NCBI RefSeq assembly: GCF_038025025.1 | Contig: NW_027117346.1 | Location: 62,001 to 126,000 of the forward strand | Direction of reading: 5' to 3' | DNA from: Phyllosticta citribraziliensis | Taxonomy: Eukaryota | Length of the DNA: 64,000 bases | Shown: piece by piece, positions 1-64,000 of the stretch | Layout: every line of letters starts with the position of its first letter | How positions within the stretch are numbered: position 1 is the stretch's first letter | Notes under the pieces: generated by a model | What the model was told of the DNA's origin: nothing | Seen by the model: only the letters and a program-made list of their open reading frames with translations | Databases searched by the model: none | Program-made: the position numbers and the translations under genes

Positions 1-552
1 GCGCCCTGTCCAACCAGCCAACTCTCTCACGTCTGTCCTTTTTGGATGTTTGCATTTTTCCAAACACCGACCCGGCTGGATACTTCTAGAGCCTTCATTG
101 GCCATTGTCAGCCCAGAATCTTGATATTTCCCCCCTCTTCGGTCTTTTCCTCCTGATTTGGCGTCAACTCATCATAATCTTGACGTCGAGCTGGTCCCAC
201 CCCTGCGATACAATCTCTTCCAACGCCTCGGTCGACGGGTTTTCGGCCTGCTCCAAACAGGAGCCAAGCCAATGGCTCCCTCAACCCAACCCCAATTGCT
301 GAAGACGCGCGTTGGATGCCATGCTGCGGCCCACCATCCTCTTTCGCTTTGACCTGTGTTGAAGTGGCATGCTCAAAGGGGAAGTAGTCAACGAGACAAT
401 CATGACCCTCTACCGCAGCCTTCACTCTGCACATGCTGTCATCAATCCACGTCTGTGTATATATTGCACCACGCTGCAGCAATCCGAAGCCAAAATTCGA
501 TATCCAGCTTCTTCTTCCTTTCCCACCCAGGTCAAACAGGTCGGCTTTCAAA

Positions 553-789
553 ATGAGCTCTGGTACAAACAAATCGACTTCTGTTGCGTCAGGAGACACT
601 AGCAGACCATGCGCTGGCTACAACAAGTATGCCTGTGCCTGGCGATTGGAGCAGACCTGCCCCAATTGGGTCTTCCAGAATGGCGATGCCTGCGCCAAAT
701 GCCAGGCAAGTTTACCAAATATTTACGTCCGCCATTTTTCATTCTTGACGGCAAAACAGTCAGAGGGCCTCAAATCCAAGAGGACCTGA
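553..789 (+). CDS. Small (~60 aa) Cys-motif protein, possible zinc-binding microprotein; one GC-AG intron 706-759
   Basis: ATG at 553 in AAAATG context. Spliced product MSSGTNK...YACAWRLEQTCPNWVFQNGDACAKCQ|SEGLKSKRT*. CAG|GCAAGT donor, CTTGAC branch-like site, AAACAG acceptor. Motif C-x7-C-P-N-W-V-x6-C-x2-C. Confidence 0.55.
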   Translation: MSSGTNKSTSVASGDTSRPCAGYNKYACAWRLEQTCPNWVFQNGDACAKCQASLPNIYVRHFSFLTAKQSEGLKSKRT

Positions 790-3700
790 TTTTCCACACT
801 ACTCGCCGTTGAAGACGACATTTGGTTTCACATGCTTGGTCAAGGGGGTTTCCAAAAACGTACGGCCTTGATACCCACGACCCACCACGGCGGCATCCCT
901 CGGAATGGGCTAGACTCTTTTGGGTTCTTGATCGCGTCAAGCGTCTAATTGGACCGGCTGCTCCCGCGCTTGTCTCGCTGCCGCGGCTACAGGAAATTTT
1001 GGATTTGCGTGTTTCCATTGCACATGAGCTGCTAGCCTTTTCAACGAAAAATTCAAGTCTCCTGCTCTGCACTGCCACTACACCAAAGGTTGCTGGAACC
1101 GCCACAAATCCGACGCGGATCGTGACGCGACTCCCGCAGAATCTCGGATCGACGCACCCATGCTCGTGGGACCATCGGGTGACGTGGGAACTCGATGAGC
1201 CAAGATGCTCCTCTCGAGTCCGGCGTCGAGCAACGAATACAGTAACTTACGCCGCTTTTTCCTTGTAATTCTGCCTGTATCTGTACCATCCGGGGCAAAG
1301 CGTCCCCGCCATTACCAGGGACACCTCGATCGAGAGATGGACTTGCATCTTTCTTCTCGAATCAGACGACTAGGCTACCTTTTTCCATGAAGCAGAGCCT
1401 CTCACAAGCCGCCAAGACGCTCTGTTCCAAATACAGCATCATGACGAGAGTAATCAGAGCAACGACTTGGGCCTCCTTGATGCCAATTGAGAGTCGAACC
1501 ACCAATGCCGTCATCCTCTAGTAATCCATCTTTCTGCAGCCAACTATGCCAATGATGATTCTTCATCGACCCAAGATTCCATACAACTGGCCGATGGCGG
1601 GGTCCTCGACTGTTGGCTCGATTCTCTCGAGTGTAGATGGCGGGTGTGCAAATCGATCCGCACGCCCTGTGTCCCCACTTTCCAAGCGCGATGCTGACCC
1701 ATTGCATGATTTGGAGGATAGAAGCGTTCCAAGACCCAAGGGTGCTGGCGGCCAAGCCCATAGGTCGAGAGCCGCCGTTCTGGTTGCCTCTACCATCATG
1801 GTGCAGACCACGCTCTGTCCCGCTGCAGCCTCTTCGGCAAACCTGCAAGACTCTCTCTGCAGTGCTTGCTGCTAGACGCCAGGGCGCTCTGGGCTCCCAT
1901 ATTTCCGAAGTTCTTGTTCCCGTCGTCTGGGCCAAGCCCGCCCCCACGGGACCATGCCGAATCCATCTTCCGGCGCCTGCTCGTGGATCAGATTGCCGCG
2001 TCAGCTCTTGCCGATCTCGGATGCCAGAGGGACGCTTTTTTTTTGCGTCAAGACCCTTTGAATTCCCATGGCTTTGTTTTCAAGCCACAACACTATTTTG
2101 TCACGAGCTTCTGCTGCATTCTTGGGTGGAAGCTTCCCGTCCATGTTTTGGCTATGTTCTGGTACAACAGCGTACAGCCGGGCCTTTATCACCGGTATCA
2201 CCGGTAAACTCCTTGTCTTTAACCTCAAAATGCACCGCCTACCATCTCTCGAGGCACAGGTAAATGCAGGACACCCTTTCAAACCTTCCGACATTGTTCG
2301 GACGCAAATATGAGAGACGGGAGCAGTGGGTCGACGGTGTTTGACGAGCGCGATTACTGACAGTTGCACAGACAACCCATATTTTCCCATCATCTGCACC
2401 CCACAGGATCTTCGCGCTTGCAATCAACCCGCAGGCGTGATGAGGAAGGTGAAGACTGACGTCTACTGACAAACCACTGCACATTCACGACAAGAGCTAC
2501 GCGCGATCCCCGAAACCATTTAGAACGGCCAAGTGGTCAAGGCTTTCCTTCACGGCGAACGGCCATCAGATCAGTCTCGGGCGACAGACTCGCAAAGCAA
2601 GCCAATCTCGACCAAAAACTCCGTCCGAACGGGATCGCCTACTCTCGGCTCGCCTCGCCTCCTCGCGGGCAATGGAGATGCGAAAGAAGAGGAAATGACT
2701 CGACGTCGCCATACATGCGCCCACCTATAAAGAGCAAGGAATAACACACAACAGCGGAGGCGTTGTGAGATTAGCCATCGGTCGTACGTGCGAAACCCCA
2801 GCCGAGGCAGGCCGGCGACGACTTGCGGGACCACCACCGCATCATTGCTAGACGGCGACGCACGCGGCTTCGACGGCGACATGGACGGCGACAATAGGTC
2901 GAGGTGCTTTTGGAGGGCGTGAAGAGCTTTGAGCGACGTCTGCGTCTGTTCGGCTCGACGCGACGAATTTCAAGCTTCTTTCTCGTCGCGGCGCGTACCT
3001 CGGCAGGAGCAGACGGACGGCGGCGTCGAGCCTGGGCAGCCAGCCCATCACATCACATTGCGCCGAAAAGGCTGAAGGTCCACGCGCGACACCCACCTTG
3101 GTTGCCACCACGGGCAAACTTCAGCCTCCACATGGTCGGTGCATCAAGCAAGCAAGCAGACAAGCAGGCAAGCAAGCAAGCCCCATGGCTGGCTACCGGT
3201 GACAGCTGTCAGTCAGCCAGCCAGCCAGCCAGCCAGAAGAAACTCGGTGCCCGCAGCAGCGTAACAAACGACGGCCGGCCACCTCCGCCAGTGCGCTGTG
3301 CTGCGTTGCGGCGGCCCCCATCTGATTGGCGCAATCAGTCAGTCCATGGGGCACGGGGTGGTTGTGCAGAGCGAGCGGCGCGACAATCGCTTGCTCGCCT
3401 GCCTGCTCGCTCGACGACCGACAACCGACGACTCGCGACGACGAGTCGTCGAGCGAAAAAGAGCTGCTCGCGCAGCGCCACACACAGCACAGACATCTTT
3501 GACGTTCAAGTTCTCAGAAAAGGAACCCGACCCGAACGCGCCGACCGCCGACAGACAGAGAGAAAGAGCCCCGGCTGATGATTGCCAAAACGTTGTTCTT
3601 ACGGCCGGCCGGCCCGCAGCCAATCCACTCGTTCTCTTCGGCTAGACCCACTACTACCTACCTACTTTTACTGCCGGCCGGTCGGCCGTGCGTTGCCCTG

Positions 3701-5713
3701 CGTGTGTCGATGCCCCTCGTCATCCATCGACTCGCTGTCGTTGTCGGTCGGTCGGCGTGCCCTGAATGACTGCTGCAACAGCCGAGACACCCAAGGTTGA
3801 CTACCCCGATGCGGTTACACCTCCCGTGCCACCACGCACCCACGGGGTTGCAGGGGCAGGGGCAGGGGCAGGGCAGGGCAGGGCAGGCTGGGCATGGTGT
3901 AGCACCGGGTATGGAAGCTAGTTAAGGGTAGGTAAGTAAGTGTAGGTATGTATGGGAGGGCACGACAACTCAAGACAGGGCAAGCTGTCGCCATCGCTCC
4001 CCTCTCCTCTCGTCTCGTCTCCGTCGTCGATCGCTTTGTGGTGGAGTAGTGTCGTCTGTCTACGCTGCCTGCCTGTTTACTTGTGCCTCTCTATCCGTTT
4101 GCCAGTCTGCGCTGCGCTGCGCTGCGCTGCGCTGCCCGAACCATCGACGCTTGGTCCGCCGGGTCCGTCTGGTCGATCTGTCTGCTCGAGTACGAGTAGT
4201 GGGATAGATGCTGATACAGATACAGGCACAGATGTAGATACAGATGCGGCGTCTATCGTCATTGTCGTCGGCGGCGGCGGCCTCCGCCTCTGCATACCTA
4301 ACTACTTACCTACCTACTTACCTACCTACATCCTACCGCTGACAAGGAACAGGCGTGACGTGTTTGTCATGGACGGTACAGTATGGTATAGTATAGTACA
4401 GTACAGTACAGTACAGTACAGTACAGGACGTACGATACAGGGTCCTCTGATGTAGGTTGCCGTATACGAACGTCGTGGCGTCATTGGTATAGCGCGCGTG
4501 CGTGCTTCAGCAAGAGCATGAGCAAGAGCAAGAGCGTGGGCGTGAGCATGAGCATGAGGAAGTAGGGCAGGGCAGAGCACGCAACGACAGCGGAGTAGCA
4601 TACAGGAAGGCCTCGCATGCTCATCGACCCATCCCTTCTCGTTTGCGTCTTTGACTGCTTGCCTGCCAGCTCGCCTCGCCTCGCCACCTCGCCGCCCGCC
4701 TGTGTATAGATAGGGTGGAAGAGGCACTTGGTAGGTTGCGCCATGACAGACTCGAGATGACCAACTCGCCCGACTCGACTTGCCAATCAACTTCCTTTGT
4801 TCGAGGTGCGAGTGAGCGAGTGGGTAGGAGTTGGGAACCGGAGGCCGTTGCCTGGATGTGAGTGCTGCGCACTCAGCAACGAACTGGCCAAAGATGGATG
4901 CGGACGCCTGCTTCCTCAAGACATGGTACCTGTGTACCACTTTACTCACCTTACCATCTTCCTCCAGTCTTTCTTTTTGTCCGTCGTCTGTCCGTCGTCT
5001 GTCCTTCTAGATGAATCGCCGTCGCTACTGCTATCGCTACAGCGGCACCGTCCTCTCCATGTCTCCAAGCGCACATTCTGTCCGTTCGTTTTATCTACAT
5101 GGTCCGCTAGTCAATGACGTCGCCTGACTTACTCCAACCCACTGATCTCTCTCTCCTCCTCGCTCTCACTGCACGCGCTCTGAACTGTGCGTGCCTACTG
5201 CTCAACATTTCCGATGCCGAATGCCGAGTGCTGGGTAACCACCAGCATCCCTTGTGCCGCTACCTCCCTACTGGCTAGCTGACAAGTCCTTCTCGCCCCC
5301 TTCGCCGGCGTTCCCGTTTCGCCTTTCCGTTCAGCATCGCCTCCCTAGCACCGTGGCGACGCGGACAAGCGGGCTGGACTCTGAAGCGCAGCGCCTTTCA
5401 GTGTGAGTAGCCAACTTTCGAATTCTTCGTGCGCGAGGCCGGGCGGGAAGAGGAGAAGGGAGGGAGGGAGGGGAGGGGGCCTGGCCTGGGTTGTGGAGGA
5501 GCGAGGATGGAGCGTGGATGAAAGAAAGGGGAGAGCAAGGGAGCCAGCCCAGTATAGGGTCTATCAAACACTCATTCGTCGGTTCATCATTGATTGCATT
5601 TCACCAACCAAACCTACTCGGCTCGGCTCGGCTCGGCTCGACTCGACTTGAACTACTGACGTCTGTTCCGTTCGTTTGAATTCATTTCATTGCAAATCAT
5701 CTCATCCAATAGT

Positions 5714-5744
<31 letters not shown>

Positions 5745-5961
5745 CTAGCAATAATAGTAAGAGTAATGCAAAACTCCCTCCCTACTTCTTTTCCCCCATT
5801 TCCTTCCCCCCCTCCTTCTCCTCCTTCGTCCAAGGTAGCTAGCTCAGCCCACACGCCCGCCCGCCCGCCAGCCAGCCATGCCAATGCCCGTGCTGATTTG
5901 CATGCCACATTCTCTTCACCGCTGCCGAAGAGCCAACAAAGGACAAAGAAGTGTCTAATAG

Positions 5962-5996
5962 TTTTTTTTTTTTGAAAAAAAAAAAAAACAAAAAAA
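5962..5996. repeat. Inverted homopolymer T12-G-A14(C)A7
   Basis: Read directly from the sequence. Confidence 0.9.
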
Positions 5997-6812
5997 GAGA
6001 TAGGCAAGACAGACGGGGCAAGACAAGCGACGACGACGACGACGCGAAAGAAAGGCAAAGTAAGGGAGAGAAAGAAGAGCGCATCGAGCAATTCAACCAA
6101 TTCGAATCCTATCAATGAAATAAAACTATAGTAAAGCATGCATAACTCGGTTCATATCGTAAACTAAAAAGAGAAGCCCAGCAGCGCCCCCCTCCGCCCT
6201 TCCCCCCCTCCTGCCCCCCCTAGCCCCGGGGGTACAACCGAAGGTATGCATGTATGCATATGCTATTCGTGTATTGGTTGGTGCGTGTGCGGTTGGGTGG
6301 GTATATGTATAAACAACAGCCAAGTAATAGCCGGTAGTAGTAGTAGTAGTAGTAGTAGTAGCAAGCGTAGCAAGAAGAGTAAGTGTAGTAGTAGTAGAAA
6401 GAAAAAAGTGCGCGCGCCCAACTCCAAGCTATGCACATGATGATGACGACGGGGATGATGCAGGTCGACGGAAGCCGTTTCTTCTTCTCTTTTGCCGTCG
6501 TAGTAGTAGAGGTAAGTAGTAGCAGCAGGAGGACGGACGGAGAGGGAGAAAGCGAGGAAGAAGACAAGAAAGCTCAAAAAGCAAAAGCAAAACACGGGAA
6601 AACCGAACCATGACCTTGATGGTATGGTGCTCGGTCCCGATATGTACTTTTCGGAGAGTGGTCGTGTAGAGGAGCGTCGACGGAAAGGGTGGTTATGCGT
6701 GCGCATGAGAATGGGACGACAGGACTAAAGAACGCCCCGCCGTGGAACGAAAACAAGAAGAGAGAAATCAAATTTACAACGCTCAAACGCCGGACAAAAC
6801 GCAGATTATTCA

Positions 6813-9046
6813 TTACGAGCAAGTGCCGGTGTAGTTGTTCACTGGCCAGTCGTAGTTTTGACTCCTATAGATCGTTAGAAAATGCCTGCTCAATAGTTTG
6901 TCTTGCAAATCATACCATTCGGTCAAGTTGTAGTTGGCATAGGGCTCGGGGTGGTTTTTGATGTACGAGGTGGTCGGGTAGCCCGGGGGATCGCAAGTCA
7001 TGATCGGATTGTCGTCGTCCTGGTAGATGCGAATGTAGTCGATGCGCATCGTCGCGGGAAGCGTCGTGGCGATTCCGGTCAGGTTGATTGCAGAGAAACT
7101 GTCGGACATGCCAAAGTTGATAACAATGGCCATGGGCTCCTCGGGCATCACTCTTTGGCCAACGTTGCCATTGGGACCAAGGGCTCGCCCGTCGAGCGTC
7201 CACATGGGTTGATCACCAACCAACCAAGTGATGTGACCCTTGGCGCCGGGGGTGTAGTCAAAGGCATACGTCTGGTACGCGTTGCCGTCGTACCAGTCGT
7301 TGTTTAGGTTGGAAAGTCCAGAAATGGCCTGCTGGTAGGGACCACCAGCATACGCGTTGACGGAGGTGATGGAGTGATCGTAGACTTCGAAGAAATCTGG
7401 GCTAATCAGCGGGTTTCTTTTGAGCGAAAAAATCAGCTTACCATAGTCCGGCTGATACCAAATGTCAAAAGGCGCGGCCTGAAAACTTTGAGATACAACT
7501 CCGATGTAGTTGCTCGCGTCCAGCGGCGAATTGCTAGCTTCGATGACGTCTATTTCGGGTGCCGAACGAGAGTTGCCGCTGCTGGGGTGGTCTTCACCAT
7601 CGCATGTGCAGGCAGGCAGCCTCATTCCTGGAAGAGTGTTGATGCCGTCGGTAGAACTCTGGTTCGGGGTGATGCCAGCATCGCACTCGTCGTGGTAACT
7701 ATACGGCCACATGCCGTCAGTGGTGGCAGCAAAGCCAGGCCGACCCAGGTTGCCCATGGCCCAGAAGCCCGGCCAGAAACCGACGGTATCTCCGCGGCCG
7801 GGCAGAGAAATGGAAGCTTCCAAGTGGCCGCCTTTGAAGCAGAGCTTGTTCCAAGACTGCAACATGCCGGAGCGGTAATCGAGGTCGTGGTTTGAAAAGG
7901 CGTCGAAACGAATGTTGAGAGTGCCATCCTTGGTCGTGACCGCGTCAGGGTCATACCACTGCCATTGTCAGTACAAATTTCTTCTGATTTGAGTGGTCGA
8001 GGTACCTCGAGATCCTGCGTCACGCCGTACCAAAAGTCCATGGCCTGGAAGTACGGGTCATCTTCGTCGTAAAAGGTACGGCCATCGGTGTTGAACTCGT
8101 CCGAAAACTGCACAAATCAGATCCGTCCAATTTGTCAATCAAGGCGTACTCACCACAAGCGACTGCTTCTTTCCAGTGTAATATGAAGTGCGCTCCCTGA
8201 CACTTTTTGGCGTATCAGGGTCAATTAGGCCATGACGGATATTCTTGAGGAGATCTTGATGGACATCGATGCACAGAGGCAGGCCGGAGCAGGGACCTTT
8301 GGCGTCGACAAAAAGCTTCTTGGCAAAAGTCCTAAGCAAGACTGAGTAAGCAAACACGCGAGTCGTCGGGTCGGGAGTCGGGCAAAACCGTACATGATTG
8401 GATAGCCGATGAAGAGCATCAACAACCCCAACGTCAGCAACAGCAGGCCTCCTACGTTGAGCGCCCCTCGCTTCGTGAAGACGTTGCAATCCCTCGGCTC
8501 CTTGTCGGACGGGTCCGGATTGTGCAGGTAATCGTCCGTCTCGACATCCTCTGGAAACAGCAGCAGGCCGGCCGAGGGCAAAATGTTGTACTTTTCCGAG
8601 ACGGTCTGCGTATTCAGCTGACTGTCGTCATCACTGCCGGCCCTCGAGGGTGAGCGCGACTCGTCAAAGGGCGAGGCGAATATGCGGCTATCACGGCTGC
8701 CCGCAGACTCGGAGCTCCAACTGGTGCGCCGCGAGCCCATTTCTGAGGGGGCGCGCAAGGCCGAGGGCGAGTCCTCATCGCGCATTCGCCTCGTCCGCGA
8801 GACGCGGGGCGGTAGCAAGAGCTCGGCGGACTCGGCGACGGTGCCCGGCTGGTTGTACAGGGACGAGGCGCCTGTAACGGCGGCGTCTGGTCTTGTTTCG
8901 AGCGTCAGGGAACGCGTCGAAATCTGCCTCACGGGGACCGGAGGGTCGGCGGCAGCGAGGGTGTCATCGCTGTCCGAGTTTAGGCGTATGTGCGGCGGGC
9001 GTGCGTGGCCGTCCTGGGGCGACGAGAGCGAGTCTGGCGACGACAT
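6813..9046 (-). CDS. KRE6: Beta-1,6-glucan synthesis-associated type II membrane protein, KRE6/SKN1 family (GH16); 5 introns
   Basis: Ser-rich cytosolic N-terminus, DDYLHNPDP motif, one TM helix, FSDEFNTDGRTFY, MLQSWNKLCFKGG, GFWPGFWAMGNLGRPG, GH16 catalytic EIDVIE, MRIDYIRIYQ. GT-AG introns join the ORF pieces in frame (e.g. 7397-7441, 6865-6915). Confidence 0.93.
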
Positions 9047-10242
9047 ATGGCGGGAGTGGGGGAATCGGCGTGGCGGTTAAAAAACGAGGGACTCAGCGAG
9101 GAGCAAGAGGCGCCGTGTGTCGGATCCAGACGGCCTGCGAGGAGCAACGGCGCGGGAAAGAGAGTGGTGGTAGATGATTTTCGGGGTTGATATGATGAGC
9201 GCGGGCGGGACGCGGAGCGCGCAGGGAGGAATGGAGGAGGGACTGAAGGGCCGCGACTGCGAATTCCGGGAATGCAGCTCGTCCAACGTGGCCGTGCGCA
9301 GCGAGTGGAGGCCAGGTCGAGGTCGAGGTCGAGGTCCAGGTGGTGAGGTGCCGTGGTGGATGGATGCGATGCAGGAGAGAGGGAGGAGAGCGGATTGAAA
9401 AGGAAAAAAGGTTTGTCTTGTCGAGGCCTGGGGCTCCGTAAGGGGGACTGGGAAGAGCGTGGGTGTTCCTGGCTCTTACGAGGGCGACATTGACAGGGTA
9501 GAGGCTGTCTTGACCGCAGAGGCAGGGTGGGCTGTGCTGGTCGTGTACACGGGCCCGGGTGGAGCAGTGCAGTGCAGTGCAGTGCAGTGTATATACAGTA
9601 CATCCCATCCACACGGACAGTGAATCAATCGATTTTCCATTGAATGCCAACGCCTACGCCAACCTCCAAGAAACGGCCGACCCCCTGCGGCGTGCCAGGC
9701 GAATCAGCGCGGGCGAGCTGCGTCAGCCATGGAGCCGTGGTGGGCAAGCAAACGCCTCCCAGCGGACGCCATCCGCCTGTGGCAGTCGACGAGGGCGATC
9801 TCCGACGCGCCGTAAAATTCACGGACCCTGTCATCTCAGCACTCAGGCACCCTCATCTCACTCTCTCAGTGTTGTCGCTCTCTGTCTGTCTGTCTTCGCT
9901 ACCTGAAGCGCGCAGCTTGGAGCGGGCCCTGGCATTGCGGTGGTGATCTGCCCCAGCCTTCGACTTGGGCCGTCCGGTGTCAGACCGCCCGATCACTGTC
10001 ACCTCTGCGTTTCATCGCCCTTGTATTGTACCACTACCAATTTCCATGCCAACTGCTCCCACCACCATGGATCCCGCTGTACAAGGCCCCAAGACTAGCC
10101 TAGCCATTACTACACACATGTACTGGACGTGCACATACATGGCCTATAACGACGCCCTCTGCATTTGACCGCTTGATAAGCCCATTGCGACTCTTGCCGC
10201 ATCCAGCATGGCTCCTTGATACCACATCATCAAGCACGCACA

Positions 10243-10756
10243 TCAAGATTCCACCGCAATCGCCTTCAAGCCCACCACCGCCTTGCTGCTGCCTTCCAAC
10301 CCAACCACCCAGTACTCGGCCCGGGTGCTGCCATGCTGCGCGCGGAAGAATCCAACCAGGTCGTTCCCAGACGCCTGCTTGACGGCCTGCACCACCTTGG
10401 TGTACTGGCCTCGCGGATCAAAGTCGCTCTGGCTAATGGTAGCCACGGCACCGTCGTGGCCGATTAGTTTGGCAAAGTCGGCTGCACACGTCGTACGTTG
10501 GTTAGTGGAGAGGAGCTAAAGCAAGCTACGACGTACCTTCGGACGGCAAATCATCTCTTCCCCACTTCAAGCTCACCGGCTCAAAGGGCTCGTCGGCATC
10601 GGATATCAAGTACTCGTCAACTTGGCGCAGGGCCGCAGGGACGTCTGTATCCACCGCCTTGGTGCCGATCCTCGACTGGCCAGCCGTCGCTGCCGAGGCG
10701 CCAGCGTCCTGGTTCGCCTTGTCCAAAAAGGCGGCGTAGTCTTGGTCGGATGCCAT
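10243..10756 (-). CDS. Small conserved fungal protein resembling nuclease A inhibitor (NuiA-like); intron 10482-10536
   Basis: MASDQDYAAFLDKANQD...YLISDADEPFEPVSLKW...PSE|ADFAKLIGH...EYWVVGLEGSSKAVVGLKAIAVES*. GTACGT donor, CTAAC branch point and CAG acceptor join two ORFs in frame. Confidence 0.8.
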
Positions 10757-10989
10757 GGTGATGGGTGAGAGAGAGAAGAAGCGCAAGGTTGCGGTAGCGG
10801 GAGCAACGGGTGGGGGCCGACAGAGGGCAACAATCGAGGCCGGGTTCCGCCTGGTGGAGTGGAGAGTGGTAGTTGCAGTGGCTAGAAGGCGGGGGACGCG
10901 ATGGCGATGGTTGAACATTGGATTATGCAGTGACAGGCGGACGATTTGCGACTGACAGGCGGCGCGCCACAACCTAGCCTGCTTCTAAC

Positions 10990-11030
<41 letters not shown>
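10990..11030. repeat. (GGCTCA)6+ microsatellite
   Basis: Direct tandem hexamer. Confidence 0.9.
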
Positions 11031-11031
<1 letters not shown>

Positions 11032-13448
11032 ATATGACGGAGCGCTCGTTGGTGCCAACACCAGACCAAGTCCTTCCACTGGCTGACAGCAAGGAACCCA
11101 ACCCAACCATGGATGTACGTCATCCTCTGTTCACGTGATGGCAGCCAGCACACCACCGACTCTCTTCCGTTCTCTCCGCCCGTCAGAAAGCATCCATCCA
11201 TGGATTCTAAAAAAAAGCGAGCGAAAAAACACACGGCCCCCTTACCTCACCATTCTCCACCCGACCACGGCCGCCGTTCTGGGCCCCGCCCCGTCTCCCT
11301 CTCCCGTGCCACTCTCCGCACCAGGAGCCTGCATTGGCGCTACCCTAGCCACGAGCTCCACCGTTTCCGAATCTCGCGAGACAGTGCAGCCGACGAGACG
11401 GTCGGGGAAAAACCAAAAAAATGACAGGTGACAAAGGAGAGACAACAGAGGCAATACAACCTCGAGGAACGCAACGCAACCACCTCCCTGCCCTCCTCTG
11501 CCCTGGCCGTGTCCTGCGTGTCACTACCTGGCAATGTGCGCGCAAAGTGTGTGGGGCGGATGGCGCCGCCACGCCCGCTAGCTCACGATGGACGGCATTC
11601 TGCGTGCCTGAAGCCTGCCTGCAATGCACGCTGATTGGGGGCGGGCGCCGCCTTGTCATTCAGCCCTTGGCGCCACCGCGTTCCTTTGAAGAAGCCAGAA
11701 GAAGAAGAAGAGGACAAGAGGGGGCTGTAGCTGACCTGATGCCGTACCACCACCCACACGCAGCTAAGCAAATCTGACGCGGCCTGAGGCTCAACGCCCC
11801 GTCTCAACTCTCATCACCAACGGCGAGCGGGTGGCGCGTCCATCCTGGCCCCCTCCAACCTGCATGTAGCTATCCGAACTAGCTCAGCTCTTCCAACCGC
11901 CTGGCACCAGCCCTCCACGCTGCTGTCCGTGTACATGATCTGGTTTCGTTGAGGATCCTCTCCCTCGCGTCCCTCTCTCGCCTCCTCCAACGCGGCACAG
12001 TCGGTCGTCTACCTACTCACATGCCATGATTGCGGCACAAACAATCCGCCCTCGACAAACAACACCATCACCATCACCCTCAGGCCGCCGATCGCGATCA
12101 GCCGCCGCCCTTCCGCATTTGACTTGCGTTGCTGCTGTTCAGGTCCACGGTCCACGATACCGCTGCCGTGCTTCGAGTCTGTCTATGCACGTCGATGATC
12201 TTGCTTCCTCCACTCTTGGATATTCGGTGTGTGCGACCAGCAGATCTGCACTCGTCCCTGTCCGGAGCGATGCGGCGACTCCGAGGAGCTGCTTGGTCGC
12301 CAGGCGCTGGCTGTGCCTATTTCTACTCGACTCGTATACGGACCGCAGTTGTATAGCGATGGTCCAAGACATGACTCTTGATAATATGCACCCTCCTGCC
12401 GACGCAGAAATTCCCGACGCATGTTTGCCAATTGCCCGACGCCGTCAACTTCTTTACTGGGTACTGTACATACATGCAGTCCACCCCATCTTTCCCTCTC
12501 CGCGATCATCCAAACACCACGACACACACCCACGCCAGCAAACTATAAAAAATCACGAGCCAGCCCCACCATCTCGTCCACCCGGGCAGGGCACGGGAGC
12601 GTATCCACCGGGCACCGCTCCGCCGCCGCCATCCGTCTCCGCACGTACACCGCGCACAGCTCCGCAGGCGCCTCTGCCCTCCCATCATTGCCATCATCAT
12701 CAACACCGACCTCGTAAAAATCATCCATCAGAAAAAAAGCTCTGCAAAAAGCATGTCAGAATGTGCCGACGGACCGACGGCTATGATTGTGCTCGCTCTT
12801 TTTTTCTGCTGCTCCGGCATCGCCTTGGCTGACTGACTGCCTGGTGAGAGGCAGATGTTGTCTTTTGAGATGAGACGTGCATCGCGCAAAGTCCAAAGTC
12901 GACGCCCGCCGCACGCACGCATGCACGGCTAAGGAGCGCTTTGGCCGGCACTGCAAATCTTGCCTGTCGCCTGCTGATGAGCGCCGCTCACGAATCAGCG
13001 CTGGGCTGGGCTGGCGATGCATCCGAGTCTGCGAGGGTGGTGCTGTAGAAGCGTCTGATTGCTGACGAGGCGAGACTGGGTTTACTACTACCTACCGTAC
13101 GTCTGGGTGAGTCGAGACGGAAGCACGCTTCAATGGACGAAGCAGACGGTTCCCTTGTCGTGACTCCTCTCCCGCGACTAACCAGCAACGACAACAATAA
13201 CACCACAAACGCTCCACAGGCTCATATCTCTCGACTAAGATCTGACTGGCGCAAGAACACAACGCCCGTCTCCTCTTGCCGCCTCCTTCATTCTCGACTC
13301 TTTCCATCTTTCTTTCTCTCCTTCTTTCCAGCATAATCACCACAACACTATCCCTCTACGGTGTCTGCCGTCCCTCCTCTCCTCTCCCAGCCCTTCTCAA
13401 GCACCCCCACAGCGGTCGTCGAAAGAAACGAGACTCCCAAGCGCGACT

Positions 13449-13449
<1 letters not shown>

Positions 13450-13479
<30 letters not shown>
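13450..13479. repeat. (CAG)10 microsatellite, intergenic
   Basis: Direct count. Confidence 0.9.
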
Positions 13480-13480
<1 letters not shown>

Positions 13481-14458
13481 CGAATGCTCCCTGGGCGCAA
13501 CAATGGCAGCGAATGCCGTCTCGTTTCTTTCGACACGCACGGTGCGCCCGCCCACAAACACAGGCAGCCCTACTCCTTCGCCGCAGCCGCAGCATACAGC
13601 CACACAACTCTCTACGCCGAATCCTGCCTCCACCAGTGCCTCCCCTCCCATTTCCTCTCCTCTCCTCTACATGGCACCCCACCAACACAAAACACGACAC
13701 AACATGACCGCCGCTCAGCCCTGTCGAGGCCGGGCCGACTGAGCAATACGCGATGCACCATTGTCCGACAGCCGACAGCCGAAAGCCGGCTGCTTTTGGC
13801 GGACTAGTAGGCCATGTCGACGGATGGGCAGGGGATTGCGGGCCACCGGCTCCTGCGCCGTTCTCGTTGCTGGCAGGCGATGTGCGGCTATATTCGTGGT
13901 AGTAGCGGTGGTAGAAGTGGTGGTGGTTGTGGTTTGAAAAAAGACGAAAGGTGGGGCGTGGAAGGGAAGGGTGGAGGGTTTGGAGTAGGAGAGGCGAGAG
14001 GCGAGAAGTGTGAAGTGTGGAATGAGAAGAGAGAAGAAAGAAGTGCAGAGGTAACGCCGTAGGAGGGCTGTCGGTATTGTAGAAGAAGGGAAGGGAGGTG
14101 AGCAGGTAGTAGGTAGGTAAGTGAGTGAGAGAAGAAGTGGATATATGCTTGGTCCATCTCTTCTTCTCCCGCTCTTCCCCTTCTCTTGCAATGATTGGCT
14201 CCACGTAGGGATGTAGGGATGAAGGGGAGGTACGTAGTTGGGGCGGCTGCGGATATCTATATATGTGTAAATATGTAGAGCCTCAATAGTGCCGGAGATG
14301 TTTTCGTTAGATGATATGCACTGCATCATCCCCCTGTTCCCCTGGCGTCACAGCGCACCCATGTGCAGTAGGTGTATACATAGGTCGCTATATAGGTAGA
14401 GGCATGGATATAGGTCCAGGCAGAGTCGCAGCAGGTAGGTAGGTAGGTAGTAGCGCGC

Positions 14459-14489
<31 letters not shown>

Positions 14490-16033
14490 GACCTGTCGCC
14501 CAAGTTGTTGCGGAAGTTGTATCCGCCTATGTATATACTACCACTCCATCAATCGCGTGCGAGAGCGATGCCAAAGAGAAAAAAAAAAAAAAAGTGCAAG
14601 CGCCTACACGTCTCGCCACCGCAGACCAGCGAGCCAGCAAGCGCAGAGGCGCCGTTGGAAAATGCGCGCCACGGGATGAAACAAGACAGCCGCGCCCAGC
14701 CGACAAAAGACGGGGGCGGCGGGGCGGAGCGGAGCGGGCTCGGGACGGACGGCGAAGTCGAAGACGACGCGGCGTGACACAGGCGTGGGCGCGTGAAGCG
14801 AGCGAGAATTCCCGGGGCTACGAGGGTACATATTTTCGCAAAAGTCGGGACGGGAAGAAGGGAAGGGGTAGAGAAAGGGTCTTGGTTTTGTTGGTGGATG
14901 GTGGATGGGGATGGGGATGGGGTTGATGTAAGGGAGCAGTAGGGACATGGTGGGTAGGGCAGAAGAATACGGACGATATTGTGGAGCAGAAGGTGACGAT
15001 GTATGGGGATGTAGTTGTCTGGTCGAGTCGACCATGGCTGGCTGGCGGGCTGACAGGAGGCTTGGGCGGGCGGTCGGGCGATCCGGGTTCGAGGTCGAGT
15101 TCGAGTTCGGGAGGGTTTGCGGGAGCAGGGCAATCTGGAACGGGACCAACGAAAGCGGCAGCAGCCGCATCTGCACTGCACTGCACTGCACTGCAGCGGC
15201 GGTTGACGTTGAAGATGTCCGTGTGTGGAGCAGAGGGGTGAGGCAGAATTGGAGAAGATTAATGTACATACATGAGGGACGCAAGGAGAGAAGCGAAGCG
15301 GCAGCAGGCTGGCGGAGTACAGAAAAGCCAGTGAGTGCAGCGAAACCGTGGCACGGGGTGGAAAGGACGCCAAGCGCGCCATCTCATGCATGGCACAGCA
15401 GCCACAAAACGCACCACACGACGACAGGGGGTGCGCCGGGCCAAGACCACCGAAGAGCCGACAGCTGGAGGTGCGCGTGAGGTGGGGTGGCTCATGGCAG
15501 GACGACCTGAGGGCCGGAGAACAGGCACACTGGACTGCCCTGGGAGCCAAGGGAGACAGCTTAATACATGAGCGCAAAGTCGTCAGGTCGGGTCGGGTCA
15601 GGTCGCGGTTTAGCTCGCTCGACGGCGTCCGGCCAATCAGCGCCCGCGAGACTTCCCCTTACCCACACACCCAACCCTCCTCTCTACGAGCGCCCATCCG
15701 GCATATCGCCAACGCCCGCTTTGCTGTCCCCCGTCCCCGTCCCCCGTCCCCTCGTCTCGCTCCGACTCTTCTCCATCCCACTCCCATCCTCTCCCCTCAT
15801 CAACCCAACCCAACCCAACCCTCACCCCCGACGACGCTCGCCCCTCACCTCACTGCCCATCGTCTCGCAACCCACCGCCCGACCCGACCCATTGAGTGGG
15901 CGCGACCGTCTGTCGCCCACGCCGAGCCTCTCGCCTCCGCCTCGACCTCTTGACGCGTCCGACAACCTGCCCTGCCCCGACCGAGTCGCATCCTCCTCGC
16001 GACGCTTTTCCCCCCCCACAACACCCTCACCAC

Positions 16034-19000
16034 ATGGCCTCGCATCAGCAGCCCTCGCCCACGGCGGCCACTCCCGCCCACCATCCTCCTCCCCCGGGTC
16101 ACCCACAGCCCAATGGCCACCCGTCCATGCAGTCCGGCCCCAAGAGCATCACCAGCGTCCTCCAGGGCACCAACGAGACGACATGGCTGGCTCTAGGTAA
16201 TCCTCGCGCCCGCCAATCCACCCGCTCCATCTAACTGCCTCCAGGCGGCCTGTCCGAAATGATGAACGACTACGAGGGCGCCAAGCAGTGCTACGACCAC
16301 GCTTTGCGACACAACAACTGGTCCGTCCCCGCCATGCAGGCCATTTCCAGCATCCTGCGCAGCCTCGAGCAGTTCCCCGCCGCCGTCGAGTACTTGAGAA
16401 ACATTATAAAAGTCGACGCCAACAACGGCGAAGTCTGGAGCAGCCTCGGTACGCCAAATGCGCCCACGTCCACCACGTCGCCGACTGACCATCTGCAGGC
16501 CATTGCTATCTCATGATGGACGACTTGCAGCAAGCCTACTCTGCCTACCAGCAGGCCCTTTACCACCTGACGGACCCCAAGGTATGTCTGCCGCCGCTCC
16601 AATGCGCCGCCTCGTCTGACGTGATGACAGGAGCCCAAGCTTTGGTACGGAATAGGCATCCTGTACGATCGCTACGGCTCGCTCGAGCACGCCGAAGAGG
16701 CCTTTTCCCAAGTCATGCGCATGGACCCCAACTTCGAAAAGGCCAACGAAATCTACTTTCGCCTTGGCATAATCTACAAGCAGCAGCAGAAATTTACTTC
16801 GAGTTTGGAGGTGAGCTTGACTGCGCGGCATCACGTCGGCCACCGACATGCTGACCACTGCAGTGCTTCAAATACATTGTCAACGACCCGCCGCGGCCGC
16901 TCACTGAAGAGGACATCTGGTTCCAGATTGGTCACGTGCACGAGCAGCAGAAGGACGTGAGTGGCTTTTTGATCTTTTTCCCCCCCGCAAATTCTCACGC
17001 GCCACAGTACGAATCTGCCAAGATGGCCTACAAGCGCGTGCTCGAGCGCGACCAAAACCACGCCAAGGTTTTGCAGCAGCTCGGCTGGCTCTACCACCAG
17101 GCCAGCGGCAGCTTTTCGAGCCAAGAGCAGGCCATTGAATTTCTCGAGAAATCCGTTAATGCCGGTATGTATCCCGTAGAGCTTCAAAAACTCGGCTGAC
17201 TTTGCCTAGACAACAGCGATGCGCAGAGCTGGTACCTGTTGGGCCGCTGCTACATGTCGCAGCAAAAGTACCCCAAGGCGTACGAGGCCTATCAGCAGGC
17301 CGTGTACCGCGATGGCCGCAACCCAACCTTTTGGTGCTCTATCGGTGTGCTCTACTACCAAATCAACCAGTACCGCGATGCCCTCGACGCCTACTCTCGT
17401 GCCATTCGCCTGAACCCCAACATTTCCGAGGTCTGGTACGACTTGGGAACTTTGGTAAGTTGACCTCCAAGACTTGTCAAACAATTCTAACGCTGCCCAG
17501 TACGAGTCTTGCAACAACCAGACGGCCGACGCTCTTGATGCGTACCAGCGCGCCGCCGACCTCGACCCGACCAACGTGCACATTCGGGCCCGTCTCCAGC
17601 TGCTGCAGAATGGCCAGCCCACCAACGGCATGCCCAACCAGAATAGCACTCCTCTGCCGCAAGACGTCCACCCGCAAGCCTACCAACCCGGAGCCATGAA
17701 CGGTCCGCCTCAGCCCCAGTGGAGTGGTCCCCAACCGTCGCAACCTGCTCCTCAACAGGCCCTGCCCCCGACCATGGCCGGCAACGACTGGGGCCGCACC
17801 CGGCTTGCCGGCATCCAAGATCCCCAAATGCCGCCTCAGCAGCTCACCCCCTTTGAGCAACGAGATGCCGCGCTGCGGCCGCAGCAGCACCCTGCTCCCC
17901 CTAGCGCTCGTCCCGGAAGCCCTCGACAGGAGCAGCTGAGGGCACAGGAGCAAATCAGGGCGCAGTACCAGCAGGAACCCCCGAGACTTGCGGCTCCGGG
18001 CCCTGGCCGCAGGGGACTGTCGCCGTCGCCAAAGAGCCACAATGCTGCTCCGAATCTGTACCAGGGGCCGGGATCTTTGCCCCCTCAGCAAGTGCCTCCC
18101 CCGTCTCAGCTGGCACAGAGTCAGCCACCGACACAGCCGAATAGGATCGCAAACCCCAACTACGGAACCCACGCAACCAACGGCCCTGCGCCGCCGCCCG
18201 CTCTCAATGGCCCTCCGCCGCCTGGGCCTGGACCTCTTCCGCCATATGGCCGCCCGACAAGTCCACCGCCAGAGGTTCGTCCGCTTTTGGGCACTTCAGC
18301 ACCGTCGCCATCGCGCTTCCACCCGCCAGGCTACCCGGGCCACGGAGAGCCTGCACCTGGCGGCATCGCTGGCGGTGCTCCTCCGCCCGCTTCTGCTCTC
18401 GCTGCTGCCGAGGCAGCTGCTCGCGACCGAGACGAAAGACCGCCCTCTGCGGCCCCAAAGCGCCTGCGTGAGTGGGAGGACGACAACAGCGCCGCCAAGC
18501 CTCCGACCAACGATGAAAAGCGCCAACGCCTCGAGGAGACGCCTCCGCGGCGCCCGTCGCCGCCCGAGAGAATGGCGTCGCAAATGTCGCAGATGCACCG
18601 CACGCCGCCGGAACAACAAGCAGCCGACGCGCGCCGCGCCGCCGAAGAGCAGCAGCAGCGTCACATCAACGACGGCTACCACCCGTCGGAAGCAGCGCAC
18701 CACCCGCCATCGCTGCCGGCGATTGCGCACCCGCCTCCGCCTCCGCCGCCGCAGCCGCAGACGCCGCACCTCCCCGAGGTCAAGGAGGAGCGCAAGGAGC
18801 AGCACGAGCCGGCCGCGCGAAAGATGGAGGTCGACGAGGACTACGACGATAGCGGCGATGACGAGAAGGCGCGGGCCCAGCACCAGCAGCAACAACAGCA
18901 ACATGCGGGACCGCCGCGGTCTGAGCGCAATAGCCCGCGCAGCGCCAGCGTCGTGAATGGTGTGCAGCAGTCGCATGCGGCGGCGGCGGCGGCGGCAGCA

Positions 19001-19042
19001 GCAGCAGCAGCGGGCGCGCCGCTGGAAACAAAAGCTATGTAG
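16034..19042 (+). CDS. SSN6: General transcriptional corepressor Ssn6/Cyc8 (TPR protein); multi-exon
   Basis: TPR repeats with typical Ssn6 sequences (AYSAYQQALYHL, LWYGIGILYDRYG, KAYEAYQQAVYRDGRNPTFWCSIGVLYYQINQY, SEVWYDLGTL), Pro/Gln-rich C-terminus, EPAARKMEVDEDYDD motif, GT-AG introns. Confidence 0.95.
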
Positions 19043-19682
19043 AGTGTAGAGCGTGAAGCGTGGAGTATGTGGGGAGGGAGGAAGTGGGGAGGGAGTGGAT
19101 AGGGGGTGAAAGAGGAGTGAATAGGAATGGGAAAGGGAAAGGGGAATAGGGAATGGTTTTTTGAGACTACCTACCACCTACCACCTAGTATTACAGCCAT
19201 TGCGTTTGGTGTATCTTATTTCTTCTTCTTCTTCTTCTTCTTCTTCTTTTATTTCTTCGCTGTTTGTTTTCTGCTGCTGGGCCGGGGGTGGGGTGGGGGG
19301 GCGGCTGCACTGGGCTGAAGGTGGGAAGAGGTGGTGGTGAATAGGGTTTGGTGGGTGGGTGGGTGGGTGCGGTGGTTTGGGGGGCTTTGGGGCTTGGTAA
19401 CGGCCTTTATTGATTCTTGATTTCATTGATTGATTGACTCGCTGCCGACTTTTTGCTTTTTCTGTGGGGCAATTGTTCCTTTTTTTTTTGTTTTTGTTTT
19501 GTTTTTGCTTTTATCACTTTTCTTCTCTTCACTGTTGTTGTTGATGGTGTTGTTGATGATGATGATATGGTGGTGTTTTGGTAGAGATGAGTGACTTGTG
19601 GGTGGTGGTGGTGGTGGAGCAAAAGGGTGGGCATCATTGATAAATGGGCATGTATTAGTGTTGATATTTGACCGGGTTTACA

Positions 19683-19732
19683 TTCGACCTACCTTCGACC
19701 TACCTTCGACCTACCTTCGACCTACCTTCGAC
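19683..19732. repeat. 11-bp minisatellite (TTCGACCTACC)x4.5
   Basis: Four perfect copies plus a partial TTCGAC. Confidence 0.9.
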
Positions 19733-20665
19733 GACCTATGCTGTATGCTGTGTGCTACGGGCTATGGTCTGTCACTGTATATACTCATGGTCCACCACGC
19801 ACGCATAGGCAGTCAGTCCAACGGGGCCTGCATGATTGACAGTACGTACCTACCTACGTACAGCGCCTCCTTTGGGCCCCCTCCCGCCCTCTCTTTCTTG
19901 CGGCGGCGGCGGCAGCGTGGCAGCGTGGCAGCAGCGTGGCAGCAGCGTGCAAACTCAGTCTCGGTCTCGGTCGCGCCATGCAGTCATGCAATGCTAAACA
20001 GGACAGACGGATAGACGGACAGACAGGCACACAACGCGTAGCTGGACAACATGGAGCGAGCGAGCAAGTGAAGCAAGCAAGCAAGCAAGGAGCAAAGGGA
20101 AATTCATTCAATCATTCGTTTTCAACCTAAGCAGTCCCAGGTCGTCAAGCATCAATCAATCAAGCAACCAGTCAGTCATCCAGAGTGCAAAACACCGCCC
20201 GCCCGCCCGCCAATGCCCATCATCCCAGCCATGCAGCAATGCAGCCATCCATCCATCCATCATCACATCGACATGTATCTATGTCCGCCGCCGCACCGGG
20301 GTATCATCAATCTCTTCCATGCATGCCTTCCTTCTTTCTTCGTCGGTGCGTGTATGTATGTAGGGAGGGAGAGAGGGAGAGAGAGGGGGGGAGGGAGCAA
20401 CATCACGTCCTTCCGCCCGTCCGCATAGACGCACGTGCGCGCGCGCGTGCCCATGTCATGTCCATCGAGCACGCCCGTCTTCGCGTGCTCATGTCGTTCG
20501 TTACCGGATCAGACGGATGACAACAAAAGAAAAGAGAGAAACAAAACAGGAAGAGAGTAGGAAAAGGTGACTGGTGACGAGTCGGAAACCAGGAGTAAGA
20601 GAAGAAGAAGAAGAGGCAAGCGTAGAGGTTGTCCGGGTGGAGAGGTGTGTGTGTTCATTACATAT

Positions 20666-22304
20666 CTAGGCCGTATCGGACTGCGTCTCAGTCTCATCGT
20701 TGTTGTCATTGTTGTATTGGTCGTAAAAGTCATCATACAAGCTCACACTCGACGCGTCGGCAAGCGCATCCCACAGATTCATGCGCGGGTCGCCGTACAG
20801 CTTGCGCGGAATGACCGCCACGGAAGGACGAGTCGTGCTGCTCCAGAGCCGCGAGAGGAAGCCCGCGAGCTGAAAGGGCGGAGTGGGACGAGTGCTGCTG
20901 GCAGTCTCCTCCTCCTGGGCGCCAGCACCAGCCGCGTCTTGAACACGGTCGAGCTGAGCTAGGGACGCAGAGGGCTCCGCCGGGACCAGGGCGGTGGAGA
21001 CCACGTCAGCGGGGTCCGCAACTTTTGCACGGGAGACGGTGTCGTCGATAGGGGGATGTGCAGGCGGTGCGAGAGAGGTGTCGTCGTCGGCGCCCGTCAG
21101 GTGCGGAGAGTTGCAGGCGCTGACGAACTTGCGCGAAGCGTAGTCGTGCATGCTGTGCTCGGTGGCGCTGCTGTCGACGCTGGCCTTGGACGACGTCGAC
21201 GCCTGACGCGAGCGCGGCTCGCTCTTGAGGATAAACTCGCGCAACTCTGATCCAGAAATGGTCCGTCGATGGCCGTAGCTCGAGCCTGAAGAATGGGACG
21301 AGGTGGGGCGCGAGCTGTGCGACGAGCTCGGACGGGACGAGAAACCATCCTCGATGATGAGTTCGTTCATGCTCTCAATCAGCTCGCGGCCGTCGTTGAG
21401 GCGGGCAAAGTCGATGATGCGCGAGTATTGCTCGCTGCGCCGCTGAAAGTGTTGTGACAGCGTGTCCCACTCGTCGCGCCAACGCGAAATGCTCTTGGCG
21501 AGCGCGTCGTTGCGCTCGCGTCCGGGCAGCGTCCGAGCGCACTCGAATTCGATTTCTATCAAGTGGAGCCGCAGGTTTAGGAGCTGGTTGAACTCGTGGT
21601 GCAGGTCCTCGCGCAGGTTGTGGTTTTCGGCCGTCACCATTTGGTTCTTGGCGCGAAGGCCGTTGACCTGCTCGCCCAGCAAGTCGGCTTGCCTCTGGAC
21701 GAGTTTGAGTTTGGAGCGAAGGTCGGTGTTTTCCATCCTGAGCGTTTCGCCCTCCTCCATCGAGTCGACGAGGTCTTCCATGAGGGTGTGTTCGTTGTCC
21801 TGGATGCGGTTAGCTGGCCGCCATGGCGTCGTCGCGGTGACGGCTTACCTGCAGGCCGGCGAAAGTCTGACGCAACTCTCTAGACATTTTGAGCATGTTG
21901 CCGTAGACGTCATCCAGCTCCTCATGCACGCCGTCATCTTGGTCGTCGTCGCCGGTTGTTGCTGGGGGGTCGTAGCATGTTTTTGACGGACAGGGACTAT
22001 CCTCGTCGATAAACAGACCCGAGTCCTCCATGTCGGCGGGCTGGCGGGTCTGGGTGTCGGGGACGGTAAACAAGGCGTAAATATGGTCGAGCGTGGCCTG
22101 GACGTGGTGGGCGACGTCCTGAGGCACGTCTTGCCTGGTGAACTGGACGGCCAGCTGCGACAGGCGGTTGACCAGGGCGTTTTGGGTTTTTGTGGTTTGC
22201 GCTGACAGGACCGGCGAGCTGTCGGTGTAGTAGTCGGAAAAGGGAGAATCGTGGAGGACAGGGCGCGCAGGTGGCGTCGCGGGGCAGTCGATGGGCGGCG
22301 CCAT
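20666..22304 (-). CDS. Hypothetical coiled-coil protein; intron 21800-21848
   Basis: MAPPIDCPATPP start. GTAAGC...GCTAAC...CAG intron joins two long ORFs in frame. Heptad-like region (LRMENTDLRSKLKLVQRQADLL), Ser-rich tail, C-terminal NLWDALAD plus acidic end. Confidence 0.75.
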
Positions 22305-22734
22305 GGTGAAGATGGCACGCCGACAAGCGTTGGTCGAGCAGAGGAATCGAGGGCAAGGCGAGTGCTTTAAAAAAAAAAAGTCGTGACGAAAGGGCGAGGT
22401 TGAAACGGGGTAGGGAAAAAAGGCAGGTCGAAGAAGAAAAGCGTGCCTTGCCCTCGCCTCGTGAATAACGTCAAGGCGATGGCATGGTAGGAAAAGAGTG
22501 GTAAAGGTATCGAGGAGGGGAGGTGTTGGAGAGGAGGGTGGAAGGTCAGCCAGCAGCCAGCAGCCAGCATGCGGGCCGGGGTTAACGTAGGGTAGGGTCA
22601 CGGAGCCCCACCTCTTTTCTGTTCACCGCCCGCGGATCATGAATTTCGGCCACTCAATGACTGGGCTGGGCTGGGCTGTCTTTGTTCCAACTCACTCCCT
22701 CCCGTCCCGTTCTCACCACCAACCTCGTCTTGAA

Positions 22735-24545
22735 ATGGCCTCGCCCGTGAGCCTCCATCTGTTTCCTGCCGCCGAGCACCATGTTGACTGTGCACAAGCT
22801 AGGCATTGAGCCGTCGCTCGAATCGGTGCGCGACATTGTCGCATCATACATAGACTCGCCCAATCCTCCGAACCTCGTCCCCCTGTGCGCCTCGATTTCG
22901 GCCGAATTCTTGACGCCCACGTCCATATACCTCAAGATTGCCTCTAGGTCGGTGAGCATGCTGCAGCGTCGCCCCGGCACTTGCTGAGACGTACAAGGTC
23001 AAAGTCGAAGCTGTCGTTTCTCTTTGAGAGTGCCGCGACAACCGAGACGATTGGCAGGTATAGCTTTGTCGGCGCAGGTTAGTTGCCCGGGCAGACCATG
23101 TGCGTGCACGTCTGACGAACAAGACCCGCGACAGGTTCTCAAGACGGGACCCGGCCACGGCCCCGAGTGCGATCCTCTGCCCCTCCTCGAACAAGAGCTC
23201 GCCAAGGTCCGCGTCGCATCCATTCCGACCCTGAAGCTCCCGCCTCTGACGGGCGGCGCCATTGGCTATGTGGGATACGACTGCGTGCGATACTTTGAGC
23301 CCAAGACGGCGAGGGACATGAAGGACGTGCTCAAGGTGCCCGAGAGCTTCTTTATGCTCTACAACACCATTGTCGCCTTTGACCACTTTTTCCAGGCCGT
23401 CAAGGTCGTGACGTACATGCGCGTGCCCGAGAGCCTCGACGACTTGGACGCGGCGTACGGCGAGGCGCAGGCCGTGATTCAAGAGACGATTGCAAAGCTC
23501 AAGAGCGAGGACATTCCGCTGCCGGAGCAGCCGCCGATCCAGACGGACCTGCAGTACACGTCCAACATTGGGCGCGAGGGGTACGAGGGGCACGTCAGGA
23601 CGCTCAAGAAGCACATTGCCAAGGGCGACATTATCCAGGCAGTGCCGTCGCAGAGATTTTCGCGGCCGACGTCGCTGCACCCGTTCAACATTTACCGGCA
23701 CCTGCGGACGGTGAATCCGTCGCCGTATCTCTTCTTTGTCGACTGCGACGATTTCCAGATTGTCGGAGCCAGCCCAGAGCTGCTCGTCAAGGCGGACATG
23801 GGACGGGTCATTACTCACCCCATTGCGGGGACGGTCAAGCGAGGCAAGACTGCCGAAGAGGACGAGAAGCTGGCCGACGAGCTGCGCAGCTCGCTAAAGG
23901 ACAGGGCTGAACATGTCATGCTGGTGGACCTTGCACGCAATGACGTCAACAGGGTTTGCGACCCGCTGTCGACGCGGGTGGACCGGTTGATGGTGGTGCA
24001 AAAGTTTTCACACGTCCAGCACCTGGTCAGCGAGGTTTCTGGCGTGTTGCGTCAGGACAAGACGCGGTTCGACGCATTTCGGTCCATCTTCCCGGCAGGC
24101 ACGGTCAGCGGGGCGCCCAAGGTCAAGGCCATGGAGCTGATTGCAGAGCTCGAGCAGGAAAAGCGCGGCGTGTACGCTGGAGCGGTTGGCTACTTTGGCT
24201 ACGGCAGCGTCAACGCGGCGGGCGGCGAGGAGGAGGGGGCCATGGATACGGTGAGTGGACAGACAAGCCAAAACTAGTGGTGGGTCGGGCGGCTGACTAG
24301 GAGGACAGTGTATCGCGCTGCGGACCATGATGGTCAAGGACGGGGTGGCGTACCTCCAGGCGGGTGGCGGCATAGTCTTTGACAGCGATGCGTATGACGA
24401 GTGGATGGAGACGATGAACAAGCTCGGGGCAAACATGCAGTGCATCACGTCGGCAGAGAAGAAGCACCTGGGCGAGCAACAAGAACAGGAGGTAGGCAAC
24501 GGCGAAGCGGCGGCCAAGGCACACGTTGACCTAGCGGCGGGGTAA
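22735..24545 (+). CDS. TRP2: Anthranilate synthase component I; 4 introns
   Basis: [96 protein letters not shown]. Confidence 0.96.
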
Positions 24546-25526
24546 ATGGGGAGATGGGTACTGGAGGAGAATGCAAGGAACGGTGAGTGTTTGGCTCAGC
24601 GGGAAATGATGCAATGAACGGGGAAAGTGGAGAGGGTTGGCAGGGCACAGGAAGCTTGGGTAGGTTTGAGGAGTGATGGGTACATGAGTAGTGGCAAGAC
24701 CATGTCGAGCTGAGAGGACACGATGCCAACGGCGTCGGTATCCGGGAGACGTGCGTGCCAGACAAAGGATGAGAGGAGGATGCGGGTGCGGGAGACGCGG
24801 GAGGAACGATGGAGGGAGAGAGAGTAGCGGTGGCTGGAGCCTGAAGTGGCTGGAGCTAGAGTTCCGTTATGTTGGCCGGGAATCCATGACCAACCACGAC
24901 CTCAGTGCATGACCTCAGTGCAGGTCGGGTACTGTATCACGATGCGGGGCGCCACAAACGAGAGAGACATCTGATCGGACAGAGACTGACTGCGAGCAGG
25001 AACAAGAGTCAGGACAGGACGATTCTCTGGGCTTCGGTCAGACGGTGGCACAGCCATTTAATCGTGACCTCATGGCTGGATTCGGTGCGACTGCGATGCG
25101 GTGAGGTCGAGTTGGTCCTGCCGTGCCAGATCGGCGCAGGGATTCAGGCTGCACTGGTCGACAGAGAGAAAGAGAGGCGTGCCACGCGCTGGGGCGGCTG
25201 CCCTGCTCTGCTCTCCAGTCTCTGCAGTGCAGTCCAGTCCAGTCCAGTCCAGTCCAGTCCAGTGCAGTGCCATTGATGCAGCAAAACAAGATTGAGTGCC
25301 TTCCCTCGCAACTGCCTCGCCCGGGTCGTATCTACGGACGTGCCTGCTGCAACTCCCGTCGCCTGCGCTGCGTTAAAACCCGCCCTCCTCCCAACCTCTT
25401 GTTTATTCCCTCCCCCATCTCCTCCCAGCATCTACATAACCGCCCTCGGCACCTCCTTGTCGCTGTCCTAGCCCCGTCAATTCAATTGCCAGCATCCTAT
25501 TGCAAGCATCTCCTCGACTCGACATC

Positions 25527-26450
25527 ATGAAGTCCCTCTCCATCCTCGTCGCCGCCGCCTCGGTGGCCGTTGCTACCTTTGACAACCTGCCCAGCTGTGG
25601 AGTACGTCCTCAATCCCCACATCCTGGCAGGCCTGCTCACTAACCCCCCCAAAGCAAGTCTGCATGACCAACATGAACAACATCGCTATCAACGATTTCG
25701 GTTGCGCCCAGGGCAACATCGTCTGCTACTGCGAAAAGATCAACTACGGCTACGGCATCCGCGACTGCGCCAACGAGGCCTGCTCCTCGCCCCAGGATGC
25801 CGCCAACGTCATTTCCTACGGCAGCAACTACTGCGCCGGTGAGTCGCTTGTGCCAAACACCAATTCCCTGCCGCTGACACAAAACCCCCAGGTGCCCTGT
25901 CGAGCGCCGCCCCTTCGACCCCCAGCGCTCCCGGCTACAGCATCCTGTCGTCTGCCGCCGGCGGTGTCCCCTCTGGCTCTGGCACCACCCCCAGTCCTAC
26001 CGGCACCGGTACTACTGGAACTGGCACCGGCACTGGCACTGGCACTGGCGCTGGTGGCCTCCGCACCGCCATCTCGACTGTTAGTGGCACGACCATCATC
26101 ACGAGCGGCTCCCAGGTCTTGACCACGACGGGCGCCATCTCGACCCTCTTCAGCACCCTCACCTCTGCCCCCGGCAGCGTCGCCTCGTCCTTGAGCTCCG
26201 TCGTCTCCAGTGTTAACAGCTCGTTGACTTCGGAGATTTCTGGCGCCGCGTCTTCCGCTTCCGCGACTGGCTCCGCCATTGTAAGTCGACTGTTCCCATC
26301 TGTTGATTGCCTACTGACAACAACCAGGCGAGCTCCCTCACCGCATCTGGCTCGGCCACTTCGACCAGCAGCGAGGCTGCTGCTCCCCTTGCCACTGCCG
26401 CTCCGCTCCTCGGCGCCGGTGCCATGGTCGTCCTCTTGGCCGCCTTGTGA
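25527..26450 (+). CDS. Secreted CFEM-domain, Ser/Thr/Gly-rich, probably GPI-anchored cell-surface protein; 3 introns
   Basis: Signal peptide MKSLSILVAAASVAVA; 8-Cys CFEM pattern (LPSCG|QVCM...GC...CYC...GIRDC...AC...YC); Gly-Thr repeat and S/T-rich stalk; hydrophobic C-terminus LLGAGAMVVLLAAL*. Confidence 0.88.
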
Positions 26451-27668
26451 GGAGTATGACGCGCTTTTTCAAGAACCAGCAGTAGAGCCAGCGACCACTA
26501 ATCGGAATGTGGAAAATGTCGGACGGATCGCCATTGGCTTGGAGAAAAGGGCAAACGCTGAGACGGCCGAGTGCGAAACAAGGCGGAGCACAAAACACCA
26601 TTCCTGGGTTTCAGCGCGCCGCACAAGCGCCCCTTTGTTGTCCTCGTGGCCCGACCTCTCCGCATCTGCTGCGCTTCTCTACCCTTTTTTTCCCTTCATC
26701 CATGTAATTATTCCAGCGGCGCTCACGATACCCCGCAAGCTAGCCGCCACGCCCCCCAAACGCCCCGTCACGAGTCACGGAACACGCACGACATGTCATT
26801 ACACCACCAGCGCAGTAGGTAGTAGTAGGTAGTAGGTAGCTCAAGAAGTCTACAATCAACACTAATACATGCACACAAACAATTGTCTCTCCCGACGTCA
26901 TTTTCTTGGTCGTAATCTCTTTTTGATTCATGACTTGGCCATGTGGTGGTGGTGGTGGTGGTGATACATGTAGTCGTGGTGGTAGTACAGCCCAGCCTAG
27001 CCATGGACTTTTTTCGTCGTGCATGTGCATCGGCGCACTCATTTCCTGGCTTTGCCTTGCCTTGCCTTGCGTCCTACTCCGCATCTCCGCAACCCCCGCA
27101 TCTGCGCATCTTTGCGTTTTCCTTCTTGGCAGGAGCAGGCAGGAACAGGAGTCTTTATTCTCGCGTATGTATGTGTACTACATAGTACAACACGACATGT
27201 AAACAAGTATGGGCATGCCTAGGTAGGTAGGTAGGTAGGTACGGGGTAGTAGGTCAACTTGGTAGCGTAGCCCACCACACACCACACACCAATGTCCATC
27301 TATCTTTCCTTTCATCTTTCCTTCCAGTCGCAGGGACCCAATGGCCCAATGGCCCAATGGCCCGAGGGCTATCTCCCGCTTTTGGAGAGGAGGGAGAGGG
27401 GGTGGTGGTGGGGGTAGGTACCGTAGGGAGGGAGGGTCAGTCCAGCTTTGGCTTCTCTTGCCTCTTTCTCAACTCACTTCCATCTTCCTCTCTCTCTCTT
27501 TGCTTCTCTCCTCTCCTCTCTCGCGCCCGCCGCCAGTCAGTCAGTCAGTCAGTCAAGCCATATCCATCTCCTCACGGACATCAAACGCACTCTCCCCGCG
27601 CGTCCCTCCCCCATGGCGTGGCGTGGCATAGCATGGCATAGCGTGGCGTCGCCACACCTCTTTCTCTC

Positions 27669-27669
<1 letters not shown>

Positions 27670-27699
<30 letters not shown>
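27670..27699. repeat. (CTG)10 microsatellite, intergenic
   Basis: Direct count. Confidence 0.9.
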
Positions 27700-27700
<1 letters not shown>

Positions 27701-29095
27701 GGAAGTCGAACGTCGAAAGTCGAGAGATAGCAACAGAGAGAGCAGGAAAAATTGGCGGCGTGGAACAGTCGAAGCAAACCTCGCTCACCACCCAGGCGAG
27801 CCCGCCCACCTTCGCAGCCACCTACAGTTTCTTCCCTAGCAAAACGAGACGAGACAAGACAAGGTACCCCCCGTCTCGACCGCAGCGTTGCCGTGCATCC
27901 CGTTGAGGCGTTGGCCCATCGTCGTACCGCTGCACCGCTACCGCGCCGCCGCCGGCTTGTGCCGCGCCCGCGCCCGCGCCCGCCGTGGCTGAAGCGCGCA
28001 AGCAAGCAAGCAAATCGGTGGCGTCTTGGGCATCTAGGCGGCGTCTAGGCAGGCACACAGCACATAAGTATGTAGCGTTGATAGTGGCGCGTGGGGCGTG
28101 GGGAGCGGGGCGCACGGTGTGTGTGGCGCAGCTGGCAGAGCGGTGGTGCCCGTTGCTCGTTGGCTGATGGTTGATGGCTGGATCGAAAAAGTCTCCAGCG
28201 TGGCCGTCGTAGAGTATCGTCTGTAAGTGGCCTACCCAACCAACGTCATGGGGTTGGGTCGACGGTGGTCGACCATGGTCGAGACAATGCGGCCGTCCGC
28301 TTGCCAATTGACTTTCGGGCTGCAGCACGGTGACGTACCTTACGGCCGTCGCGAGCGCGACGGGGGCCAATGAGTGCGTGTCCGTCGCCCGTCGCGGCAC
28401 CTCAACAGGAGAGGAGAGAGGCGGGACGGCTAAGTATACAGTACAGTACACGCGTCGAAGGAGGTGGGTGGGCAGGCAGGCAGGCAGGCAGGTAGGGCTG
28501 CAAAAAGCAAAAAAGAACTCAAGGTTTCCGCGAGACGCCAGATTCAGATTCGATGCGATGTTTGGGTAAAACGCTTGTTTGATGCATGGGTCTGTCTGAC
28601 TGACTGACTGACTGACACATTTGGCACTGACCTGGTTTGCGTCAAGGTGCATTCAGGCTGCAACGGATGGTCTCGGAGACTCCGGACGGAGGACGGGTCG
28701 TGGCTTTTTAGCGCCGGGTCGACGATGAGACTTTTGGGGAATGTTCAGCTGGAATCGAGTGAGTGCGCTTGGGAGGGTGGATGCGATGCGATACGATGCC
28801 ATGTAAGGTGCTGCCACTGGTGTGTTGGTGGTGTCGAGGGCGGGTGTGACGTCGATCCTGGGCACAAGAAGCAGCGTCGCAAGCAAAACTTGACTCGTCT
28901 GTCTGGCAAAAATCGGCTCATATTCTCTGAGCAGGTGGTTGCATGAGTGGTTATCAATCAGTGAGATGAGAGCCGGACACCTTGTCCGCCCTAAACGCCA
29001 TGACTCTTGTTTGAAACTTTGCGCCGGCTCCTGGACTCTGCGTTTGGCGCTGCGTCGAAACGCTCCGTTTGTACGCTTTCTTTCCCTGCCACTGC

Positions 29096-30052
29096 CTACA
29101 TCGGCATCGGCTTCAAATGTCCTTCGTTGTCGTATCGTGCCTCTGTCATCTTCGTCAGCGCCTGTCGTACACCAATTCCACCCCGACTTACTGAAAAAGG
29201 TGTAATTCAGCGTAATCGTGTTGATGCCCCTCATATTGATATCATCGACAAACGCCGGATCAATGTAAAAAAACACGGGCATGTCGACCGTCTCGCCCTT
29301 GTTCAGCCGCTGCTCCTCGAAGCAAAAGCACTGGATCTTGCTGAAGTACTGCGCCACCTGCCCCGGCGTCACGCTGTACGTCGCCACGCCGATGATGTCC
29401 TGGTCGCCCTCGTTGGTCGCCGTGTAAAACGCCAGCGCCGTCTCGCCCGGCAGCACGCGCACCTCGCGCTGCTGCGGCGTGAATTTCCACGGCAGCACGT
29501 CCGATACGGCGCCGTTGAATGTGATGCGCAGCCGCGGCACCGTGTCGACCGGCTTGAGGCGGTCCGCTGGGTCGCCGTCGACGGAGCCGTGGGCGGCGGA
29601 CTTGATCGGCTGGCCTCCCCAGCCCGTGGTTTGGCAGATCTGCGACATGTCAGGACCAAGCGTTGGAATTGCGGGCAGAGCTATGTTGGAGAACCATTTT
29701 GTACATGGGGACCGAGCCGTAGGATAATGCGACGGTGCCGAGAATGATGCTCATGGTGTAGTACCTGGCGGAGGATCAGCACAAGCTGGTGGCAACATTG
29801 TCGAACGGGAAAGATGTACGCAAGGGACCGGTTCTTTTCCTTATACTTCTCCCGCACTTGCTCCATGGTTGGCATTTGCGGTCTGCTCTGGGAGGCGTTT
29901 TGCTGTGGCTTGCTGCTGTTCTGCATGCCCCGTCGCTGTGCTGTGGCATTGATCCGAGGAGTCGCGCGCCGAGCGCAGGCGTTGCATATCCATGGCGAAG
30001 GCGCGGAGAATGGGCGCGCTAATCTGCGCAATGTTGTCGAGGGCGGGTTCAT
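29096..30052 (-). CDS. COX11: Cytochrome c oxidase assembly copper chaperone Cox11; 3 introns
   Basis: Mitochondrial presequence-like N-terminus, TM segment with SYGSVPMYKM|ICQTTG, copper-binding KIQCFCFEEQ, DMPVFFYIDP, TLNYTFF. Confidence 0.95.
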
Positions 30053-32723
30053 GGTTGTGGTGTCGAGAAGATGGCTGAGCGAGATTCCCGTTGGTGGTGA
30101 GATCAGATCTCGCAGGGTCCGGGTGCTAGGCCGAAAATGGCTTATCGATTGGCGTGCCGATGATGCCGAAACACCGCACGTCGAGAAGCATTTTCGACAC
30201 CTTCTAACAATACCTCTTCTTCTATCTTTCCTTGGGTAAAATTTTGAAGAATTTGCCTACGTCATCCAGCTGGGCGGGAAGAGAACAGTCGAAGCCTTAT
30301 CGATGCGTGGCGTGGCGGTTCGTTGCCCTTCTTCAATGCTTGAGCTGCCGCTCTTGGAAGCTGCACTCTTCTTTTGCCCTTGCTCAGTACAGCAATACCA
30401 ACTCCATCAGTCTCATGTTGCGTCTAAATGCACGCTTTGCGTTCATCAAAGTCCCATTTTCTCTTCGAGGGCGCCGAACTACATTTTCATACTAGCATTC
30501 TTGACATTTCCCAGTCGATTTTACCCTTGATCAAACGAGCGTTGGCTGCCCAAGGCGATAGTTAATTAAGAGATTGGAGCCCTGCCAGCTAAACGCAATA
30601 AGGTAAAGAGAGGGAAAATTCACCCGAGTGAGCCCTGGTACGACGTCCGAACTGTTAGATCTGGCCGAGAGATCTTCAGCCATTGACACTGAAGAGCGCC
30701 GCGGAATAAGGGTGTTAATTCTCTACGGCCTTAATCGTCTGAGCAAGGATTGGCGGGCAGATTCGGTAGGTTCAGTCGCCAGCCAGAAATCAACATCCGC
30801 CAAAAGATGTTTGTTCTCAGCCAGTGTTGTTTGCCGTTGGCCAAAAACGAGGGATGGTGGCGTAGGTTTTACAACACTTCGCCGATTAGAAGCCACCTTG
30901 AAAGGAGTTCGGCCACAATATACCTTCTTTCGCCGCCGATCTGTCTAAGATTATGATGGCCTCAGAGATTCGAGGTCGCATGTAAAAAGCTCCGCCGCCG
31001 GAATATTGAGATTCCAGTTCGAGAGCTACATATTCAACTCACAGAGGCTATCTCAAAGCTTTCAAAAGTCCACTCACAGGCTTGCTACATTCAAAGGCAC
31101 AAAACCGCCTCTCAACCAACTCCCCGCTCGATCAGGGGCGTATGAAGCCTGTCAAGAGTTTTGCTACGTTTGAAAACGCAACTCTGCCTCTATATCAACC
31201 AAGTTTGAACAGCAAATTCATCGCTCTACCGAATTCCCGCCCGGAATACATCCACGCCAGTACCACGCCTTGCATCATTGCACCTTGTCTCGGAGAAAAC
31301 GCTACTGCAGACCAAACCGACCCCTTGCCAACTTCTACGCGCAAATTACAACTACTGCTACTGCGGATGGACCGAACAAGACGTTAGTACTGATAACAGC
31401 TAGCATACAGACCAATCAGACCGCACTTTTCGCAACTTCGAACGCAGTGAAAGTGTCGGGAAGGCGGGGAAAAGGCAGCAAAGGGGGGAGCGAAGTTAGC
31501 GTCCCAAACAACTGAGCCAGAGCTTTACTGCAAAGAGGAAGCGCAACACTAGCGCCGCGATTGCTCCAAGAGCGATGAAGGCTAGCTTGAGTGTTTGGAG
31601 ATTGGCAGAAAAGCAGCGCCAAAAGCGGCGGCGCGTAGATATCCCGGCTTTTCATTTTTTCGCCAGTCTTTCCATCGCGCCGCGAAGAGGCATTCAAGCG
31701 ATGCGCGTGGCCGACACGTAGGGTTGCGTTGCCAGTGCCCGTGTTTGTGGAGGAAGACAGACACATACCACTGAAGTCCCCTCCGGCACCCACTGAAGCG
31801 GCTCTAAGAACTAGTGGTATGGTTTGAGTTTAGAATCTGGATGACCTACATGCCCACTTCCTCGCTCATAAACCTGTGTCTATCACAACGTCAGAGCACT
31901 GCATCAACAAGCCGGCCAGTACAGCCAGAGTGCAACCAACCAACGTGATGCCCTCCTCTCCTTCTCTTCCCCTCCTTCCCTCTCCTCCTCTGTCTTCCAA
32001 CCAACCAAGCAACGACACAAAACCCAAACGTCAAGTCGTCGACCAAGAACGCATAAGCAAAACCCTGCAACGCGCCCTACCAACAACCCATTCCAGCATC
32101 GACCAAGAGGACACGGAGAGACGCAGAGTCGGGACGATGCCCCAGCGATGAAGGAAGGAAGAGCCAGAGCGGGAGGAGCAAGAAGATTTGTCCGATGCCC
32201 ACAAATATCGAAATCGTGCTCAATGCATGCCGTAGCGTCCTCTCATCCGCCCGTCATTCTGTCGCAAGGAAATACGCGCGTAAGACGTCAATCCGTCACT
32301 CATTCCATCAGGTACATAGGTACGTGTCGACCTCGACCTCCCGCACATGCATGCATGTCACAAAAGGACTCAAAAAAGGCGAATCCCTTAGAGGGATGAG
32401 AGAGGCAAAGGAGAGGGATAAGACGGGAGAAGAAAAGCGAGTGAGTAAGGTAGTAGACGCTCATCGCTGCTGTCAAAGAAAACCAAGTCATGTCATCCTT
32501 TCGCCTTAGTAGTGGTGTTCCCCAACTGCGCCGACCCGCCCATTCGTCCCAGCAAATCAGAAAAGACTGATGATGACAACAACAACCGTGTGATGTGATG
32601 CGCTAGCCAGCCGTGTAATGGTTTTCCGCTCTTTTGCAAAGCCCACCCGCAGACCAGAACAAGCCTCATTGACCCCAAGGGAGAGAAAGAAGGGGCGAGA
32701 AAAAAAAAATAAAAGAAAAGGTC

Positions 32724-34086
32724 TCAATCACTGCGCAACATGCTCTCGACAAGGTCGCCCAGCGGGCCCCAAAAGTCCCTGCTGCCCTGGCTGAGCTGGT
32801 GCTCCTCGACAAACAAGACATAGTGCTTGAAGCTGGTGTTGAGGTGGGGCTCGAGGCCGAGCGCGATGATGACGGGGTAGTGGTGGCAGTAGATGTGCGC
32901 GTAGACGCGGTACAAGCGCTTGAAGAGCTGGCGGATGAGCGACGGAAACTGCTTGGGGAACTCGACGCCGACGCGCGGCGGGAACATGGCCTCGTTGTCC
33001 ACGTTGGCCTGCACCCACGCCATCAGGTGCTCAATGTACTCGGGCGCCGACATCTTGGTCGGCCGCTTGTAGTTCTCCGAGTCTTGCCACAGGTACTCGA
33101 ACTCGTCCGTCGCTTTCATCTCCGGGCAGCTCTGCGGCGAGCAGAATTCCGTTATCGAGCCGTAGATGAGGTTGATTTGGTTGTAAAAGTCGACCACTAT
33201 ATGACTCGTTCGTTAGCCTTGTTTTGCTGCGCCGGCGGTCGGCCTTGTTGCTATAAATATCTTATAGCTCGCTTCCAAAAATGGTCGAAGGTGATGCTTC
33301 GCGAATATACTCACCATTGACAGCCAACCACTCGCCGATGTCCTCGCCTTCGGGCAGCTGCACCGCCTTCCTCAAGCTTCCGCTACCCAGCGTCGCCTCT
33401 GCAAACTGCTTCAGTTGCCACGAGCTGGTTCCTCGCTTGCCCTCTTTGGCCCGGAATGCCGCCGTGCCGCCATTGCCCGCTCGAGCAACCTTGCTGTTAC
33501 TGCTATCATCATGACGACCGTTAGCTCTCTGTTTCCCCTTGTAGCGGCTCATGCGAAATTTTTGTTGTGGAGGGGGCTGGTTCGGCATGTTTTGCTGGTA
33601 TCGCGCTGGCGCCGCTGGGGCAGGTGGCCTTCGTGCCCACGCGGCGTGGCTCTTGGGCGGGTCCGGGTACTCCGGGATGTGATGGTGGCCGTCGTAGCCC
33701 ATGCCCGCCTGAGAGGGCGCCAGAAGAGTGTGGACGCTGCTCCGCAGGGCCTGGTCAAATTCCCTTTGCAATGGACTCGTGTACGCGCCGCCGGGCAGAG
33801 CTGGCGGGGTAAATCCCAAGTGGGCGCGGTGCCAGTAGGCGTCGTCCCAGGAGCCAGCGTCTCGTCGAACCGGTACGTAGTGTTGTGGCGCCAAACAGTC
33901 GCAAGGGTCCGCATCCTGCGAACAAAGGTCGTGGGGCAGGCATGGGATAGGCGCCGGATTTGGAAATGTGAACACGGGCGAGAGCGGCCGTGGTGTTGAG
34001 GGAAAGGATGGAGATGTGGTGCGGGAAGAGTGCGAAGGAGACGGGGGGCAGATTTCAGCGTACATTGTTGTGATGAAAGAAGTCAT
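32724..34086 (-). CDS. MOB1: Mob1 NDR-kinase activator (SIN/MEN pathway); exons 34086-34064, ~33499-33315, 33196-32724
   Basis: MTSFITTI|NSK..., [52 protein letters not shown]...[25 protein letters not shown]. Confidence 0.95.
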
Positions 34087-34979
34087 GACTGAGCAGTCGG
34101 AGCCGGTGGGAGGCTTTATGCGCAAAGAAAAGCTTCGAAGGTTGTCGGGACTAGGGTTGCAGCAGCATTCCAGAGGTTAGCTTTAGCGTGTACGGGAATG
34201 AAGGGGAGGAGGGACGAGGTACCGCCGAAGGGACGCATGCACGGGCGCAAGTTGTGGGACGACGGTGGGGGTTTCGAGGAGCAAAGGGAAAGCGGACGAG
34301 TAGCCTGACGGGAAGGGCAGAGGTTGCAGTGGTGGTCGCTGAGGGAGCAGGAGGAAATGGTGTTGGTGACGGGAGTCGAGCTGAGCTGCGAGGTAAACAA
34401 CGCTAGTCGGCCTGTGGTGGGGGCAACCTGGCAGGCGATCCGCCCGCACGTGCGCCTCCGCTTTGATCTGCCTCCTGGCATTCTTTTCTCTTCTTCTTCA
34501 ACACGCCTTTGTTTGCCTTTTGCCCTTTTGGACGCCGTTGATGACTCGGCATGGTGTCCTCACTTGGACCAGCACTCCAATCACCGCACCGCGAGACCCC
34601 ATCTTCGAGAAACGCGCCACTGGACAACAACCATGGTTCACCGACCCTCGATTCACCCATCACGTGCAGTCATACAAAGCTCTAGCATAGGATTATCAAT
34701 TTGACACTCGTGCAGCGTAGGTCCACTACTAATAATGCAACTGTCCGTCTTCCATCCAAGCAAAACCCTTCCTGAGCAAGTCCAGCGAGCCATTCGCGGG
34801 GCCTGGTGCAGCAAAGGGGGTATCACACGTCATACAGAATCAAAAGAAGCTCAAAAGAAGGATTAAGAGAAGAGAGAATGTAGAGGCAAGCCGTAGGCCA
34901 GCTAAAGAGACGCCGGGTAGTCTCCATCGTCGAGCGGCTCTGGCCCGAAAGGGAGCCACTTCGTTGGGCTACCAACCGA

Positions 34980-37141
34980 TCACGACCCGCCGGACTCGCT
35001 CTTCCGCTCCGCCGCCGTCGCAGTGGGCTTGTCCGACGCGGGCGATGCGCGGATCGTGTCGTCCTGGCCGAGATCCTCCGCGTGCGCAGCGTCAAGCGGC
35101 TCGGCGTCTTCCATCTGGTACAGGATCTCAGGCTGCACGTTCTGCCTGAAGATGTAGCGCCTGAAGAAGTAGAAGAATTGGCGACCGCCCCATGCAGCGT
35201 GCTTGGAAGTTGGCACGCTGAAGACCTGGTCCAATTCTTCCAGCGTCTTTCCTTTGGTCTCGGGCAGGAAAAACAGCACCAGGAAGAAACCGACGACGTT
35301 CCAGGCAGCGTACCAACCGAAGGCGCCTTGAGGCTTGAACGCCTTTTGAAGCGAGGGCCATGTGATGGACAGGACGAAGTTGAAGAACCAGGTGGTCGCC
35401 GTCGCGAGCGACATGCCGTACGCACGCACGTAAAGCGGATACGCCTCGGCTGAGTAGGTAAAAGGAACAGGACCTTCACCGGGCGAATACACGATTCCGA
35501 AAAGGTAGATGCCCAAAGCGATGAGGCCAACACGCACCCTGAGCGATTCGCCTTCCTGGCTGATGAAGAAGCACATGCCAGTAAAGAGCAGGAAAATGGC
35601 CATCAAGGGGAACGTCGTCAAGAGGAGATTCCGCCGACCGAATGTATCGATCGTGTAGATGGCGGGAATGGCGAAGAGGAAGTTGATGATACCAAAGCCG
35701 AGCGAGGCCGCGAGCGCCGACTGCGCGCTGAACCCAGAGTCTTGGAAGATGGACGACGAGTAGTATGCAATGACGTTGACACCGCAAAACTTGACAAGTC
35801 AGTACAGGGACAAAGCGTACAACCTTCACACGTACCTGCTGCATGAACATGACAATCTCAGAAGCCAGCATGGCTCGTCGATTTCGCGGCACAGTGACCA
35901 ACTCCAGGAGCTTGCTTTGACCGATTTTCATACTCTCCTCGGCCCTCAAGAGCTCGGACATGTAGAATTGGTCGCGAGCAGCCTGAATTTTGGAATATCG
36001 GAGGCGACACATGGCGTGATAGGCTGCGGCGTGGCGACCGTTGCTCATGTACCAACGAGGGGATTCCGGACACAAGAAGACGAAGAAACAGACGACGACG
36101 GCTGGAAGCATGGCAGAAGCCATCATCAAACGCCAGTTCAGACCGGTTGCCACGCTGGTATCCTCGACGCTGTAGAGCGCAAGATCGGCGACATAACCAA
36201 GCATGATACCAAAGGCAGTCCACTGTACATGTGTCAGTAACAATTCCTCGCTGCTTTTGTTCTAAACTGACCATTTGCCACTGCATCACCAACGCGCCGC
36301 GGATGGCCGGAGGCGTGCATTCTGCGGCGTAAATGGGCACAGTTGCCGACTTGGGACCAATTCCGAATCCGAGCGCAAAACGAGCAACGAACATGTGCCA
36401 CCAGGTGTTGACAAAGCCCTGCCAAAAGCAAGCAATCGCCGAGAAGAGACAAGTGATGAAGATGGTGCCGCGACGACCAAACCAGTGGTTGTACGGGACA
36501 GTCAGCCAACAGCCGACAAAGGCGCAGCAGAGGTAAGGTGCCGAGTTGGTCAACCCAGTCAACCACGTGGACCGCTCGTCGCCATTGTCGATTCCGAATT
36601 GCGGGGTGTAGAAGAGCTGGGCACCGTTGACAACCGTCTCATCTACGACTCGTCAGTATACGCCACCCTTTATGCTTAAACACATGCTGGTGTCGATCGT
36701 GCTCGTACCCATTCCTTGGACAGCGGCGCAGATGGAGCAGCAGACAATAACGACGTAGAGAGTTCGCGGCTGACTCCACTTGCTCGCAAACTCCTTGTAC
36801 AAAATTTCTTGCTCTTGATCAGTTATGGAGTCAGAACCGAGACGGTCGTAGGCGAGCGGATTTTGCGCGAGGACAGCGCCGAGCTCGAAGGCGCGAATGT
36901 CCTCGGGCTCAGCCAAGGCGTGCTGCAGAGCGTAGTCACGGCCCTTCTTCTCCAGCTGTGCGCGCGTGTAGCCCGCAAGCGGGTTGGCCAATTTGGCATT
37001 GGCGTTTCGGCGGGCACGCTCAGCAGCAGACATTGCAGCCGTGGACACGGATACGTTGCGCTGGGCTTCGGGCTTGGGATTGATTCCAGCATCCTCATGG
37101 TAGGCAACTTCGCCCTCGGACGAGTGCTTCTCGCCGGACAT
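34980..37141 (-). CDS. MFS sugar porter (myo-inositol/polyol/pentose transporter-like); 3 introns
   Basis: AAVQGMDETVVNGA, FGRRG loop, VPIYAAECTPPAIRGALV, PESPRW, QQFCGVNVIAYY, DTFGRR, GEGPVPFTYSAEAYPL, PETKGKTLEEL. Confidence 0.93.
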
Positions 37142-38560
37142 TTTTACGTTTTTAGAGAGTGTACGAATTCACTGAAAAGCGCGTGCCTAAGGGTAGTCAG
37201 CGACTGGGTGGATTAGAGGTGGGACAAAACACCAAGGCTGGGAAAAGCTTCAACGAAAGCGCATACGACTTGGCTTTGTCAATTGCAACGGGAAAGGATC
37301 TCTTCTCATCACTTACAACGCGGTGCCAGGCAGACCACTTTATGGGTCTTTTCACAACGGTCGTGACGGATATTATTGAGGTATCAAAAATCATCAGCCG
37401 TTCAATGGCCTCGTATCGGCGGCGACAGATATCCCAAGTGCTTGCAGAGGGCGGTTGGATCGGTACCCGGGGAGACGTCTTGGGACAAGAGAATCGCCGC
37501 GGGGAGTGGTCTCATTAAGAGGAGTCAAGCAAAGGCCATGACATGGGGCTTACTCACGGCAGGCGCCGCTGACAAGAAGGCCAGCCAGGTAACATGGGAA
37601 CCCGTAGCCATCTGGTGCGCCCTTCTCCACAGACACACACCCAAAAACACTCAACCATTTCGCCTGGCAGGCTTGGGGGCTTGGGCTGACAGGGCAGAGG
37701 ATGGGCCAGCAGGCAGAGCCCTGGTTGGTTCAAAAAAGCGAAACCCGAGCCCTGGTCAAGGGTCTCTGACGGTTTTGTGGCCGCGTTTGGGGTTAGCGCG
37801 TCAGTCTCCGCAAACAGACAACATGGATCGGCCCAGCTTTTGCCCGTTGCGGGGAAGATGGTTCCGTTTGAGAGATGGAGACCCGGTCCATGTCGTTGCA
37901 TGGATGGAGCTACGCGTCCATGTCTCTTGGCCATCAAACTCGATACTTTGAGGCGGTCAAATCTTTGTCCCATGGTCGAGCTGCCGCGGTGATGGGGTGG
38001 GAAATTTTGGCCGCAGTTCTGCGTGTCGGGAACTCTCTGGTTTGAAGACGTATGCAAGACCGCTTACGCCTTCACTTGTGGCAACATTGTTTAGCAGCCG
38101 TACCTCGAGCCAAGGCCTTGTCGCAAAAGACGCCTCGCCGCAGGCTGACATGGCTCTGGGGCACAGAGCGAATCCTTTGGCATGGGAAGAAAAGCCCAGG
38201 CATCATCGGGTCACGCCGCCCAGGCCGACCAGGTAGTGGAGCTGCATGGCTTTTTCAGTTCACATATCCACCTCTGTCGCCTCCAGATGCCTTGGTAGCC
38301 GACCGGTCAGGTCATCGGACAGGGCTGATTGACAATCGGAGTAGCAGAGCGGATGGATCGAGTCGACGACGAGCGCACGGATACCGATTTCGCGAATGTA
38401 CCATCCGAAACACCACGGTGCCGTGTGTATTGATATGTTTCTGAAGGCCGCATGACAGCAATCTTTTTACCAAGTCGTCTCCCAAGTCGAGCTCATTGAT
38501 GTAAGCAAGGTCCCAGATGGTGTGAGTGAACGGATGACATTGTGGTCTGGCTGAGGTAGT

Positions 38561-38627
38561 CTGGGGAATTACTGGGGCCCTGGGGGAGGGGCAAGACGCC
38601 CGGGGAGACAGGGGGGCCAAGGCGGAG
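38561..38627 (+). promoter_or_regulatory. Cluster of five SYGGRG (CreA/Mig1-type) motifs ~1.4 kb upstream of the sugar porter
   Basis: CTGGGG at 38561, 38572 and 38580; CCGGGG at 38600; GCGGAG at 38622. Confidence 0.35.
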
Positions 38628-41600
38628 TCCCCATGGGCCAAGCGCGCGTTCCCCACAGCATCGAGTCAGCACTTGGGTCCCAAACGGCGCTGATTGATTC
38701 CATGATGGTGATTCGATATCGGAGGCCTTGAATCTGCGACTGATGGCTCTGTTGCCGTTGTTGTCGAAGCATCCGCTCAGCGCCTTGAACGAGTACGACT
38801 ACGACTGGGAACGAGGCATTGGACCAAAGGACTCGGGCCGACAGAAAGTCGTTGGAGTACATCAATGAATGCGAGGCATAATTCAGCAAAGGCCCCCATT
38901 TTGCCTAATGGTGGCTGACCTGTTGCACAAAGCAGCCACGGTCAGAATTTGCGTGCCGCATGCTTGGCCACTGGTCAGTTTTCCACACAGTCGACTTGTC
39001 GCTCTGCCTCGGGCCAAATGATGGCCGGACGACGTTTGCGGCGTGGCGCTTGTCCAAGCCGTGCCCAGCAAGCCGCCGACGTCGACGGAGCCAGGGCAAC
39101 GGGAATCGCATGACTCTGGCAAGCTTTGTTTTCGCATGCGGCGCGCACTGCTGAAGGAGTTGTCCGCTTGACAAGAGGCGATGGAGGTGGTGGTGGAGGC
39201 AGGCAAGTGGGCGAGATGAGGTTGCGATAGTCGATGGGCTAGAGCTGCAGCTACGGTACTTGTCGCTCGGGGAAACAGGCATGCTGCCTCAGGCCTCCCA
39301 GCTAGCGCCCTCAACACCATCTCCCGCCATCCACTCCCTCATGCAAACCCATCCCTCGCATGCATCCATTTTTATCCGACGAGCCTTGCCTTCCATCATC
39401 CAAATACAGTCCACACATCTTGTTATCGATGCTCTGCGCTCTCGTCATGACGCACTTTTAAGAGACGGGCCTTTTGCAATCAATGACTAGGGTCACTGGT
39501 GGAGATCCCCAATGCTTAAAAAGCCATGGCCGCTCTGGGACTTCTTGTTGCGGAAGTTCCGTCGCCAAAGCTGCTACGTGTCGGAATTTGACTTTGCAAC
39601 CTCCGCGCTTCCTTGAAGTTCCTCGATCTTCGCAATCGCTTTGTCAATCGCCTTGTTCAATCGAACTTTGCACATCAGCGACGATTTAGCGCTGCAGGCT
39701 GCGGCGCATCGACTCAAACAACCGTGCCGTTCACACCATGTGAGCGCTGTCTGCCGTTCGTGCAGAGGGATGGCCAAAAGTCTCCAAAAGACCCAATCAT
39801 GTCGCCTGTCGCCTTGCTTTTGCCCGAGCACCACTACTTGTTTATGCAACTAGGTCTGCACCTGCATATCGGAACATCCGCTCAAAACACCATGAACTTT
39901 TAACGGCCGACGTAACTCGCACAAGCCGAGTCGATGTGCCGCCCTCGTCTCAATTTCCGCACTATCGCTGTCCGCCTTGCAGTATTCTTCCGCAACCGTG
40001 CAACGCACCACAGACAGGCTCATGTCAGCGCAAATGATCCACTTCGCTCGGCTTCTTTCCGGTACCCTCTGTTCCCTGTAGCAGACGGCACCTGCTGCTC
40101 ACGCGCACTCGCAATTGGATTGGCGCGCTAGACCTGCCATCGCTAGCGTGTCCGCAAGACATCTGTAACGCACCAAGACGGAAGTCAGTCCTTCCCGTTC
40201 AGCCTGGTCCCAGCTCGACAGGGAATACGACGGAAATGCTCTGGGATGCTGTACCACACGCCGTCCACGTGAGGAGTTGCCAACCAATGAGCAGACGGTA
40301 ATCTTCAGTGCCGTGGATGGTCCCAGTCCTGCCCACATAGTTTTCGATCCCTCCTTATCGCCATCTTTGCAGATAGGAGCTGAAATACACCATATGTTGT
40401 TCCTCACAGATCCCTTCCATGTGCTTCTTTGCAAACTGACAGCACATACAAAGTTTGATAGGCTTATAGCGGAAAGCTATAAGACTTTTGGCCGGCCCGA
40501 CGTGCAGCTAAACAGCAGACTCCGAGTAATCATTCTATTTCAAGGCGGAAATGATGCTTGCTCAAACTCAGGCGCGTGGCTTCAAAACGTGGCACAAATC
40601 GCGCGTCTGATTTCCCATTGCAATCGTTGATCGCACCAAAATTCCCAGTCCTCCTCCGAGCGCGGGTACCTGGCGGGCCCGGCCTCCCCAAGCTAGAGGG
40701 AAGAAGCATTCCAGAAGAAGCCGGGACGAGGTCGCCGCTCGGCCTTGGGACGTCTTGGGTCACACCGGCATGTTGAATCACACAGTCAAGGTCCTCCGGA
40801 CTGCCGCTCACACCATCCCGAGGCTTCCGCGTCACTTGAGCAAAGCTTGTTAACTGAAGCAGCAGCTCCGTCCAAAGTCAAAGTCTTGTCCACGCGGGTA
40901 CGAATCGGCGCTCATGTACAGGAACAAGGGCTCGCGGTATCTCCTGGTCGAAACATCACTGTGGACATCATCGCCATGACGGCCTTCCCGTTCCTTGAAA
41001 CACCAAGAGGCGGATTACTTCGAGTTGTCGGGCCCGTCTTTCGCAGTCCAGCCTTCTCTTTTCCCAGTTTACTTCCCGCTCGCCGCGTTTCGGCCCCAGA
41101 TCCGCGAACTGTATTTTGCGGCAATCTCTAATGATCTGCAACCGTCTGAAGAGCCGCTTGGGCACTGTCAACGTCTACCAACGATGAAATCTCTTCAATG
41201 ACGCACTTCTCCTGGGCAGCCGCGGCCTTTTCAATACCCAAAGGAAGACCAACGCGTTTCACATCTCAGGGGGAGGAAGTTTTCTCACGCAGCAAATGCC
41301 GTGGTTGCGGCAATTCTTCAATATCGCTGAAAACACACGCCCAATCTCAGTATCCGCACTGACCTCATACTCGATAGGGTTTAGGTTCTGATACTACTGC
41401 TGACCGTTCCGCCCGAGACGACGTCGCGGAAGCGGCCGTCCGTTCCATCCGCCCTGCCCCCTTGAATCCTCAGTGACGGCAGACACTGCGGCAGACACAA
41501 GCGGCCGAGTGACGTACCAAGTTGATTGTCCTTTCCACTAGTCTGTTGTACTATGGATAGAGAGCGTCGCGTTTGACAAAGGTTTGCTACAGCGACAGCG

Positions 41601-41966
41601 GGTTGAACTGCGGCCGAGGTCAAAGTTTTCGAGGTGAGTATACTTTGACGCTGCTACAGGAGAAGTTGGAAATGGCAACTGAGCACGCGTGTATGTATTA
41701 CCACGATTTAATGAGGCTGACAGAGCAAATTGCTGATACCAGCGAAAGGGCAAACGTTCTGGATCGACAGTATGAGCAACTGATAAGAGATGAATTGGAT
41801 GCAACTGGCTGCTTAATCTGGACAACAAATCAATCACTGAACAAGGCCGAAAGAACAAGCTCGCTAGTCTGCCGCGGTCTACATTTCTCTAAACGCTCAA
41901 AACCGCCAAAACTAACCGTCACCCGTTTCCGAGCAAACAAAACGCATCATTCATACTCACCGCCGC

Positions 41967-43916
41967 TCAAATCTGCCACCGCAAGAGATTGAAGCTCATT
42001 TTGCGGAAATACAGCTTATCCGATGAGAGATGTTTGACCTCCTGGACAAGCACATCGGTGGTGCTGCCGTCCGAGGAAGAGCCCAGCTCATCCCCCGTGT
42101 CAGAAACCGTGGTCCACGAGATGGTCTTGCCTTCGACGATGCCGTCGGTAGACGCGTCGATATCCTGCTCCTTGTGCAAGTTGACGACGGCGAGGTTGAC
42201 CCACCCGTCATCAGACACGGCGGCACTGACATCCAACCACGGCGTCTCGATGGTGCCCCTGATCCAGTCCGGCTTGGTCGGGCCAGCGTACTCTGCGCAC
42301 TTGACGGCAACGGGGACCGCGTGGCCACGCATGTACTTGCTAAACAGCAGCAGTGGCCACCACGTCGGCTGCTTGACGAGGCCGTCCGGCGTCGTGAGCA
42401 GCGGACTAATGACGTTGACGCTCTGCGCAATGTTGGCCATGGCCACGTGCTTGGCCTGGCGCACAAACACATTGAGCCACGCCGCGACGGCCAGCGCGTC
42501 GCTCAGCGTGTACACTTGCTCGGCGCCCTCCTCGCCCGGCGCGCGCAGAGGGTCCCACACGTTCCACTCGTCGAAGCAGATGCGCGGCGCCGGCACCGTC
42601 GGCGGCACCTTGTTCTCGATGCGCGCCAGGTCAATCAGCCCGGCCGCGACCTGGATGGCGCGCTCCGCACTACGCGGCGCCGTGGCATTTTCATAATGCT
42701 CCCCACTGCTCGTATACAGATGTATACTATGCATATCAATCAGACTGGCCGTCGTAGCGCCACCGAGGCCGTGCGGCGACCACCGCACGCACTCCTTCAG
42801 CACATGGTAGTCCCAGGACGTGGCGCCCTCGCAGCCGCAGAGCACCAGCTCGACGGACGGATCCAGCAGCTTGATCGCTTTTGCCCACTGGTACGCCTTT
42901 TTGGCGTAGTCTTCTTTCGTCGCCTGCTCCACTTGCCACGGCCCCCACGTCTCGTTGCCCAGCGCCCAGTACTTGACGTTCCACGGCGCGGCGCGCCCGT
43001 TGCGCCGCCGCAGGTTGGCGTAGTATGTGTCGCGGTCCGAGTTGCAGTATTCGATCCATGCGAGTGCTGCGGTGGTGTTAGACGACTAGTCTTTCGTATT
43101 TCATCTCTTTTCCTCTTTCATGATGTCTCTCCTTCGCGGCATGTGAGAGGTAAAGAAGGGGAAGAAAGAAGAAGTGTCGACGTGCCTTCATCCAAAGTCC
43201 CCGTCCCAAAATTCAGACACATGTACGGCGCCGTGCCGACAATCTCGCACCACTTAAGGAACTCGTCAGTCCCAAACTCGTTCGTCTCGACGCCGATCCA
43301 GGCGAGTTCGGGCCTGGAGACAATACCGCCACCGTCAGTGACTGTTCAAAGATTGCCTGAAATGCAAAGATGAGGGAGGTATCATATGCCGTGCTTCCCG
43401 TCTCTTTCTTCAACACAACCACGTGACGACTCCAACCACTGCCCATGAGTGCCATTCCTACCCAGCTCCCCCAGCAAAACAACCCCCAAAACACAAAACA
43501 AAAGCACAACTCACCTCTTCCTCCTCGCCTCCCTCGGTCCCACGCCATCCATCCAATGATACGTCGCCGTAAAATTGCCCCCCGGATACCGCACGACGGG
43601 GACCCTCAACTCCTGCATGGCGGCGATGACGTCCTTGCGGAAGCCATTCTCGTCGGACAGCGCGTTGCCCGGGTCGTAGAGGCCGCCGTAGATGCAGCGG
43701 CCCATGTGCCTGATTGAGAGGTTGTTAGCGGGGGAGGAGGGTCGTGGGGGAGGTAGTGAAAGGGAATGGGGGTTGTAGAGGGGAATGGGGACAACGGAAG
43801 CAGACGCACTCAGTAAACCCGCCATAGATGTTGTCGTTAATTTTGGCCAGTTTGTGGCCAGGGCTGATGGACAGGACGGCAGTGCCTGCGTCGTCGCTTT
43901 TGCTGTACGATGTCAT
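41967..43916 (-). CDS. Alpha-L-arabinofuranosidase, GH51 (AbfC-like, no signal peptide); 3 introns, one GC-AG
   Basis: IYGGFTEHMGRCIYGG, VVRYPGGNF, ETNEFGTDEF, WALGNE (acid/base Glu), CFDEWNVW (nucleophile Glu), ANIAQSVNVI. Confidence 0.93.
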
Positions 43917-44610
43917 GGCGGCACTCGTTTCTCCCTATGAATTTCCGGGGTAGGTGGGCACCGTAGGCCGTCAGTAGGGCGCGAGCAGCGGGATGCGATG
44001 TGCGAGTGTTTTGTGGCTGGCGCAATGACGAGACGACGACGACGGCGATGATGATGATGAGAGAGACAGACAGACAGACGGTCTACCGTGCCGGTGCCGC
44101 CGGTGGGAGAGTGAAGAAAGCAACGACGACGATGATGATGATGACGTTGGTTTGTAGTACGATGCTGTTGTTGCTACCTGTACCGCTGCGCGACGCCGTC
44201 AGTCAGTCAGTCAGCGGCCATGTGTCTATCTTCCACCTCGTTCTCTGTACACGCGCCCCGCCGCAGCCATCAACCTTCCCCTCGTCGTCTGGTTGGCCAC
44301 CTCGCGCCTCGCACCGCACCTCCCGCCAGTCATGAACACGGCCTGCACTGCAGAGCCAAGCGTGCGCCCTCGCGTTGCCAACACAACACTGGCCGTCGTA
44401 AAAGCCAGCCTCGCCACGCCGCGGTCAGTCAGTCTCCCCACACCCACGGTTCTCTGTCCTGCAGACGACGGGCACTGTCATGCTGCTTCGCGTCGGCGAG
44501 TGTCGATGTTGCGCGGAAAATTGGCGGCGGTTGTGGCGCTTGTTTGGCCGTCTCTTGTTCGCGTTATAATCTTCCATTTGGAGCGTTGGTTGCTGTGGAT
44601 ATTTGTCCAG

Positions 44611-44655
44611 CTGGCTGTCGACTGGCTGGCTGTCGACTGGCTGGCTGTCGATTGG
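44611..44655. repeat. 15-bp tandem repeat (CTGGCTGTCGACTGG)x3 upstream of the GH51 gene
   Basis: Two perfect copies plus one with a single mismatch. Confidence 0.85.
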
Positions 44656-45215
44656 TTGGTTGGTTCAAGCGATGGGGATGCGAAGGTACATGCGGTCGGT
44701 CTGCGGGGTAAACACGAGCGAGCGAGTGAGCGGACGAGGTGCGCCACCACTCCCACTCCAAGCGCAGAAACCCATCCAGCAGTGTGGGAAAGCGTAAGAA
44801 GAGAGGAAAGGGAAAGAAAAAGGCGAGGCGACGACGCAGACGACGGAAGATACATGGAAAAGAGAAAGCCATGGCATTGAGCGTCACCTCAGCTTCGCGC
44901 GCACGAGTTGGACAGCGCAAACCAGCCGCGGAGCAGGTCAGCTAGATGTCTAATTAAAAAAGAAAACGAAGAAGAAAATTACGTTGCACGTTGCAAATGA
45001 AGTGAATTGCAAAGCTGAGGGAGAGCTGGGTACGGTAAAGTACAGGAGGCAAAGTTGCACTGCTCAAAGCATCAACGCTCGTCATCAACGCGTACATTTA
45101 CACGGGATATATATAACGACTCCAGGGGAACACAGCGCCGCCACATCACCACCAGACCACGGATTTCCAATCTTTCTTCCATTCTTCGACCCTGATTGAT
45201 AGGCACCCGCCAGCA

Positions 45216-47243
45216 TCAGCACTTTTGCTCCTTCTCATCGGCTCCCGCAGCCTTGGCCTTGAACAGACGGACGACATCCTCGCCGTCGCCGCTTCCGTCA
45301 CCAACGACGGCGTACTTGACCTTGTATGCGCTCGCCCAGCGCTCGAGGCGGCGGTGGCTCAGGCGGCCAACCGTCTCAATGAGATCCGCGTCGCCGCTCA
45401 GCCCGGCAACGCTGTCCACCACCAGCCGCAGCGTCGACACTTGGCGCGAGAGCAGGCTCGTCAGCGTGTTGCGCGTGTAGAACGCCATCGAGCCCGTGAT
45501 GACGGCCGCAAAGAGCATGGAAACGAGACCAAAGAGCAGAATCAGCGGGATGTATGTGATGCGGTATTGCTGGACCGATTGTGACGTCGCGGCCGTGTAG
45601 AAGTATTGCGGCAGAACGATGGTCGAGTTGGTGGCTGCCACTTCGTACATGATGCGCTCGGCCTCGCCCGACGCGTACAGGAAGTTGGATACCCATGTCG
45701 AAAAGTCGACGCACGTCGACGCGTTGCCACCCATCGCCCACTGCGCCGCTGTGCAAGGCACCTCGCCCGCCGTCCGCTTGAACGCGGGACCAATGCCTGG
45801 CATCGGCTCCTTGCGGCCTGGCGCGTGGAAGTTGAGATTCAGCTGCCAGTCAAAGAGGCGCGAGTATGCTGGCGTCTTGGGCCCGGAAAAGTCCTTTTTG
45901 GTAATGGTCCACGCCTGCCCGGGAGTTCTGTTGTAGCTGAGCAGGCCTTGTTGCCGCGCGAGCGAGCAGCGTAGGCCCCAGGTCGACATGACACCGATGT
46001 CAAGGTTGAGGCCAAGCGTTGAGGCATTCCAGGCTCTGGGTTGGATTGGGCCGAACTTTGTAGGGTAAACGTCGTGACGGCGATCGGAGCCAGTGGCGTC
46101 GCCAATGTAGAAATCGGTCGAGTTTTTATCGAATAGGACGTACGGAAAGTACTCGTTGTTTTGCTCTTGGATGGATCCAATGACGCCGGGAAGGTTGCCA
46201 GCAAACCAGTCAGCAACTTCAGGGAGATCGCTTGTGCTGTTTCGATTGAACCACAGACCCCGTAGCTGGACGTCGTAATCATCGTATGGCACGGCGTAGA
46301 AGGAGTCTGGTTGCGAAGGCGTACAGTCGATGGTAAGTCGCCAACCAGGAATGTTGTGAATCTCCAGCATCGACTGAGGCAGGTTATTCATGGAGCACAT
46401 GGTCGCATTGACCCCGACGTACCCGCCTCCGCGATCCAGCGTCTTGTTTCCCGTCAGCGTAATCCGGGTGAGCATGCTCGAGATTGCGTTTGCCGCAAAT
46501 GATTGCTGCGAGGGGCTGTAGTTGTACGCATGCAACGATTCTGGCGGATCGCCGTGCATGTTTGCTCCGTCCACATCGACATCTCTCATGTATCTGAGCG
46601 TTCCATTGGACGGTACCAGGTCATCGTAGGCTTCGTATGCAACAATGTTGGACACCGAGGTCCTAGTTATTGCCGAAAGCAAGGCCAGAATAGCGAGGAA
46701 AAGAAATCTCCAAGTCTTTGCTCTCATCAGGTGCCAAAATTGTATCATGTCATAAGTACCACAGTCCGTCTCGCTGGCCGCCACCAGGGACTGAAGAGGG
46801 ATTCCTTGGGTCGTTTGTCGCTCGTTGATGGCCGAAACCTGCGCACTCGAAAACCAGGCGTAATCCAATACGAGCATCAGTGCTGGCGATATGAGTGCGG
46901 AACAAATAAAGTCGATAGCTTTCGCTTGCATCTGGGTAAATTGGCCACCGACCGCCCTGCCTGTCAAGAAGTTGAATCGGCTCCACTGGCTTGACGACGA
47001 TATTATCCAGGGAATCAGCATGAACAAGAGTGCCGTTGAAGAAATGGCGATGGTGGCATTGAGCCAGGCGTGCCTGAGTGCCCTTCTCGCCCATCTTCTC
47101 CTGCTGGGCGGTGGTGTCGAGGTCGGTACGGGGGATACTTTGGAGTCGAAGGGTCCCTTTTCGTCCGAGGTCTTCGCAACTGCTTCGTACTCAGGTGGAG
47201 CCACTGTTTGCATGACTGCGTGGGCATCCGAAGGCGCAGCCAT
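45216..47243 (-). CDS. Intronless hypothetical membrane protein (~675 aa): about 3 N-terminal TM helices, large Asn-sequon-rich luminal domain, C-terminal TM
   Basis: Single long ORF with first ATG at 47243 (MAAPSDAH); hydrophobic segments; many N-x-S/T sequons; YIPLILLFGLVSMLFAAVIT C-terminal TM. Confidence 0.8.
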   Translation of the reverse strand: MAAPSDAHAVMQTVAPPEYEAVAKTSDEKGPFDSKVSPVPTSTPPPSRRRWARRALRHAWLNATIAISSTALLFMLIPWIISSSSQWSRFNFLTGRAVGGQFTQMQAKAIDFICSALISPALMLVLDYAWFSSAQVSAINERQTTQGIPLQSLVAASETDCGTYDMIQFWHLMRAKTWRFLFLAILALLSAITRTSVSNIVAYEAYDDLVPSNGTLRYMRDVDVDGANMHGDPPESLHAYNYSPSQQSFAANAISSMLTRITLTGNKTLDRGGGYVGVNATMCSMNNLPQSMLEIHNIPGWRLTIDCTPSQPDSFYAVPYDDYDVQLRGLWFNRNSTSDLPEVADWFAGNLPGVIGSIQEQNNEYFPYVLFDKNSTDFYIGDATGSDRRHDVYPTKFGPIQPRAWNASTLGLNLDIGVMSTWGLRCSLARQQGLLSYNRTPGQAWTITKKDFSGPKTPAYSRLFDWQLNLNFHAPGRKEPMPGIGPAFKRTAGEVPCTAAQWAMGGNASTCVDFSTWVSNFLYASGEAERIMYEVAATNSTIVLPQYFYTAATSQSVQQYRITYIPLILLFGLVSMLFAAVITGSMAFYTRNTLTSLLSRQVSTLRLVVDSVAGLSGDADLIETVGRLSHRRLERWASAYKVKYAVVGDGSGDGEDVVRLFKAKAAGADEKEQKC

Positions 47244-49233
47244 GACTCCGGAGTGGTGGTTGGCCTCGCAATCTTCTAGTGTTTCTGGATGAAGTTGGTT
47301 CCGTGGGAGTGGGAAACGGGAATTTCGCTGCAAAGTTCAGAATCATCGAGGGAGTACACTACTTTTACCAGAATCAATGCCTAGCAGCTAAACAAGTGCA
47401 CCATGATTTTTCTGGTGGCGTTTAGCTATCCAGATCGTTACCCGGAAACTGCTGGATGATGTCGACGAGCGCTCAGCTAGGACAAGCACATTTCGGTCTT
47501 CCACATAGTCCAGGAACGCCGTCATTTGCGGCAAGCTGCTTTTTGAGCTTGAAGCTTTCCGTGGTGGAAATGTAATACAATCCCGCAGGGGGGGGAGTGC
47601 AGTGGAGTATTCTTGCGTGTGTTTAGATCTGAGTGTGAATCAAGGGATGTCACTGACATAAATCGACTGGTCCAGGTCATCCATGGTGTCATCAGACCGA
47701 CCAAATCGTAACCGACTACCGCAAACGGCCTTTTTCAAGAGCAGCAAGGAAGCAACTGCCGCGACTTGCCACAATTCGAGCGGCTAGAAGTTGGTAAAAG
47801 GAGAAACCCGCGATCCTGAGATTTCCAGTACTTCGATCCAACGGCACATGGCGTACTCGGAGTTGCGTCCATGTGCCGGTTGCCCTTTTGGGAGACTTTT
47901 CCGGTACGTTCGTAGGCTCACGGTATGTCCTTCACTGTCAGTGACAAACTTCCGATCGAGGAGAATGGTACAAGAAGTGTCTTGATTCTTTCAGCGCGTC
48001 TTATGAGTCGGTGTCAGAATACTGGAGAATCTCGGGGATTGTGAAGGACAAAATGCTGAGTTGATGTTTCCACTAAGCATAACACAGAGGCAAAGGCTCA
48101 CGTCGCAAATGGGCACGCGATTCAAGTTTGCGGGTGCGATCACGGCGAAGTCGCTGTTGAGAGAGGCAGCAAGACACCATCTCGTGGCTCTCCAACTCGA
48201 TGACCTCGTGGTGACAGAACGTAATGACTCGAGTGCCTGGTGAGAGGATTCGTTTCAGTATGCCCAGGGGCAATCAGCAGCAATGACGTCAATCGAGGGC
48301 AGACCCCTGGTAGCCGGATCATCAGAGTTCCGCTGCATGTCGTCCGTGAATACGCTGGAATATGCTGTGCACTCTGAGCAAAAGCAAATGGAATATCACA
48401 GATGCATCGAGGTATTTAGAACATGTCCGAGTCCTGGCACCTTGGTGTCGGCGATCGTGTCCTGTAGCAGACATGAAACGTCATCAAGGCATGGCGCTTG
48501 GCATCAAAGGAAAAGACAGCATAGCGACGAGTGAACGACAGGTTACAGATGGCAGCAACGCTTTTGGTGGGTGACGAGCGAAGCAGGGTGTCTCGGCTAT
48601 AGTCCTAGGGTCCGGTTGTGCGCCAGTTGGTTGGAGAAGTGTGCCGGTACCGCTCGAGGGGGCTTATTCGCAGCCTTGAATAGCCGTCACGAAAAGACTG
48701 GAGCAGAGAGTTCAAAACAATCGGACGGCCGGAAGGATTAGGAAGAGAGGCGGGTAAACGTAAAAGTGGACAGCGACGCGGGATTTTTTCGGAGACGCTC
48801 GTCTTGAGAGCAAAAGGAGTACAAAGGGCGGTCGAGGCGCGGCCGGCACGGGCAGCGGGTGGTCTGGAAAGGAGGGCGATGGGAGTGGAACAGGGCGCAG
48901 CGTAGAGGTCGACTCGCCTGGAGACTCGCGCAGGTGATGGAGTCGTGGTGTTGTCGAGGGCGACGTCGGCCACACAGAGGTGCGGCATTTAGCTTGACTG
49001 CCTCTTGTCGCCTCGCCAATGACGGTTTCTGCTGACATGCGACAGATCGCACTAAGCCCGTTTCGGCGGCGACCCCAGAATGCCCCGTGCGTATGAACGA
49101 ATGCCGCGAAACTTGTCCGCCATCACTCTCACTGCCAACTTCTCCACCACCGGAGCTTCAACTCTCCCCTCTCTCCCTCTTCTCCCTTTGATGAATTGTT
49201 AATCTCGTGCCGAGGCACCCTCCTCCCACCATC

Positions 49234-52200
49234 ATGCTGCGCAACACCATCCGACAGTGTAGCAGCCGTCTGGCCGCCGCCCGCCCAAGCTTGGCCGCAA
49301 ACTCGTCTCTCGCCTCAAAACGCAGAGCTCTCGCCGTCGCCTCTCAGCAATGTCACCGCCGCTCCTACGCCGTGTCCGCAGAGGACACGAGCAAAGGCGT
49401 CGTGCGTATTGCCTCCCCCGCCTCTCCCAGGCTTCCCGCTGACTCTCCGCAGGACCCGAGCGATTCCTTCCTCCAGGGCAACACCGCCAACTATGTCGAT
49501 GAAATGTACATGCAGTGGAAACGCGACCCCGAAAGCGTCCACGTCTCGTGGCAAGTCTACTTCCGCAACATGGAAGAGGGCGAAATGCCCGTCTCGCAAG
49601 CCTTCCAGCCGCCCCCCACCATTGTCCCCGCTCCCATCGGCGGCCTGCCCGCCTTCACCACCCCTGGCTTAGGCATGGACGGCCAGTCCACCGAAGTCAT
49701 GAAGCACTTGAAGGTCCAGTTGCTCGTCCGCGCTTACCAGGCGCGTGGCCACCACAAGGCCAAGATCGACCCCTTGGGCATCCGTGGCGAGGCCGTCCAG
49801 TTTGGTTACAGCAAGCCTAAGGAGCTCGAGCTCGAGCACTACAACTTTAGTGAAAAGGACCTGGATGAGGAGTTTACGCTGGGACCTGGCATCTTGCCCA
49901 AGTTCAAGGCCGAGGGCCGGGAGAAAATGACTTTGCGCGAAATCATTTCGGCGTGTGAGAGAATCTACTGCGGCTCGTACGGTGTCGAATATATCCACAT
50001 TCCCGACAGGGAACAGTGTGACTGGCTTCGTGAGCGCCTCGAGGTCCCCCAGCCCTACAAGTACTCTGTCGACGAGAAGCGCCGAGTCCTCGACCGCTTG
50101 ATCTGGGGTTCTAGCTTCGAGTCCTTCTTGGCCACAAAGTACCCCAACGACAAGCGCTTTGGTCTCGAGGGCGGTGAGACGCTGATTCCCGGCATGAAGG
50201 CTTTGATTGACCGCAGCGTCGACTACGGTGTTAAGGACATTGTCATTGGTATGCCCCACCGCGGTCGTCTCAACGTTCTCTCCAACGTCGTCCGTAAGCC
50301 CAACGAGTCCATCTTTAGCGAGTTTGCTGGCTCTGCCGATCCCGCCGACGAAGGCTCCGGTGACGTCAAGTACCATCTGGGCATGAACTTTGAGCGTCCT
50401 ACGCCTTCCGGTAAGCGCGTTCAGCTTTCTCTCGTTGCCAACCCCTCCCACTTGGAGGCCGAGGACCCCGTCGTGCTCGGCAAGACCCGTGCCATTCTCC
50501 ACTACAACAATGACGAACAGGAGGCCAAGACGGCCATGGGCGTCCTGCTCCACGGTGATGCCGCCTTTGCTGGTCAGGGTGTTGTGTACGAGACCATGGG
50601 ATTCCACGCTTTGCCCAAGTACCACACCGGCGGTACTATCCACATTGTCGTCAACAACCAAATTGGTTTCACCACCGACCCTCGCTTTGCTCGTTCCACT
50701 CCCTACTGCTCCGACATTGCCAAGGCCATCGACGCACCCGTCTTCCACGTCAACGGCGACGACGCCGAGGCGTTCAACTTTGTCTGCCAGATGGCTGCCG
50801 ACTGGCGCGCCAAGTTCCACAAGGATGTGGTCATCGACATGGTGTGCTACCGTAAGCAAGGTCACAACGAGACGGATCAGCCTTTTTTCACGCAGCCCCT
50901 GATGTACAAGCGCATTTCTCAGCACGAGCCGGCACTGAGCAAGTACGTCAAGCAGCTCTTGGACGAGGGAACCTTCACAAAGGAGGACATTGACGAGCAC
51001 AAGGCTTGGGTCTGGGGAATGCTCGAGGAGAGCTTCGCTCGGAGCAAGGACTACCAACCCACGGCCAAGGAATGGCTGACCTCTGCATGGAACGGCTTCA
51101 AGTCTCCCAAGGAGCTTGCTACTGAGATACTTCCTCACTTGCCCACTGCCGTTGACGAGAACATCGCCAAGCAGGTCGGCCAGAAGATTAGCAGCGCCCC
51201 CGAGGGCTTTACCGTTCACAAGAACCTCAAGCGCATTTTGCAGAACCGTTCCAAGACTGTCACTGATGGCAAGAACATCGACATGGCCACCGCCGAGGCT
51301 TTGGCTTTTGGTACCCTCTGCTTGGAGGGCCACCACGTCCGTGTTTCCGGCCAGGATGTTGAGCGTGGTACCTTTTCGCAACGTCATGCCGTTCTCCACG
51401 ACCAGGAGAATGAGGGAACCTACACTCCTCTGGCCGACTTGAGCCCGGACCAAGGAACCTTTGTCATTTCCAACTCGTCGCTGAGTGAATTTGGCGTGTA
51501 AGTAGAGTTCCGGCTATTCGTGCGACTGATCATGTGCTGACCTTCTCACAGCCTCGGTTTTGAGTACGGCTACTCCCTCTCTTCTCCCAACGCATTGGTC
51601 ATTTGGGAGGCTCAGTTTGGTGACTTTGCCAACAACGCGCAATGTATCATTGACCAGTTCATCGCATCCGGTGAAGTCAAGTGGCTCCAGCGCAGCGGTC
51701 TCGTCATGTCGCTTCCTCACGGTTACGATGGTCAGGGCCCCGAGCACTCTTCTGGACGCATGGAGCGTTACCTGCAACTCTGCAACGAGGACCCGCGCAT
51801 CTTCCCCAGCCCCGAGAAACTCGAGCGCCAGCACCAGGACTGCAACATGCAGGTCGCCTACCTCACCAAGCCTTCCAACATGTTCCACATCCTTCGTCGC
51901 CAGATGAACCGCCAGTTCCGCAAGCCTCTCATTCTCTTCTTCTCCAAGTCCCTTCTCCGCCACCCGATGGCTCGCTCCAGCATTGAGGAGTTTACTGGCG
52001 ACTCGCACTTTGAGTGGTTGGTTCCTGACCCCGCACACGAGTCTGGGGAGATTGTGCCCCACGAGCAGATTAAGCGCGTCGTCCTCTGCACTGGTCAAGT
52101 TTATGCTGCCCTTGTCCAGCACCGCAAGGACAACAACATCAACGACGTTGCAATCACCCGCATCGAGCAGTTGCACCCCTTCCCGTGGGCACAGCTCAGG

Positions 52201-52467
52201 GAGAACCTTGACAGCTACCCCAACGCCGAGAACATTGTTTGGGCCCAGGAGGAGCCTCTCAACGCCGGTGCCTGGAGCTTTACCCAGCCGCGCATTGAGA
52301 CTCTCCTGAACCAGACCGAGCACCACAACCGCAGGCATGTCCTCTACGCTGGCCGCAACCCCAGCGCATCCGTTGCCACTGGTCTGAAGAGCACGCATAA
52401 GAAGGAGGAGTTGGACCTGCTGCGGGATGCTTTTGAGGTTTCGCAAGATAAGCTCAAGGGAGAGTAA
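49234..52467 (+). CDS. KGD1: Mitochondrial 2-oxoglutarate dehydrogenase E1; introns 49403-49453 and ~51498-51551
   Basis: Presequence MLRNTIRQC..., [31 protein letters not shown]-binding [46 protein letters not shown]. Confidence 0.97.
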
Positions 52468-53042
52468 AGCAGTAGAGCAAGGCATTTTCTTTTACCAAGG
52501 AGATGAGATCTGTAGATGGAAGAATTGGGGCCTCTCTTAGTGTAACCAGGCATTGACTTCTTCGTTTATCTTTCCGGGAGGGTGAAATTCTGGGGTTTTG
52601 GATAGCGGCATGTTGCTCGCGATGCGCCCTGATTAGAGCGCACTTGTACAGTTCCTTGAGCAGGTTACGAGGAGTTTGAAAGTAATGTGTGCTTCATTCT
52701 TGATGAGATGATGTTGCAGTGGGTATCGAAAGGAATGACTCCCTAGATCTAGCTGCGGCAGTGAACGAGAGCTCCTGAGCGCACCGTAACAGCAGACAAC
52801 ACCTCCCAGACTGCGAGTATGCCAGCAGACGACAGCTCCTATAGCAAAATGACAGTGAACAAATGCTCCTTGGTTGGAGTGCTATCGGTGACACCCCTGT
52901 GCCCCTGATCAGCAACAATCCGAAGTCGCGTCGGACGTCGATCTCCCGACGTCATGGATGTTGTCCCGCGCGGAATCTTCCCGAGAGCACCACCCATCCA
53001 CCAACCTCAGCTCCACGTCCCCCAAATCGACCATCTTTCTGG

Positions 53043-54749
53043 ATGAATAGAGCAAAGGTCGTATCACCATTCATCTGTGCCCGCTGTCTGCGAGCACTCC
53101 AGCCAAACTTCCTCGCCGCCGTCCCACAGCGTCGGTTGTTATCGAATTCGCCACATCGCGCCCAGTCCTCGAGTCCTGCAGCCGAACCAGAGCCTCCGAA
53201 GCCCAATGATGCCAACAAAGATGGAGAGAAGAAAGGATCTGAAGAGAAGGGTGCGATGACACGTCGCCTGGAAGAGCTCACAGAGGAAGGACTTGTCAGC
53301 GGCGGGCGGCGAGCTCAAAAAGCCGCCACCGAGGAAGCCGGGTTCTCGGAAGAGCTGAAGAAGGAGTTGGAAGAGCGGATTGCGAATTCCAACTTCCGCA
53401 GCGAATATGCCAGTCAAATTGGTTACGCAAACTTGCCATCGAGCGCTGGAAAAGGTTCGCGGGACATTGCTGGAGCACAGGCATGGACGGGAGAAGAGAG
53501 CGTAGCGGACGCGTCGTTGCGGATGCTCAACGACTCGATAAAGCCCATGCGAGGAGCCAGACCGCGGCCACCGCCCATCCGGCTGCCTACAAAGGTCGAC
53601 ACGGGCAGAAAAAGCGCGTCAGAGCCCGGCGCGGGGGTCAGACTGGCCAACGCGCGGGACAAGACTAGCATATACGCCGAGCTCAAAGAAAGCAGCATGA
53701 CGCAAGAAGAAAAGGAAAAGCTGCGACGAGAGATGAAGGAGCGGTTCCAGCCGGCCGGCCGCACCGGGCCCATGTCCATCCGCGCGCTCGAGAGCATGGC
53801 CAACGAGCGCATCGAGGACGCCATTGCGCGCGGCCAGTTCCGCAACATCCCCCGCGGCAAGACCATCGAACGGGACTACAACGCCAGCAACCCCTTCCTC
53901 GACACCACCGAGTACTTTATGAACAAGATTATCCAGAAGCAGGAGATTGTGCCTCCGTGGATCGAGAAGCAGCAGGAGCTTGTCGCCGATGCGACGCGCT
54001 TCCGCGCCCGTCTGCGCAATGACTGGAAGAGGCACGCTGCGCGCATGATTGCGGCGCAGGGTGGCTCGTTGGAAGTGCAGATTCGCCGCGCTCGGGCGTA
54101 TGCCGAGGCGGAGAAGGCGTTTAACCCGCAAAAGACCAAGACGGAAACGCTGAGCGCTGTGGACGAGGCGGGCCACATGAGCCAGATTACGCTGGCCGGC
54201 GAGCTCAAGGCAGCGCCGTCTTCTGACACCGACGAACGCACCGAGCAAATCACCATCACAACTTCGACGCCTACCGCCGTTGCCGAGGGAGAAGAAAAAG
54301 TGACTGTCGTGGAAACCAGCAGTGCAGCCTCGTCGACCCCTCCCCAGTCAACGCCCACACCCCCCAAAATCGCACCCGCCGACCACCCCTTCCGCGACCC
54401 GGCCTGGGAAGCAACTGAGCACTCGTTCCTCGCCCTCTCCGTGGCCAAACTAAACGACCTGACGCGCTCCTACAACCTCATGGCGCCCGACCTGGCCAAG
54501 AAGCCATACTTCAACCTCGACCGGGAATTGCGCGCCGCCTTTGCCGACGTCGCGCCGCTGCTTGCCGAAGAGATACACGTGCGGGCGACGATGCCGAAGG
54601 CGAGGAGTAATGCTGATGGTGGTAGTGGCGGGGAAGGAGAGGCTGAGGGGTTCATGGAGAGGCTGGCTGGTAGGAAGGCTAGAGTTAGTGTGGACCGGAG
54701 GCCGACGTATGGGTTTAAGGAATGGTGGCGGGATTTGTTTGGTAAGTGA
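53043..54749 (+). CDS. DUF1992 / DnaJ-C28 conserved-domain protein, probably mitochondrial
   Basis: Arg-rich presequence with FICARC; ANERIEDAIARGQFRNIPRGK, MNKIIQKQEIVPPWIEKQ and YNLMAP motifs typical of DUF1992; intronless. Confidence 0.8.
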   Translation: MNRAKVVSPFICARCLRALQPNFLAAVPQRRLLSNSPHRAQSSSPAAEPEPPKPNDANKDGEKKGSEEKGAMTRRLEELTEEGLVSGGRRAQKAATEEAGFSEELKKELEERIANSNFRSEYASQIGYANLPSSAGKGSRDIAGAQAWTGEESVADASLRMLNDSIKPMRGARPRPPPIRLPTKVDTGRKSASEPGAGVRLANARDKTSIYAELKESSMTQEEKEKLRREMKERFQPAGRTGPMSIRALESMANERIEDAIARGQFRNIPRGKTIERDYNASNPFLDTTEYFMNKIIQKQEIVPPWIEKQQELVADATRFRARLRNDWKRHAARMIAAQGGSLEVQIRRARAYAEAEKAFNPQKTKTETLSAVDEAGHMSQITLAGELKAAPSSDTDERTEQITITTSTPTAVAEGEEKVTVVETSSAASSTPPQSTPTPPKIAPADHPFRDPAWEATEHSFLALSVAKLNDLTRSYNLMAPDLAKKPYFNLDRELRAAFADVAPLLAEEIHVRATMPKARSNADGGSGGEGEAEGFMERLAGRKARVSVDRRPTYGFKEWWRDLFGK

Positions 54750-55422
54750 GTGATGGGACATGGGAGGGTAAGCCCACTTCCTGGCGAACAACAGGAAATG
54801 TTTCTGGCTGTCGTCTTTCTCTCTCGCGTTGTATTCACCTGGCGTTGTCATTGTCCTTTGGGGGAGAGTGCCGTTTCCTTTGATCATTTCTTTCTTCAGC
54901 TATTACTTTTTTGTCAATTATTCACATCCCTTTTATTCTGTCTTTTTATTGCTCGCCTCTCTTTGTTCAAGTATTCAAGGTATTAGAGACACCACCATGG
55001 AAATATCAAGCTCGATATACACTTCCCTTTTCTGTTTCTCTTTTCCTTCTTCTCTTCCCCCTTCCCTTTACTCCGCTTGATCCCAATCCCAGTTCCACAG
55101 TCTCAAGTCACAGTTGGAAGTACAGCACTAAAATTCAAACTAAAACGCTCTCTTCCTATCACCCCTTCATGTCTGTCTGCCGCTACAGCGCAGGCAGACA
55201 GACAATCGACAAATCCAGACAAGCTCAACCTCTTTGAAAACCCTGGTCTCTCTTGTGGAACCGAGACCCCATGACTGTGACTATCCAGTTGAAGATTTCA
55301 ATTCGGCATTTCGTTCCCTCTTGCATGGAGTTTGGCGTCTTTGCGCTCTGATACATCACAACGGCAGGTGCGATTAGAAAGGGAGTTCAACAAGCTATTT
55401 TTCACTAAGAAAGAACGAGGGT

Positions 55423-56770
55423 CTACAGCCTCGGTGACTCCGTCTGCCGCACCGCCGCCCGCTTGTACATCTCGCGCTCAAACGCCTGCGCCAAAGCCTG
55501 CGCCTTCGCATCGCCCTCAGGCACGAGCTGGCCGGCAAACATGCCGCAAAGGCCGGCCTTGCGGTCAATCCACCAAGTCAGATTGGGCAAGCCGCCCCAA
55601 CTCAGCGAGTGCGCGCGGCGCCAGCCAGGGACGTCGTTGACGTTGAGCAAGCCGCCGAGCCCCCAGTCGCGGTCCGTCCCCTTGGGCAGCCCGCCCATGG
55701 CGTTGTTGATGTAGTCGGAGCTGTTGAGCAGCGCGTTCAGGCCGGCCTTGGACGGCGCGCTGAGGTTCGGAATGAACATGGCGTCGACGCTGCCCGGTTG
55801 CAGGAGCTTCCCGTCGTTGCGGAGCAGGCTCTGCAGCACGCGGATATATTCGGGAGCGCAACCGAACAGGCCCTGCCCAGCCATGGCTTCAGTCGCGCCC
55901 ACGAAGGGCATCTTGCGGCGGGAGCCCTTGAGCTTGCCGCTGTTGGCGTCGCGCTGGGTCATATCGGCCATGCGTGCCGCCATGTCTGGCCGCGTAGACA
56001 GGTCGAACGTCATGTCTTTGATGCCCAGCGGCCCGAAGATGTGCTGCTGCATGTACGCCTCGAGCGGCGTGTTGCCGTTGACGCGCTCGACCATTTTACC
56101 TGCCCAGTCGATGCCGGGCCCGTACATCCACCCGCTGCCCGGCTCGAACACCAGCGGGGTGTAGAATCGCGAGGCGATGGTGCCGCCGGGGCTGGGCTTC
56201 TCGCCCCGCGATGCGCGCCATGCTTGGAGCAGAGGGTGCATCGTGTTCGTAGCATAGTCCGGATGAGTGCGTCAGAAGATGGCTAGGAAGTATGTCAGCT
56301 AGTGTTGTGGTAGCCCCGCCTGCCTGGGGACGTGAGTGGTCTGAATGCTCACCGCAACGTCATGGGCGTTGTGTGCTTCTTGTACTGGGGCTTCCCATCA
56401 TCGTCCAAGCCCGTGATAATATCCACGTCTTTGAATTCAGGGAGCACGTCGTACACGGGAGCATCCAGCGACAGTTGGCCTCTCTCAACGCACTGTAGCG
56501 CAGCAATGGTGCCTAGCAGCTTGGTGCAAGATGCTATCCACATGATGGCGTCCTTTTTGAGCGGGCTTTGATCTTCGCCCTCGCGCACAGAGCGCTTCCC
56601 GAATACATTCTCATAGCGAAAGCTTCCTGTCGTTGTCGTCAGTACCTGCATGTGAGCATGTGGCAGGGTTGTGCTGGTCTCGCACCGTCAGCGTTGGACG
56701 CGATGACCACAGCGCCCGGGATGACGCCCGAAGCGCATGCCTTCTCAAGAGTTTCCTCAAGGGACACCAT
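55423..56770 (-). pseudogene. Beta-lactamase-related / LovD-like acyltransferase-esterase with an apparent +1 frameshift near 56245 (pseudogene or assembly error)
   Basis: MVSLEETLEKA...PGAV, catalytic WIASCTK (S-x-x-K), TLR|HLLTHSSG, PLVFEPGSGWMYG, WGGLPNLTWWID. The HLLTHSSG frame is out of phase with the downstream MHPLL ORF. Confidence 0.8.
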
Positions 56771-59522
56771 GATGTTTGAAAGATGTAGAATTGGGTGTTT
56801 GGTTCAGAAGTGTAGGTCGTTCGGTGGGCCAGCTGGCGCCATTGTATCGTCTCTTTTTCCCCGCAGGACCCCGTACTGCATTCCGAGGCTGCAGGGGTCC
56901 GAGGGTCTTCGCCTGCTAACCACCCCGCAAAGGTGTCGAATCTGCCTCCCAGGCACCAGCGTCCTTCATGGGGCGACTGGTGGGAGGTTTCCTCTCCTTT
57001 TACGTATTCGGGTTCTGCGTCGTACCACTCAGTCGGTCGGTCGCGGTGCAAACTGTCGTTGATGAACCTTGATCCCCGATCGAGTCAAACTCAACCTAAG
57101 CTTCCTCGGCGCGCGGCCCGCCCCGCAGGTGTAAATCTTTACTTCAGAACCCCAAGTTGCAACTGTTTGTCGATCCGGAGACAGGAGCCACGAACCGCGA
57201 CAGAGGCCAGATTGCCTTGATCCCTTATGTGTGATGCAGTCAGACAGAAAAACAAACGGTCAGATGCACCTGAGCCGGGCAGCGACAAGATCTGGTCATG
57301 AGTCAGCTCACCTTTTCCTTGCGCTGCTTCCGAATGCCAGAAATGATCGATCTGTCCTCAACGACGTCGAATCGGACACTTGAAGATGTTGTGGTACACC
57401 AAAGTATTGGCGCACGGAGTGGCTCATAAGCTCTGGTAGGCTTCCGTTAGGGAAAAAGTCACGTCGTCGACCGAGACAAGTTGAAGGGACGCGGAGCATC
57501 CAAGCGCCCGAAAGAGATGGGTAGAAACGACACGCCTTTGCTACAGACGGCGATTCTTTTTGCTCCGAAATTCTCCACGGCGCGACCCCATGACCAGTGA
57601 CCGCATCTCCTCGTGTTGACCGTCATCGCATCTGGCAGTTGTTCATCCACTCTTGCTGCCAAAGTATTGAGGAGGCATTGTCACCTTCCCAAACAGCAGA
57701 AATCGACATGTCCTATCTCATGGTGGTCGAGGAAGCGGAAGTGAGCGACTGGACGATCGAAGAGGGAACGTTGTATCCGAATTTCCGGACACGAGTGTCG
57801 CTGTGATTGCTGAGTGTGATGGTTGAAAGATGGGGAGTCTGCGGATGTTGTTGATTCTGCTGCCGCTGTCTCAAGGAGGCATGCTGTGCTCTGCTTGCAA
57901 AGTCATTTTGCCTGAAGCTAGTGCGGGATGAGCGCAAAGATTCGCCGCGACACGGAGTCGATTCCGGAGGCGAGTTGAGGCACAAGAGAGACTTGATGCT
58001 CACCCGCACAACTGCAAAGTGGGATCAGGAGAATCCCACTCCTGCGAGTAGGGACGAAGTGACAGACAAAGACCTTCCAAAGTCGTTGGATAGGGGTATG
58101 GAGCATTCAACCGTCCACCTCGCCAACCCAACAGCGGTGTAGTTACTCCAATTTTTGGCAGCCAGTGTCGCATGGACCTCATTATCCCAGTGGCGGGACA
58201 TTCAGGCGAGCTCCAGGAAATCAAGGTCGAGACCGAGACAAGAGCATCGACTTGACAGCCGTCACCCGCATTAGCGCACACTCCACCAGTGCTCTTTCTA
58301 GACGACGCCACGCTCTACCACTGAGTGCCCGGTTTAGGAGGTCTGCGAATCATTTCCCAATCGAACCGGCGATTTGTCGAAAAGAGCCGCAAACAGGTAC
58401 AGCACTAAACACGCGGCAGTGTGATAGGACAAGCGCCAGTCGGCAGATTTCCAGAAGCAGCGGTGCGGCGGGCCGCAATACCATAGATGTGCTGGGCAAA
58501 AATCGAACAAATCCGCTCCAAAAGGCAGGCCGAGAGGCGGTCCTTCGGTAATAAGACTGAAACAGAAAATGAGATGCGTTGCTGTACACAGCCACCCCCG
58601 TCTGCTGACCGACGGTGCGCTCCGTGGGACAGAGAGCCTGCTCAACTCTTGGCAAAGCAGTGGGAAAACAGCGGAAGAAGGACGTGACGTGGATCCCGAC
58701 TCCACTCTTTTTCTCTTGGTGGTTTCAATGCTTGCGCCGCCAAGGCCCGCCAAGAGCTTCCGCGCTGATCATACCTCATCTTTTCCACCAACCCTTTTGC
58801 TCGCCTCCTGGGATTGGGCGACGGTAGATATTCCATCTTGGCGTTGTGCTGTTTCGCCGCGTGCACAAACCTGCCTTGTGTAGACAAGAAAGCGAAGCTC
58901 TGCAAGAAACGGCACTGCCAAGACAACAGGTAGAGCGGTTGGAATTCAACACCAACATCACTTTGAGCCGCCGGACGGAAATCTGTATGCCCCGGAAGAA
59001 TGCATCGAGCAAAAAACAAATGGATCAGCGCGTCAGGGGCACGATTCCATAGATCCCCAGCGTCCAACCTTGCACTCGCCAGGGTCCAGTGCGGAAGTGG
59101 TGCACCTATTCTTCTTTTTGCTCCGAAGACCGCGCGCTTTGTGAGGTTTCATTGCTGCTCCACCTTGGCACGTCCAAGTCATGGTCCTGCCATTATCACA
59201 GCCGACGCCTCGTTTTTGCCGATTTCCATGCTCTTTGGGGGGCAGCTGTCGTACTGGCGCACAAACCCAACCGGCACTTCGAGCCTCTGATCCGTCCACA
59301 GCATGGCGACCAAAAGTTTCAGATGCAGTTGACGCTCTTAGCGAAGTCGAGGGTGGTGGAGGACGAGCTCTTCGATTCTGAGTACTTAAGTCCTCAGGCT
59401 TCCAGTCGAAGAGTTGATCATCCAAGTCCTCCAACAGTCCATTCATTCATACTCCACTCTTTCAAGCACAACCAGAACTGATCTGTGATCGTTCCTTCCT
59501 TTCCAACATACCATCAGTCAAC

Positions 59523-60549
59523 ATGCTCGTCAAGGCCCTCCTTCCCCTCCTCGCCGTCACTGGCGCTGTCTCGGCTCGTGCCACTGGCAACCAGTCCGGT
59601 AGCTTGAAGAAGCTCACCCGTCGTGCTGACTTCCCCATCCCCGACTCGACCGGCGACGTCACCTTTGACGAGGCCTATGAGGTCGATGGCGAGTACGACG
59701 GCAAGCTCCAGACCTTTGGCCGTGGTGTTGAGTGCACCGGTCAGGAGGAGGGAGATGACTCGGACGCTGTCTTCATCATCAAGGATGGTGGCACCCTGAA
59801 GAACGCCATCATCGGCGCCGACCAGATCGAAGGTGTCCACTGCGAGGGCAGCTGTACCATTGAGAACGTCTGGTGGTCCGCTGTCTGCGAAGGTCAGTGT
59901 TGACTCCCAGATCATCAAGACCCACGTTTTTGAGCAAAGCTGACATGACAACACAGATGCTCTTTCCCTCAAGGGTGACGGCGATGCCACCATCACTGGC
60001 GGTGGTGCCACCGGTGCTGAGGACAAGGGTAAGTCTGAAGAAGAGCAGTCTTTCCGGCTGCCTTGAGTTTGAATCCAGCTAACTTGTTTCGTTACAGTCA
60101 TTCAGCAGAACGGTGTTGGCGCCGTCTCCATCAACGACTTCACCGTCGTCGACTTCGGCAAGCTGTACCGCTCCTGCGGTAACTGCAAGGAGATGGGCGA
60201 GCGCACTGTCACCCTGACTGGTGTCACCGCCATCAACGGCAAGAAGCTTGTCGGCATCAACTCCAACTACGGCGACAGTAAGTTCCCCTGATTTCTGAGT
60301 GTCCCTCGTCTCTTGAGGTTCCTGGGTGCTCCTTGACCCCCAGGTGCTCCTTGACATATAGGCGCCGCACTCTTGTCATGTGTACTCATGCTGATGATTG
60401 CGATAGCCGCCACCATCACCGACACCTGCGCCACCGAGGTCAGCGACATTTGCACCGAGTACGAGGGCACCACCCCCGGCAACGAGCCCGAGGAGCTCTC
60501 CAGCGGCCCCTCGGACGCCTGCATCTACTCCGAGCTCCCCGCCTGCTAG
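59523..60549 (+). CDS. Secreted pectate lyase, polysaccharide lyase family 3; 3 introns
   Basis: Signal peptide, RR (Kex2-like) site, [65 protein letters not shown]. Confidence 0.94.
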
Positions 60550-61608
60550 ATGCCCATCTCAGAACTATTCTGAGACGTGGATGCTGGAAATTCAGGAGCC
60601 ATTGAGTCCGGTCCAGAAATGGATGGAGGACGAAAACCTTTAGGGTGTAACTTTCGGGCATGTTGAGCATACTTTATCTTCAATGTAGAAAATATATTTG
60701 GACTTGGCGGACTTTGTGAGCTCAAATTGAATCAGTGACGCAGTGAATTCCAGGACCGAGAGGCAATGATTGGCGGGAGTAGTTGTCAAGAAATACGAGT
60801 CGTGAGTGATGAAAACGAGGATGGATAGCAAAAGCCGTGAAACAAGAAGACGAGTTGGAGCTCATGGATGCTCCTTGTTGTCGTCCCATGTAGATGCTTG
60901 AATGCTCTCATCTGGCAAACTGGGCTGAAAGCTCCCTGTTAGTTGCGTGCTCAAGCACACCAACACAAACCGTCTGCGCAGCATTTAGTCACCTACCTTC
61001 CGATGAGTGTGCCATGACTTTGCTCACCAAGTCTTGGACCGGCGATCTATGAGATCGTCCCTTGAACTCGGCACGTACCGAATAAGCGACGCGTGGTCGA
61101 AGGGTCGGCTTCTGTTGGCTCCTTCAAGGGACCGGCATACCGAATTCGGGGTCCGCCAATCGCTGCATCTGACTCGCAGCATCAATGCGCTACAGAGAAC
61201 ATCGCCGTACCCTCTGGGATCATCTATCACCGACGAGATGAGGCCGAGTCGTAGGAAAATGGCCTCACGAGCTGTTTTCGTGATTCGGATTCAGCAGTCG
61301 GGCCTTTCGTTTCATGTTGAGCGCAGCAGGATGTGCCAAGCAGAGCCACAGGAAAAATTTTCGACGACGAGAGGGGAGACGATGAGCAGCGTCGAGATTT
61401 GAAGATGGCGATGGTGTTGATGGAGTTTGCACATGGTTCGGCAAAGCGAGGACGTTCGGATAAGCTGCCCTAGCGTGCACCACGCGAGCGGGCGGGCCGA
61501 AATCGGACGCGGGCCGCGCGCAGCTTAATCTGGAAGCCTCACGTCATTCCTTCCAACAACACGACTCCGCGCGCCTCCGCTGCCTTGGCTTGACATCTCC
61601 GAATAGTC

Positions 61609-62686
61609 ATGCTTCGAGCGCCCATTCGAAGATTCTCATCCTCTGCGTTCAACATGTCGTCGGAACAGTTTCAGACGCTGGCAAAGTACACGGCTTGTGA
61701 TGTACGTCTGTCATATGCTTGCCGCGACTCTTGCCTTGACCTTGTGTTTGTGCTGTTTGGATTGAAAGATGCGTGCATCGCGGGGCTGGACGTCGACTTC
61801 CAACACAGTTTGCTGGTGGCCAACAGACTAAGCTAAGACATTCCAGATCTCGGATGCCTTGCTGAAACTAAACGTGCCCGGCGCCGGCTTCCTCGCAGAC
61901 ATAGGTAAACGCAACTTTTGAAACCCTGCTTTCCTTTCAGACCCTTGAAGCAGCGAAATTTTTCCAGTCATTCACTGATGGGGTGGTGCAGCACCTCTCA
62001 AATCCAAGACTCCCGCGCGAGTCGTCGCCCCAGCCAGCACCGTCCTCTTCGCCCCCAAAACGTCCCCCTCCTTCCCCCAGCCTGTCGGCCCGAAACCTGA
62101 CCCGGACCCCCCGTCCAGCGGCGATGGCAGCAAGATCAGCCCTGGCACCCCCTACGCCGATCTCATCAACCAGAACACCATTGCCGTCCTCTCGCAGCCC
62201 GAAGGCCAGGTTTGCGCCGTTGTTGGCGGCATCAATGCCGTCCGTATGGAGCAGCTGGGTGCCAAGGGCGTCGTGGTGTCCGGCAGGGTGAGAGATGTGG
62301 ATGCTTTGAAGGGGTTGAAGATGCAGGTGTGGAGTCGGGGGACGAGTAGTGTTGGGGCAGGGGCTCAGGCGTCGGCGTTTGCGGTGGGTTATCCGCTGAC
62401 GATTGGGCAGGTGGTTGTCAACTCTGTGAGTATATCGCAACCGCTCGTTCCGACTCTCGTTCCGCAATTTGCAAGCCGTTGGACTGTCGTTCCTGGCTAA
62501 CACGATCAGGGCGACATTATCATGCTGGATGCCGACGAAAACAGTGTCGTTGCCATCCCCAAAGACAAAGTTGAAGAGGTCCTCAAGCTCCTGCCGAAGC
62601 TCACAGAAGCCGACGACAGGTGTATGGCTGATGTTCGCGCCGGCGGCTCGGTAAAGGAGGCTTTTGCAAAGCATCGCGGCAAATGA
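61609..62686 (+). CDS. RraA-like / 4-hydroxy-4-methyl-2-oxoglutarate aldolase family protein; 3 introns
   Basis: YTACD|ISDALLKL, CAVVGGINA...GAKGVVVSGRVRD, |GDIIMLD...VVAIP; GT-AG introns join the pieces in frame. Confidence 0.88.
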
Positions 62687-63336
62687 ATTTAGACCCTTAC
62701 TAAGCGTAGCGTCTCATTGTTGTTGGTATTTCATAGACTTAATGCTCGTGTTCAAGACGAGGTATCTTTACGGATTTGAGAATTCAGATCTATAGTGAGC
62801 TTTCAGAATTCAAATGTCCGCAGACGGATGGTGATGACGCACAAGGAGCATCCGATCGTGTAGCAGCACCCCGCTGTAGAGCTCTCATGACAACGAAGAG
62901 ATGCTCAAAATTGATCTTGGATGGCTCACGAACGTCCTTTCGGCCTGACAAGTGAAAAGGAAATCAATTCCATTTTTGGGCAAAGCAAAAGAAGCCAGGA
63001 GCTAAATGAACCCATTGAACTCGCATCCCCGAGCAAGATTGATCATTCCACCAGAATTTTGAGAGGCAAATCTTTCGGTCGTCAGCATCCTGAATATCCC
63101 GCCGGCTTGTGCCGAAGCTACCCTCCACGCTCAAATCATCCTCAGTCGGTCGTCTTTGGTTGAATCGCCGTTTGTTCGTAAAATCGAAATAAGTGGCCGT
63201 ATGATTAGGTGTCGCTTTTAGTGTCACTTTTGAAAGTCCCCAAAGAAGTTCCCAACCCAAGCCCCTGGCAATCCGAGTGGTCTTTTTTGTTCGGATGCCC
63301 TTCACGTTCCAGTCCCCTGTTTTGCTTGGGCGGCCT

Positions 63337-63981
63337 CTACTGCTCGTCTTCTTCGCCCATGGTCTCCTCCCAAACCCTCTCCAAGCCCGCCTCCCTGAAG
63401 CGCTCTTCCTGGTCATCAAGGACCTGTCCCAGGCCGCGGTGCATGCTCTCCAGAGGCTTGAGCGCCTTCCTGGCCAACGCCGCATTTTCTCCCACCAACT
63501 TCTGCAATTCCCTCTCCCTCTCCACAAGGCCAACGCAGTAGCGATGGCACTCAGCGAGCTCGTCCTGTTTGTCGAGAATGGACGTGCGTAGTGCCGTGGC
63601 GGCCTGGCGGAAAGCGTCTCTCTCTTTCCTCGTGTTGGTCAAGGCGTCGCCGAATTTGCGCATATTCGTGTCAACCTGGACCACGTGCAGCGATAGTCCT
63701 CTTTTTTCATCCTCCAATTGCGCGTTGCGGGCCTGGAGCTTATTGACTCGGGACTGGAGTAGAGTTACCTCGTTGTCCCTGTCCTTCAACTCTGGCGGGA
63801 GGATGTAGGACTGGAGACGAGATCTCTGGCGCTTTGACGGCGTGGATGTGCCAGTGGGAGAGGCCGAGCGTTTGGACGAGCCAGGTGACGAAGACGACCC
63901 GGCTTTTGGATAGTCCGTGAATGGAGTCGTGTTGTTGGAACCTCCGGATGACAAGCTCGGGTAGTTCGGGAAAGATTCCAT
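63337..63981 (-). CDS. Hypothetical coiled-coil protein (5' end close to window edge)
   Basis: 214-aa ORF with Ser-rich N-terminus, basic NLS-like PSKRQR and a long heptad-like helix (LQSRVNKLQARNAQLEDEKRGL...). Confidence 0.6.
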   Translation of the reverse strand: MESFPNYPSLSSGGSNNTTPFTDYPKAGSSSSPGSSKRSASPTGTSTPSKRQRSRLQSYILPPELKDRDNEVTLLQSRVNKLQARNAQLEDEKRGLSLHVVQVDTNMRKFGDALTNTRKERDAFRQAATALRTSILDKQDELAECHRYCVGLVERERELQKLVGENAALARKALKPLESMHRGLGQVLDDQEERFREAGLERVWEETMGEEDEQ

Positions 63982-64000
63982 ATTGGTAGACGAGCTGGAA

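Follow-up and report, generated by a model that had tools for sequence, protein, structure and literature searches.

The retained intron of the yeast gene PTC7 was reportedly described by Juneau and colleagues in 2009, and the exitron concept is said to have been put forward for plants and animals by Marquez and colleagues in 2015. In Saccharomyces cerevisiae and its relatives the retained PTC7 intron is translated and two proteins are obtained, with retention being accepted at a cut-off of at least 10% of junction reads (PMC7491326). The PTC7 intron is of 3n length, stop-free and located near the 5' end of the gene, the two forms differ by an internal N-terminal insert, and several species share the open frame, which a stop has closed in others (PMC7491326). 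Intron 1 of MOB1 in Phyllosticta citribraziliensis resembles it in length, openness, location and pattern among species, and its two forms would likewise differ by an insert of this kind. The two systems differ in the insert itself, which in PTC7 is a short transmembrane helix with demonstrated effects on localisation, while in MOB1 it is a candidate segment of 187 disordered residues. They also differ in taxonomic span, Saccharomycetaceae for PTC7 and Pezizomycotina for MOB1, and in the level of retention, which for MOB1 is about 7% by contig depth and falls under the 10% rule of the PTC7 article, in which MOB1 occurs 0 times (PMC7491326). As in exitrons, intron 1 of MOB1 has canonical splice signals inside an annotated coding exon, 3n length and no stops, with constraint at the protein level in other lineage groups, and when it is spliced out a disordered segment is lost and the frame is kept. 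Unlike in exitrons, the spliced MOB1 form is canonical, ancestral-looking and in the majority, and the codon usage of the intron is not exon-like. Among the matches listed in a literature search, no title or abstract beginning dealt with a fungal gene that contains an exitron.

Septation and mitotic exit are driven by a Dbf2/Sid2-type kinase, for which Mob1 is the essential co-activator. Hyphal septation, conidiation and ascospore formation of filamentous fungi are under the control of this Dbf2/Sid2-Mob1 module. The intron of S. cerevisiae MOB1 probably also lies near codon 7. Retention of the yeast intron varies with the level of RAP1; a MOB1 5' intron with variable retention is the point of resemblance, and the available part of the preprint makes no coding claim for the yeast intron (preprint PMC12026737). 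FgDBF2 and FgMOB1 of Fusarium graminearum have been reported to undergo stop-loss A-to-I editing (PMC13123824). An extended isoform with a disordered tail, arising at the RNA level in the same Dbf2-Mob1 module, would be a shared trait, whereas the Fusarium case is a C-terminal extension by stop editing in Sordariomycetes and the one considered here would be an N-terminal insertion by retention (PMC13123824). In mouse MOB1B, the SN strand is found at residues 5-9 and the N-terminal extension is autoinhibitory; the MOB1 insert falls in the region homologous to the N-terminal extension of mammalian MOB1, and animal MOB1 is not described as having such an insert (PMC4917820). Exon 1 contributes the first 7 residues, at the position of the MOB1B SN strand, and exon 2 starts with the basic linker followed by the AEATLGSG segment, a residue correspondence based on an alignment to the non-Pezizomycotina locus L038 and not on structure.

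Splice structure and RNA forms of MOB1

The window is a stretch of 64,000 nucleotides of P. citribraziliensis DNA, in which MOB1 runs along the minus strand from an ATG at 34086. The RNA data consist of contigs from one run of the same species (X1) and three runs of a relative (X5, X6 and X7); the small shares of runs X2-X4 and X8-X24 did not enter the analysis. The features of the locus are the following.

34223..34352, minus strand: 5' UTR exon, as covered by the relative's RNA contigs (X5, X6 and partly X7), no X1 coverage
34151..34222, minus strand: 5' UTR intron, 72 nt, GT..AG, joint 34150->34223 in X5, X6 and X7
34064..34150, minus strand: exon 1, 5' UTR plus 23 coding nt (MTSFITT + AT; phase 2), from sequence and RNA contigs
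33503..34063, minus strand: intron 1, candidate exitron, 561 nt, GT..AG, 3n, stop-free in the Mob1 frame, spliced in 4/4 RNA runs
34058..34063, minus strand: 5' splice site GTACGC, from sequence and RNA joints
33964..34011, minus strand: motif 1, 16 residues (long-form residues 26-41), aligned to FPaKPKPLxPVFTF
33787..33876, minus strand: Botryosphaeriales-specific block, 30 residues, near-identical in P0003-P0006 and P0122
33742..33783, minus strand: motif 2, 14 residues, start of a predicted helix, conserved as YxSPLQRxGEALR
33520..33525, minus strand: branch-point-like GCTAAC, 18 nt before the TAG acceptor, from sequence
33500..33505, minus strand: tandem acceptor TAG/CAG (33505-33503 / 33502-33500), of which the RNA uses TAG (33503)
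33315..33502, minus strand: exon 2, with the basic linker, the Thr-containing N-terminal regulatory region and the start of the Mob1 domain, from RNA joints and PF03637
33197..33314, minus strand: intron 2, 118 nt, GTGAGT donor, in-frame stops present, joint 33196->33315 in X1 and the same in X5-7
32724..33196, minus strand: exon 3, coding part (Mob1/phocein domain to stop codon), from PF03637 and the ORF end

Exon 3 matches PF03637 (Mob1/phocein) with 198.7 bits (E 9.5e-59), which exceeds the gathering score of 27, while profile positions 1-28 are found in exon 2 and residues 189-414 of the long form are 91% identical to Botryosphaeriaceae Mob1. In the leader, contigs of X5, X6 and partly X7 join 34223 to 34150, and no in-frame upstream ATG was found in the spliced form. 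Intron 1 has the attributes of a spliceosomal intron, namely GT..AG borders, a branch point and removal in RNA. The joint 33502->34064, which removes 561 nt, was present in 4/4 runs (X1, 10/11 contigs at 99% or more; X5-7, from the relative, at 90-95%), and the resulting mRNA encodes the canonical Mob1 of 227 aa. A Met codon straddles the boundary of exon 1 and intron 1 and is completed by the G of the donor.

A first-pass annotation of this DNA had proposed that intron 1 is a coding cassette. The exon 1 peptide MTSFITT-AT, the GTACGC donor at 34063, GCTAAC near 33520 and the tandem TAG/CAG acceptors are all present as it described them. It had placed the intron at 33500..34063 with a length of 564 nt; the RNA joints point to the TAG acceptor and thus to an intron of 34063..33503 and 561 nt, and the asserted divisibility by 3 applies to both lengths. 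Correspondingly, the insert of about 188 aa that it had located in the N-terminal region of Mob1 keeps its location and, with the RNA-supported boundaries, would comprise 187 aa, rich in Pro, Ala and Ser in the Mob1-frame translation. Its statement that intron 1 is several times longer than the others is correct for the two introns compared, intron 2 (118 nt) and the 5' UTR intron (72 nt). The ORF was given an incorrect end at 34125, since from stop to stop it covers 33262..34176. On the opposite strand, an antisense ORF of 234 aa overlaps intron 1.

RNA retaining intron 1, which the annotation had suggested looking for, was found in X1 as an unspliced contig of 619 nt (33475-34093) that covers exon 2, intron 1 and exon 1. 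Its depth was 460 compared to 6137 for the spliced form, or about 7% as estimated from rough contig depths in one run and one condition. DNA contamination is disfavoured, because the depth of intron 2 was 0 in 4/4 runs and that of the upstream region was also 0. An internal transcription start was considered as well and was ruled out, since the unspliced contig extends into exon 1. The contig may represent an unspliced precursor, given that it stops short of intron 2 and cannot report on the removal of the latter. Among 95 insert-bearing ORFs from metagenomes and Logan, none was a transcript that retained intron 1 and had lost intron 2, and the 3 transcript-like contigs present were all fully spliced. 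The gene mainly yields the 227-aa protein of the spliced mRNA, and the 414-aa model in GenBank corresponds to a minor transcript.

Reading frame of intron 1 in the window and in related lineages

Over the 564 nt initially delimited, the Mob1 frame was reported to be stop-free and indeed contains 0 stops, with 6, 1, 7, 4 and 1 in the other five frames. In 5000 dinucleotide shuffles, with a mean of 3.6 stops, the chance of a stop-free Mob1 frame was 0.021 and that of any stop-free sense frame was 0.063, and the 3n length brings a further factor of 1/3 to the shuffle probability. As the open frame of a single intron, chosen after reading the window, this is unusual and not decisive. The GenBank model P0002 (414 aa), which is identical to the read-through, treats intron 1 as coding and belongs to a cluster of 12 member sequences at 90% identity. 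The codon usage of intron 1 is not coding-like, with an LLR of -0.056 per codon (0.89 +/- 0.16 in Pfam-verified coding windows, -0.7 to 0.04 in non-coding controls), and GC3 is 0.65 in intron 1 vs 0.78. The Pro/Ser/Ala-rich composition may be behind part of this non-coding-like codon usage.

It could be argued that intron 1 is an ordinary intron whose open frame stems from a C-rich, stop-poor composition, and that the long database models are gene-finder errors copied between annotations. Such an origin would be compatible with the two other frames containing one stop each and the overlapping 234-aa antisense ORF, with any sense frame being open in 6% of shuffles, and with the searches of the insert, in which no Pfam family was found and the ESM Atlas returned no usable match. 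Raw DNA from metagenome loci, which is independent of gene models, speaks against it. Out of 80 loci, 38 were analysable and represented 28 fungal lineages. Frequent stops or frameshifts in the orthologous introns had been named in the first-pass annotation as contrary evidence; the introns proved to be mostly open instead. Exon 1 was in frame with exon 2 in 23/28 lineages vs 9.3 expected (p 1.5e-7) and intron 1 was stop-free in 18/28 vs about 1.2 expected, the lineages being mutually related and the counts not fully independent. Stops or frameshifts were found in 10/28 lineages. For example, in L001/L002 the conserved Gln of FTFAQSQSC is replaced by a TAA, and in three GC-rich relatives (L054-56) intron 1 is in different frames.

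Conservation at the codon level, which the annotation had also asked for, was present. The main test was based on frame-blind alignments of plain DNA from seven non-overlapping pairs, restricted to the intron interior, in which mismatches by codon position were 148:121:266 (p 3e-15) and gaps were 3n or compensating. Pairwise NG86 dN/dS values, calculated from protein-guided alignments, are regarded as secondary evidence, such alignments favouring matching residues. With the GY model of IQ-TREE, an omega of 0.19 was obtained (2dlnL 75.5 vs omega=1; 8 sequences, 54 codons), and a second group gave a 2dlnL of 131.7, its omega of 0.04 being unreliable because dS is saturated. Purifying selection at the protein level on intron 1 was seen in four lineage groups outside Botryosphaeriales, and the codon-level evidence comes from Chaetothyriales-, Mycosphaerellales- and Pleosporales-like groups and one unplaced group. 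In divergence, the intron interior takes an intermediate place, with the exons on one side and intron 2 or upstream DNA on the other. Judged from these comparisons, the open frame of intron 1 is not due to chance. We consider the ordinary-intron explanation very unlikely, since it is already largely refuted by the codon-position (third-position excess), lineage-count and omega tests, and the cross-class peptide motifs described below also stand against it.

The splice signals GTNNGT, CTRAY and YAG before N[AP]R were kept in 28/28 lineages; in the case of the boundary Met and the GTNNGT donor this is by construction, as the search pattern demanded ATGT. An independent view of the boundary Met is offered by the protein models, which read M then F/S/Y/L/W. 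The conservation might serve the RNA, in the form of intronic splicing enhancers or silencers, an RNA structure or a small RNA hosted by the intron. Agreement with an RNA role is seen at the two ends of the intron, where the 'peptides' of the last ~45 nt (ANT/ANG, LLSSLFS) are really branch point, pyrimidine tract and acceptor and the M-[FSY]-V of the boundary is a reflection of the donor GTNNGT. However, an Rfam search of 32000-35000 (E up to 1) gave no match in intron 1 and one weak chance match outside it, and the RNA fold of intron 1 was no better than that of shuffles (z +0.88). Furthermore, 3n indels, a lack of stops even where conservation is poor and a third-position excess away from the splice sites are not predicted by an RNA role, which is the explanation that we find least probable. 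A hosted snoRNA in intron 1 was considered separately, and had no Rfam match.

Conservation of the insert peptide

An exhaustive phmmer search with the intron peptide recovered P0122 (8.8e-31, 45% identity over residues 1-182) and P0005 of Lasiodiplodia (1.5e-28, 105 residues 62% identical). In a word-indexed search P0002 was the sole match among 515 candidates, a near-blank that reflects the limit of sensitivity and not absence, because relatives were found by the exhaustive search and by direct alignment. Among the best 120 Mob1 clusters, 41 start with the exon-1 peptide followed by read-through, and 29 have at least 190 aa before AEATLG. Moreover, an HMM of 24 non-Botryosphaeriales inserts, run against the 1331 six-frame ORFs of the window, had the MOB1 ORF as its sole match (E 2e-6; next 0.75). 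Motif 1 has the counterpart FPaKPKPLxPVFTF in Pleosporales and others, with related forms in Chaetothyriales-, Lecanoromycetes- and Leotiomycetes-type sequences, and PKPLxPVFTF and YxSPLQRxxxALR recur across fungal classes. Aspergillus nidulans mobA has a shorter version of about 60 aa. The stretch H-x-G-F-x-P-P-x-L-x-G, which the annotation had ascribed to long Mob1 models of other filamentous ascomycetes, was traced as HLGYTPP[AT]LPGG in long models named from Diplodia, Lasiodiplodia, Macrophomina and Botryosphaeria. In the AF2 prediction of the long form, a poor model (mean pLDDT 49.9) built on a 31-row alignment, a helix is placed at residues 105-122 with a pLDDT of 60-71. Conservation is poor in the C-terminal third of the insert, even inside Botryosphaeriales, and the Phyllosticta-like ORF P0126 begins within the insert, its upstream part being possibly closed.

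The last two observations are among those expected if intron 1 was coding once, as it still would be in other orders, and is now an ordinary constitutive intron in Phyllosticta, with a frame that was inherited and has not decayed, precursor RNA making up the 7%, and the 414-aa GenBank model being an artefact. The splicing of ~93% of the signal, the non-coding-like codon usage and GC3 of intron 1 and the existence of other lineages that lost the ORF yet keep the splice sites point in the same direction. Nevertheless, 187 codons are still stop-free (P 0.02), the insert shows 62% identity to Lasiodiplodia over 105 residues and 45% to P0122 for its whole length, and the 90% identity cluster of P0002 comprises 12 sequences. 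We regard loss of coding in Phyllosticta as unlikely.

A candidate long form of Mob1

In our opinion, it is likely that intron 1 is both a true spliceosomal intron and a conserved coding segment, i.e., an exitron or translated retained intron, and a longer Mob1 protein is probably a second, rarer product of MOB1. By default, intron 1 is removed, as seen in the RNA, to give the mRNA for the canonical 227-aa Mob1, while a minority of transcripts would keep the 561 nt and, because intron 1 is 3n and stop-free, would encode a Mob1 of 414 aa. In the latter, 187 mostly disordered, proline-rich residues would be placed directly after the first seven residues; they include two motifs, the PxxP-rich box PKPLxPVFTF and the helix YxSPLQRxxxALR. 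If mouse MOB1B is taken as a guide, the equivalent of the N-terminal strand would be separated by the insert from the autoinhibitory module of basic linker, phospho-threonine and Switch helix. Autoinhibition could change as a consequence of this separation, and the insert motifs could supply docking sites. Concerning the splice-switched Mob1 isoform put forward in the first-pass annotation, a long isoform by retention is in line with the open frames, the codon constraint and the unspliced RNA, whereas we infer its translation, function and regulation, and with them the switching.

A broader scheme can be offered tentatively, as one that may well prove incorrect. An ancient, Pezizomycotina-wide splice switch would produce, upon retention, a long Mob1 in which the insert uncouples the strand from the autoinhibitory module and presents PxxP and helix docking motifs, providing the septation/mitotic-exit network with a second, stage-specific kinase activator. 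If such a switch is real, hundreds of 'inconsistent' fungal Mob1 gene models would represent two real isoforms. A class-spanning Mob1 isoform generated by intron retention would, if true, add a new regulatory layer to a well-studied pathway and would join a small number of fungal splicing events that diversify proteins and are deeply conserved. It would also explain the differences of 40-190 residues between Mob1 models of sister species (227 vs about 400 aa in Dothideomycetes).

Structure of MOB1 and splicing of its first intron

The last exon of a minus-strand gene in the window encodes a clear Mob1/phocein domain (PF03637, Pfam E 9.5e-59), and Pfam searches of long ORFs place a sugar/MFS transporter directly upstream of this gene.

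Parts of MOB1 and neighboring genes (basis in brackets)
34086 (-): start ATG of MOB1 (sequence)
Exon 1 coding part (-): 23 bases, MTSFITT plus AT (sequence)
34063 (-): intron 1 donor GTACGC (sequence)
33525-33520 (-): GCTAAC box of intron 1 (sequence)
33505-33500 (-): tandem acceptor TAG/CAG, NAGNAG-type (sequence)
34063..33503 (-): intron 1, 561 nt, GT..AG (RNA contigs)
33314..33197 (-): intron 2, 118 nt (absent from spliced contigs of RNA runs X1, X5-X7)
34222..34151 (-): 5' leader intron, 72 nt, GT..AG (RNA contigs of X5-X7 only)
34983-36652 (-): sugar/MFS transporter (Pfam)
49195-52464 (+): 2-oxoglutarate dehydrogenase E1 (Pfam)
22988-24274 (+): anthranilate synthase component I (Pfam)
6816-9076 (-): SKN1/KRE6 (Pfam)
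28656-29750 (-): Cox11 (Pfam)

A search found public runs that contain the locus, and four were compared over 32200-34700, namely X1, from the same organism (at least 99% identity in 10 of 11 contigs), and X5-X7, three RNA-seq runs from a 90-95% similar relative. X1 behaves as RNA, since spliced contigs are present and intron 2 is without cover. A contig of X1 with a word depth of 6137 joins 33502 directly to 34064 and lacks the intervening 561 nt, whose ends are GT..AG on the gene strand, and the same joint occurs in X5-X7; the TAG acceptor is therefore in use and intron 1 measures 561 nt. The first-pass annotation had described 33500..34063 as an intron of 564 nt; the intron is real and its length a multiple of three, and the observation is confirmed with the length corrected to 561 nt. 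The spliced mRNA encodes a 227-aa Mob1 of canonical layout; this short protein is the main product, and no in-frame upstream ATG was found in the mRNA. The TAG site of the tandem acceptor alone appears in the contigs; CAG use would remove one Ser. In the spliced leader, a 16-codon upstream ORF starting at about 34238 crosses the junction of the 5' leader intron.

In addition, X1 holds an unspliced contig of 619 nt that runs without differences from 33475 in exon 2 through intron 1 to 34093 in exon 1, so that an unspliced RNA species, of the kind the first-pass annotation proposed to look for, is present. Its depth of 460 corresponds to about 7% of spliced plus unspliced, contig depths being rough. 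This contig is unlikely to represent DNA carry-over, because X1 has a depth of 0 over intron 2 and upstream of 34131, although such holes prove nothing by themselves. As the contig extends into exon 1, it does not derive from an internal transcription start. It covers 33475-34093 alone, and the processing of the remaining molecule lies outside its reach. None of 95 insert-bearing metagenome/Logan ORFs was a transcript that retains intron 1 but lacks intron 2. Three transcript-like contigs of other lineages were fully spliced short forms, and the metagenome locus L013 is a full coding contig without introns.

The open frame of intron 1 and its conservation in relatives

The Mob1 frame, noted at first reading as stop-free over 564 nt, indeed contains 0 stops, and the remaining five frames hold 6, 1, 7, 4 and 1. 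Of 5000 dinucleotide-preserving shuffles, 2.1% left the Mob1 frame without a stop (the mean being 3.6 stops), and 6.3% left some sense frame open. The stretch is C-rich and stop-poor overall, and a 234-aa antisense ORF without Pfam family (33295-33999, +), most likely a by-product of this composition, overlaps the intron; the open frame taken alone is therefore unusual but not decisive. Furthermore, codon usage of intron 1 in this window is not coding-like, with a log-likelihood ratio of -0.056 per codon against 0.89 +/- 0.16 in the training set of Pfam-verified coding windows and -0.7 to 0.04 in non-coding controls. GC3 is 0.65 against 0.78. The odd amino-acid make-up of the insert (17.6% Pro) accounts for part, not all, of this non-coding-like usage.

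Because gene prediction may favor long models or carry them over from other annotations, raw DNA was used for comparison. The set comprised 80 metagenome loci encoding Mob1 relatives, with an exon-2 anchor in 58; exon 1 was recognizable in 38 of these, giving 31 distinct sequences merged to 28 lineages, and the 20 left out had an exon 1 unmatched by the pattern or lost at a contig end. Exons 1 and 2 shared a frame in 23 of 28 lineages (9.3 expected, binomial p 1.5e-7) and the path was stop-free in 18 of 28 (shuffles predict 3.1 given frame, 1.2 overall), the lineages being related and not fully independent trials; the expectation of 3n length and absence of stops across species was borne out to this extent. 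Intron 1 spanned 75 to 561 nt, with hardly any two lengths alike, so many independent indels preserved the frame.

In 10 of 28 lineages the frame was lost or stops were gained. In L001/L002 (Pleosporales-like, two metagenomes, ~154-790), TAA replaces the most conserved Gln (CAG) of FTFAQSQSC, with the remaining 182 intron codons open and conserved; this could reflect recent loss, polymorphism among strains or recoding of the stop. In L054, L055 and L056, three GC-rich loci (0.65-0.66) related to one another, exon 1 is out of frame differently in each and the motifs persist in pieces; either the long form has truly decayed there or low-complexity runs were misassembled. The Eurotiomycete-like L079/L080, on contigs of 403 kb and 84 kb, carry two in-frame intron stops, yet keep 3n length and motif remnants. 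In many loci of Sordariomycete type a stop lies no more than about 25 codons from exon 2, and the long form seems to have decayed there.

Seven non-overlapping pairs were also aligned at the nucleotide level with no reference to frame. In the intron interior, trimmed of 10 nt at its start and about 45 nt at its end, where the splice signals lie, mismatches at codon positions 1:2:3 numbered 148:121:266 (chi-square 66.7, p 3e-15), and in exon 2 26:3:144. Each gap was 3n or part of a compensating pair. A tree-based codon model of eight Chaetothyriales-like sequences (54 gap-free codons) gave an omega of 0.19 (2dlnL 75.5 vs omega=1), so that the dN/dS below 1 looked for across species was obtained in non-Botryosphaeriales DNA; a Mycosphaerellales-like group gave 2dlnL 131.7 with saturated dS, and exon 2 an omega of 0.003-0.017. 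The intron interior has diverged more than exons but less than neutral-looking DNA; the L021/L023 value was 0.096, compared with 0.07-0.085 in exons and 0.15-0.18 in intron 2 plus upstream DNA. The pattern of intron 1 in relatives resembles that of a translated, loosely constrained, disordered segment.

Two blocks are common to the inserts, FPxKPKPLxPVFTFxQSxSC and xYxSPLQRxGEALR. A profile from 24 inserts of other orders matched, via these two motifs, the intron ORF alone (E 2e-6; next best 0.75 among 1331 six-frame window ORFs). The stretch cited in the first-pass annotation corresponds to the Botryosphaeriales block of the aligned inserts ([30 protein letters not shown]). At the level of sequence, selection for an open, frame-preserving, motif-bearing intron is shown in relatives. 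Leotiomycete-type L040/L041, L068, P0082, P0090, P0101 and P0104 retain an open insert that is shorter and carries the motifs KVLPPVCTL and ATY[VM]SP.

Part of the apparent peptide conservation stems from splice signals: M-[FSY]-V at the boundary corresponds to the donor, and the branch point and pyrimidine tract fall within the final ~15 'codons'. A GTNNGT donor directly follows the exon-1 AT in every lineage, open or broken (the boundary GT was required by the search pattern), a YAG acceptor lies just ahead of the N[AP]R codons in every lineage, and a CTRAY box lies 13-21 nt upstream of the acceptor in most. Since splice signals are kept throughout and spliced forms occur in other lineages, both short and long products appear ancestral to several classes.

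Public models, proposed role and precedents

A search with the intron peptide returned one protein, the 414-aa P0002 ('Mob1/phocein [Phyllosticta citribraziliensis]', 100% identical), which consists of exon 1, intron 1, exon 2 and exon 3; the GenBank model thus represents the retained form, the minor one by RNA. It is the only public model found for 33262-34176, and the annotation should carry both the 414-aa and 227-aa forms. When 1.84 billion representatives were searched exhaustively with the 188-aa peptide (phmmer), there were two matches, P0122 (E 8.8e-31, 45% identity, residues 1-182) and P0005 of Lasiodiplodia (E 1.5e-28). P0126, from a closely related fungus (79% identity in the final 68 residues), has its start inside the insert. 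Among the best 120 Mob1 clusters, at least 190 residues precede AEATLG in 29 (the short form has 41 residues there), all named Dothideomycetes or unnamed and including Diplodia, Lasiodiplodia, Macrophomina, Botryosphaeria and many Pleosporales, and 41 have the exon-1 peptide start running on into the intron. Models from Eurotiales, Chaetothyriales and Lecanoromycetes carry an insert of ~60 residues at the same place; short spliced models are found in Neofusicoccum, Fulvia, Delitschia (a cluster of 103 members), Trichodelitschia and Microthyrium.

The splice signals look constitutive; splicing is the majority outcome and unspliced RNA the minority. Having no premature stop, in contrast to intron 2, which has stops and no cover, unspliced mRNA would escape nonsense-mediated decay and would then be translated into 414-aa Mob1. 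The first residues of mouse MOB1B form the SN strand (residues 5-9); this strand, a basic linker and the Switch helix jointly autoinhibit binding to the kinase, and phosphorylation of Thr12 and Thr35 lifts the inhibition (PMC4917820). Here exon 1 encodes the first seven residues and exon 2 starts with a basic linker, so that retention would put 187 disordered residues between the halves of the module. By analogy, autoinhibition might be weakened or re-tuned, and the PxxP-rich box and SPLQR helix (predicted at 105-122 of the long form, pLDDT 60-71, the rest of the model being poor) may offer extra docking or phosphorylation sites.

The exitron is a general concept from the plant literature; RNA and comparative evidence support the earlier reading of intron 1 as a candidate exitron, whose translation we infer. 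Among fungi, the nearest precedent is PTC7 in budding yeasts, with a 3n, stop-free 5' intron that is retained and translated, its frame being conserved in some species and stop-closed in others (PMC7491326); MOB1 is unmentioned in that paper. The event was not found in the accessible literature on Mob1 intron retention, fungal exitrons, Mob1 splicing/septation and the N-terminal extension, which mostly excludes subscription journals and leaves absence unproven. The MOB1 case matters as it concerns a core cell-division regulator in several fungal classes and is readily testable. Stop-loss editing diversifies the same kinase module at the RNA level in Fusarium (PMC13123824), and in yeast the extent to which the MOB1 intron is retained changes with the level of RAP1 (PMC12026737).
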